Assembly: GCF_964194025.1 (NCBI RefSeq)
Contig: NC_134471.1
Coordinates: 62,248,001 to 62,312,000, forward strand
Direction: 5' to 3'
DNA length: 64,000 bases
From: Convolutriloba macropyga
Lineage: Eukaryota
Shown: positions 1 through 64,000 of the stretch, piece after piece
How the letters are laid out: each line of letters begins with the position of its first letter
How positions within the stretch are numbered: the stretch's first letter is position 1
The notes under the pieces: model-generated
Told to the model about the DNA's origin: nothing
Seen by the model: only the letters and a program-made list of their open reading frames with translations
Databases searched by the model: none
Translations under genes and position numbers: made by a program

Positions 1-221
1 CATCGATTCATCATTTGGAATATAAACGGCACAATTTTTTTTTGCTCGATAATCGGCTGTTTGGCCGGTAACATGTTGTTTTATTTCAGATTAATCTCTA
101 ATGTATTCTGTATTTTCACACTGACAGGGAACGGCGTTTGTTGTAACTCTGCAACACGAATTATTTTAACAGCCACAGTGATTCATTAATTAGTTGTTGG
201 GAACATTGCATTGAAATCAAG

Positions 222-262
222 ATGAGCATTGGTAGTGATGAAATTAACTACCTTATATACAG
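222..262 (+). CDS. TBL1XR1: TBL1 coding exon 1 (LisH start)
   Basis: ATG at 222, [14 protein letters not shown], donor AG|GTAAGT at 263. Confidence 0.9.
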
Positions 263-3200
263 GTAAGTTGTTTCCATGTTAAGATTTTTAAAAAACCGTG
301 AATTATGAAAAGACAGACAGTAGTGACGTAAGCAACCAGTAAAATGTTGGTGGCTATTTTTGCCTCTTGATGTCAGTCATAGAATGACAATTGATTTCAC
401 GTGCAATTATCAAATGGTCCAAAATAAAGTCACCATGGTTTCAGTGGTTGGTGCGTTTTCTACGTTTGTTGGACCAAAAATTCTCAACTTTGCATGTGCT
501 TTCGAATCATTTTCACGAATTGGGTGTTTAGCCGTCGCGTTGTTAACAACTATTTTTGTTTCTGAGGTAAAGTTTGTGTTTAATTTCTATCGTTATTGTG
601 TACATTTTGTAGGTATCTTCAGGAGAGCGGCTTCAACCACACTGCGTTTGTGTTTGGAATCGAGTCACACATGTCAGAAACCAACATTAATGGAGGTCAA
701 GTACCGCCAGGTGCGTGCCAATTTTTAATTAATAGCCGCCCTCATCTTCTCAGCCGGCTATTATAGCGCTCCTTTTTTTACAATTCAATGAATTTGAATT
801 GTATTGGGGCGCTGTCTTTTTTTACGACTCGAAGAGGAGTATTGGAGAAGTCCTTTTTTTAAATCAATTTTTGGAGTGAATTTTGAAGCGGGAAATGAAA
901 CGCGAAAAATTTGGAGTGATTTTGGTGCTGAACAAAGTGAAGAGCGGAGCGAAAAGAGAGTGGTTTTTGATCATACAGCTGTTTTTGAGAGAGCGAGAAA
1001 TTGATGTGTGAAAATTTTTTTTCTAAGCGAGCGAATTTTTTTTTGTTCACGTGCGGCTTTTAAAAGCAGTTTTCTTGCAACTTTTGATGGTTATGAGGTT
1101 TGATTATTATATTGTATTAGTTTTAGGTTTGTTTTGATAGGAATTGAAGGTTTCAAGTAGTTAATTTGATTTTTAATGCTAATTTGGAGGTTTTTGATCA
1201 GTTTTGCTGAATTTCAGACGAAATTTAATGAGTTTTTACCTGTTTTTTTTTGTTTTACTGCTTTAAGTGGGATTTGAATAGAAGCATGTTACTTAAGGAA
1301 TTGTCAGATACCAATTAACTAAAGTTTAGTTGGTATAAATTATTTTTCTCTAAGGAAAAATGACCTAAGAGAAATTTTAAACCATTTTTCTCATTTTTTG
1401 CAGTTTTCTTTTTTAAAAATCTTACACAAGTGTCTTACCCACCCTATTATAACTTGCCCATTGTTTTGCGTGTTTTTAATTGCTCTAATCGCAAAGGAAC
1501 CTTATTCGATTTTAAGTTTTCTTGTGGTATTGAAAAAAACTCATTTAGTTTTTATAGTTTTTTGTTTTTGAATGCCGTTTCTATTCCCTAATTTTTTATG
1601 GCATTTGTGGAGTTTTAGGGTTCATAATAGTTGTTTTAGTTGTTTAGTAATAAGTATGGGCAATTTTGGATATGAATAATTTTTTGGTTTGAGAAATATG
1701 ACAAAAAAATGGCAAAAATTGGAACCATATTTCTTAATTTTTTTTTGCAGTTTTTCGGGTTTTTTTTCTGTTTTTTTTTTTAGAAAAGTTTCTTAAGGTT
1801 TTTGTAGGTTTTTGGAGGTTTTTGATCAGTTTTGCTGATTTTCAGACGAAATTTAATGATTTTTTACCTGATTTTTTGTTTTACTGCTTTAGGTGGGATT
1901 TGAATAGAAGCATGTTACTTAAGGAATTGTCAGATACCAATTGACTAAAGTTTTGTTGGTATAAATTATTTTTTCTAAGGAAAAATGACCGAATAATTGA
2001 GAAATTTTAAACAATTTTTCTCCTATTTTGCAGTTTTTTTTTTAAAATCTTACACAAGTGTCTTACCCACCCTATTATAACTTGCCCATTGTTTTGCGAG
2101 TTTTTCATTGCTCTAATTGCAAAGGAACCTTATTCGATTTTAAGTTTTCTTGTGGTATTGAAAAAAACTCATTTAGTTTTTATAGTTTTTTGTTTTTGAA
2201 TGCAGTTTCTATTCCCTAATTTTTTATGGCATTTGTGGAGTTTTAGGGTTCATAATAGTTGTTGTAGTTGTTTAGTAATAAATATGGGCAATTTTGGATA
2301 TGAATCATTTTTTGTTTGAGAAATATGACAAAAAATGGCAAAAATTGGAACCATATTTCCTAATTTTTTCGTGCAGTTTTTCGGGTTTTTTTCTGTTTTT
2401 TTTTAGAAAAGTTTCTTAAGGTTTTTGGAGGTTTTGATCAGTTTTGCTGATTTTCAGACAAAATTTAATGATTTTTTACCTGATTTTTGTTTTACTGCTT
2501 TAAGTGGGATTTGGATAGAAGCTTGTTACTTAAAGAATTGTCAGGTTAGTAATAAGTATGGGCAATTTTGGATATGAATCATTTTTTGTTTGAGAAATAT
2601 GACAAAAAAATGGCAAAAATTGGAGCCATTTTTCTTAATTTTTTTTGCAGTTTTTCGAGTTTTTTTCTGTTTTTTTAGACAAGTTTCTTAGACTATTATG
2701 ACTTGTATATTGTTTTGAGAGCATCTGGATGCACTATTGTCTGAAAAGAATTTTTCTTTGGTTTTATATGCTTTTGTAATATTAAGACACTTAACTTTTT
2801 CCAGTTTTTTAGTGCAAGTTGTTTTTAAGAGCTTTTTCATAATTTGGCCTCAAGTTTTTTTAAAACATTCACCTTAGTGGTTTTAGTAAGTACTAGTTGT
2901 TTTGATGAAGAAATTTTGGCAGAGATAGTTATTTCGGGATCACAAAATGACAAAATTTGATCAGATTTTTTTAATCATATTTTAACAGATTTGATTTTTT
3001 TTGGTTTTTACGTTTTTGTTTTATGGTTTGGTTTCAAGAAAATCAAAAATTAGTGGAGGCAATTTTTTTTGATAGGTAGTTGGATGGCGATTAAATAAAT
3101 TTTCACTTCGAGTCGTATCCGGAATTCTTCCGGCTAGGTTTTTTTTAAGATCTGTTCACACATTTTCATGATTTTTGAAGTCAAATTGGAGTAGTGATTT

Positions 3201-6200
3201 TGATCACGCCGAAACAGGAAGTGGAGCGAAAAAGCGAGTGGTTTTTCGTTGTGAATTTTTTTGGCTCTAATTTTATGGTAGAGTGAGAAAACGGTGCTCG
3301 AACAGAAATTCGCTTTCTCGCTAGTGGTTTTTTGTTCACATGCGACAATTTCACTTTGACTTTTACTGTTTTTTCGGTTTTTTTGGATCAGAGTTATTTC
3401 TAAATGGTTTTCCCAATCCATTCATAGTTCATTATAGGCCTAGTTTTTATGTCTCAACCAATTTTCCATTTCTCGCCAGGGGTTTTTGTCCACATGTGGC
3501 ATTTTGGCGTTTATTTCTTTTTTTTAAAATTTTTTTGCTGTGATTTTTTTGAAATGGTTTTCCCAATTCACTCATAGTCCGTTCTAGGTCTAATTTTTTG
3601 TTAAGTCAATGAAAATTCTTTGAATTGTACTTCAGGACTTATCCTGCTATGTTTTTTTACTTCGTCGAACTTTTTTTCGCTTTACCTTTTTGCCGCTTTT
3701 TCGACATTTTGCGTGAAATTTTTTTGACTTCTCTAGGCTACTTTCACTCTTCTATCATTCTGCTCAAAGTCCTTTTAAACAGCCGCTCAGCAAAGTAATT
3801 CAAAATGAAGAGAGTCAGTATAAAAAATCAAAGTCAGAAATAGAAACGGGATAAACCCATAAAACCCATTTTTAGATGCCCGGTACTTGAAATTTGTTCT
3901 CATAAGTTTTAGTTACTATCTATAATGCTTATTAGTATTGATACTAGAGCCTGTAGCCTCTCCTTGAGAGACAGGAGTATGTTCAACTACGAAATGACAT
4001 CAAAATAAATCGCACTTAAAAATGTTTTCGTACAAAAATTAATATTTGTTGATATTTTCTTTTCTTTCAATCCCAATAGAGTTATGGGAATCAACGGCGG
4101 CTATTTTCCGGCAATCTGCCGGGTGTGTTTGTTATTTGGAAAGGTAATAAATGTTCATAAGAATTGTGACATATCTGAGAAGTATGTGCAGAAATTCTAT
4201 TGGAAACTTTTTTCATACTTTTTTGAAAATTGTTTTCCAGCTTGTAAGGAATTTCACTGACGATTAACATAAGATGCTGCGTGAAGAACGTCTTTAACAG
4301 CAATGTTTTGCCAAATACTCGAAAACAAGTCATCAAAATGGTGCGTAAATTGTTCATGTTAAAATAGGTGCTCTGATCAGCATAATTCAGAAGGGAATGC
4401 AGTATGTGGAGGCAGAGATCAGCACGAATGAGGATGGAAGTATAAATGACAATCTGCAGTTGACTGATAACCTCTCACTCATAGATGCAGTCATGCCTGA
4501 CATTGTGCAACAGACCAGAACAGCTGGAAATCAGGTCACAATTTAACTTTTCTACCTAAATATAACAGTTTCATGGTAAATTATGAGGGATATATTCTGG
4601 CTCGTCCTTCCCCAGTACCGTTTATCATCCCATTATCAATTCTTAAATGCTCGCGAACGAAGTTTGAAGCAATATTGTAATCGTGTATCCCGATTTTTAT
4701 GCCAAATTCTTGCTTGACCGCTTTTAATTTTTCGCGTGATTTATCAGGCTTGACATCTTGATTTTTGTGTAATCATAATTGTGCTCTCATTCAGATTTTT
4801 AAGCAGCTGAACTCATTTGGAGCCAATAACCACTAAGAGTCAAATGGAAAGATTACCGAAAATGGTTTTTTTCAAATTGCCGAGAAGCGATAGCGAGGTT
4901 ATCATTGGTTTGGTCTCGTGTCTTTTTTTTTACAATTCAAAGAATTGGAACTGTATTGGCGCGCTGTTTTTAGAGAAATATTTTTAATTGCCTGGCGCTG
5001 TCTTTCAAGACTTGTGAAAACTGTTTTTACTTCATGTAGTGATTGGAGTCTCCCCCCAAAAATAAAGCAAGCGAAAAAGCAAAATGCTTTTAACTTCAAA
5101 TTGCTTTTACAGTTCGAAAAGGGTGTTTGTAAAAATTGTTTAGTATAGAGTTATTTTTTCGTTCAAATGCATCAATGTAATTGTTTTTAGTGGTAAGAAA
5201 TGAGGGGTCTGTCGCCCACTTTTTGTTTGACTCATTTCAAATATATATGTATAATACATGTTGTGGCTTTGTGTGGCACAGCGAAGCCTTAGGCTTGATT
5301 TGGAGCCATTCCGAGCTCAAAAGACTAAATTTCAAAATGAGTCAAAAAGTGGGCGACAGACCCCCCATTTCTTACTACTGTTTTTATTTTTTCATTTATA
5401 TCGCATCAATGTGCAAAAGGGTGTTTGTAAAAATTGTTTAGTTTAGAGTTATTTTTTCGTTCAAATGCATCAATGTGATTTTTTTAGTAGTAAGAAATGA
5501 GGGGGTCTGTCGCCCACTTTTTGACTCATTTCAAATATATATGTATAATACATGTGGCTTTGTGTGGCACAGCGAAGCCTTAGGCTTGATTTTGAGCCAT
5601 TCCGAGCTCAAAAGACTAAATTTCCAAATGAGTCAAAAAGTGGCCGAGAGACCCCCCATTTCTTACTACTGTTTTTATTTTTTCATTTATACCGAGCAGA
5701 TGATTTGCTAATGGCTTTCAATAACTATTCCCAGTTAATTCAAAATAAAGTTGCTTTGTTTTTCATTGAAAATTCTTTAATTTTTACTTCAGGAGTGCTT
5801 CGATTTCAATTGCTATTGAGCTTCAGTCTATCACGCTGGACGTCGCGGGTTCGAACCCCTTACTGGTCGAAATTTTTTTAATTCTTAAAATGCGAACAAT
5901 ATTTAATTAGTCTGGCTATAACTTTTCTCTGAAAACGTTTCAAATTTTGGCACAAGTATGTTTTGGATTGCACTTTTGAACGCTAATGTGTAAAGGGTAA
6001 CTTCAGGTTATAAATTTTTTGTTTTTCTGCGTATTTGCTTAGCCAAGTAAAGCATATACGCATTCTCGATTAATATTTTATTTTTTTACAGCCACTTTTT
6101 TTTTAATTGTGTTTGACAAAAATATGCTTGTGAAGAGCACCGAAAAGTGTCTTTCGATATTTTATCATGTTTCTCTTTCGGATTTGTTTTTCTGAATTTG

Positions 6201-9200
6201 AAGACTTTTTTTCCACTTTTGTAGTCTCATAGTTGTTTTAAGCATTTTTGAGTAGGTAAAGCAGATCAAGAAGGGTTGTAATTTTTGTTTGGTAGCTTGC
6301 TTCGAAGAGAATCTTTTTTTCGAAGAACAGTTGCAAGTATTATCGAAAGTTTTTGTTCCGACCACTATAGTTGAGGATGAACTAATTACTCAGCTGGGTT
6401 TTTTTAGCCTATCGATTTTAGTTAATTTTAGCCGATCGATGTATTAATTGAGAGGTGTTAGTGCTTTCATTTTAAAAGGCTGCCAGGTTCAAAATTTGTG
6501 AGCATTCGAAACATATCCGTTAGTCGATCTCATAAGTTTTGCTCAAAGTTGTTCACAGTATTGTTAATGGTTTTGTCTATAAACAGAGAAGAGGGTTGCT
6601 GCATTGTTTCACCTGACAATTTTAGCTCCGAAGTTTCATAATTCAACCTTTTTTAGTCAAAAATGGCACCAAATATGTTTCTTTAGCCTTTTTTTCAAAT
6701 TTGACGAAAGAGACCTAAAAAGTGCTGGCACATTTCTGGATAAACCCAGAAGAGTGCTGAATTTACTTTTCTGTCCTTTATGATTGTTATGCGCCGGTTT
6801 TTTTGCGAACATAAAGTAATCATTATAGGAATTGCATCATTTTTTGGTGTTGAAGTTTGTTTTTGCCAAATTATCAATATATGTTTCAATTCAAACAATT
6901 ATCTGTTATTATTGAGCGCACATCAATTTAAAGACCAGTCTGGTTGGTCTCATCGTGGTTTTTGACAAAGAAAATTTGTTATGATTCTATTGGGGCGATG
7001 CTGTTTTTAAAAACTGTTTTAGCATTTGTTTTTCTCTGTTTATTACAGACCAGAATAGTCTCATAGCAGGGATCAACCATTGACATCTCATCAAAATGTT
7101 TTCCCCATGATCATATATGTTTTAAAGAAAAATTAATGGTTTTTTTGGCTTCCATCAAGTGTTTTTGTAAACTTTAAATGAGTGTGTTGCCCGCTTTTGT
7201 TCTATTTGTTGTCTCATGACCGAGTATAAAAAGATCCAGTTGGATCTCCCAGATGGTATAAGTTGAACTATATAATGCTTTCAGATTATACCTAATGGCT
7301 CGCATGTCTTTGAAAGTATTTGTTCTAAGAAGATCTCATTTATCTGTGAACTTTGGCACTTATTTCTGAGTTCTATAAACTTGCTGCTTAGTCTCAGTAA
7401 ATACACTTTCATCTTTCTCGATAATGAGAGTTTAATCACTCTGGCAGTTGTTATCTTAACGAGTTTTGACATTTGCAATTTTTGAAATTGTTTGTTTTTG
7501 GCTAGTCAATTTACAATCTTTATAATATTTTCATTGGTTTTGAAAAACAAAACGAAATTGAACAAATAAAATGTGTTAAGTAAATAGCGTACGGTTTTAA
7601 CGGCTTTGAATCTGTTTCCTTGCGAAATGTAATTGAAATTGATTTTTTCCTATTTTTTGTCTTTCTTTTTGTAGTCGTATCACATTCTGGATAATGGCTG
7701 GTCTCGGTGTCTTCCTCTGGAGACCTAATTAGTTCTAGTCAACGGTTTGAAAGATGATAAAATTAATGACCTTCAAGAAAACTGTTTTTGAACATTTTTT
7801 TTCGATTTTATTGAACTCTCTTCTCCTTTTTGACAACTAGTACCTAAGTCTCAATATATACATGTCCCATCCAATTTTTTGTGAAGCAACTATTATTTCC
7901 TTTAATGTTTTTTGTTGCAGCTGATAGTGGCTTTATGGCTTTGACACTGTTAAAAAAATTAGTTCTTCATACCGGTCGATTCGTTTTTTTAATTTTCGGT
8001 CGAGTCTTAAAAGTCAGTGTCCACTAATGAGAGGCAGATTTGCCTCTATCAGGTTACAAGTTAGTTTTTTGTTTGATTGTTGAAAATTTATGATTGTTTT
8101 TGCTTTTGATATTAATTCATTTGAAAAACCAATGAACTTTGAAATTAGCAAATTTTTTAAATATTTTTTTTTTGCGAACTTGTAGTATATTCAAAGTAAA
8201 TCCCAGGTTGCATCTTCCTCTGCGGGGAAAAATTTTTTTTATGCCAGTTGCTTTTTTAGGGGTTTTGTTGTTTTGATACTTCAATTTTTCATGGAAGTTT
8301 TTCAGGGAATATTTATGGATGTTTGACCATTTTTGTTTTCTCGTCATATTACAACATTAATGGCGGTTTCCATCGGCTTTGAACATGAGAGCAGTTAAAC
8401 CTATATAAAATCTTCTGTGAATAAATTGTGGGGAACGGCTTCGACACCGTTTTTTCACAAAGTTAAACTGAACTTGTGATTTTTTGATGTAGCTTGTTTG
8501 TAGTCGTGTGACATTTGGTGGATGACATGTGGGAGGTTAAAAGAACTTATTTAAGTTGATTTCAGTTGATATCTAATGTTTTTATCGACTTTGAAATTAA
8601 TTTTTTCCAAAATTTAAACGTGTTTTTAAATTTTGCCCTTTTTGTCGACTTCGTTACGTAGTCGTTTATGCCATTTTGATGTTGTTATTAAATTTTTGAA
8701 ACAAACAGATATTGAGATTTAGTCATAATTAACGTTTGTTGTTAAATGATTTTGTTTGTCCTGTATCCCTGGCAGGTCTCTTCGGCTGTCCAGGTGTCAT
8801 TCTTTAACTCATTATCTTACTAGTGACTGTTCCCAATAGCTTTGATGGGCTACATAAGAATCTATCTAGTATTTTTAGTGGAAAGCTGATGATTGTCATA
8901 TCTTTAACCTTTTTGTTCTTTTCTTGACTTTTTACCGAGTCTCAATAAAGACCGGTCCTATTGGCTTTGAACTCAAAATCAAGTTGATTGGTTCAGTTTA
9001 GATTTTATCTGATGCTACTTTGACTTTGTTCGTGATTTTTCATTTTAAAAATTTGATTTTGAGTTTGACAGTAATGAATTTGTTTGTTTGGTTGTTTGTC
9101 CAGTCTCGCAGTCTTACTAATGGCAGGTATCCTCGATTCTCCAATGAGATATTATCTAATTAATTTAAAGGGTTGCTTTTGAAAATTTTACTCATTAATC

Positions 9201-12200
9201 AACTAATTTCGAACAGTATGTATATTTTGAAAGCTTTCTTTCTCTTCCTCATTTGGTAGTCAATTAGGTCAAAAATGTGGATGAGCGGGTCCGGATCATT
9301 ATGAGCCTTCTTGTTGTTCCGACCCACTTGTGGGGGGAGGAACTATATACTCAAATGGTTTTTTTTTTGTTCCGTGAATTATGGCCGATCGATATATTCA
9401 TCGCAGAGAAATGTGAGTGGTATCATTAAAAAGCTCATCCAGCGTAGAATTGGAAACTTAAAAGATTTTTTTTGATTTTTGCTTTTTTCGAGGAGTTATC
9501 GAGGATTGAAGTTTTTTGTGAACACTAAAAATTTTACATGATTTTGTTCACTTTTAGTGTAATTTTTCGTCAAATTAAGATGTTTTTATAAAATTTTAAC
9601 TCAAAATGAATCAATATTGAGTTCCTAATAGACGAACGGAAGGCGATAGAAAGACCAGTTCTGTTCTCATAGGGAAATGTACTATAAAAAAATCGAATTC
9701 TATTTGAGACCTCTTTTTAGAATTTTTCAATTTTTTTTTCTTCAGTCACCTAGAGACTAGTCACTTTTAATATCGAGGTCCCGTTAATGACAACCTGATT
9801 TACAGTCTAATGAAGTCCAATGAACAAGCAAATTGCTTTCAAGTAATCGCTCGTATTTTTTTTGGCTTCGACTAGTTTTCGTAATTTTAAGTACAATTTT
9901 GATTTTTTTTGAGGCTTTACTAAATTTTATGAATCCTATGGCATGGACTACTTGTTGACGAAAAGTGCAATAGGTTTCGCAATGAGCTTTAATTGCTCCT
10001 ATCTGGAGCTTTGAGTGGACAGCTTATGGCTGTTAAGGCTTTAATAATGATTTTTCGAGAATTTTTTTTAACCTTAAATGATCATAAACTTCTTTTCGTG
10101 AATTTTAACTGAGTCTGAGTAATGACAGGAGCCCCCTCCTTTCTACTGGAACCAAAATTAATCTGGTTAAAGGTTTTATCTTTCAAGTCTTTGTTATATG
10201 ACTTAAACGCCAGAAGATTTCAAAATTTTAAAAAAAAAAATTGTTTGGATATTTTCAAAATAATGGTTCCTCTTGAAATCTTATCACATTATCCTGATAC
10301 TGAGATCTCCCATTGGCTTAGAGAAACGTTCAATGGATCATTGATAAAGTTTTCAGAGAAAAGCTTGTGGTTTAAATGGCTTCGACACTTTCTTCTCGTA
10401 CTTTTCTGCTGAATTTTTGGTTTTTGCATGTATTTGTTGTTTGTTCCTTAGTCATAAGACTTATTGTGATGTCTTATTGATGATCTATGTTTGAAAAATA
10501 ACCTTCTCCTCAAATGTAGTTATAACTGAGCGTATTTATTGACTTCGTTGAAAGCTATTGATTTTAATGACTGTTCAGACTTTGAAAATGACTTTTCGAG
10601 AAATTTATTTAACATCAACCGATCTTAAGCTTATTTTCGTGAACTGTATGTCCTTCTCAGCAATGACCGGACCCCCTTCCTTTCTACTTGAACCAAGATG
10701 AAACTTGTTAGCGGTTTTATCTTCCAGTTTTTGGTGCTATAACTTCGATGCACGAGTTTTCATAATTTTTTTTTTAATTTTGAATGTTTTTTTTTGTAAT
10801 TTTGGTTCTTTTTGGAATCCAAACACATTATTCTAATACTAATAGTTGCCTTGGCTTCGATAAGAATTTCAATGGATCATTCATCAAATGGTCACAGAAA
10901 AGCTCATGGTTCAAATGGTTTCGACACTTTCTTCTTGCACTTTTCTACTTAATTTTTGGATATTGTCTTTATTTTGTTGTTTTTTTTTCATAGTCGATTA
11001 CTTATCGTACTGTTATATTGATGACTGACGAATATCCAACATCTTTGTGGTCTCATCGAGGCTTTGCTTAGCGTTTTTATTAGCTTGCGTTGAGAGCTAT
11101 TGAATTCTTTGGCGTTGAGACTACGGTTTTTCTCAAAAGTTTCGTTGTTCTAATGTATTTGTTCATGTTTGTTGATTTAGTGGAGTCAAAATGTTAAAAA
11201 GAAGAATTCTATTGCCATTAAAAACCTAAGTGAAACTCGATGAGTTTTACTCAAAAAGTTCATTTTTAATGGCTTCGATATTTTTTCGCTTTTTTTTTAA
11301 TTTGCAGTTTTTTCCTGTTTTTTTTTCATTCTGTAGGTAGCCGTAAAATGCTGCCCGCTCTAATCAACTTGTAATTGAGGATTGAATGAATGATGTTACT
11401 CGAAGCAATCGGTTTATGGCAAATAGTCCTAAATTTTAGGATATTTTACTTTTTAAATATTTTTGAGGAGGTTTTCATTTTTTCAGTTTCTGTTGTTCTT
11501 TTAGTCAACTTACAACTAATTCTCATAATACAATTCCATGTATTGTAAAAATTAACATGTTTACTGATATTATGACGTAACTGACGTTTGCTTGTTGGAC
11601 AATATGCGTTTTCATAAATTATGTGAATGATGTAATGTGTTTCTTTTTCTCTTCTTTTAGCACAATCGCGTAATAACAGATGCCAATGATTTTCAAATGT
11701 TAACCAATTGAACTTATTTATTCATTCAGTATAATTTTAGTTAAAATTGTATAAACAGAAATTGAACTTAAATACATAATGTGACATTATTAGTTAATGG
11801 TTTTAATGGCTTCATTAATTTGTTTTTGCGCAATGTTTGTAATTTGTTGTTCGTAATTTTTGAGCTTTTCTGCATCATTAGTCCTTTTCTATGGATCAGT
11901 CTAACCAGCGACGGGTGCTATTGGTTTCATGCTGACTTTCTAATAAAGTTTTCATGAGTTATTTTGTTTAAAGCTAATGATTTTTAATGATTTTGAAGAC
12001 TTTTGAAATTATTTGGTTTAACAAATGTCAATTGATTTTTGAATTTCGCCTCAATATTTCTTTTTTGTCGACTGGTTACCTAGTCCCTTTAAGCAAGATC
12101 CCCATCTGCTGTTTAGTTAGGAAAAAGTAAGTCTTTTTAATGGCAGATCTCGTAATGAGGCATGACATTTTTTCATTCAATTATTAGTTTGGTTACAATT

Positions 12201-14442
12201 TTTTCAAATCTCAAAAATCTATTTTTGATTATCTCTTTGTCAAAAAAGTAAGTCAAAAGACAGTTGAGTCAAAAATGTAGATGAGCGCGGGTCGGAACAT
12301 CATGTGCAAACGCACATTAACGAGCCGCCTTGTTATGTCTAAAATTCTTTCAAGGTGAAAGCAAAGACATGATGAAGCGCACTCAATGACATATGACAAA
12401 ATATTCTGAAACTTCTTAAAAAGACTAGCTGCTTTATTGTAGTAATTCTAACCGTTTTCTCCCCGTTATATAAAAGAGAAAGAGCATATAAGGGCGTAAA
12501 TATAAAATTCACTCGAAAAAGTTTTTAAGGATGAAAGGTTTCAAGCACGTTTGATGCCTACAGAAGTTTGCGTCCCTTCCATTCTTTTTCGAAAAATTTG
12601 AGGAAAGAAGGCTTTTCTGCAGTCTGCTAAAACGAAATATATTACAGAATTAGAATGAGTTCCATTATTGGACACTTTGTGAAGGGTGTCAGTGGACAAG
12701 ATGATGCACTGCTGCAGTTCCTTTCAATTGTTATCTTGCAACCTGTAAACGAGTTATTTTGAGTAATTTTGGTTTACTTTTTTTGATTGCTCTCGAACAA
12801 AGTTGGAAACAATTATTGTAAACGTGTCTTTTTTATGCACAATTTTTGCTTGACCGTATGTGCGCTTTTGTTCTAGAACATTCTTCACTCTCAAGTGATT
12901 TTTTCACGCGTGAGCTCCTAATTTTTGCCTGATCTTAGTTTTTGCTTGACATGCGGGCGGAGTTATAAAATCAGAGGTAAAGTCTCCTGCTAACATAAAT
13001 CCTATTGTGAGCGATAACCGATCAAAGTCCCTATGGCATAGTGACGAAGGTGGTAGAGTTCTATCCTGGTGGTGGCTAGTTTGAACCCCTCAAAAGTCGG
13101 ATGTTTTGCACCCACAAAAAACTACCTCTTGTATATTAATTTATTCTACTTGTAGTTCGAGAGCAATGCCTCCGAAGCCAGTATGTTTGTTCGTCCTGGT
13201 TTTGAATTTGGTTAGATAAAATTGATTTGTTGGTTATCTTCTCGCATTAAAATAATGCTTCTTTATCAGCTGAAACCCAAAACAGAACCCGACACTACAG
13301 ATGCCTCTGGCAATAATCCAGCAGGCACCAATTCTTTAACTTCTGACCAGAACTCAACCGTGTCCTCGACATCAGCTGCACAGGGTCAACTTAATTCAGC
13401 ACAAGGAGGCAGTGGGGGAGGAGATTCCTCGACACCAATGGACACCTCGACGTCTGGATCTGGAGTTGGCGCTGGCATGGTTCCGTCTTTCGTTGTGCAA
13501 CATGATCCAGTGAGTTCTAGTTATTTTGCATTGCCATGTCAACTATGATTGAAATTTATAATCTAAAATCGGTAAACATTTTTTGCCTCTTTAGGTCTGC
13601 TTTCTTTCAGAAACCATGAGAACTCTCACATTTTTCTTCCAAGTTGAATAGATCCCTATTTTATATTTCGTAATTGATCCATAATCGATTATTTAGAGCA
13701 TTTGACTCATTGTAGCCAGTGAAATGGTTTTACCGTCAGCTAATGAATTAATGTGAAATAAAAACTTATTTCCCAACGCATAGCGTTACAGGCCGGGATG
13801 ATGTCGACAGCAATGACCGATCTGGTCGTCACTGTTGTCCACGCGTGCTCAAAAACTGCCATCATAAACATATTGGACGGATACTTCCAATGTTTAAGCA
13901 AATTTGAGTTTCGCTTACTGTGTTCACATGCGCTTTCAACTCTGATCTTCAAACGTAATCGTGAATAGCACTGACATTTCGAAGTAAATTTACTCGATAA
14001 AAATGTACTGATTGTAACGTAATGAGAATTGAAATTTGATCATCAATGAAGGAACCAGCGTGCACAAAATTAATGTTTACAGCTTAAGATCAGCTTAACT
14101 AACAGCTGACTTCATCGGAGACCAAGGAATTATACTTGCCTAGTTTTAGTGATCTATCATCTTTCTGAGCTCCAAATGTTTAATTTAAACAACCTCAATT
14201 TTCTTTTCTAAAATTCAACTGATGCGAAATTGAGATTAATTTGTCTTCAGGTAGTGATTCCACATGGCAAAGTATCAATCCTGAAGGGTCACGAGTCAGA
14301 AGTGTTCTCTTGTGCTTGGAACCCAAAGAGAGATCTTCTGGCTTCTGGAAGTGGAGACTCGACTGCCAGAATCTGGAATGTGGAGGAACAGGAGCCAAGT
14401 CATAAGAGGCTGCAGCATTGCATCAATGAAGGGGGTCAAGAG
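222..14442 (+). CDS. TBL1XR1: TBL1X/TBL1XR1 (ebi) family F-box-like/LisH/WD40 corepressor subunit, 5' part only (exons 222-262, 613-710, 4368-4534, 13270-13509, 14251-14442; 246 codons), truncated before the assembly gap
   Basis: Spliced translation [14 protein letters not shown]|[32 protein letters not shown]|[24 protein letters not shown]...[13 protein letters not shown]...|...|[42 protein letters not shown]...[11 protein letters not shown] matches the TBL1 LisH/F-box-like N-terminus and first WD40 repeat. All introns are GT-AG with compatible phases. The symbol is family-level (invertebrates usually have one TBL1/ebi gene). Confidence 0.93.
613..710 (+). CDS. TBL1XR1: TBL1 coding exon 2 (LisH)
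   Basis: Acceptor [27 protein letters not shown], donor AG|GTGCGT. Confidence 0.92.
731..4130 (+). mobile_element. Non-autonomous Helentron-type element (HINE-like family B) filling TBL1 intron 2
   Basis: 5' subTIR AATAGCCGCC (731-740) and its reverse complement GGCGGCTATT (4096-4105), followed by hairpin CCGGCA-ATC-TGCCGG (4108-4122) and a GTTT end. Internal segments are shared with 51860-53880 and 60368-61360. Confidence 0.68.
1186..2690. repeat. Internal tandem duplication, ~620-bp unit, two copies plus a deleted third
   Basis: GGAGGTTTTTGATCAGTTTTGCTGA..TTCAGAC recurs at ~1186, ~1813 and ~2426 with colinear downstream sequence. Confidence 0.85.
4368..4534 (+). CDS. TBL1XR1: TBL1 coding exon 3 (F-box-like)
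   Basis: [23 protein letters not shown]...[13 protein letters not shown]. The donor CAG|GTCACA is weak, so the 3' boundary is less certain. Confidence 0.88.
5117..5690. repeat. Tandem duplication, ~298-bp unit x2
   Basis: AAAAGGGTGTTTGTAAAAATTGTTTAGT...TTTTTATTTTTTCATTTATA is repeated; paired near-identical spurious ORFs at 5181/5475 and 5258/5552. Confidence 0.88.
9314..12334 (+). mobile_element. Non-autonomous Helentron-type element (HINE/DINE-1-like family A), copy 1, in TBL1 intron 3
   Basis: 5' subTIR TGTTCCGACCC (9315-9325), 3' subTIR GGGTCGGAACA (12289-12299), hairpin ATGTGC-AAAC-GCACAT (12302-12317), end CCGCCTTGTT. An inverted homologue lies at 56684-59224. Confidence 0.78.
13270..13509 (+). 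CDS. TBL1XR1: TBL1 coding exon 4 (low-complexity S/G/T linker)
   Basis: GC-richer island in AT-rich intron, acceptor TTTATCAG, donor CCA|GTGAGT, phase 0/0. It fits the variable linker between the F-box-like domain and WD40. Confidence 0.78.
14251..14442 (+). CDS. TBL1XR1: TBL1 coding exon 5 (WD40 repeat 1)
   Basis: [31 protein letters not shown], acceptor TTGTCTTCAG, donor GAG|GTAAGA. Confidence 0.93.
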
Positions 14443-15348
14443 GTAAGAATATAGTCAAAATGCAAATAACAATCGTTCAACTCAGCTTTGGCTCAAATGA
14501 TTTCGCTGTTCAGGGGTTTGAGAAACGATAGTTCAATCTGAGTGTTATTTCGATTATGTAAAATTGTTGAAATTCCTTCATTTCGCCGCAGAATCCTTAA
14601 TTTGCAGCAAAATCTTGCTTTTCCAAACATATCAAAAAGGATCCAATAGTGTTAAGTCAATATTTGCTGAAAAACCCAAAAATTGTTGAGGCTAATCCAA
14701 GCCAATTTAGTTCAATGCAGGAAGGACCAACAGAGGAAAATGACAATTTTCGAAAAGTGAAAAAAATTGGTAATTTTCTGTGGATATGTTTTGTAGAAGC
14801 AGAATTTTCTACAAAAAAACTGGAATAACAAACGATTCTTTTTAGAGCTTGTTCGCTTCTTTCCTCAAAATTCAACAAAAATTGGTTGAGCTCATCTTCC
14901 AAACGCTTCTTTCCTCTAAATTCAACAAAAATTGGTTGTTCAGATCGGTCATTCAACAAAAATTGGTTGAACCCAAAAACTGGTTAACGGAATGCAAAAA
15001 TTGGCGAAATGAAGGTATATATGGACTAGGACACTAACTTGTTGAAAGCGAGAGAATCCGCTCAAACAATAGATTAGTGAAAACAGGAAAGAACGTGGAA
15101 AAATATGATAAACTTAGTTGGGCAACTTTTGGTTGTTTCGTGGCAAGGCAGTTTCGCATTGCGTTTTGAGTAATTTCTAGCTTTACCTAAGTAAATTTGT
15201 TTTTTTTTCAGATTATGTAAACAGCTTAAATCGGTTGAAATTGGACTTTGTTAACATCAGCTCTTGTGGCTTTGTGATAGTGAGTCGTAGGAACGCATTT
15301 CCACGCTGGTGCTGACTTCGAGAATATAAATAATACTTTTGTCTTTAT

Positions 15349-15528
15349 TATAGCTGCGAAGCTGTAAGCTGAGCGTAGCTATATTGCGGTGCTCTTGGTT
15401 TTTACGACTCGAAGAGGAGTATTGATATTCTACAGGTTTTTACGACTCGAAGAGGAGTAATGAGATTCTACAGGTTTTTTTTTTTAGCAGAAAGCAAGTT
15501 TGTTCATGACCTGAATTTTGACTTCTTT
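15349..15528 (+). mobile_element. 5' end of HINE-like family B copy, running into the gap
   Basis: TATAGCTGCGAAGCTG.AAGCTGAG..AGCTATA matches the 5' end at 60368, followed by TTTTTACGACTCGAAGAGGAG as at ~820. Confidence 0.65.
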
Positions 15529-15728
15529 NNNNNNNNNNNNNNNNNNNNNNNNNNNNNNNNNNNNNNNNNNNNNNNNNNNNNNNNNNNNNNNNNNNNNNNN
15601 NNNNNNNNNNNNNNNNNNNNNNNNNNNNNNNNNNNNNNNNNNNNNNNNNNNNNNNNNNNNNNNNNNNNNNNNNNNNNNNNNNNNNNNNNNNNNNNNNNNN
15701 NNNNNNNNNNNNNNNNNNNNNNNNNNNN
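15529..15728. other. Assembly gap (200 N)
   Basis: Exactly 200 N; the round number suggests a scaffolding spacer of unknown true size. Confidence 0.99.
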
Positions 15729-18369
15729 CACTGGAAAGGAAGGGCGAGAAAAAATAATAAAAAAAACAAGTCACAACATATTTAAAGATTAAAATGACAT
15801 CATTTTTTTCATTCGCCGGTAAGCTCTATGAGAAAAATTTAAACTGAATAAACTAAAAACAACTTCTTTTAGATGCCAATAATCATCATTGGGGTAGTCC
15901 AAGGAGCGGTTATAAAGAACTTTGGTTACGAGAACCATAATTTAATAATGTCGACAATTTTTCTATGCAGCTGCTTTCGATGTCAAATAAATTGACAGAA
16001 TAGCCGAAAAATTAATTCACACAGTTGAAACTTTGCACTTATGGAAACAAATTGTTGCTTTTAATAACAGTCGGGTTGAATTCTGAGATTGACATGGGGA
16101 TAACAGCAAAAGTAGCAGCCAAAGCACTGCAGGAAAACAAAAATGCAAAAATTTGAGTTCTTTCTTGTCTCAGAAGTAGAGTTTCATGCCCTGAAGCTTA
16201 TTTTGTTTTTGCTGCTCTTTCTCAGTGTGATAACTCTTTCTGCTTCTTCAAAATTGACTTCCAGTTCTGCTCAAAATTGTCAAAAAAATATGAGGAGTTT
16301 TTTAATTATAAACTTAATGCTCCCAAATCAATCTATAATATGAAATTGGATCTCAATAATAACTGAGCAGTTGGAGCTGCTCCAATAACGCATATTCGTT
16401 GCTGTATAACTGGAGGACACAAATATGATATAACAAATCATCATTGGCAGAAAAGTTGATCAATATTTATAAAATTCAGCCCAAAAGAGTACAGCGGAGA
16501 AAGAGTCAGCGTTGACTGGTGTTCAGTCGATTGTTTGTGCCGCCAACAATGCATTCTTTACTGAATCTTCCTCTTTGTGTTAGGTTCGATTAAAAAGTTC
16601 TCGAAGTTTGTTTTGTTTGATATAAAACTTCATAATTTTTCGACTTTCAATATTTTGGTTAATTAGCCATTTATAGATTGACCTCAAAAGATTTTCTCTG
16701 TTTGTCATGACTTTAACAAAGATTTACAATGAACTGAAAGCTGATTGAATAGTTTGACTAATACAGGTGCGGAAAAGTGTTTAACATTCATGGAAACGTC
16801 ACAATTTCTAGCAAATTTGTTTCTCAATTTTTTCTGTAATATACATGGAGCCATTGAGAAAATTAAAATTTACCATCAAAAAACGCTAGTCGTACATGAA
16901 TATTTTTCGAGCAAACATTTTAACTAAATTTGTACAAAAATTGGTCTAACTTGCCTGAAATTGTGGGTAGAAAATGGTGAACATTTTTTTAAAAGAAAAT
17001 CCTAAAATTTTTCTTCACTCTGAAAATCTAGACGCAAAGAGCCTCAATTTTATACACTACCCTGATCCGCAATTGTCTGAACGAAAATGACGCTAGCATA
17101 AAGTTTCTCCCATTTTGGTTCAATTTTTATCACTCTACTGATAAATAGATGCACAGCTTAATGGCCTGCTCTTAGTTTTTTGTCGTGAAGATTTTGTTTA
17201 CAGCCATATGACACCACAGTCACTTCAGATCTGCTTTTTGCTCGTCCGTTCATTCAATTTCTGAATTGTTTGCTTGAATTAATTTTTGGCTCTTAGTGGA
17301 GGCAGTTATTTTGTTCGTTTTCGCGATTAGATTTATAGCCAAACGTGATTTTTCAGCTGTTCTCAAAAATGACTTCCTCACTCTAAAATCGAAATTTTTA
17401 ATTTAATTCACAGAGATTTAAAATGAACTGAAAATTGAAGTGTAGCATACAAAGTGAAGAACTTTGTACAGCTGGGACTATACAAATCTCTCGTACTACC
17501 GTTGCTACTAAAAACGCATTGAATTGTCTGAGCCCCTCGAAAATACATCTGGATGTCCGTTAAGTGGGTCTCAGGTCAGCAGGACTCATACAAAAGTCAT
17601 CTCAGCTTTCTGAATATCTTTCCACTACCTATGTATCTGCAAATTAACAATCCGTTAAAACCCTCAAATAGATGAGCAAGGAAAATGAACACGTTGTTCT
17701 ACGACATATCAATTGAATGTGAGGACGAAAGACAGATTTTTTCAATCTGAGAAAAACGAGAACTGAGAAAACGAGATGCGAGTTTATCCTCAAAAACGGC
17801 AGAATACCGGACAGAATTGATAATGCAATCAACCTACTTAAAAACCGAAGGCCTCAGTAATCGAATTCTGAGGTTAATTATGACTGTTATTTGTTTACGC
17901 ACCATTTAGAATCTCAAAAGTGCAGGAATATTAAAACAGATAATATTTGAGTTTTTGCTTGAGTAAAGTTTCAAACGATTTAAGTTTCAAATAAAAATAG
18001 AGTTTTTTCCACTCAACAGCGACGGCATGCGAGAACAAACGTCTTCCAAATTAGAGCAAAATTTGGGACCAAAAAGTTGTAAAAATTTTGAGACGTTGTA
18101 AACATCGTATTTCGTTTCGTTAGTTCAAATGAATATAGTGGGAGTTCGACAGGACGATTTACATAGCGATGCGCATACCATATGTTTTTGAACACAATTT
18201 GTAGTGTAAATGGCAACTAGTGTAACTGCTTCTGGTACAAAGGGAATGATGCTGAGAGTGACACTCGAATTATCTAAGCGGCAGAGTTCATTATTTGTGA
18301 AGTTTTGCTTAAAAAAATTTCACAGACGTGCAGCACACGTAATAACAGTGAAACTTTAATTAACTCAAT

Positions 18370-21350
18370 TAAAACTGTCGTTTTTACTTCATCTCGAATT
18401 GGCCCACAATTCATGGAATTGAACAAAAATCAATTCGATTGACCAAAGTTGATCTGTCGTTGCAGAGTAAGTTGAAAATCAACATAACAACCTAGAACTT
18501 TTACTTTTTTAGTCTAGTCATCTCCTTCTACCAGACGTAGAGCACCATGGGTAACAATTTTACAATTCCGCATAATTATAGATTAAATATCGTCCGCACT
18601 TAATTACAATTTTGCCTTTCTGAACCAATATTGAATCGAGGTCAAAAAATCAACCAAAAGAATTGACTGAGGATCAAACCGAATAAAGAAGAACGGTACT
18701 ATCTGCCAGTACTAGAAATGACAGTTTGTTCCCAGTTCTTCTCTTTTATCTTCTAAACGCATGTAACAGGAAAAAAGGTAACGGACCAAGAACCGACCCT
18801 TGTTGCAGAACCCTCTTAATTTTATTATCACCAGAAAGAGGTCCAACTATGATAAACTCTTGAGAACGATGCGAATGAAAATTTTCAATAAACAGTAAAA
18901 CCACAGACTGCAAACCAATCTTTTTTGCTAATATCTTAAATAAAAACTGATGAATAATAATAATAAACGCTGTGGAGAGGTCTAAATTAGTATACATCAC
19001 GGAACGCGACTCGTCTAGATAACAAAAGAGATCATTAAAGACCTTCAACAAAGCCGTTTCCGTTGAATGCGAGCAATAACAAGCACTCTGATAATTGACC
19101 TTGAGATTATTGGGTTCGAGATACAAATTAGTTTGCTCAAAAAAACCCTTTCAAAAAATTTGACAGGAATCTTAGATTTGTCACAGTGCGATATTCGGAC
19201 ATCAACTCAATATTGAGATTAAACTTCTTTATGAGTGGCTTCGCAACTCCTTGTCTGAACTGATTTTGAAGGATTGTATCTTTTTTGGAGAGTTAAGTTA
19301 ACTAACGGAATGAAGTAGTCCGGAGAATTTCAAAATTTTTTTTACATAACCTCGTTGGTGTTACATCACTCGGTGTTGTAATATTCAAATTATTAGGCAA
19401 AAGTTATTGCAATCCGTTCCATGTAGAAATTGTCTACGAAAATTGTATGTAAACTATTCAATTTTTTATTCAATACGTTAAATGTAGTGAAACTAATACG
19501 GTTTCTATTTTCTGATCAAAGAGAGCATTACATTTCTTTGCTAGACAGTCAGGCTCTTCTAGTGGCTGCGGCAGGATGAAAATTTTTCTTGAGAATTGCT
19601 GCATCATAAGAGACCTAACTCGCTCATTTTCTCAAGCGACACATACTTCAAATTATTAACTTTTCTTATTGGTAAATAGCTCAAAATAATCCAAAACTGG
19701 ATTAAAACACCAGCTTGGGAATCTCCATTCCTCCTGTAAGCTTTCTCAAATTTTCATCTCTATCTTTTTATCGTTCTTAGCTCAACGTCAAAGAAAGGGC
19801 CCGTATGATTTCTCCGAATTTATTGTTCAGAGGCTGGTTTTTGGAACATAACTGAGTTCGTTCAATAAAAAAACTGTTCCAAACATTCTCAAGATAATCT
19901 CTAACAATCGAAGCAAAATATTGTTCAACAAACGCTACCGAGTCAAAACTTTGCCATTTCCTACACGATGTTTTCTTTACGGCTAAAATCTTGTGCTTCT
20001 GTGGAAGGTAAAATCGCAAAGCTCCTTGATCAGTGCTTGTAACGAAATTTACAAGAGGTTCTGATACTTCAGCCTCTTGGGATGTTATTAAATTGTCTAA
20101 AATTACCCGCACCTATTTGAGTACGCACTGTAAAGTGCTGTTGCGAACCAAATTCATTCAAAAAGAAATCCAATTTCCTGATGCATCATTTGATAGCAGA
20201 ATAGAAACATTGATATCACCTACAACAATTTATTTGAATAACTGCGCTTTCTCTTCAAAAAAAATGTTAACTCATTTGTAAAGACACGTACAATAAGATT
20301 TGGTCGACGGTATATACAATCCAAAAATATAACAACTTGACCAGTTTAAACTCAAGAAAAGGTACCTCCGCGTTGGTTCAACGTTTGTTTTAAAAGCTAT
20401 CAACACTTAAATTTCATCATAGAACACCGCTAATCCATAGCCACTTTTTCCTTTTTGTTTGCACTGAAGTAATATTAACGCTCTGGGCATTAATGCTGGA
20501 GATAAAATTCATCATTTGCATTTTCTTTGACCCATGTTTTTGATAAAACTATAAGGTTAAAATCATTAGCTTCAATAGGATTTCTAGTTTGCGAGGGTTG
20601 CAAATTGATTTTGCGTTACGTAAAAAAACTTTTACACGGTCTCTAACAGATTTGAATTTAGATAGTCATGTATCAAAGGAGGCCAGCCATTCTCTCGTTT
20701 TCTGGTTTAAGTAAACATATGAAAATGAATTATTTTTGGGCCAGAAATTGGGAAATTCAGCTTGATAACTTTCAAATATGAATACACAGTGGAAAGATTT
20801 CAGATGATATTCTTATCTGGATAATTCACGGATACATAAGAGATCTTTTTCCTTGTTTTTGAAATATTTTCTTATATCATCAGTAGATACAGAGTTGCTT
20901 AAATGACCAATGTATAGATGCCGTCTTTACGTTGGCCTTTCAATTGCACTTGTTGTCGTCTGATATATAATATTTGTGCCCGTCGTGAGAACGTTTGGCT
21001 TTCTGTCTTAGGGCTCTTTGTCGGCAAACATGTTCTCATTGCTTTCAGCTTTCCCTTTTGTTGTATTACAATTGTTGTCAATATGATTTCTGAAAGTATC
21101 CCAAACATACGTGTAATTTGGTTTATACAGAGAATTTATCTCCAGCTTCACTGACTGAATTTTAGAAATCAGCAAGTCCATTTTTTCTATTTGAACTTCA
21201 AGTGCAGGTATTCGATCAAAAGCTAAAAACTGTGCAGTAAAAGTTGGCAAACATCTCGGACAATTCCGAGTAAACAGAAAATCTAATTCCTATTATCCTT
21301 ATAAATAACTACAAGTAACAAATAAAACAGCCGAACAAATGCCGAGCATT
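18370..21350 (-). mobile_element. Decayed L2/CR1-group LINE (ORF1 + APE endonuclease + RT), 3'-truncated
   Basis: Minus-strand RT motifs HSTETALLKVFNDL...LDLSTAF...QGSVLGPL (18746-19126). APE-like NAKSICN / SETW / GIYRRP / IVGDIN motifs at ~20200-20620. ORF1-like fragments at 20700-21290. Many stops and frameshifts. Confidence 0.8.
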
Positions 21351-22358
21351 CTCGCGTCAAATGTTGACTGAGAAAATAACTTAGTGTAGCAAAATTTCAA
21401 AAGCTTGTCAAGAATTCTCGAGCCAAAAATTTGATCTCGGAAATCAGGACTTCAGTGTTCGTTCAATAGTACACCGTTTGCAGTAGTCGACTATGAAGGA
21501 TACAAGTTCCTTCCGCCAGAATCTGAATTCACAGATAACTGGGGCTACCCAAACAAAATGCGGTCTCCGGTACAAAAGAAAGCAATTACAATCAGGAAAT
21601 GAAACAGAAATAAATAGCCTATTGGTTGTACGTGGAGACGTTTTAATAAAATTATCACAATAATTAGGCTAAGTTAATGTGCCTCGCAACTCTGCTGAGA
21701 CTGCCAAAAGTAAAAAACCACCTGAACAAAAACTTAAGAAGGCTAAAGAGGAAACGTTCCATCGACAACAGTCGAAAATCGATAACAACAACAACAAAAA
21801 AAGATAAGGTCAAGTGAGTGTGTTTCACTCGAATTGAATGTTCTTTAAGAGCAGCTAAAAGAAGCAGCATTAAATTATGCAAATTCTTCATCAAAATATA
21901 TTAAATTAACATTTAATGAATAAAAATCCGTGCTTCTTCTACTAATTTTTGAGATTAGAGTTTTTGCGGCTATTTTCTGACAATCTGCCAGCTATGTTGA
22001 ATTACTTGTCAATCGCGCTGTCAATTGAAATCAATCGCGCTCTCCATTGAGTTTTTAAATAGAATCTACAACGAAATGGTTTCCTACACTTGGAGGATTT
22101 TTTGTTCCTTTGGCTCATGCGACTCCTCAGGAATATTGTGCCACTTGAAAACTGAAGGGTCAACAACCCCTGGAAGGAATTTTAATGATTTCCTACTAAT
22201 AATCAAAATTTACCCACTAAAGAGTCACATGTTTGATAATACGAAATTTGTGCGCGTATATGCCATCTGTGGCCAAAACAAATTGAAACGATTTCATTAA
22301 ATTCAGTCTCATAGACACGTGTGATTGTTATCATTGTTTTGTTATTGTTCTTGAGGCT

Positions 22359-23770
22359 TTACAGTAAGAAATTGAGGTGAGTTGATTCCAAAAATGAGTT
22401 TAGAAAATTAACCACGTTTCCCTGCAGTTCTGGCAGTCGCACGCGATTAACGAGGTGCAGGAGTTGAGTTCGGTGTAGGTAGCATCTACAGTTCTCCAAG
22501 ATAGCTTGATCAGTCGCCTTTGACGTTGAAGGATTGTAGGATGTTTTTAATTTTTCGGTAGATGGGACAGAATTATTGTCAACAGTTTCTTTGGCATCTT
22601 TAGCGGTCCCTTGTACTCTGAAGCTTGATGGGATGTTGAGAACGTCTAATTTCAATTTTGGTTTTGTGTCTGGGGAAGTTAACACGGAGGTAGCTTTGTC
22701 CAGCGTTGTGGCCGTCACTTTATCTTAGTATTTTTTTTCAATTTTTTTTATATGACTTCGAACATAGATTTGCAAGTTTCGATGCAACAAGTCGAGAACT
22801 TGTTTCTCTGATTGGAGAGCTTTTCACTGATTTTTGGGTCTGAAATTTCAGACTCTGTCTTCGGTAATGATCTGCATCTGATGAAAATGTCTCGTTCTCC
22901 ATTGTCCAGACAGGTGTTGAACATGAGCCTGCATTTATTCCCGATTTCTTTGATTCTATTGATGACAACGTTTGAGACAACTATTCATTCGCTTGTCAGA
23001 TTCATGTTCTAGTTGTAGCCAACAAAACAGTAGGTTTTTTCTGAAGGAGCAAAGTTATTTTTGCTAGTCTTGCAGTCATTCACCACGATTACTTTTTATT
23101 TGAGCCCAACAATTGATCCTAGACACCATTAAAAGAAACTGAGAGAACAAAAGATTGAACTTTTTACTTTAGCCCAGGAAATTAATCCAGGACACTGGTC
23201 TGGTTCAGTAGAGTCTCCTTTCTCTTCTAGTCTTTAAGGGCTACTGTCTCTTGTTTCTGATGAGACGGATATCATCATCAAATTTCCTCATGAATGTCAG
23301 GGACTGGATTTCGAGGCTGTAGTCTTGATGGAGTTCCTGGTATTTGGCGAATAGCTTTTGGTCTTTCTGCTTCCTCATTGAAAGCAAGTCTTTCAGAAGG
23401 TTGAGGACTGGGATGTTGGTTTCTGTCATGTGGCTGTTGATTTTTTGATACCAGACCACTGACAGTAGACGATGCCAGACATACTTAAGATTTTTGATTT
23501 TTTTTTACCAGTTGTTGAGTCGACATAGGGTGACGTAGATGAAATTGATCCTTCCCGATGGAAAAATTTTTGGCGTCGTGCCACAAAATGAAACCACCGT
23601 CTGGTGGGACTTGTTTTTGGATTTTTGAGACGAGTTTGTGCTGGGCTCTGATGATTTAGATGCAGACCAGGGATTGCGATGATGTCGGAATCGAACAAAT
23701 GTTGTCGTCTACCACGTTTCCAGGTTTCGATTGCGTGACGGAGACTGCTTAATCAGAGTATATAAACCAT
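22359..23770 (-). pseudogene. Intronless, frameshifted coding-like region, S/T/K-rich, possible C-terminal SOCS-box-like motif
   Basis: Four consecutive minus-strand ORF fragments (23698-23426, 23459-23241, 22980-22738, 22718-22359), higher GC than flanks, some breaks at homopolymer runs. No family was recognised with confidence. Confidence 0.4.
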
Positions 23771-24019
23771 TAAGAGGCAAAAACTGCTGCCTCTGACATT
23801 CAAATAACTAAAATTGAACTATTTTATTACAGATCGTTTTCACAAGTCAAATTAACTGAGGTTAGCAAGCAATTCAGAAAACGTTTTTCAAAGACTTTTT
23901 TAGCAGTTTCTCTTCAACTGTTTGCGAAAATGTAGGCTAACATTCTTGTTTTACTGAACAGTAAAATGGCTAATCATGTCTATTTTTCATCTGCCCCTGT
24001 TTATTCAATGTTTTTGCAG

Positions 24020-26160
24020 GAACCGAGCAATTTGGGAGCCCAAGCCTGATTGTCAAAAAACTGTTGTCAGAGTACCTGACCAAATACCCTTGATCATGTT
24101 ATATCGTCCGCTGAAATTCGTGTGAACAAAAAAATGAACGCATTTGACAATCTAATCATTCCCTAATTTGCTTATCGATAAGTAATTGGAAACTTAGCAA
24201 ATTCAAGCGACAAATATTTCAGGGGGAACTGGAAATTCTTTAGGCCTGACTTATATCTTAATTCGCTGTTGAGTACTTTCAGTATAGAGCAAACTTTGGG
24301 CGTGGATAAGGCCTGGAATGACTCTCTGGCTGCAGAGGAAAATATATTGAATATTCATTCTTCTCTTCAAGCCAAGATCTTCTTTGAACATAAACGCCCG
24401 TCTTATGACAACGAATTGTCATTCTTGAAAAAGAAGAAAAGGAAATGCGAGCAATTATACGGAAAGACCTGAAGCGTTGATTTTGAAGCCGATTTTGAAT
24501 TGAATGCCAAAAATTATTTTTATAAATTTTTTGGAAAAATTGAGTTGTTTATCAACAATGTCTTGTATTGGAAATGTACACATCAAAAATTTCCGCTACT
24601 GAAATCCCTACGTGGTAAAGACAAGCAGATACGAACGAAAATGTGAAAAAAATTTTTGACACAGATATTAATAAGTTCTTTCGAAATTTGGGAGTATTAT
24701 TGCATCAATTTAGGCAGCTTAGTGTCCAGAGATCGTCCCGTTGACAAATAAGCAATTATGCGCTTTCACTCCGTTATCCGTGATTGTTTCGAAGTAGCTG
24801 CTTACAGATTCAACGACTAGTAAATCATTGATAGAGAACATACTGAAATAGTCACCAAAATTTTGTCCTAATGAATTCCTCTAAGTAGTTTTGAAGCAGT
24901 TTTTCTCAAAGTGCCTAGAGAAAGTTTTAATCTACAAAAAGCGCCCTTCTAAAAGTTACCAACGAAATGTTACCTAATATAGAGATAAAAACAGCACTTT
25001 TTTACATTGGACTGGATCTATCGGCAGCCTTTAATAGACTGGATCATAATATACTTCTATCAATTCTTGATGGTAATCTCGGATTCCGAGGTTCTGTTCT
25101 CTGTTTCCTATAAAGCTATCTCAGTTGCCGATGTCAGAATGTATTAATGAGGGATGTGTTGTCTTCGCAGCAGGAAATTAAAACTGGGGTATCACAAAGT
25201 TCGATTTCAGACCCCCTGATTTTCTCCTGTTATTTACTGCCACTAGAGCTCATATTTAAACAGTTGCAAATAAACTATCACTTCTATGCGGATGATACCG
25301 TTATTTATTTTGTCTATGAGGAAACGGTGACTCATGAGAAAATTGATTTGATTATTAACTCCTTGCAGAAATGGTTTCGTGGCGCCAAATCTAAATTAAA
25401 TACTAGTAAAGCAGATTCTATGAGAGTCGTGCGAAAAATTTCCTTCAATGCTGATCTAAGACTCTCTACGGATTCCAAACTTTCCGATCACGTGAAATTT
25501 CTTGGCTTCATTATTTGATGACAGACTTTTAGTAACAGAGCAAAACAATTCAGTTACTTCTGCCTGCTTCTATAGGCTACGCAAGATCAAGTTTATTGGA
25601 GACACAGTTAATAGGGATGTCCTAATAGAGATGGTACGGTTTATGAATATTTCGCGGCTTGACTACTGCGACTCACTTTGATATGGATTACCTGCTGTAA
25701 TTCATGCGAAATTACAACGGATGATGAATAGTGCATGCAGGCTGATAATTCGCCTGTCAGCCGGAACACCAACTTTAGGAATCTTCAAGCAGCTACACTG
25801 GTTGCCTGTGCAGAAACGTGTGCTGTTCAAATTTTTACTTTTTGGCCATCACATAATTCATCATCCTCAACGAGTTCCTGTATCTTAGCTCTCTTGTGTT
25901 TCGCAATGATAAAGTTACAAGATGCCAGTATGTATACGATCTTCAAAAATCTCTCCTTAAAACGAATTTTGGAAAAAGGTCTTTCAACCATGCAATTCCG
26001 CATGAATGAAACAGAATGCCATTTGAATTGAAGCTGATACCAGATCAGCGTACTTAAAAAAAACACTGAAGAATTTTTTCATTCTGCATGTTTTATGCTG
26101 CAGCACTTTTAACTATTAAATAGTGCCTAAACCTATAATAATTTTCATAATAAAAAATAA
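24020..26160 (+). mobile_element. 5'-truncated decayed L2-clade LINE (APE tail + RT + C-terminus)
   Basis: NTLDHVI (APE end, ~24083), LDLSAAF (~25010), GVSQSSISDPLIF...YADDT (25147-25518), SRLDYC..L.GLP and LHWLPV motifs, A-rich tail ~26148-26160. Confidence 0.85.
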
Positions 26161-26430
26161 TTGATCGAAAATAAAAATATCAAGAACTGAGGCGAAGTTT
26201 GAAAAGCCGATTGCCTTTTTGGTTTTGTCTAGGATAATGCTGCATTCAATCTGATTGAATGCTCCGTGTTCACATAATTAAAGATCCGGCGATGGATTGA
26301 CCAATGCAGCAATAGTGAAAAACTTTAACAACTGAAGTGGTCACCTTGTTTTCCTGTAGTGTAGCTTGCTGAAAATTGAAAAGGTTTTTTCAAATTTGAG
26401 TTAAATTTGAAATATTTTGAAATATAATAG

Positions 26431-26822
26431 AGCTGAGTTTTGGGAGATGAAATACCAACTTGAAAGAAAGACACGCTATAAAACGAAAATTTCAACTTTA
26501 CAGTTGAACAAAACCAGAGTAAGTTTAAGCCAGTTTTTGTAGGTTTTTTATCAAAAACTTGTTGATATGCATCTGCTACATCAAATCGAAACTGTATATT
26601 TACTCAGATGTCAAATTTTGTAGATAAAAATGCCGATATGTAAAAATTCGTTTTAAATTTCCATGAATAAGTGATTTTAGTGATTTGCATTATATTTTCT
26701 GGCTCTTCATTTTAGAATTTTGTATTGTTTATAAACTGATGATGAACTCACGGCTCGAAAAAGTTCTTAAGAAAATTTTAAATTGACAACCCTTTTTTAA
26801 ACCTTCATCAAATTTGTCATTT
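26431..26822 (+). repeat. Penelope 5' pLTR
   Basis: AGCT.AGTTTTGGGAGATGAAAT...TGACAA..TTTTTTAAACCTT, colinear with 29997-30388. Confidence 0.85.
26725..26790 (+). ncRNA. Degenerate type-I hammerhead ribozyme motif in 5' pLTR
   Basis: CTGATGA (26736-26742), short stem II, GAAA (26757-26760), imperfect stem III. Hammerheads are an established feature of PLE pLTRs. Stems here are imperfect. Confidence 0.5.
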
Positions 26823-26908
26823 AAAAAAGCCGGAGCTCAGGAAGGGGTCAAGTTGTATTTTATATGTCATTTTAGCTAGTTCAACAAGAAACATTTCCAG
26901 ATTGAAGA

Positions 26909-27505
26909 ATGGTGCTTATACTGGCGGCAAGTTTGCTTTTTCATGCATTAAAGCCTAAAAACAGCAAACATCGAAGACTGATACTCCCATTCGTGACTGC
27001 CATTCCGGATCTTTCGTTCAACCCAAATTCCAGAAACGGCAAAAAGAACATAAGAAACGCCTGGGAAAATGGTCACTTGAAGAACTACAGTGATTTCAAG
27101 ATTGGGCACGACACTTTGAACAACTCCATCACCCCTCACAAATGAACAAACGACAGTAGGCCGTGTTATGTAGTAGAGTTGGTTGCCTTTTTACAAGGTC
27201 ATTCGGACAGAATCAAGGCTACAGTTTACTGTCAAAGGTTTGGCGCAGAAAACATTCAAGAACAGCTGTTAAAATCGGGAATTTTAGTGATCCACTCAAC
27301 GAAGCATTTGGTTTCAAGACGGAAGCAAAAGAAAACAAATATCATCAGCAGATGTTTCCAACGAAATCAGGACCCCGAAATCGAGCCCAAATCACTGGGG
27401 TCAGTGTTAAAACATCAATCTAATCTAGGGAAACTGCTGAAAAAAAGAGGGGGAAAAGAAAACTGTGCAAAAATCAACGGGAGGCGAGGAAAAAGCAGAT
27501 TCTGA
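26909..27505 (+). pseudogene. Upstream accessory ORF of the Penelope-like element (~198 codons, one in-frame TGA), possibly SGNH-fold
   Basis: ORFs 26909-27145 and 27179-27505 are in the same frame, separated by a single TGA (27143-27145). The ORF lies between the pLTR and the RT ORF. Confidence 0.5.
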
Positions 27506-29996
27506 TTGGTAAGTGATAGCATCTCTTAGTGTTCGTCCAACAGAGGTCTTTCACAAACCTTCAGCTGTGCTTAAAATGCCGAAATGTTGGTTGAGAATGA
27601 TTCTACCAAAAATGAGACTGTTGGAAACCATACTTGGACTATGAAAGCAATATATGTAAGTATGAAAGTAGCAGATGCAGAACTAATTTTCTCAAAACTT
27701 GCTTTTGCACAGATATAATACCGGAATTTTTTGAGATTTCGTGTTCCGAAAACAGATGTTGTTTCGGATTAAGTGGTGCATAGTTTTCAATTAAAATTGT
27801 TAACGTCGGAAATATCCACGGCAGCTGACACGTATCAAAAATGTGACCAAAAGCGAGCTGCTGGTCGGAAAGTCCTCCTTAGGAAATTAGATAACCACCT
27901 ATTGCGCTCCGTGATTTTTGTTTTGCGCAACCGAGTTCGCAACCACGTTGTTAGTTCTGAACAAAGACCGCAGGAAAAGCTTGCCAAACTTTCGGAAAGG
28001 CAAGACAAGCCGCTAAGATCATCTAACGAGGAGATTGTAGTAGTTCTTGATAATATCATTTTGCCGGGATCCGTCAAGGATTGGCTCGCTTTTGGTCCAA
28101 AGTATCCAGTAAGGGACAAGTTTACAGAGTTTCAGTCTTGCCGGACATAGACAGTTTGATAAAGAATCTGCGTGAGAACAATGTACCAGGTTAAAAACTG
28201 TTCGAGATTGAAGCGGCAGAAAATAGTACTCAAAAAACTTTAAGAGAAACACCTTTAGATAGAGCATTAGCAAAAGTGCAAAAAAATCTGCGTGACAACC
28301 ACCTGATTGCTCTTCCTTTTGATAAAGGTGAAGGGTTTTGTGTTATGAAAAAGAGCACGGACGCAAAAAAACTAGAAAAAGTATTAGATTGCAAACAGTT
28401 CAGAAAACTTGAAAAGAGTTGCAATAATATCGTAATGAAAAACGAAAAAGAACTGAACAAAGAACTTTTGGACATGAGGAAAAAAGGGAAGATAGCTGTT
28501 AGGGTTTACGAAGCTTCAAGGTCCACTGGAGCACAACCGACAAGGTTGTATGGTTGAGCTAAGGTACACAAAAAAGAAACCCTCTTAGACCTGTTCTTTC
28601 TATCCAGGGAAGCTGTTACAATAAAGTTAACAACTTTCTAACACCCTATTTCCAAAAAATTGAATGAGGAAACATAGAAACTAACACAAATGACGCACGA
28701 AAAACACTGGAGCAAATAAAACTTGAAAAACACGAACAAATCCTATCATTAGATGTAAAAAGTTTATACACCAACGTTCCCGTAAAAGAAGCCATTAACA
28801 TTGCCCTGCCATTGCCTTATGCTAGGGACGATGAACCAGACATACCTAGAACAAGGATGAAATGTCAGCTCGAATTAGCTGTCACAAACGTCCATTTCAA
28901 ATGCATTGAAAGTTGGTAATGCGGGTTGGCAAGACGTGTTAACAATGGGCGCACCCTTGGCTGTGATTTTGGCTAACCTTTAGATGAAATCGTGGGACAC
29001 ACAATTGAAATTACAGACACCTAAATGTAAAACCAATTTAGCACTTGTCGCAATTGCAAACACCGTTTGACAGCACGTTCCAAGGTCGTTGAGTGTGAAA
29101 TTTGCAATAGACGGTTCCACGTAAAATATCAGCAAATAAATAACACAGAATATGATAGCCTAGAAAACTAGTTCTAGATGTGCTCATTCTGCCGTGAAAA
29201 TAATAAAAACTGACGTTAATCATTCGTCCGAAACCAACGTTTTTCTCGATATGTCGACGATATTGTGAGAACAGTTAGAGGTGACACAAAAGGTCTGTTA
29301 GATGAGGTCAATAACCTCCATTCTAATCTTCAATTTATGTTAGAAACAACGGATGACAAAAACAACTTACCATTACTGGACATGTCAATTAACTTAAAAC
29401 CCGAGGGGACAATTTTTTGCACATGGCTTTAAAAAGCATCAGATACTGGAACAATTCTGAACTCTCGTAGCGGTGCACCCCTTCAACATAAGAAAAGCAT
29501 AATACAGGGAACAATACACCGCCTGTTTCGAGACACCAGGAAATGGGAAGCGTTCCATGAAGCATTGACAAAAAATGAAGAAATTTGGTAACGTAATGAA
29601 TATTCGAGGCATTGGGTAGGGAATATTATCAAGGACACAATTAACGAGCTGCGAATGAAAGAAAGGGAAAGACATAACGCGTGTGTAGCCGTAATGCAGC
29701 AGAAAAATACTTAGAAACAACAATTTGTATTACAGTACAGAGGCAACATCTCTAAGTAATTTGTAAAAAAAATTGAACAAAATATACCCTGTACAGACAA
29801 TTTTCATTACTCGAAAATTTAAGAGCTGTTCACCTAGCCTTAAGTCCATCTTTGATAAAGACCTCGAATTCCACCAGGTGTTTGACCAGTGCGGCAACCA
29901 ATTTAAGTTAATGACACTGGAGGCGCTCGATATAAGAACACTGAAACCAGCCATCAACACGCGCGACGAATACCGAACACCAGAATTGACACTGAA

Positions 29997-30388
29997 AGCT
30001 TAGTTTTGGGAGATGAAATTCCAAATTGAAAGAAAGATACGTTATGAAACGAAAATTTCAACTTAACAGTTGAACAAAACCAGGGTAAGTTTAAGCCATT
30101 TTTTGTAGGTTTTTTAATAAAAAACTTGTTGATATGCATCTGCTACATCAAATCAAAAATATATATTTACTCAGATGTAAAATTTTGTAGATACAACTGT
30201 AAATATGTAGAAATGCGTCTTAAATTTCCATGAAAAAGTCATTTTAGTGATTTGCATTAAGTTTTCTGGCTTTTCATTTTAGCATTTTGTGTTGTTTATA
30301 ACCTGATGATGGACTCAGTGTTCGAGAAAATTCGGAAGAAAGTTTTGAACTGACAATCTTTTTTAAACCTTAACAAAGTTTTCCTTTT
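29997..30388 (+). repeat. Penelope 3' pLTR
   Basis: Begins at the ORF stop region; diverged copy of 26431-26822. Confidence 0.85.
30291..30358 (+). ncRNA. Degenerate hammerhead motif in 3' pLTR
   Basis: CTGATGA (30303-30309), stem II GGAC/GTTC, GAAA mutated to GAGA; homologous position to the 5' copy. Confidence 0.4.
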
Positions 30389-30559
30389 TCAACTGGTTTT
30401 TGGTTGTTATTTCCATTTATTTTTTGTGGTTATTGCTTCCTATTTTTTCTATTGTTTTTTTGTTCAATTAATTGAGAATTACAACTCCGGTGAGCCGACT
30501 TTGACTTGAGTGCTGTGGTTCATGCAGGACTTTAGGAAAAAAAGTACAGAAACCGTGTA

Positions 30560-32436
30560 AATCAAAAGATGGAAGCTGAGTTCTAACGTGTAAATCTTTC
30601 TAAGACGCTTGCTTAAGGGTGTCTGATGATCTCTCGAAGAGTCTTGAGGGCCAAATAAGTCCCATTTTCAAAGACGGTAACAAATCAGATGTAACTTTCT
30701 ACCAAACCATAAGTCTTTTAAACTGCATGTCCAAGGTAGTCGAGAAAATTATTATTGATGAAATATACAAACTAGTAAGACACAGACTCTGGGAAAATCA
30801 ATTTGGCTTCAGAAAAAATAGATCAGCAACTTTGCAGTTACTATTATCTCCCGACACAGTGTACAAAAAGTTTGATAATGAAGCGATCAAATAACTAAGC
30901 ATCTTCTATCTTGACTTTGCAAAAATTTTTGACACTGTACTACATAATATTCTGATACAAAAGCTTTATAACATTGGCGTTGAAGGGAAGTTATTTCAAT
31001 TGTTATCGTCCCTTCTAGCGAATTGCAAACAATATGTGAAAATCAACTATGAGGTATCTGATTTGATAGAAGCCTCCTGTGGTGTCCCAGAGGGTTCTAT
31101 ATTAGGACCTCTTTTCTTCGTTATTTTCATCAACGACTTATCTGAACACCTAACTGAAGTAATTTGCTCTGGCTTTGCTAATGATATGAAACTGATAAGT
31201 GAGAAGCAATGCAATACTGAATCCGCAGTTTCTAGTTTGTCAACTTGATGCGAAGAAAAAAAAATGAGACTAAATTATAACAAAACTTACCTCCTGAACA
31301 TCAAGGGAAATATAACGGCGGCTATTGACAACCCTAAGCTAGATCAAGTAAAAAGTCGGCGAGACCTTAAGCTCCAAGTTTCAGAAAACCTCAATTGGAA
31401 TGAAAACTGCCTCTTTAAAAACGAAAAGGTTTATGTGCTTTTTCAAGCTTAAAAGAAATATTTCTGTGTTGACAAAAATCTAAACTGAACGATCATTTAG
31501 GTTATGTTGTACCGATAGTTACTTATTGCTCACAGGCATGGTTTCCGAATGAGTCGCAAATGAAAGAAATTAAAAAGTTACAAAAAATTGCCACAAAACG
31601 GATTTTGCTGATGTTATGAAACTGATAAGTGAGAAGCAATGCAATACTGAAACCGCAATTTCTAGTTTGCAACTTGGTGCAAAGAAAATTAAATGAGACA
31701 ATTTTAACGAAACTCACCTCCTGAACATTATGGGAAATATAACGGAGGCTATTGACAACCCTAAGCTAGATCAAGTAAAAAGTCAGCGAGACCTTGGGCT
31801 CCAAGTTTCAGAAAACCTAAATTGGAATGAAAACTGCTCCTTTAAAAACGAAAAGGTTTATGTGCTTTTTCAAGCTTAAAAGAAATATTTCTGTGTTGAA
31901 AAATATCTAAACTGAACTATTATTTAGGTTATGTTGTACCGATAGTTACTTATTGCTCACAGGCATGGTTTCCGAATGAGTCGCAAATGAAAGAAATTGA
32001 AAAGTTACAAAAAATTGCCACAAAACGGATTTTGAGCGAAAAGCAGAGCTATAAACAGCGACTTGTTACCTTGAATTTGTTGCCTCTCAGGCTTTATATA
32101 GAAATGCACAACTTATTATACCTTATTGCTTTAAAACAAGGTAAATACGACGTTGAACTATCGAACTTAGACAGTATTCAGGAAAGTACCACTCGTCAAC
32201 ATAGCCGAGGAGAACTACAAATAAACAAAAATCGATTAGTAAGAAGTTACGAAAATTTTTTCCATCGGAGAAAAATTCTCTACAATTTTTTGGCATTATT
32301 TCTGCAATCAGTACACAGAGGAAAACAAATGCACTTGGCTGATTGTATGCAAGTGTGGAATCTGCAACAATAATCAGAAACTTATGAATCTGGACAATTG
32401 AATGGGAGCAATACCCTAATCTACTACTACTAATAA
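30560..32436 (+). mobile_element. 5'-truncated CR1-group LINE (RT) with internal duplication
   Basis: PIFKDGNKSDVTFYQTISLLNCMSKVVEKII...QFGFR, YLDFAK.FD, GVPEGSILGPLFFVIFINDL, FANDMKL; tail CTACTACTACTAATAA at ~32421-32436. Confidence 0.85.
31174..32033. repeat. ~430-bp tandem duplication inside the CR1 LINE
   Basis: ATGAAACTGATAAGTGAGAAGCAATGCAATACTGA at ~31186 and ~31616, colinear through CAAAACGGATTTTG. Confidence 0.88.
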
Positions 32437-33121
32437 ATTTCCAATTTTAGACAACGATGTGGCTTAGCATTTGCACGAGGGTCTGAAAAACTACTAGCCG
32501 CTACACAAATTGGAAGACATGCCATTTGGCCTGCGGATATCAGGATGATAAGAACGATGTGCTGATGACGAATCAGACTAGTATAATTTAACTAGTGTTA
32601 TTAGAAGTTTCATTATTTTTTTCGGTCGTGATAGATTCATATGAAGCTGAGGACGCTGAGATATGGCCAAATTAGCTAGTAGTTATAGCCAATTAATGTT
32701 TTAAAGCTAAGAGACGCTTCTTTCCCCGCTTAGTGTGCGCTGGTAGTTATCATGAATTGTGGTCTTCGAGTACTTATATTTGCTTGAGTGTCGGCTAATT
32801 CGTATGTAAGGCCAATTGACCGGCCATGAATTACATCAACATTTTTTCTATACATTGACAGAATTAAAATCAACTTTTGATACCGGGGGCAAGAACCTTT
32901 CATTTAGCGAAGACTGCAAAAAGCGGCTGCACAATTAGTTCAACTATTGCTGACGCAGATGTGAGCATCTAAATGCTACTCATCTATGTGAGTCTTTCAG
33001 TGCGACTTACATGTCTCTCATATTTGCATGTCTGCTCTTACTCTATATATAGATGAGATTTCATTTTTTTACAATCCAAAGAATTTGGATTGTATTGGTG
33101 CGCTGTTTTAAGATGTCTTTA

Positions 33122-33331
33122 TAGGTGCTTCCCTCTCCACTTGTTAGTTATTTTGTGACTGGGCCGTCTTTACACTGTCTGGAGGGGAACAGCTTGGAGT
33201 GCAGCATCCGGCTACTCATCATCCCTTATGTTTCGACATACATCCATCGTTGCCGGATGGTGCACACGGTTCTTATATTTTACTTTAAGAAATAGATAGA
33301 AAGAAGATAAGAAAGTCAGAGAAAGAAGAAA
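33122..33331 (+). mobile_element. 5'-truncated copy (3' UTR + purine-rich tail) of the CRE-like element, with ~15-bp TSD
   Basis: Homologous to 38620-38837; flanked by TTTAAGATGTCTTTA (33107-33121) and TTTAAGATGTTTTTA (33332-33346). Confidence 0.75.
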
Positions 33332-34501
33332 TTTAAGATGTTTTTACATTTTTTTCGGATGACTTTTTAGCTTTCGAAACAGGATAAACTGGTTAAGCTC
33401 GGTTTGCATTAGGTTGCAATAGAGGGCCTAGGCGGACTTTAGTTGTCTTTTAAGTGTTTAATGTACAGAAGTTGCTAGCAGTGTCTCAGTTCAAGGTGAA
33501 AAGTCCCTCGGAGTTTTTGGCCACAAAATTGTCCTGTTTTTCATACTTTTTGTCTATTTTTGAGATTTTCCATAAACGAGTGTTCAATTGTCATTGGCTA
33601 AAGCTCCTAGTGGTCGTCTGCCAGCTAGAAAAGCTTTTCAACAATCTTTTTTGAGGTATCTGTTTTGGTAATCCGTACTTAATTACAAAAATTCAAATTT
33701 TATGGAATCTTTTTGGTTTTTTTTTCATGTTTTTCGATCTTTAGGAGCCAAAGAATCTTTAGAGCTTGAAGATGGGTTAACTGGTAGTCGTAGGTGACAA
33801 CAAATTAAATTTGATTTTTTAAATGTGAGTTTTTTGGTGTTTTTTGATCTTGAGAGGCCAATGAAGCTTTCTGTGGGCTCGAAGAAAGGATACTGGATAA
33901 TCTTTGTGGCTTTTTTGTTTTGAAGTTATGACTCTGTGAAACTTTAGCAAACTTTTATCAAACTTTTTCAATTTTTCATGTTTGTTAAAGATGGCTGTCA
34001 TTTGTGGAGTGTTTCGTTTTCTAAGGACCAATGAACTTTTTTTACGGGTTTTAAGATGATTACTTTTGTGACAACTAAATTGTTTCTAAAATATTAATCC
34101 GGGGAGTTTATGCAAATATTTACTAGAATTTGCTATTTTTGAAAGTTTGTCATTTGTTGGGTTGTTCGATCTTTAGGGGCCGGTGAATCTTCTCGAGGGC
34201 TTGAAGATGGGTTACTGAATAGTTTTTTGTGACAACTGAAAACCTCAGAAAATATTAATGTGAGGAATTTTAGTAATTTTTCTTAAAAATTTGCCCTTTT
34301 TTCATGCTATTTAAACTTCATTCTCTTTTCAGTTTTTCAATCATGAAACTTTTCCAAGCTTGTTTCTGTGTTAGTTGATAAGTTTTTGGCGTAAATTTGG
34401 TTTTCTGAGGACATTGGCTTAAAAATTTTGACGACTTTTGTCATTATTACGAATTTTGACAATTTATTACGAATTTTGTCATTTTTTCCTCTCTTTTATG
34501 T
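33332..34501. repeat. ~1.17-kb direct repeat, left copy (X)
   Basis: Colinear with 38838-39997 from TTTAAGATGTTTTTAC to TTTTCCTCTCTTTTATGT. Confidence 0.9.
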
Positions 34502-34663
34502 CTAATTCAGCCTAATTGTTGTGATAAACTTATTAAATAGAACCTCCGAACAAATTTACCTCCGCTGTGTTTTCAAATACGTATGCGCGCTGGGCTGAAT
34601 CAAACCTACACCTCTCCAGGCCACCCCAGCCGTAGGCGAGTGAACCAATCTCCCACCCCGACT

Positions 34664-34888
34664 CATCACATCAAGTTGTATCATTCCAACTGATTTCGTT
34701 TTTAGAACAATATCTGGTGTTTTTGAATGTTAGTAGGCTCCGTGAATGGGATGTTTTGATGACAATCATCTTCCTTCATCACATCAGGTTGTGCCATTGT
34801 AACTGATTTCATTTTTAGAGCAATTTCTTGTTTTGATTGTTAGCAGGCTCCGTGAATGGGACGTTTTGACGCCAACCCTCTTCCCTCC
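34664..34888 (+). repeat. ~112-bp tandem repeat x2 in the 5' region of the CRE-like element
   Basis: TCATCACATCA.GTTGT...TGTTAG.AGGCTCCGTGAATGGGA.GTTTTGA is repeated. Confidence 0.85.
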
Positions 34889-35425
34889 AGCTGCTCGGAC
34901 TTGGTCTTGGGTACTTCTCGTACCAATTATATAGACGAGGGTCATGTACAAGGTTGTGTACACTACTATCGAGGCGCTAAACTGCTAGATCTTTGTGATG
35001 TTATCAATCAATACCCAAATCAGAAACTGAACACTGTTGTAGTAATTGCTGGCTTCAATGATCACCCAATTAGTTTTCAAACTTTCATAAAACATTGGAA
35101 ATTCCTCACTCAGCTCGTTTTTGTTCAATTTAGCCCAAATAATTTGATTGTTCCCAAAGTTATACCCACCAGCTTTAATCGCCTCATAAATAAGAAAATC
35201 AGTGCCCTTAACTACGTTTTGTATAATTATATTAATTCTTGTGCCTTAAAGCTGTTTATTGTTTCACCCTCATTTAAGAATGTTCTTGAACCTAACCTGT
35301 TCTGTAAAGACACCGTGCTTTTCTCCTTTCATGGAAACCATGTTTTAACTATTATTCTGTTTAACAATATTCAATACTTTAAATATCGTTGCTGCTATTA
35401 CTCTCCTGTAATTAACGTAATCTAG
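34856..35425 (+). CDS. SGNH/GDSL esterase-like ORF1 of the CRE-like element (189 aa)
   Basis: Block I LVLGTS, block II RGAK, block III VVVIAGFND, block V KDTVLF (DxxH with H->L, one base change CAT->CTT). Confidence 0.7.
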   Translation: MGRFDANPLPSSCSDLVLGTSRTNYIDEGHVQGCVHYYRGAKLLDLCDVINQYPNQKLNTVVVIAGFNDHPISFQTFIKHWKFLTQLVFVQFSPNNLIVPKVIPTSFNRLINKKISALNYVLYNYINSCALKLFIVSPSFKNVLEPNLFCKDTVLFSFHGNHVLTIILFNNIQYFKYRCCYYSPVINVI

Positions 35426-35467
35426 TCCTCCTCAGTGCAGCCTTCCCGACTCCTAGCCGGTAGCCTG

Positions 35468-38400
35468 ATGGCTGATTAAACCCATTGTCCACTCTGCAAG
35501 GGTCCCCTACGTAGGGGAGGCGTGTGGTGTCATACGTGTTATAAATATTTTTACGTGAAATGCAGTGGCCTAGCCGCAGCGAAAGAGTGGAACGAAAACT
35601 TCAGCTGCAAAAGCTGCTCTGCGGTCACCGCAGCCACCGAAGCAGCAATCGCAACGCCGGCACCACACAATGATTTGACCGTTCCCGACACTGCACTTAA
35701 AAATCCTGCAACATCGCAAGCCCCCGAACGTTCCGTCGCCGCACCATCGGATAATTTTTGGGATAACTTCCAGCCTCATCACACGGTAACAGTGCGCGAA
35801 ATAAACCGCGAGGTCGTCACATGGAAGCCCTCGTTCTTCACGCTAAGTAAGAACAAGATAGGGGAACAGTTCGCCGAAGCGCTTCACACTGTCCTCTCCC
35901 CGATTGCCGTAAACACGGATAGATCCGATATATTTCTGACCCTCTGAATGATACTTCCGCACATAACTCTCAGTCGAACAAAGAACACGGACGATGGATA
36001 GATCTATAAGACCATCAAGCGTGGACTGCGTGCATGGCACAGCTGCAATTTCTCAGAACTGTTCTGTGAAGCGAAGGCAATCCAAATGAGAATGAATTCA
36101 AGGATTAAAACGCAACACTCTGACCTCAAGATGTTCAACAATTTCATTTCTTGTGGTAAGATCAGTAATTGCTATTCGCGTTCTTTTGGATGAGCATAAA
36201 GGCGGTGTGCTCGCACCTACTGATCTCATAGACGGTAGACCGGTCCTCGAGATTTTACGCGACAAACATCCTGAAGGGCAACCCCTGGAGCCCAACTCCA
36301 TTCAGAGACAACATCCACGCACGCTTCCCTACCATCCCGCTGTTTTTGACAACATAAGTGCTAGGCTTGTCCGAAAGCATGCAATGAAGACTCATGGCAG
36401 TGCTGGGCCTTCAGGTCTTGATGCCGATGACTGGCGTACACTGCTTTTGTGCAGACCTCCACGAACCTGTGCAAGCTTGTTGCCAATTTTGCTAAGAGGC
36501 TGGCCACGTCCATATTACCACCAGATGATTTGATTGCATACAATGGTTGTCAACTAGTGGCTCTGGATAAATGTCCAGGTGTGAGACCTATATTTATTGG
36601 GGAAGTAATGCGTCGTATCACCGGACGCATAATAGTCGACTGCATCAAGCAAGATTTAACATCCCTCGGTGGAAACATGCAGCTGTGCCTGGGCCAGAAA
36701 TGCGGCATAGAACATGCCATACATTCGCTTCGCCACAGTTTTAATGATCCCGAAAACGAAGCAATTCTACTAATTATGCCAAAAACGCATTTAATGTGCT
36801 CAATAGACGAACAGCATTAGAGAACGTGAAAGCCTTATGCACATCATTGCATGTTGCCTCACAGAATTCCTATAGCCATCCGTCTCATCTACATGGGCAA
36901 GTCGACCATTCTGTCCCAGGAAGGTACGTTACAAGGTGATCCCCTTGCGACGGCAATGTATGGAATCGCCATCCTACCCCTAACATAAAGACTTCACAAT
37001 GACTCCTTGACACAAAAATGGTATGCTGATGATGGTAGCGTCGTCGGTAAGTTGAAAGATATCAGGGCACTCTTCGACCAGCTCACTCAGCTTGGACCCA
37101 AGTAGGGATATTTTGTCAATCCTCCGAAGTGTCAGCTGATAATTAAGCCAGGAGGCGAGCGTCAAGCGTCAACTGAGTTTGCAGACACAAATGTGCAAGT
37201 CACGCTGGGCGCTCGAGTCCTGGAATCAGTTATCGGTGGCTCTGAGGCCAGTAAAAATTTCCTGAAAGATGCAGAAATTTAATACAAAAAAGTTTGGACA
37301 GACTTGGTCAATTTGCTCTCACCTCTCCCCAGAATGCCTATGCATGTTTGACGAAGGGGGTTCAACAGAAGTTGAGCTTTCTCTCGCGTACTACACCCTC
37401 CATGGACGCGGTTCTGGACAAGGTAGAGGAGCGGCTTGGCCGAGTCATACCCAACATCGTCGCAAAGAAATAATCCAAGAAGAAATAGAACTTTTTTCTC
37501 TCCCTCTTAGAATGGGTGAGCTTAACATCGCCCTCCCACAAAATCTTCATAAAAATCTTGAGAAATCAATTGAACTCTAACTCCATTGGCGTCATTTAAT
37601 AATGATTCATTCGAAATTCAACAAAGTGAATTAGAACAAACCAAGATCAGTCTCAGACAGAAAGCAGACATGTAACGCCAACGCATCTCAAAAAAATCCA
37701 GAATCAAAAACAATCTACCAGAAATGAGGTATACCATCCAGCTGGCCTCGGAGAAAGGAGCATCTAGCCGGCTTAACGCGCTTCCGTTATCAAAACATGG
37801 TTTTGAACTCACGAAGACAGTTCCGTGATGGAATAGCACTTCGCTACACCTGGGAAGCGAAGAACACACCAGCTATATGCCCATGCGGGAAAGATTTTAG
37901 CCTCACGCATGCCCTTCATTGCGCCAAAGGCGGGTATACGCATCTACGACACAACGAAATCAGAGACGTGTTTGCAAACCTGATGGATGACGTTTGCCAC
38001 GATGTCCAGATAGAGCCAAAACTTCAGACGCTCGATGGAAAAATTTGCTCGAGTAATTGCACCACTACTGATGATGACGCTCGACTGGATATCAAGGCAA
38101 ACGGTCTGTGGGGCTCCCGCTTTAATCGCACTTTCTTCGATGTGAAAATTTGCAACCCTCACGCGAAGAGCTGCCCTAAGACCATAAAAGATACATACAA
38201 ATATTACGAGAGCATCAAGCGAAATAAGTACGAAGAGCGAATCCGCGAAACTGAACGCAGCAGTTTCAACGCACTGAGTTTTGCTTGCTCGGGTGGTGCT
38301 GGGCCATCAGCATCGCGCGTTATGAAACAACTCGCAACCAAGATCCGCGAAAATCGCGGAGAGCCGTACGCCGACTCTATAAGTTACATCCGAATGAAAA

Positions 38401-38519
38401 TCAGCTTCGCAATTCTGAGGAGCTGTGTTCTCTGCTTGAGGGAATGTTGCGCCCTCAAGCCTCGTGTTCTCAGTGAGAGTTCGATTAGTACCGTCGTGGA
38501 GGAGGGAAGGCTGCACTGA
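35468..38519 (+). pseudogene. ORF2 of the CRE-like element (PHD + RT + zinc knuckle + RLE), frameshifted
   Basis: ATG at 35468 in frame with CPLC...WCHTCYKYFYVKC...FSCKSC. ORF fragments at 35522, 36153, 36449, 37269 and 37797 chain into one polyprotein. Confidence 0.85.
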
Positions 38520-38837
38520 GTGTTTGGCTGCTTTACTTTATTCCTTTGCCCATTCCTTGATATCCTATTTTTATTTCAATCCTTCCTTACCAGTTCCTTT
38601 TGTGTGCCATTTATATGAATAGGTGCTTTCCTCTCCACTTGTTTGTTATTTTTGTGACTGGGCCGTCTTTACACTGTCTGGAGGGGAACAGCTTGGAGTG
38701 CAGCATCCGGCTAATTGCTACTCATCATCCCGTATGTTCCAACCTACATCCATCGTTGCCGGATGGTGCACACGGTCCTTATATTTTACTATAAGAAATA
38801 GATAGAAAGAAGATAAGAAAGTAAGAGAAAGAAGAAA

Positions 38838-39997
38838 TTTAAGATGTTTTTACATTTTTTTTCGGATGACTTTTTAGCTTTCGAAACAGGATATACTGGT
38901 TAAGCTCGGTTGGCATTAAGTTGCAATAGAGAGCATAGGCGGACTTTAGTGGTCCTTTAAGTGTTTAATGTGCAGAAGTTGCTAGCAGTGTCTCAGTTCA
39001 AGGTGAAAAGTCCCTTGGAGTTTTTGACCACAAAATTGTCCTGTTTTTCATACTTTTGTCTTTTTTTGAGATTTTTCATAAACGAGTGTTCAATTGTCAT
39101 TGGCTAAAGCTCCTAGTAGTCGTCTGCCAGCTAGAAAAGCTTTTCAACAATCTTTTTTGAGGTATCTGTTTTAGTAATTCGTACTTAATTACAAAAATTT
39201 GTAGTAATTTTTGCGAGTTTTATGGAATCTTTTTGGTTTCTTTTCATGTTTTTCGATCTTTAAGGGCCAAAGAATCTTTAGAGCTTGAAGATGGGTTAAT
39301 TGGTAGTCGTAGGTGAAAAATTGAATTTTAAAATTTAAATGTGAGGTTTTTGGAGTTTTTTGATCTTGAGATGCCGATGAAGCTTTTTGTGAGCTCGAAG
39401 AAAGGACACTGGATAAATTTTGTGGCTTTTTTGTTTTGAAGTTATGACTCTCTGGAACTTTAGCGAACTTTAGCAAACTTAGTCAATTTTACATGTTTTT
39501 TAAAGATGACAGCCATTTGTGGAGTGTTCCGATTTCTAAGGACCAATGAACTTTTTTTACGGGTTTTAAGATGATTACTTTTGTGACAACTAAATTGTTT
39601 CTAAAATATTAATCCGGGGAGTTTATGCAAATTTTTACTAGAGTTTGCTATTTTTGAAAGTTTGTCATTTGTGGGGTTCTTCGATCTTTAGGGGCCGGTG
39701 TATCTTCTCGAGGGCTTGAAGATGGGTTACTGAATAGTTTTTTGTGACAACTGAAAACCTCAGAAAATATTAATGTGAGGAATTTTAGTAATTTTTCTTA
39801 AAAATTTGCCCTTTTTCATGCTATTAAAACTTCATTCTCTTTTCAGTTTGTCAATCATGAAACTTTTCCAAGCTTGTTTCTGTGTTAGTTGATAAGTTTT
39901 TTGCGTAAATTTGGTTTTCTGAGGACATTGGCTTAAAAATTTTGGCTTTCTATCCAATTTATTACGAATTTTGTCGCTTTTTTCCTCTCTTTTATGT
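38838..39997. repeat. ~1.16-kb direct repeat, right copy (X')
   Basis: Diverged copy of 33332-34501, directly abutting the element tail. Confidence 0.9.
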
Positions 39998-40419
39998 GCA
40001 AGCCGAATTCTGCTGACCTGTAATTTAATTATTCTCTAGATCTTTGCAGGGATTAATTGGCCTTGACGACAAATATGTGAATATTTCGTAAGCAATAAAA
40101 GACAACTTTTGAAGTTTTTTGTCTATATTGTCAATTTTCCTGAACTCAAGTTGTCAATAAAGATTTTTTTGACCTTGTTGCTGGCTTCTTGCGCAAAGTG
40201 AAAGAGTAGTGTTTTTCTTTTTGAAGAAATTGACATCAGAAAGTTGAAGCGTATCTGCAGCGCATTTGATAAAGAACGGTATTTAACGTTTTTATCCTAG
40301 ATGTGTTTGTTTCCTAGAAGTGTTTACGCAGTTGGGAGTGTTATACGTTCTGAATAGCACGGCCTCACGAAACAAAAATCACAGTCACTCGAATGATTCT
40401 CTGTTTAAGTGCACTCCTT

Positions 40420-41472
40420 AACAATCTGGACACCGACACTCTTGCAACAATCTATTTGGACTTTGAAGAAGCCTTCGATAGAGTTTGCCGGGGGAAGTTA
40501 ACTGAGAAATTACACGACTATGGTGTAATGGGAGGAGCTCTGGAGTTGATTGAAAGCTAACTGCAGGGACGGAAAAAAAGTGTCCGAATAGGAAACGCAG
40601 TGTCATCTGGGCTCGATTTTCAAAGTGGATTGCCACACGGCTCAGTACTAGGCCCCTTCTTTTCGTTCTTCATCAACGATCTGCCTCAATGCGTAATGTC
40701 TGATTGCTATGGCTATGCTGACGACTATAAAATTGTTGGCACCAACAAACGTCAACCGCCGTTGCGAAAAGGCGTTGAAAGCTTTCTTCACCATCAAAAA
40801 GAACGTTACAAGAGCAATAGCCTGGCAAGCAAAGAGAAATCTGTATCGGAGCTATATCGTACCAATCCTCTCATACGGGTCAGTTCTCTGGAAATCAAGC
40901 GAACAGGGTCTAAAGAAAGTTGAAGCAATCCAGATGAAAGCCAGGAAATGGATTTTGTCCACCGGACAACTGGCATACACAGACAGACTGCGCAGGCTAG
41001 ATATCCTTCCTCTGTCGCTCTATCATGAGCTCCACGTGCTATTGTTTTTTCTGGACATTTTCAGTGGCAGATACATTGATTGGCAAAAATTCTTACAGGT
41101 TACCGAACAGCTTGACCAGAACACAATAACGGGAGATACAAGACTTTTCAAGACCAGGAATATCTTGAGACAAACAGGAGAGCGACTTCTGGACGAAAGG
41201 CGTATACCTTGCGAACCTCATTGGTCGAAAAGTTGGTCAAAGTTTCGACTCTATTCTAGCCGCAAGCAGAAAGAAGAAGATAAAAGAGTTCTACACAAGT
41301 TTCTTCACCGAAGTTCACGATCCTGAAAATGTGTGCACACAGAGATTGTCTTGTCTATGTGCACTTTGCAGAAATCTTATTAAGCTGAAATAAACTCTTT
41401 GACAAAACAAACTCCGGAAACATTACTTCCCTTGGATGCTGACTCTAAATTCTATTATTATTGTTATTATTT
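40420..41472 (+). mobile_element. Truncated, internally deleted CR1-group LINE
   Basis: IYLDFEEAFDRV, SGLPHGSVLGP..FINDLP..YADDYK, LYRSYIVPILSYGSVLW, YTDRLRRLDILPL; (ATT)n tail at ~41454-41472. Confidence 0.83.
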
Positions 41473-42495
41473 CGAATGACGTTTGTTTTCTAAATTTGTG
41501 AAACTATTTTTCCTTTTGATTCGTAATGATCTTTTGGTTTGCTGGTCAGATGGTTGACTGCTTAGTTTTTCTTTTATTTATTTGGATTGTTTTTCAGGAC
41601 TTGCTATGTTTTTCATTTACTGCTAGAGCATAAAAATTTTGATCTATTCTGTTACCAAGCTTAGTGGGATTATAAATCTTACACCGATATGCGCACGTGC
41701 TACTTTTTAACGTGTTATGTGACAATATATAAAGTTATAAATTGAAGGCATAAAAGCACTGGAGGGGAGAACAAAATAGATCGAAACTTATATGCAGGTT
41801 AGTACTCTCTCTGATTGTCTTCCTTTTAAAATATAATAGCCTCAACGTATCTCGAATAATATTACCTTTCATGCTAAATTAGGTTTCTGTATTTCGCCCT
41901 GGTTACACAACTTAACAACATCTCATTTTTAACAATGCTGATAGCTTACTTTAGTCATTTTATATGATGCCAGTTATTGATAGAGCCAAATAACGTTACT
42001 TGTGAGATATACATCTCTGGTTGCTATTTTAATTAACAGTCTTAGATTTGGCCTTACAGTAGCAGGCAGGATGTTTCCAAAGTACAACTATAGTAAAGCA
42101 ATTATATAGCTGCTAAAACGGGAAAATTAAATTAGTTTAAAACTTTTTAGGTCAATTAAGCCTTTTTGATCAGTTGACTCGTTTTGAAGAATATCACGCC
42201 CCTATACCCTTTAGACTGAAAATTTAATGCTTGTATCAGAAGCGAGGTCAAAAAAATTTTAGGTGGTGGTGCGGACTTCCTGGTATTGATATAACGGGGT
42301 GCAGTAGTTCTTTGCCCCAATTGAACTTTACGAGACCATAAAGTTAATAAATGCGCCAGTAGTATTCAACTGTTCTGGTTTCTCCGTTTTGAAAAACCAA
42401 CTATCATACCCTTTCACATTAGTCTGTTAGCAAAAGCAAGTGAGATTAAACTGCGTATTTATAACCATATTCCAGAGGCACAGATTGTTTCAGAT

Positions 42496-45400
42496 ATGGT
42501 TACCAATGACGCAGAGTCTCAGTTTTCGCTTGTGTTTAGTGGAAATTTGCATAAACCGCTCACTAAACTGTCTAATGCAGTAGAAAATTGGGAACAGAGT
42601 CAATGGAGGAAAATCTTGAAAGGTAAATCTCGAAAATCTTCAAAAAAAATGTAATCTTTATTGTACATTTCAATACAACAAATGCTCTGTCATTTGAAAA
42701 CTTCGTTGTTTTAGTTGTGACGGTAGCTTTGATGACAGATGACCTCAGCGATGAGCAATTACTAGTTATAGAAAACGAGACTGAACAGACTGTCTTTCTT
42801 GCTCTTCTAGACATTTGCCAACAAACACTTGCTTTTTCTCCCCAACTTTATCGACAAGAAAATCTTATTAAAGATTTAACCACTCTAAATTTACCGAATG
42901 CCCTTATTGAAGATATCGCTCAGTTGTTGTTTGTTGCAAGACGCGAAGAGTTAACGAATGCTATTGTGGAAAATGGTCCCGCTGTCAAAAGACTAGAGGA
43001 TGTAAAATTCAGAATTGATATCATCTTGTCAAACAAGTAGGTTATTTTTTTGCTCGCAAAGATGAAACAGTGAATATAAGGAAACGTTCTATAAGGAAAG
43101 TGTTGGCTGGTTTCCACAATGATTTTTTATAGGTGTATGGCTTCTGGCAGTTAAAATCGCTAAAGCGTTTTGTTATCGATATATGGGTTTGAAAGCCGTC
43201 TGCCATAAGCACTGGTACCTGCACCACAGTTTTAACCCCAAATTTTGCTCTGTTAACTGTTCTTTCTACTTCCGCAAAACACATACAAATAATAGAAACC
43301 AATTGCACCCATAAGAAAGAAGACTGCAGTAAAACAGATCGTGAGATCATAAGAAGAGTACTATTCTTACACAGCGAGAAAACTTTCACCAGAAGTTCAT
43401 GTATTGTTCAAAAAAGCACTAAAAGAATAAAGTAATGCCGTTTTAGATGGCCAATGAAACCTGCCATTAATGAAAATACAAGACACACTTAAATGCCAAA
43501 TAACAAACATTAATTACAGCCAAAAGGTCACGTCTATTATTAAAAGAAAACACGATAACAAAGTGAACATGTCATCAGATATCAGATAAAACCTAAACAA
43601 AACAAATTAATCTGCGCTGCAATGAAAGGACCTACCATAAATAATACTTCGCAACAATTCGACAAAAAGCAGCAGAAAGGGCGAAATTCCAAAGGTTTCC
43701 ATTTTTGAAGACCAAAATTTTGGTTAAAATCATTAGGTATTAACTGAAATCACTAAAAAAAGTTTGTTTATTCCTTTCGAGATATAATAGTGTGAGCAAT
43801 TGGGACCTGTTTCTTTATACCCCTTGAGGAAGCAATTGAGATCTGTCATTGTCCACAATTTTTAATACGACTACAAGAAGAACGAAAAAAAGCAAAGTTA
43901 AAAAAAATCCAATTGTTTTAAAAATTTAAAACCAAAAATAATTCATTGAGAACATCCAATAAGTTCAATTGCATTTTTTTCAACTCAAATGAGACCTCAC
44001 CATTAGCGTGGTCTTGTGGCAATAAAACAAAAGAAAAACTCAAAAATTGGCTGATATCCTGAAATAGCCTTTTTTAAGATTAAAAATACGTAGTCAAATT
44101 AGAAAAATTACATTTTTCATGAAAAAGGCTTATAATTACGGGGTTTGAGCTCTCTGGAAAGAGGATGGGACCTGTGTTTAAGGATACTCACTAAATGGAC
44201 AGAAGTAATAAGAAAAATTATGAAGATCAAAAGTTCGTCGATTTTTTTAAATCAAATATTTTCCAAAAATTGTAAAAACCATAAGCTTTTTTAAAACAAA
44301 AACAGATAATCTGGCAACTCCTTAGAAAGCCAATTGAGCTTGTTTTAGTGAAATTAAGTGAGAAGGCAAAAAACAAACACGGACAGAACTTCAGAATTTC
44401 ACCAAAAAATTAACGAATAAGAGTATTGAAACGATTAAAACTATGGGACATTGAAAACCAAATAAATCTTAGAATCATTGGAAGAATTTTCTTATGTCTG
44501 GTTCAACAAAAAGTTGATATGAGCAGTCATTTATAGGACTGCGGTACATGATAGAAAAATCAAGAAGAAATGGGGTAGGTTCAAGAATCCCTTTTTTATT
44601 TCCATCATAAATCCCGTTTTATTTTCATAGTCATTAAAGCCATTAGCTATAAACTCAAATTGTTAAATTGGTTCATTTGTGGATCTAAAGTAGAATATAT
44701 TGAACAGCTACAAAAAGGAATGACAAATACTGTTAAAAACTAAATATTCAATTAAGCTTTGAGAGAACAGTTTCGCAGCCGTCAAAACCAGAAACTCAAA
44801 AACTGTTCTGTGCATTTTCTAAATGCCAATTTAACCTGTCATTAATATGACAATTTTCTAAGTAAGGAAAAAGAACCTCAAAAAGGGGCAAAAATTTAAA
44901 AACCACAAAGTTTTTTCCCAAAAACTGGTACTACCAAAGCCAGGAAACTATTAGTTTGGGAAACGAATGCGGACAAAACAAGAATTCATATGTTTACAAA
45001 AACGCTTTGCAACCCAATAAATACAATGGTATCATCATGTAAACCTAATATATATCATGTTCATCAGGACTTGTTTTCCTGTAACATTTATTGAATTTAT
45101 TGTCTTTGGTCCTCTGCGTTTTGTTTGTCAATTAATTATCTTGACACAATCACCGATTATTGAGGATGAGGTGGTAACCCTATATTTTCTCTAGTTAATA
45201 AAAGGAATTGGCGTTCCTAGTTAAGTAAAGGAATTCTTGTCACAAAATCAGATTAAATTAAAAACTAGAAAATGAAAAATCCTAAACATCGAAGGACAAT
45301 GCTATTGAACCAGGATTTAGAAACAACAGAAATCGCAATGGCTCAAAAATGTTTAACTGGTCGCAAATGGCGTTTCTAAACGAAAATTAGCAAATTTGAA

Positions 45401-48400
45401 CAATTTCAACGAGTTGGAATCTGCACACGGATTACCCTGAGGACTCGACTACTGCTATTTCTTAGACTTTTTGTTCAAAAGGTTATGTAGTTTTTAGTTT
45501 TGAAATTCTGTTTTTTGTTTTTGAATAAAAGCAAGCATGATGAAAATGCTTGAAAATTCCCTCATGTATATATTTGAGACATTTCTGTTGCAATAATGCA
45601 GTTAATTGCAAATATAGTACGAATTGTCATTTGAAAGGATTTTTCGATGTTCCTTTTATGTTCGCATTTAGTTTAATAGGCATTGTGCTGAGGGTCGGCG
45701 GTCGTTAAAAAATGCAGTCTTTGCAAATTTTTTGGTTTCGTTGCGTTAACTAGCATTCACTAGCAGATATTGATAAGGAAGGTTTCGTAGAATTCATTTG
45801 GTCATCGTTTAGAAACGAATTCTAAGATGAAATCTTTCTGGCTTATTATTTGTCAAATACAAATATGGGAACGTTCTATTCCATGAACAGATTATCACGA
45901 GCGTTTTCTCTCTTTCTTGGGAATATTCTGAATATATTTAGATTTTGGCCTGTTGAGAATTCAAAGATTTTTGAAAATATTTTTTTTCGACATTTCTAGG
46001 AACAAGGACTAGCATTTTGGTTAAATTTTTTAAAAGCCGTTATGTTTTCGTTTTTTTCAGCTAGTCGTTCTAGAATTCAGATGTGTTCACCTTTTAGTTT
46101 CTTTCTAAACTGGATAGAAGAGATGTGTATAGAAGAGAGGTTCTTAAAATTTTGCTCGAAATTAGATCTAGATGTTGCTTTCTGAAGTCTCCGTTCAAGA
46201 TGCTTAATTGCTCTCGGATAAAGTTTGAAGCAGTTATTCTAAATATGTGTTTTTATGCAACATTTTCGCGTGACCAATTTCTTCGAGAACATTCTTGCGA
46301 TTACACTCCTCAATTGACTTGTTCACGCTTGACTTCTAATTTCTTATAGTGATTTGAATTGCGCGCTGACTGGGAGCTCGAGAATAAAATAGCATTCAAA
46401 AATGCTTAGCCCTAACTTGGCTTTCAATGAATTTTCCTCGAACCTTCCTGGAGGCACTTTCCGAAGAAATTTTGTCTGCTGTTCGTTGAATTGTCACTTA
46501 GTTGCTTTGTGTTCTCAGAAAAAATGATTAAGTGGGGAAACTGCAAAAAACTATGGGTTTGGCTTCTGTAAGAGGAAACTTTTAAAATTAGCTTTCTGGT
46601 GATTAGAAGACCTTTATTGCGAAATTGGTGTGTAATTGTAAATCGAATGCAAATTTCATATATACCGAATGACAAAAGTAAATTTGTACCCAACAATTTA
46701 ACGAAAATTTTGATTTCTGGTCTATTTTTGCTCCAATATATACGCAGTTTTTCGAAACGTCTTTAAACCACTGTTGCCTCCGCTAGTACTCCAATACACC
46801 TCAATTTCCGAGAATTTCAGATGCGGCTTGCTTGTAACATCAGTTTGTTTGGCTCCATCTAATTTTCTCATGTGTTCAATAGTTTTTTTTTGTTCAGCCG
46901 ATATTGATTAGGCATTTGCTTATAAACTAAAAAAAATTATTTTCAAAAATTTATCAGTTAGTTTCTTCGATTTTGTGTACATTTCTTAGCTAATTTTAAA
47001 ACGCTCAAATTCTTGAGGTATATCTTTTTGATTATACTTCAAATATATCCGAGAGTATTAAGAGGAAAGCAGAGACGTGTGATTCTCCTTGTTGCTGTCA
47101 GAAATTTAATGTACATGTTGAAGTCTCACACAATGCCTAATTGATGTTTAACCGTTTCATGTTTTCAGAGTAAGTTTTTAAATCTCAAGCTTGTTGAACT
47201 AGTTTTGAGAAAGTGTTTTGATTTTTAAAAGTTGGAATATTTTTCTGTTAAAATGAATGTCATACAGTTTAATTTCTCTCGAAAATTATTCGAGTGGCTT
47301 CTATCACGCCTGATTTTAGTCATCTAAATTGCTCTCTCATTCTTATCTTTAAGCAGTTGAACTCAAAATTGAGCGGCAGCTTTCAGCCGAAATTTCAAAT
47401 GAAAAGTCAGTCCAAATTGGTTTCATTTTAATTAAAAATCTCACCAGTGCTCTATATAACCTCTATAATGTCTTTTGTAGCCACTTAGTAAATCTGTTGT
47501 CCCGGTACTCAGTCTTCGGACATTAGTCGGTTGTTTTAAATCAGCTAAATATAAATGAAACTTTAATCAGTAATAATTGATAAGTTCACTTTTGAGCTCA
47601 GATAATGAAATTTCAAAATTTTACAATTCCACAAAACTTCAGCTATATCGTCAAGAACCATGAGTGCGTTGAGTTTATCTATGATGTTTGACTGTTAGAT
47701 TCCATTAGAATGTGACCTATGTTTTGTAATTTTCCATCAAAGTCTATTGCCACCTGTGCTCAGTTGGTTCGTCCCTGCCCGTAGAGCTTTTGCTTTTCCC
47801 AGTAATTACTGGCTTAGTAGGGTCAAAGGTGAATACCGCAGTTATTAGAGTCAATTCAATGCGACAATGGGCCTAGGCAACCTTTGGAGGAGAGTTAACG
47901 TCAATTTTGATTTTTTTTGCATAAAAGTTAGAAAATTTTCTACTCTTGAAGTTGATTCCGTAATGTTCAACATGTTTCATGTGACATAGAACTCAAAACT
48001 GTACGGGGGAGCACTTGCACAAATTCTTAATTCTCAATTATTCTCAAGCTCTCAAATATACTTGTTCCCTAAATATATTTCTTGTCTGTTTTTCGTATTA
48101 CTCGAATTCGCTTATTCATCAATTTTCAAAAACCTATTTGTTGTAGAGACAGGGCAGTGTTAATTAGGTCTTAGGACCTTGTTTACTGTCCTCTCTGATG
48201 ATCATTCATGTTACGATTGTGTGATTTGTATAACAATTATACTTAAAGATATAATTTTGTAACATAATTTATCAGATAATTTAATTCTATCTTTCTTTTG
48301 ATCACTTCATAAAACTGTTTCAGCCGGGTGAAAAAAGTGTTGCAGCCTCGCGTGACAATCGCGCTTACTCTCTCTGATGGATCTGTGAAACATATCGAAG

Positions 48401-49029
48401 TTAGTTGTTCTTTGTTGTTAAAATCTTTCAAAATCTTCCTAAACAGCTCCTGGCTTCGTGCAGGAGTGTTATGTCTGATATGAATATCATTCAGTCATGC
48501 TGATGCTCTTTAAGTAAAGGCGATTGTGTGCCAATTTTAATGGCGGCTGTCACATGCCCAAAAATATAAGAAGCTAAGAAAATGTGGAGATTTACGGAAA
48601 ACGAGAGGCTCAAATAGCTATGTTGGTCTGAAGCTTTTCAGTGACAATTACGGTAATGGAAAGTGGATAGTAGATTGTTGCCTCTCAACGAATCCAGTTT
48701 CCTGTGGTTTATAACGAGGTCTGTAGATCACAGTTTAAACATACAGATATCGAAAAGCTATCGTCGAATGTGGTTAATTTATCAGCGTACGTGATTTCAT
48801 GGGTATCCAACTTATTTCATTTTCAATCCGTAAACGGAAGTTTTAATACTGTTATATATGAACGTATAACGGATATAATTCACGCAAGTCTAAATGACTA
48901 TTATAGTCATGAAGTTTTCTCTTTTTTTAGTTGGACAACGAGTCTCTTCAGATGTTGCGATACAAAACAGCCATGTGTCTCAAAGAACTGCAGTTGGTCA
49001 AATCAGCTCCAGTTATGGCAAACCCGTGA
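42496..49029 (+). CDS. COMMD5: COMM domain-containing protein 5 (exons 42496-42622, 42715-43036, 48324-48399, 48931-49029; 207 aa)
   Basis: Spliced product ...WRKILKVVTVALMTDD...DLTTLNLPNALIEDIAQLLF...LEDVKFRIDIILSNN|RVKKVLQPRVTIALTLSDGSVKHIE|LDNESLQMLRYKTAMCLKEL* parallels COMMD5 (FRWRVDVAIST..LQPSVLMQLKLSDG..FQELRYSVALVLKEM). GT-AG introns, phases 1, 2, 0. Confidence 0.85.
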
Positions 49030-49576
49030 AAAGAACAATAATATCTTCTATATTCTGTTATATCCTGTAGCTCTTTAGAAAAATCGGCGAAGAACAGACG
49101 ACTTTAAACCCATTTTCATACCCCCATAAACTATAGTAGTTTACCTAATTACAACTTATAAAAATAATCAAACGTAGCACTGCGTGCCAAGTAAAGTCGA
49201 GGCAGTTATTTGCCAAGTTAATTATTCTTTTCATTATATGGTGCTTGAAGCTTTTTTTGGTTCAGATTTTCAATGTGTATTCAATGAACAATAGAGACCA
49301 AATTTATTAGCAATCGTTTTCGCGTGAGGTTCTTTTTGTTAATCGCCATGGGCATATACATGTCTGAATCTTCATTTTTATAGTCAAGCAAATTACAAAG
49401 AAATGTAAAAACGGTTAATTTTTAAGATTGAATGTTACCGAAACACAAAAGCCGTGTAACTACTTGTGTACCGCAGCTCAGTGTATTTTGGCTGTAATAT
49501 AGAAAAAGTTTACCAAGAGCCAAGGGTAAAATAAGCTTGACTGCAAATATTTGTTACAATTTTGTCTCTAAAAGTT

Positions 49577-52500
49577 ATGAAGTTTGGCGATTATGTCTTC
49601 GAAATCGATGCCAACAACGTCGAGGTAATACAATCACCGGGCGAGTATTACAATGCAATTTTATCAAATATAGAATCCGCGAGGAATCGGATTGCTTTGT
49701 CCTCTCTGTACCTTGGCACGGAACCGAAAAGCGAAATGATTCCCAGAATGATTGGTCAGAAACAAAAAGAAAACAGTTCGTTGATAGTTGACCTACTTTT
49801 CGATTACAACCGATCGATGAGGTTGAAAGAAACTACGGAAATGTTTGCAAATTATATCAACTTAAATGATGCAAATTGTTATTTATATCATTCGTCTTAC
49901 CTCAACAGACATAAGAAATCTTTAGCACCGAATCGCTGGAACGAAATATTTGGTGTCCTGCATATCAAGTCATATATTTTTGACGATGTTTGCATTCTAT
50001 CGGGTGCTAATTTGAGTGAAGAGTATTTTAACAACCGTCAAGATCGCTATGTTGTTATTCGAGATCGAAAACTATGCGACTTTATGCATGAGTTGATCAG
50101 AACTATTCAGCAGTTCTCTTTTCGTTTGAATCAAGATCGGTCAACATCGATGAAATCCACGATTGCGTTGCCATGGAAACAGCCAAGACGGTTCAGAAGG
50201 CAGAGCTCAGTCATCCTCAGGAAATATATGGACGGAACAGAGTTCAATAGAAAAGTAGGTAATTTTTCTACTCATTTAACCAAGATTTTTTTCATTCTTT
50301 GGATCATATGGTATTTTTTCTCCTGACCACTTTGGCTCGTTGGAATCTAATAATTGAGAAAAATTTGAATACATTTGAACACATTGTAAGAGATGCTTTA
50401 ACCAGGGCGTCAAGACTAGAATGGTTGGGTTGCTATGCGATGTCAATCAATCATTGAAGTCAGCGTTTTTGAAGCTATGCTTCTTAGTTAGCAATTTCCT
50501 GTTTTTTTTTCAATGCGTTCTCGAGCTATTTTTCTAAGCTTTTAGTCACTTTCTTTTTGTGTTTATGATTTTCTTTACTGTTTCTAGAACCAAAAAACTG
50601 ACGAACTTGAGTTCAGTTCTGACACAACAATTGAGGCTTTTCTGCAAGCTCCTGAGCAGAAGATGGACACTTACTCTCGAAGCATTGAACCTTTTATGCA
50701 ATCTATTCTGCCCTCAGAGAAACTTTACCTTGCTTCCGGATATTTCAACCTCTCCAATAGTCTTGCCTATGCAATGTTGGCATGCAAAGCTAAAAGTGTG
50801 GATATTTTGGCGTGTTCCAGAGAGTGCAATGGGTTTAAAACCGCCAAGGGGCCTGCCGGATATGTACCCGATATGTACGAGTGTGTGCTGCATAAGTTTG
50901 TGCAAAGGCTCGAGGAGCGGAAATCGAAAAAATGTAAGTTTTTACTCACTCTCAAAGTTTGTAGAAATTATTTGGGCCGTGTTGGTCTTTTGAGTGATTG
51001 TGCATCTGGTTGATTTGATTTTTCGTACGGTTTTTCAGAAGCGGATAAAATTTTTGGTTCTTTGTCCTTGAACATTTAGCTGGTTGTTCCAAAGAGGTTT
51101 GAAAAAAATGGGAGGAGGTTATGTCAGACCCTCTTTTTGATTCCTGTCAAACGAATTATGTGACAATTAGTAGTTGCTCACGAACCAAGTTTGAAGCAAT
51201 TACTGTGAACGTGTTGGTCTTTTTTATGCAAAATTTTCGCTTGACCGTTTTGAATCTCTCTCATTTACAAGTGTCAGCTGCTGAATTCAAGTGGTGGAAA
51301 TTCAGTACTAAGAATCAAATGAAAAGTGCAACGAAATTGGAGTTTTATTTTTACTTTTAATTTTTTTAGTGGTTGTAGTGGTATACAATAACGTCTAATG
51401 ACGTCATCTGAAGCCCCTTAGTGATTTTAGTTTTTCCCCCAAACCAAAGTAGGAATAATCAGGTAACGCACGGAGGGCATTAAGCTCTCTTACAGCCTTT
51501 CGGCTTACTCGACTCTAAGTATGCTTTTCGCCGAAACTGTTTTGGAGACATAATTTATGGTATTAAGGGCGACAGATAGTTAATATTATGAAAAATATTA
51601 GAAAAAGTATTTTGAAGTTTTTATTTCAATATTATGGAGTTGCTTTTGTTTACTTTGGTCCTGGGCTCTACACTCTACTGCAACAGTTACGATATGTTTT
51701 TCAAAATAAAGAAAGGTTTCACTTCGTTGTGATGCTTCAGAAAATAAGTGGCTGGCTACATATTGTTTTTTGGCTTCATATTGACTTCTCTTGTTTTTTG
51801 CCTTCTCTTCGATGTTCTCTTAGTTTTTACAATTCAAAGATTTTGACTTGTTTTGAGGTGTTGTCTTTTTTCGCGACTCGGAGAGGAGTTTTGGTTGAGC
51901 GTCTTTTTTATCGATAATTTATTGGAGTGTATTTAAAACAGGATGTAAAAGCCGATGCTGCACGTGAAAATCGATTGTTTCGATCAGACGGCTGATTGAA
52001 TTGAAGAGAAGAGAAGAGAAAAAGAGGGAGGGGAGAAAGATTTTCATTTCATGCTGCAAGAAAGTAGGCATGAAAGGTTTTGCTGCGCAAGCGAAATTTT
52101 TCGAAGAAGTTTTTTTTTTAATTTTTATCTTTATTTTTTGCTTAAACTAGTTGTTCTAAATCATGTTAACAAGTAATTGTTTGTTTGAGATTTTTTGACC
52201 ATGTCAATCATACAATCATAAATTTAGATGCAATCTTGAGCTATTATGATTTCGACTTTTTGGACGCTTTTTAGCAGTTTTTGTACTATTTTTCACGCTT
52301 TTTTGTGTCCCGGATAGTTGTTTTACTTGAAATTAGTATTCATGTGGTTTTCACGTTCTTTTATTTTTGTTGCTATATCTTGAAGTTTGTTTCAGTTGAA
52401 AACACTCAATTTTAACAATTCTTTCCCATAGTTTTTTTAAAATTGTTTTCACCAATTACTATTTTTTGCCTTTCAGAATACTCTTGCATCTGCAATAGTA

Positions 52501-55500
52501 GGTTTCAGTTGGTTGTAGGGTTATTTCGGTTGATTTTAGGGTTATTGTTTCTAAGTGAACGCAATGAAAGGTTGGATAGTTCATGTTATTTTAAAATAAA
52601 ACTTTTAAGTCTGTAGTTTTTTGTATTTTTTTGCTTTTTTTCTCAGGTTTAAAGTGCTGCTCAGTGTGTTTGGGTGTTGTGTGGTTTCTGGACGAATACG
52701 CAGAAAGTGTTTATTAAATTGCGTTGAAAAGATGCGTTGAGACTCTGCAAGTTTTAGGAAATATTATTGAAAAACTTAACAAGTTTCTTTTGTCCTTCAG
52801 TTTTTCTTTTTTGCTTGGGTTTCTGGTTTTTCGAGATTTGTTGCTTGTTATGTTTATAATATCCCTCATATTCTCAGCCCGCGAATATAGTGGCCATAAT
52901 TTTTATTTCGTCGAATAGAAATGTGTTTTGCTCTACCTTAGTTCACAGCTTGTTCTACATTATGCCTGGAATCTTTTTCTAGGCTGTTTTCATTCTTCGC
53001 TCATTCTGGTCCATAGTGCTTTTAAGAAACAGGTGCTCGGAAAAACAATCTAGAATCAACAGAATCAGTATTGAAAAACCAAATCGAAAGGAAAAAACGG
53101 GATAAAACCAAAGAACTTAGATTTAGATGCCCGCTACTTGAGCTTTATTACAAATTTTAGTTAAAATCTCTAATGCTTATTGGTATTGTTACTAACCTCT
53201 GGGTCACCTCACCAGGGAACTGGAGTATGTCTCACTACAGAAGGACATCAACATAGTTCAGACTTCATCATTTTGTACAAAAAAGAATTTCCTTCATTTT
53301 TAATGCCAATCGGCTTTGTTATTCATTGGTGGCTAATTTTCAGCAATCTGCGGGTATTTTTTCCATCATGTGCATCTTTTAGAATTGCATCTTGTTAAAA
53401 ATTGTCAAGAATGTTTTTTTCAAAATTTTCTGTTTCTAATTTGTTTCTTGTCTTTTTTCTCAAATTGAGTGGTATATTGAAGTAAGTAGTTTTGCTAGTC
53501 TATTTAGTGGTTGGCTAGGGCAGACGATAAAGTCTACTTCGAGTCGATTCCGGAGTCTTTTGGCTATATTTTTTCAAGACCGGTTCACACATTTTTATGA
53601 TTTTTGAAATCAAATTGTAGTGATGATTTTGGTCATGCCGAAACAAGAAGTGGAGCGAAAAAGCAAAGTGAGAAATAGGTTTTGAACTGAAATTCTTTCT
53701 CCCTTGTGGGTTTTTGTTCTCATGCAGCAATTTGATTTTTACTGTTTTCAATTTTTTGATCGGGTTTTTAATTGTTTTATCAATCAATTCAGAGACCATT
53801 CTTGTCTCCTTTTTTGTTTAGTCAAGGAAAATTCTTTGAATTGTTTCAGGACTTGTCCTGCTATGTTTTTTATTTCGTCAACAGCGTTTTTGTTACGACC
53901 ATATGACGTCGTAATCACCACTTCAAATCTGCTTTTTGTTCATTCGTTCATGCAATTCGACTGAATTGCGTGCGTGACGTCATTTTTTTTTTAACTCTTA
54001 AGAGAGTGCTTTTTGTTCATTCGCGTGATTAAATTTTTAGCGTCATGTGACTTACCTCACTCTCAAAAATTACTTCCTCGCTGAAATGCACTTTTATTTT
54101 CTTTATTTCAAAGAGATAAGGTCAAATGAGAGTGTGGCACTCTAACTAAGGGTATTTAAGGGCAGCTAATAGCAGCAGCAATATGTTAAACAGATTCTTA
54201 AGTTTTATCTTCTTGAATTATTGTTTTTGTTTAACGTGAATTTAGTTTGCCTTGGAATCTGATATTTTCGAGAAGGAATCATTTTCAGTCAAATTGTAAT
54301 AAGTTATTGGTACTTTCACTGATTATATTAATCGTTCTCAGTATTTCAGTGGTCCCTAATACTTCAATTACTTTCTTGTCATTTTCCTGGCAATAACCTC
54401 GGCAAGCTAATAAAACTATTGCAAGTTGTCACCATTAGAGATTTTGAATAGTATTTGACGGCTGTCTGCTCTCGCGGTGTGTTCCGGGAAAAGAATGCAA
54501 AGATATTTTAAAACAAGAAAGCTCGGGTTTTTACATGAAAGCAGAAATAGGTAGAAAAGAACAGATTTTGCCTTAAATTGATTGGTAGGCATTTGATTCA
54601 ATAAACATTTCAATTTTTTTAGATAATTGTTTTCTGGGACCTTTTTCTTGACATTGGTTATTTCGCTTAATGATCGGTCCATTTTTAGACAGTCGTTTTG
54701 TATTGTTCTGGGGCTGAGCTCTACTAAAGATCTTACTGAAAATTTTAATTTATTACTTTGAGTTGGACAAACTTAATATATAATTTTAGAATTTTTTGAG
54801 GAAAAACTGTTTGTTTCCATCTGATTTCTATGTGTGCCAGTCTTTTGAGTTACATCCACCCAGTGCTTTCTTTATTTAAACGCTTGCTAGTAACATGTCC
54901 TCCGATACTGTTTACGAATTTTCTACAATGAAGTTGATTGCATCGAAATTGGCCAATTTTTTGAAAAAGAAATAATTTCGTTAGAAGCATCTGTTAATTT
55001 TAAAAACGTTTTTAAAAGTAAGGTTTAATTTTTGCTAGTTTTTTTTTAATATTTGAGTAATTGACGCTCGATTACTCAATTATTTTTCTAATTTCTGAAT
55101 AATTACTTTCTGATACTTTAATTACTTTTTCTGATGTACTGAATGTCCGTACAATTTAAAAATTCTTGTTAACAGTGTAGCGTCTTGAAGACTTTTTCAA
55201 AACGTTTTAAAAACTTGTTCAGGTTGCAATTTTTGTCCTTTTTTGAGTTCACTTTTTTTAAGTTCAAGTCCGTTTACTTCCAGGAAACAGTAAATGTTTG
55301 CATTTGGTTGCAATTGAAACCTTTTGAAATCTTTGAAAGCGTAGTGCAATTAAGCTAAGAACAACTGATATTTCGGTAAATGTTATGGCGAGTGAACCTT
55401 GACGAGTAAAATGATGACGAGTGAACCATCTTACCACCAATTGTCACAACAAAGACGGAATCCGGCAATCAATTAACATAACAGAATGGCACGATTGTGT

Positions 55501-58500
55501 GCAGTCATGCTACTGCATTTGAAAAAAAATTATTATTTTACTTGAACTACCGTGCGTGTAACTGCTTGCGTAAAAGACGGTGTCAGGACAATATACCCAA
55601 TGGCATTATACCCAATGCATCTTGATATTTTTGTTCATTAATCCGACTACCAATTAGCAGTCGCTATTACAAGTATGTTTTAACGTACTTAATGGCCGTG
55701 GCCATGCCTCAGCGGCCCGTGGGACTTGATATGAGATATGAAACTATCACAACCGAACATGGGATTAGATTATCCGCTTGAGTATGTTAAAACATACATT
55801 TAATAGCGGCGGCTAATTTATAGTCGGATTAGCGATCGAAAATATTAAAGTATATTGGGTATAATGGCATCGGGTATAGTGGCATTGGGTATAATGTCAC
55901 GTAACCGTAAAAGACAATCAAAATTTTAGATGCGGTGCTTTTTCAATTTGATTGGGTTTGCTGCTGTTCAAGATGCGTTGGTATAGTATGAAGTTTTTTA
56001 GTTTAAGTCAATTTTCTTTGTATTTTTTGATAATTTTGTTTAGCTTTTGAGATCATATCAATAATCTGCGGAAATTAAACATCGCGTTTCTTTCACATTT
56101 ATACTTGTGATCTTTGTTGTTACTACGGATTTTTTAAAAATCTGAAACGTGTAAATTAAAAACATCCAGTTGTTACATGCTTCAAATTTGTGAATCAAGC
56201 ATTATTTTAACCCAAATTCTGAGAATTACCTACTCAAGCAAATTTTGCTGAACAGTTGGCATGGTTTCTGTGATGATTAGACAGACACACCAATTAAACT
56301 TTTCATTAATTTATGGAAAACATGGACATGCAAAGGTCTTCACAGTGCAATGAATGATGAACAGTATGGTTTCAATAACCAATAATGCAGGTCGGAACAT
56401 TCTCTGCCACGCAAAGAATCACGGCAGGCTTTCTGTTATCTCTTGGTTTATAATTGTACATTTGTTTAATTGAGATTGGTTTTGAAAATTAATTCGATTC
56501 GTTATTTCCAACTCTTAATGCGAAGGCCGTTAGTGGCGGGTCTATAGGCAATCATAATATATTCTTGATAATGGTCTCAACTCTTAAATTGCTCCTAGTA
56601 ATAATCAAATGATATGAGAAAATTTACCAAAGATAAAAAATTTATCCTTAAGTCAAATAAAGTTTATCCTTAGGTCTAAAAGCAACAAGGCGGCTGGTTA
56701 ATGTGCGTTTGCACATGATGTTCCGACCCGAGCTCATCTAAATTTTTGACTTAATTGTCAACCAAATGAAGAAATAAAAAAATAGATGTTTGAGTTTAAA
56801 ACAATCGTTACACAACCTATCTACTAATCGAATTACATAATGCCATGCCTTATTACAGCGCCAATGAGATCTAACCTTATAGAGAATCCGAGACAAGATA
56901 ACGCGATGGCAGGAAAAAAATGTTTGTCAAGCATAGATAATCAATAAGAGATCACGATAAGTCTTAAGAATATGAAAACAACTACAAAAACAGGCAAAAA
57001 CCAAAATTCAGTAAGAGTGCCAGAGGAAAGTGTCGAAGTCATTTAAATCATAAGCTCTTCTCTGAAAACTTTATCTATGATCCGTTGAACGTCTTCCAGT
57101 AACCAATGGGAACTATCAATAATAGGATAATGTGATAAGATTTCAAAAGGATCGAAAAATAAGAAAAATTACCCGAATTTTTTTGTAAAATATGGAAACT
57201 CGTGGCATTGAAGTTCTAAAACTATTTGGTAGAAAACGAAAACGCTAACCAGGTTAAATTTGGCTCCACTAGAAATAATAAAGGATCCTGTAAGTACTAA
57301 GACTGACTAACAGTCCACGAAAAAAGTTTAGTATCGGTTAATGTTCAAAAAAATTTTCGAAAAACTTTTTTTAAAGTCTTAACAGCCATTAAACACAAAA
57401 GATTTTAACGGAGGTCAATAACTACGCTCAGAAATAACATGATGGCAAAAACAAATTTGTCATGCATAGATAATTATTAAGAGATCACAATCAGTCTTAA
57501 GACTATAAAAACAACAACAAAAACAGGCGAAAACCAAAATTCGTAGAAAAGTGCGAGAAGAAAATGTCGAAGCCATTTAAACCATTAGCTTTTCTCTGAA
57601 AACTTTATCTGTGATCGGCTGAATGTCTTTTACAAGTCAATGGGATAAGATTAAAATTTGGATATTGTGTATAATATTTGGATAATGTGATAAGAGTTCA
57701 AAAGTATCCAATAATACGAAAATGTCCAATTTTTTTTTAATTTTGAATTCTTGTGTTTTTGAAGTCATATAATCAATAGTTAGAAGATAAAACCGCCAAC
57801 GAAATTTATTTTAGTTTCAGTAAAAAGCAAGTGGGTTCTGTCAATACTGAGACTACTAACAGTTCACGAAAATGTTAAGATTGTTTCTTGTTCAAAAAAA
57901 ATTTTCCGCAAATTATTTTCAAATTCTTAACAGCCATTAAATTCAAAACATTTCAACGGAAGTCAATAAATCTGCTCAATTATGCTTCAATGGGAGCATG
58001 GGGATGTTTGTCATGCATAGGTGATCAAAAAGACATCACAGCAAGTCTTATGACTATGAAAACAACAACAAAATCAGGCAAAAACCAAAAACTCAGTAGA
58101 GAAGTGCGAGAAGAAAAGGTCGAAGCCATTTGAAACCATAAGCTTTTCGCTGAAAAATTTATCTTTGATCCACTGAGCGTCTCTTTTAAGCCAACAGGAG
58201 CTGTCATTTTTAGGTTAAGTTGATAAGATTTCTAAAGTAACCAATAATACGGAAATATCCAAAAAAAAAAATTAAAATTTTTGAAATCTTGTGTTCTTGA
58301 TGTCATATTACTAAAAGTTAAAACTAAAGTTACTAGAAGATAAATCCGCCAAATAGATCAAATTTGATTTTTGTAGGACGGAAGAGGGTGCTGTCATCAG
58401 CACCCTATAGTTCACGATAATAAGTTTATGATTGGTTAATGTTCAAAAAAATTTTCAAAAATTTATTTTTAAAGTCTGTACAGTTAGCTGTCCACCCAAA

Positions 58501-59835
58501 GCACTAGATATGCTCACTTAAATCTCATTACGGAACATATTGCACTGTTAGTCAATGAGTCTATGCCATAAGGCTCCAAAAAAATTTGTAAAACCTTAAA
58601 AAGAAATTCAAAATTTTATTTAACATTACGAAAACTCAGAGTCGAATTTTGAACAAAAAAAATGTGCAATTCCTTGAAAACGATTTTTTTTGTTCATTGG
58701 GCTTCATCTGACTGTAAAAGAGGTTTGTAATTATCGGAACCTCGATATGAAAAGTTACTTGTCTCTAGTTGACTTAAAAAGCAAAGAAAAGTAGAAAAGT
58801 TTTATAAAAAAAAGAGCTCTCAAATAGATTTCGATTTTTCTTGATAATGATGCTCCCTACGAGACCGTAACTAGTCTTTTTTATCGCCTTCAATCTATTA
58901 GGAACACGAAATTGGTTCATTTTTTGGCAAGAAATTTAAGTTTGAAATACTATTTTTATAGAAAATATCCTAATTTGAATAAAAAGCACACTAAAAGTGA
59001 ACAAATATCGCGTGTTCACACAAAACTTCAATCCTCGATAACTCCTCAAAAAAAAAAGAAAATAAAAAAAATCTTTTTAATTTTGAATTCTACGCTGGAC
59101 CAGCTTTTTAATGGTACCATTCACATTTCTCTGCGATGAATATATCGATCGGCCAAAATTGACTGAACAAAAAAACCCATTTGAGTATATAGTTCCTCCC
59201 CCCCCACAATTGGGGTCGGAACAATTATAATGGATTCTTAATAATAGTCTCAGCTCTTAAACTGTTCCTAGTAATAATCAAATAATATGAGAAAATTTAA
59301 CAAGGATAAAAAAGTTAACCCTTAAGTCAAGTAAAGTTTATCCTTAGGTCTAAAAGCAATTATAATGGATTCATAATAATGGTATCAACTTTTAAATTGT
59401 TCCTAGTAAAAATCAAATAATATGAGAAACTTTACCAAGTACAAAGTTTAACCTACAGTCAGACAAAGTTTCTGTGTGAAGTTGCGTTGCGTTATAGGTG
59501 ATTTCTCCATCTACGAGTACTACCGTCAAAAGTGGACATACCATGCCAAAGGAATGTGGATTTTCTCACCAATGCCGCAAGAAGCCAATAATCAGAATCA
59601 GAACACATTTCGTTGCACGTCTACTTTGATTGGATCCGCTAACTTTGGAATGCGATCTCAGTTCCGAGATTTGGAATTACAATTTCTGATCAGAACAAAA
59701 AATGAACAGTTGCAATTGAAGTTGGATCAAGAGAGGATTAATTTGTTTAATTTTGGACGCATGTTTGATTCTCGAAATGTGAAATATCCTTTGTTCATGC
59801 CTATGCTGTCAAGAATTATCAAATCGTTTTTCTAA
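49577..59835 (+). CDS. PGS1: Mitochondrial CDP-diacylglycerol--glycerol-3-phosphate 3-phosphatidyltransferase (PGP synthase, PLD superfamily); exons 49577-50254, 50588-50933, 59498-59835; ~453 aa
   Basis: RIALSSLYLGT, RWNEIFGVLHIKSYIFDD..ILSGANLSEEYFNNRQDRY, LASGYFNL, NGF, YEY.R.KWTYHAKGMW, TLIGSANFGMRS..RDLELQ. GT-AG introns in phase. The N-terminus is uncertain. Confidence 0.92.
51860..53880 (+). mobile_element. Degenerate HINE-like family B fragments in PGS1 intron 2
   Basis: 53080-53360 parallels 3830-4130 (AAACGGGATAAA..TTTAGATGCCCG.TACTTGA; degenerate GCAATCTGC hairpin end); 53540-53880 parallels 3105-3660. Confidence 0.55.
55579..55906. mobile_element. Mutator/MULE-type MITE (328 bp) with long imperfect TIRs and 9-bp TSD
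   Basis: TSD GTAAAAGAC at 55570-55578 and 55907-55915; GG...CC termini; TIRs containing TATACCCAATG subrepeats, with pairing extending >100 bp. Confidence 0.82.
56549..59471. repeat. ~135-bp tandem repeat (3 units: 56549-56683, 59223-59357, 59358-59471) interrupted by a HINE
   Basis: Unit AAT.ATAAT..ATTC..AATAAT.GTCTCAACTCTTAAATTG.TCCTAGTAATAATCAAAT.ATATGAGAAAATTTA...TCCTTAGGTCTAAAAGC. Confidence 0.8.
56684..59224 (-). mobile_element. HINE/DINE-1-like family A, copy 2 (inverted), in PGS1 intron 2
   Basis: Reverse complement of the 9314-12334 termini (AACAAGGCGGC..ATGTGCGTTTGCACAT.ATGTTCCGACCC at left; GGGGTCGGAACAA at right); three ~540-bp internal repeats. Confidence 0.82.
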
Positions 59836-60367
59836 TCACAGATATGATTAAATAAGATATGAAAATATACATTTGTATATGACGTTCTTTGTTTTTATTT
59901 TGTTATTTGACAACTTGAAGTTTTATGTTCGATAGTGTCTGCGGTGTTATGATATTGACTATAGTTACCGTATAACAATGACCAAGATAGCCTCAGTACT
60001 ATTGTGCCGATGTACGTAAACGCACCGAACTGAAGTTGTTCTGATTATGTTTTTACAACTCTTTACTAAATTAAGGGTTAAAAATTTGAGCTTAACCTAA
60101 ATGTGGTTTTGAGATTATGGTTAAAGCTGTAATCGGCAAATGCAATAATTTTGTATTTAGACTTAATGAATTAGAAAATCTATCCAAATAACATTTCTCT
60201 GTTTTGCGTTTCTGTTGTAAAGAGGAATGAAAAGAGTCGTGCATTTCGGGACCTTATTCGACATCGCAAGATTGTTCAACATAACCCTTTCTTGCAACTG
60301 TTTAAAATGTTTACGAAATTTGAACTAGTTTATACAAAATCGAGACCGTTTGAGTAATTTTACCAAT

Positions 60368-61360
60368 TATAGCTGCGAAGCTGAAAGCTGAGTGGAGCTA
60401 TACTGCGATGTCCTTGGTTTTTACAATTCAAAGAATTTGAAGTGTATTGGGGCGCTGTCTTTTCTGTTCACACATTTTCATGATTTTTGAAGTCAAATTG
60501 GAGTAGTGATTTTTGGTCACGCCGAAACAGAAAGTGGAGCGAAAAAGCGAGTGGTTCTGCGGCGTGAATTTTTCGCTCTAGTTTTAAAGTAGATCGAGAA
60601 AACGGTGTTTGAACAAAAATTCGCTTTCTCGCTAGTGGTTTTTTGTTCACATGCGGCAATTTCACTTTGGTTTTTACCGTTTCTTCAATCTTTGGATTGG
60701 ATTTTTTTCTAAATGGTTTTTCCAATCCATGCATAGTTCATTCTAGGCCTAGTTTTTTGTTAGAATCAAATTTACATTTTTCGCTAGTGGTTTTTTTGTT
60801 CTCGCTAGCGGCATTTTGACATTGGTTTTCTGTTTTTTTATCTGATTTTTTTAGAAATGATTTTCCCAATTCACTCATGGTACGTTCTAGGTCTAGTTTT
60901 TGGTCAATGAAAATTCTGTGAATTGTACGTCTGGATTTTTCCTGCTTTGTTTTATGTTTCCTGTTTAGTCGTCTACGCTCTTTTTCGTTTTACATTTGTT
61001 CACACAGCAAAACTGAAAATGTCAAATTTTCTGAATGACTTCTTCCTCTCACTAACGGCTTTTGCGCGCGTGACGTCATTTTTCTCTCTCTCTAGCAAAA
61101 GATTTCAATAAAATGACTTTTGTTCTTTAAAACTTGAGTCTAATTTGAATTAAATTAAGGTCAGAAGAAAGGACCCTACTGAAAGGGCTTCTGTGCAATG
61201 AATTTTAAGCCTTTTTAGTGTATTGCTGAATGTTTTTCCCATAGTTTTTTGAACGGCGTCGATACCTGTTTCAACATTATCTGTATCTGTTTCTATCTCT
61301 ATTATATGGTACTCAAGTCTATTCTTTCGCAGCTATACCGGCAATCTGCCGGCTATGTTT
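60368..61360 (+). mobile_element. HINE-like family B, compact complete copy
   Basis: subTIRs TATAGCTGCGAA (60368-60379) / TTCGCAGCTATA (61326-61337), hairpin CCGGCA-ATC-TGCCGG (61338-61352), end CTATGTTT. Confidence 0.78.
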
Positions 61361-62055
61361 ATGAAAATTAATTCAAGGTGTTGAAAAAATCACAACACTG
61401 CTTTTTGGTATTTAGCATAATTGAGAAATGGCACCTCTTATATTTAATAGGAAAATAGAGGGCTCTAAAAGGGCTATTGGTGTTACACAGGTTTTACGAA
61501 TAGGACAGGAATATTGGTATTCTTCGAGTTTTTGTAGCCCAGGCAAGTTTATAAACTTTTGACTCTTCGAACATTGACTTCTTTGAAAGCATTGACCTCT
61601 TTTTTCAAACATTGGACTTCATCAGTCGCTTAGTTACTATTACATAGTAATTAGGAACTGCTCATAATACTCAATGTCAAAAGGGCATTTTAGCAGTCTT
61701 GTGCCTGTAACAGTCCCTCCTGCCTATCGAAACTACAGACCCCCGTCCCACGTCTCCTCTGCCGGCTGTTTTTCAGCTGAAGCAGGTTCGCCCATTACTT
61801 GAATTTTGTCTTCGTTCTGTTTGACCTTTTTCCTCTGTTTTTGAACTTTGTCGTCTGTTTTCGAGCCCTGGACGTTAGCAGTAGCTTTTTTCTAATGTAT
61901 AGTGATTAGGAAATGCTGGTAATATTCAAGTTCAAGAGCTTATTTTTAGAATTTTGGGAGCCAATGTAATTCTCTCCTACAGTCCACCTTGCTACCTTTC
62001 AAACCCCCTACCTCTCCCTTGCCGACCTACCCCTGCTCCTGCACTACCTACGTGA

Positions 62056-62065
62056 CCCCCCCCCC

Positions 62066-62106
<41 letters not shown>
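62056..62106. repeat. Poly-C run followed by (CA)n microsatellite
   Basis: Directly visible. Confidence 0.95.
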
Positions 62107-62108
<2 letters not shown>

Positions 62109-62816
62109 GCGCCTACTAAAAATTGTCTAACATAGTTTTTTTTGTTTTTGATATTTCTGAATTAGGTAGTAAAGTTCGCCGAATTTAATGTATTTTTTAT
62201 TCACTTTAATTTTGTTAAAGAGAATTTGTTATAGAGGTAACTAGGTAGGAAAGTTCGCCGAATTTTGTGTATTTTTAAATTCACTTTAATTTAGTTGTTA
62301 TAGAGGTATATAATGGCTTCCAATGACGTCATATGAAGCCCCCCGGTAGTGAATTTAGTTACTCCCCTCCACCGTCCCAGACTAAAGCATGCTGCAAAAG
62401 ATTCGAGCTCCCATTAGTTGTTCGAGAGCATTCTTTCCGACTTTAGCTGACTTTGCTGATTTTCAATTTTCTGAATAATGTTCCATTATTAAATAACATT
62501 TCAAACAAGAGAATTTGTGAAGGTTAATTTTCAAGCAAAAGAATGCGCCTAAACAATAGATCCAAGGAAAGAATCCAGTACGATTTTCAAAAAGCTGGCG
62601 AGATAGTAGTACTTAATCAAAGATAGCCCGTTGAAGATAAACATAATTATGCAAGGTATTCGAAGATAGCCATCCGATCTGGATTAGGGAAGCGATTCAA
62701 CGAAACTGCTGAGTAGGCATAAATTAATGTCTCACCTTTCGTTTGAGAGCAATTCGCTCGACTTTAGACGATTGTTCTTACATTTAGAACTAGATTTAAT
62801 TTACAGGAACCAAATA

Positions 62817-64000
62817 TTAAGAAAGAAAGAATTAATTTCTTCATGCATAATTGAAAATTACAAATTTAAATTAGCCCAGCAATTTTCAAAATTTAACACA
62901 AAATTAGATAGATAAGAAGGACTGACTGGCACTATACAAACTGTAACATGAAGAGGACAGATAACAAGACCAGATGGTCTACAATGACCTGCCCAGGATT
63001 GATGAAAAAACAAAACATCACATTAGAATTAATTGGAATGAAAAGTTAAACTGTAGTCGAAACAAACGTAAACAAGGATTTCACATAATGAACTGAGACT
63101 GTAGAAAAAAACTCTGCTTTCTGTCGTCGGTCATGGGTTGCTACATGTTAGCAGAAAAAAATCGGGTATCCTACATACATTAATGCAGTCTAAAGCTTAA
63201 TTTTAAAATTTGAAAATCTTAAAAAAATCGGAACTTAAATACTAGGCCTGCGGGATCTTACGATTGATCCCCTACTTACTCCCTTAGCGACCTTGCCTCT
63301 ACTGACGGTGGAATGAGCCTCTGGATTCAACTAGTGAAGCCAACCGGTCATGGACCATCTGATTGAGCACAAGCAGCAAGGTCAGGAGTAAGTAGAAGTC
63401 ACAAAAAATTACCCGCAGCTCAAACACTAAATACATACCGTACTAATTCAAAATTACTAACAAGGAAAGTAGTTTTGAATGTATGATAAAAATCATTCAC
63501 TTCCTTATACGAGCAACCGATCAAGTCAGGCATTATATCAACCTTTCTTAATTTATTATACAAAATAGTTGAACGATATTGAATAGATGAACGTTGAATT
63601 TTTGTTTTGAACGATGGCACTTTAAGTAAATTTAAACAAGAAGAGCGTGTTGAAGAGAAATTATGAAAATTAAACATACTATTTAAAAACTCATCTGAAT
63701 GGAAATTGTTGATAGATTTTAGGACAAATTTTAACAATTCATAAATATGTAGTTCATACACAGAGAGAATTTTATTATCAGCAAATATATCTTCACTACT
63801 GTCGGTTCGTTTTCGGAAGTAGATGAATTTGAGAATTTTCTTTTGAAGCAGGAACAAAGGTGTAAGTGAGCTGTAGCTGCAGCACCCGTAAATTAGTACT
63901 CCATACTGTAAAACAGGATTAATATTACTACGATAATATCTTAGAAGTAGTTTTCTTGGGGTATAATGCCTAAGCTTCGATATAATGCCACAATGCCTAG
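62817..64000 (-). mobile_element. 3' end of an L2/CR1-group (Crack/Daphne-like) LINE, continuing beyond the window
   Basis: Minus-strand ORF end ..NPVLQYGVLIYGCC..LFLLQKKILKFIYFRK..ILSVYELHIYELLKFV..SIQYRSTILYNKL (stop at 63420); long 3' UTR with a probable (TTC/TTTC)n tail near 62817-62830. Confidence 0.75.

Follow-up and report, generated by a model that had tools for sequence, protein, structure and literature searches.

At human L1 insertions, tandem duplications of 1–10 kb have been described and termed 'large TSDs' (10.1101/2024.12.14.628481), and L1-bridged duplications have likewise been reported in the human genome (PMC7058536). HINEs, the other class of repeat that concerns us here, are characterized by T-run boundaries, a palindromic 5' subTIR, a 3' stem-loop, central repeats and a lack of coding capacity (PMC4067079). 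In the genome of Convolutriloba macropyga, within the stretch of 64,000 nucleotides that was analysed (the window), a HINE-like repeat is interrupted by two copies of one LINE family, and a block of more than a kilobase occurs there twice. We lean towards explaining this arrangement by two successive retrotranspositions into the same HINE-like repeat, the second of which would have given a TSD of ~1.24–1.38 kb. The locus reads L, t, X, full-length element, X' and D, with all parts on the + strand:

33065–33121, + strand: L, 5' terminus of the host HINE-like repeat, with a T-run, an 11-bp-stem palindrome and TGCGCTG; its last 15 bp are copy 1 of a 15-mer
33122–33331, + strand: t, 210-bp 5'-truncated LINE 3' end (conserved part 33122–33286, purine-rich tail 33287–33331), with 15-mer copies 1 and 2 on its flanks
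33332–34501, + strand: X (T), left copy of the host-repeat interior, 1,170 bp, beginning with 15-mer copy 2 and stopping at a repeat-internal point
34502–38837, + strand: long copy of the LINE, 4,336 bp, two-ORF, 5'-complete, degenerate
38620–38837, + strand: t', the long copy's own 3' end and duplicate partner of t
38838–39997, + strand: X' (T'), right-hand duplicate of the host-repeat interior; 15-mer copy 3 forms its start
39998–40308, + strand: D, undisturbed 3' part of the host repeat, continuing from X' as in paralogues

The 15-mer, TTTAAGATGTYTTTA, lies at 33107–33121, 33332–33346 and 38838–38852. The end of X at 34501 meets the element start at 34502, and the tail end of the element at 38837 meets the start of X' at 38838, with no bases between in either case; the region 32900–40420 is free of any N. 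The short copy with its 15-bp TSD is thus present as given in the preliminary description, with the 15-mer on both sides, and the long copy does end in the same tail followed by the same 15-mer, although the end of this tail, at 38837, had been placed one base off. The proposed layout of short copy, X, long copy and X' also holds, except that the repeated unit consists of the tail together with X and not of X alone.

The host repeat interrupted here spans 33065 to ~40308 and belongs to a non-coding family, ~1.5 kb long and present in hundreds of copies; four further copies of its 5' motif are located inside the window. It features a 5' T-run with an 11-bp-stem palindrome, for which a hairpin is predicted, a foldable 3' end and degenerate internal repeats, in which TRF found no clean array. 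Paralogous copies of the repeat served as empty sites. In six aligned paralogues the 5' motif directly adjoins the sequence with which X starts, so that L and X are continuous there, in agreement with the earlier assignment of the sequence left of the TSD to the conserved 5' motif of HINE family B. More than 20 paralogues cross 39997/39998 uninterrupted, and their alignments stop at 40300–40310. Since the paralogues are uninterrupted over the 15-mer site as well as over position 39997, X is duplicated target rather than a second copy of the repeat or a UTR.

Block A (33122–34501), made up of the 210-bp tail and the 1,170-bp X, is repeated as A' at 38620–39997 with a substitution identity of 94–96% and 11 indel events, a likeness that, judged from the alignment, is far above chance. 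The tail has a substitution divergence of 4.3%, X one of 5.7%. X and X' are 94.3% identical, whereas the next-best relatives of X genome-wide reach at most 84%, and therefore it was one copy of the host repeat that was duplicated, not two that were brought together. The purine tails of t and t' match at 44 of 45 positions; private to the two copies are a variant at the 3' terminus and one base (C, as opposed to T in 28/28 other LINE copies), and the variants and purine tail of t' from ~38768 on are otherwise present only in t. As this common purine tract and the derived bases are absent from other copies, the two tails descend from a single insertion, and the same 3' junction is found in both because one junction was duplicated, not because the site was hit twice independently. 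The left 140 bp of t/t' contain no informative sites in this test of shared derived sites. Genome-wide, the junction of tail and X occurs only in the two places at this locus and the junction of X and element is single; in nine further HINE copies that were scored, the match starts with X itself, at its first base. Half of the A/A' divergence is 2.7% and the element body, set against the majority state of nine copies, differs by 4.1%; by this comparison, which the preliminary description had put forward, the ages of the duplication and of the element body agree.

Position 34502 is the canonical 5' end of the family, with 40 scored copies starting at 34495–34509, mostly at 34501–34509. TSDs of other copies are 12–20 bp long and lie at differing sequences (11 copies), and the 15-bp TSD of t falls within this norm. 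The duplication at this locus (1,170 bp, or as much as 1,380 bp once t is included) exceeds the usual range, so a duplication of a kilobase is a rare outcome for the family. Among ~20 assessable copies, one other has a long flanking duplication: the truncated copy L030 is directly flanked on its two sides by direct repeats of 272 bp that are 93% identical and whose sequence is found nowhere else in the genome, which on alignment grounds makes it a same-family precedent for flanking duplication at an insertion. A 269-bp repeat pair at L023 was not counted as a TSD because it does not abut the element. Tandem 'element + flank' units may also be present on C1 (3,260,192–3,269,796, where two 5' regions lie 5,144 bp from each other), C10 (40,008,504–40,015,236) and C1172 (9,844–13,047).

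The long copy itself can be divided as follows:

34663–34887, + strand: ~110-bp repeats within the LINE 5' UTR
34856–35425, + strand: LINE ORF1, from the ORF map
35480–35944, + strand: PHD-like finger, sub-threshold Pfam match
~36100–37580, + strand: RT region, broken into pieces, from the ORF map
37728–38519, + strand: C-terminal ORF with CCHC and a putative PD-(D/E)xK, from the ORF map and homologues
after the C-terminal ORF, + strand: LINE 3' UTR and tail

A Pfam search with 13 ORF pieces returned nothing beyond the one sub-threshold PHD match. In the C-terminal ORF the C..C..H..C, RHN, E, D and D-x-K columns are conserved across 22 homologues, and the predicted order of alpha-beta-beta-beta fits a PD-(D/E)xK fold, with an AlphaFold model of pLDDT only 43. 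PDB sequence searches, run with this ORF or with a profile of 22 sequences, yielded no usable match, and an ESM-Atlas feature search gave weak leads only (scores 0.81–0.88). By these columns the C-terminal domain has motifs of the restriction-like-endonuclease type and is a candidate PD-(D/E)xK domain.

How could a second, full-length copy have come to lie between two copies of its target? In the first of the two proposed events, the 210-bp 5'-truncated copy t would have inserted near the 5' end of the repeat by ordinary TPRT, generating the 15-bp TSD. In the second, a full-length RNA of the same family would have been reverse-transcribed from a DNA 3' end within t, the priming being due to homology of the RNA's 3' UTR with the old copy; with homology priming inside t, no new tail would be expected. 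The 5' end of the run-off cDNA would then have been attached at 34501, where the top strand was broken 1,170 bp farther downstream, and fill-in would have duplicated what lay between the two breaks, namely X and no less than 70 bp of t. The element starts at 34502, the canonical run-off 5' end, and this favours a junction templated by RNA. We infer this order of events, and priming inside t, in preference to a block duplication by another route, and the breaks were presumably made or used by the machinery of the element rather than being an unrelated break that was repaired with RNA or cDNA. The start of a second event inside a 210-bp relic would look like a coincidence unless homology aids priming.

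Two other explanations are possible but less likely than a giant TSD. According to the first, which we consider fairly unlikely, the full-length element was the original insert at the 15-mer site, and a later DNA-level event (tandem duplication plus deletion, replication template switching or unequal exchange) placed t–X upstream of it. Block duplication does predict a divergence that is uniform over tail and X, as seen, the common tail and variants fit it equally well, and the 15-mers flank the structure in the way expected with the long copy as the original insert. However, it requires breakpoints exactly at 34502 and at the TSD/element boundary 33121/33122 with no base lost or added, and the order t–X–body–t'–X' is impossible to obtain by simple tandem duplication of any single segment. 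The flanking duplication at L030, being linked to an insertion, also argues against a duplication unrelated to insertion.

The second, that the assembly placed two diverged haplotypes one after the other, one bearing the short insert and one the long, is quite unlikely. We assessed the reads through Logan contigs and unitigs from two samples. Both samples contain unitigs specific for A and for A', at similar depth and with zero mismatches; X is matched exactly by run-specific contigs, a contig specific for X' (38864–38999) was seen in four runs, and the t/X and body/t' junctions are confirmed by Logan contigs. Compatible with an artefact are the key junction 34501/34502, which none of the Logan contigs listed bridges and where unitigs break at the high-copy 5' end, and the origin of the reads, which come from one study and possibly from the source of the assembly itself. 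Against it, apart from the unitigs, stand the 5.7% substitutions and 11 indels, which are high for alleles, the unexpected precision of a mis-join exactly at the canonical LINE 5' end, and the assembly, which contains no alternative haplotig with X or the junction. Moreover, short and long alleles of one insertion would themselves require an exact deletion.

Having been proposed as one alternative to a giant TSD, a 3' transduction of the element and X from a source copy elsewhere has not withstood comparison with the family, and we regard it, together with the reading of X as the element's own long 3' UTR, as very unlikely. The locus resembles a LINE 3' transduction in that the element is followed twice by the same non-element DNA. 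In contrast to a transduction, the DNA that follows is local target: X comes after the tail in 0/28 other copies, X' carries no terminal tail or TSD and runs seamlessly into the 3' part of the host repeat, as paralogues do, and it is closest to the adjacent X and not to another locus. The giant TSD, the other half of that proposal, is the best-supported explanation, with repeat-internal X flanking a 5'-complete element base to base.

Close to nil, finally, is the probability of two independent insertions by a sequence-specific endonuclease recognising the 10-mer TTTAAGATGT inside HINE-B, the target preference suggested initially, for although the identical 3' junction is seen twice and the C-terminal domain has restriction-like-endonuclease-type motifs, in the 28 other genomic copies the 3' flanks are unrelated and the TSDs differ, their purine tails differ from copy to copy and are thus otherwise insertion-unique, the element is missing from the 15-mer site in every other copy of the host repeat, the HINE 5' motif is absent upstream of the long copy, and X and X' are one repeat copy duplicated. 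The other copies have inserted into unrelated AT-rich sequences, and the family shows no target specificity. Unrelated 3' flanks are the outcome that the preliminary description had itself named as refuting such a preference.

With transposon-on-transposon site specificity removed as a false lead, the oversized TSD would represent a base-resolved germline duplication of kilobase scale at the insertion of a non-L1-clade LINE in a non-mammalian genome, with a second example of 272 bp in the same family. Should such outcomes be frequent in this family, its insertions would directly and recurrently give rise, in the germline, to small local segmental duplications of this genome. Where an annotation pipeline takes TSDs to be short, it would misread a locus of this kind as a pair of insertions or a site preference. 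We suggest only tentatively, and with more doubt than confidence, that first- and second-strand breaks are loosely coupled, that a measurable fraction of insertions duplicates hundreds to thousands of target bases, and that the LINE may also use its dead copies' 3' ends as primers.

In comparison with known systems, the host repeat is similar to HINE/DINE-1-like non-autonomous Helentron derivatives (PMC4067079; for oyster HINEs, PMC7492417) in its T-run, palindromic 5' terminus, degenerate internal units and hairpin-capable 3' end; set against HINEs, its 5'/3' subterminal complementarity extends over only 7 bp. It acts here as a passive target that is not specifically recognised. By motif, the LINE is like the RLE elements (CRE1/CRE2/SLACS/CZAR, R2 and NeSL-1), with an N-terminal zinc finger, RT and a C-terminal block of CCHC and PD-(D/E)xK-like motifs, and, as in the site-specific members, there is no room for an APE domain. 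Unlike these, it has a separate upstream ORF1 and uses unrelated AT-rich sites with 12–20-bp TSDs and no recurrent target. The human L1 large TSDs are matched in two respects: a retrotransposed copy lies exactly between direct target copies of kilobase scale, and the 3' junction is at the site of first-strand priming, with the 5' junction at a distant second break. In contrast to the human cases, the event described here is fixed and old, occurred in the germline and belongs to an invertebrate genome, and the LINE differs from the APE-type L1 in being a non-poly(A) element with motifs of the restriction-like-endonuclease type. It is further distinguished from the L1 cases in that the duplicated target includes an older 3' end of the same family, which seemingly was used as the primer.

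Inspection of window 32900-40300, combined with a repeat finder and pairwise alignment, bore out the order short copy, X, long copy, X' given in the preliminary description, together with the repeat of about 1.17 kb around the long copy; the unit present twice comprises the tail as well as X and measures about 1,380 bp. Three copies of the 15-mer TTTAAGATGTYTTTA lie in the stretch (33107-33121, 33332-33346 and 38838-38852), which contains no N bases.

Features of the locus (window coordinates)
33122-33331: t, a 210-bp LINE 3'-end piece between the first two 15-mers
33332-34501: X, directly after t
34502-38837: long element copy, after X
34856-35425: upstream ORF1 of the long copy, by motif
within the long copy: Cys/His finger, sub-threshold PHD match
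within the long copy: broken RT region with YADD, by motif
37728-38519: C-terminal ORF; C..C..H..C, RHN, E, D and D-x-K columns conserved in 22 homologues
38620-38837: t', the final 218 bp of the long copy, matching t
38838-39997: X', after the long copy

The duplicated blocks A (33122-34501) and A' (38620-39997) are separated by 11 indel events and by substitutions spread fairly evenly over their length, which reach 5.7% for X against 4.3% for the tail.

The repeat family to which X belongs is non-coding, with 566 or more candidate locations genome-wide, and its other members are 66-84% identical to X. Left of t lies a T-run and a palindrome with an 11-bp stem (33065-33121), a motif that in many family members leads directly into the X-start sequence, with the 15-mer present once; a search for empty sites had been proposed, and these members serve as paralogous ones for t. 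More than 20 members align unbroken over 39997/39998 to a common end at about 40300-40310. As the 5' motif is joined to the start of X and the alignment continues across 39997/39998, a single host repeat extends from 33065 to about 40308; within it, 34501 (the counterpart of 39997) falls at an arbitrary place in the interior, 311 bp from the 3' end. Judged from these alignments, X comes from the interior of the target and is present in two copies. The assignment of the motif to a HINE family holds insofar as it forms the family's 5' terminus and the host family, like HINEs, has a T-run, a palindromic 5' end, internal repeats and a foldable 3' end (PMC4067079); however, its 5'/3' complementarity is just 7 bp, for which reason we call the repeat HINE-like. 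The family is locally dense, with four further copies of the 5' terminal motif in the window (770-818, 4925-4974, 51824-51855 and 60418-60461), and another piece lies at about 41450-41610.

A genome search with t returned 525 candidate places, and 28 other copies were examined together with the 1.5 kb adjoining either end. Both t and t' carry C at 33262 (equivalent to about 38768), where 28 of 28 other copies have T; they have in common a variant, seen in no other copy, of the final conserved bases, and their 45-nt purine tracts are identical at 44 of 45 positions. The search with t found no third genomic copy with this tail. Since these variants and the tail are unique to t and t', t' (its final 70 bp at least), the junction and X' were copied from t, the junction and X, and the 94% identity of X to X', where other family members reach no more than 84%, points to the same copying. 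By this sequence evidence there is one insertion tail, not two. Upstream of 33262, the differences between t and t' are changes private to one tail, and block copying and fresh cDNA are not told apart there.

The 5' end of the long copy was probed against the genome with 34440-35440 and 34452-34551. Other copies begin matching at window positions 34495-34513, mostly 34501-34509, which makes the long copy 5'-complete, and no other place in the genome has the junction between X and the element (34501/34502). There the interior of the host repeat thus meets the element's canonical first base, which is the mark left by run-off reverse transcription of a full-length RNA; a chance DNA break or an assembly error would be unlikely to fall at this site.

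With L and D denoting the 5' terminus and the undisturbed 3' part of the host repeat, the order L, t, X, element, X', D, in which L, X and D are continuous in paralogues, is formally a target-site duplication around a full-length copy, the duplicated target reaching from within t to 34501. This giant TSD, one of the options raised beforehand, is in our view the best explanation, held with moderate confidence, X being internal to the host repeat and the element 5'-complete. The most economical history would have two steps. First, t would have been inserted by normal TPRT with a 15-bp TSD, within the 12-20 bp of the family. Later, full-length RNA would have been copied from a DNA 3' end inside t, annealed to the homologous 3' UTR; priming within t would explain the absence of a new tail and the inheritance of t's private variants. 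A break 1.17 kb downstream would then have received the cDNA end, and the interval would have been duplicated by fill-in. The sequence fits both breaks made by the element's nuclease and pre-existing breaks repaired with RNA or cDNA. Halving the divergence between A and A' gives 2.7 ± 0.3%; the element body lies 4.1 ± 0.6% away from a majority state counted over nine copies. These two values, whose comparison was suggested in the preliminary description, are compatible in timing.

A DNA-only duplication after full-length insertion at the 15-mer site is possible but less likely, as its breakpoints would have to coincide, to the base, with the start of the element and with the TSD boundary, and no single tandem duplication yields the observed order. 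An assembly artefact is likewise possible but less likely. Among the short contigs listed from four runs (two samples of one study, possibly the assembly's source), none bridges 34501/34502; against an artefact, contigs agree without mismatch with the sequence specific to A and to A', their depth being similar in the two samples, and span the t/X junction (33187-33386) and that between body and t' (38520-38660), the unbridged junction sits at the canonical LINE 5' end, X and X' show the 5.7% divergence, with the 11 indels of the block, and searches with X and junction probes found no alternative haplotig.

The remaining readings are contradicted by the flank survey. In none of the 28 other copies does X come after the element; their match to the long copy always ends at the conserved 3' UTR end or in the purine-rich tail, and the tail differs in each copy or is absent. 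Clear TSDs of 12-20 bp, present in 11, have AT-rich target sequences that are all different. A 100-bp probe over the tail/X junction has two full matches, both in this locus; in nine other host-repeat copies the match begins at X's first base. The suspected site specificity is therefore refuted, unrelated 3' flanks being the outcome named beforehand as decisive against it. X as part of the element's 3' UTR is ruled out (0 of 28), 3' transduction by the survey and the seamless continuity of X' with D, and two independent site-specific insertions by the survey, the unique junction, the common tail and the X/X' identity.

The long copy is degenerate, with many stops and frameshifts. Its C-terminal ORF fits a putative restriction-like endonuclease; Pfam and PDB sequence searches gave no match in support, and the predicted structure model of the domain is of poor quality. 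Two tandem units of about 113 bp, 83% identical, occupy the 5' UTR (34663-34887), where many genomic copies are shorter by about 117 bp, so the repeat number varies. In the 3' UTR a (TA)n microsatellite is expanded at 38609-38619, with equivalent sites in loci L007, L022, L029 and L030; the 5' truncation points of at least five copies (t, L012, L015, L018 and L028) fall no more than about 12 bp from it, which suggests either that reverse transcription stops there or that a short 3' module, about 170-210 bp long, is mobilised. In L017:1-1659 the 3' half is internally rearranged or duplicated, the equivalent of 37586-37802 being re-inserted after 38449, with internal repeats of 97-98%.

At L030 (L030:1232-2368; G000 C9:39,220,165-39,221,301), a 5'-truncated copy of the same family is flanked on both sides by a 272-274-bp direct repeat, 93% identical, which starts immediately after the element's 3' end and stops 65 bp short of its 5' end. 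The 65-bp filler consists of snippets of element sequence, as after template jumps, and the repeated sequence was found nowhere else in the genome. L030 is an independent, second long TSD, here of unique DNA, which shows that the family can produce oversized duplications. Element 5' regions paired in direct orientation, known from coordinates alone and with near-identical match statistics, occur at G000 C1:3,260,192-3,269,796 (5,144 bp apart), C10:40,008,504-40,015,236 (2,691 bp) and C1172:9,844-13,047 (2,268 bp) and may be further tandem duplications of element plus flank. Around another truncated copy, a 269-bp direct repeat (L023:96-364 and 2893-3161; 98.9% identical, 2.8 kb apart) reaches the locus end and has no contact with the element's 3' end.

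In human L1, tandem duplications of 1-10 kb at insertions have been termed 'large TSDs' (10.1101/2024.12.14.628481), and L1-bridged duplications are documented in tumours (PMC7058536); the giant TSD proposed for this locus would be of a kind already known from L1.
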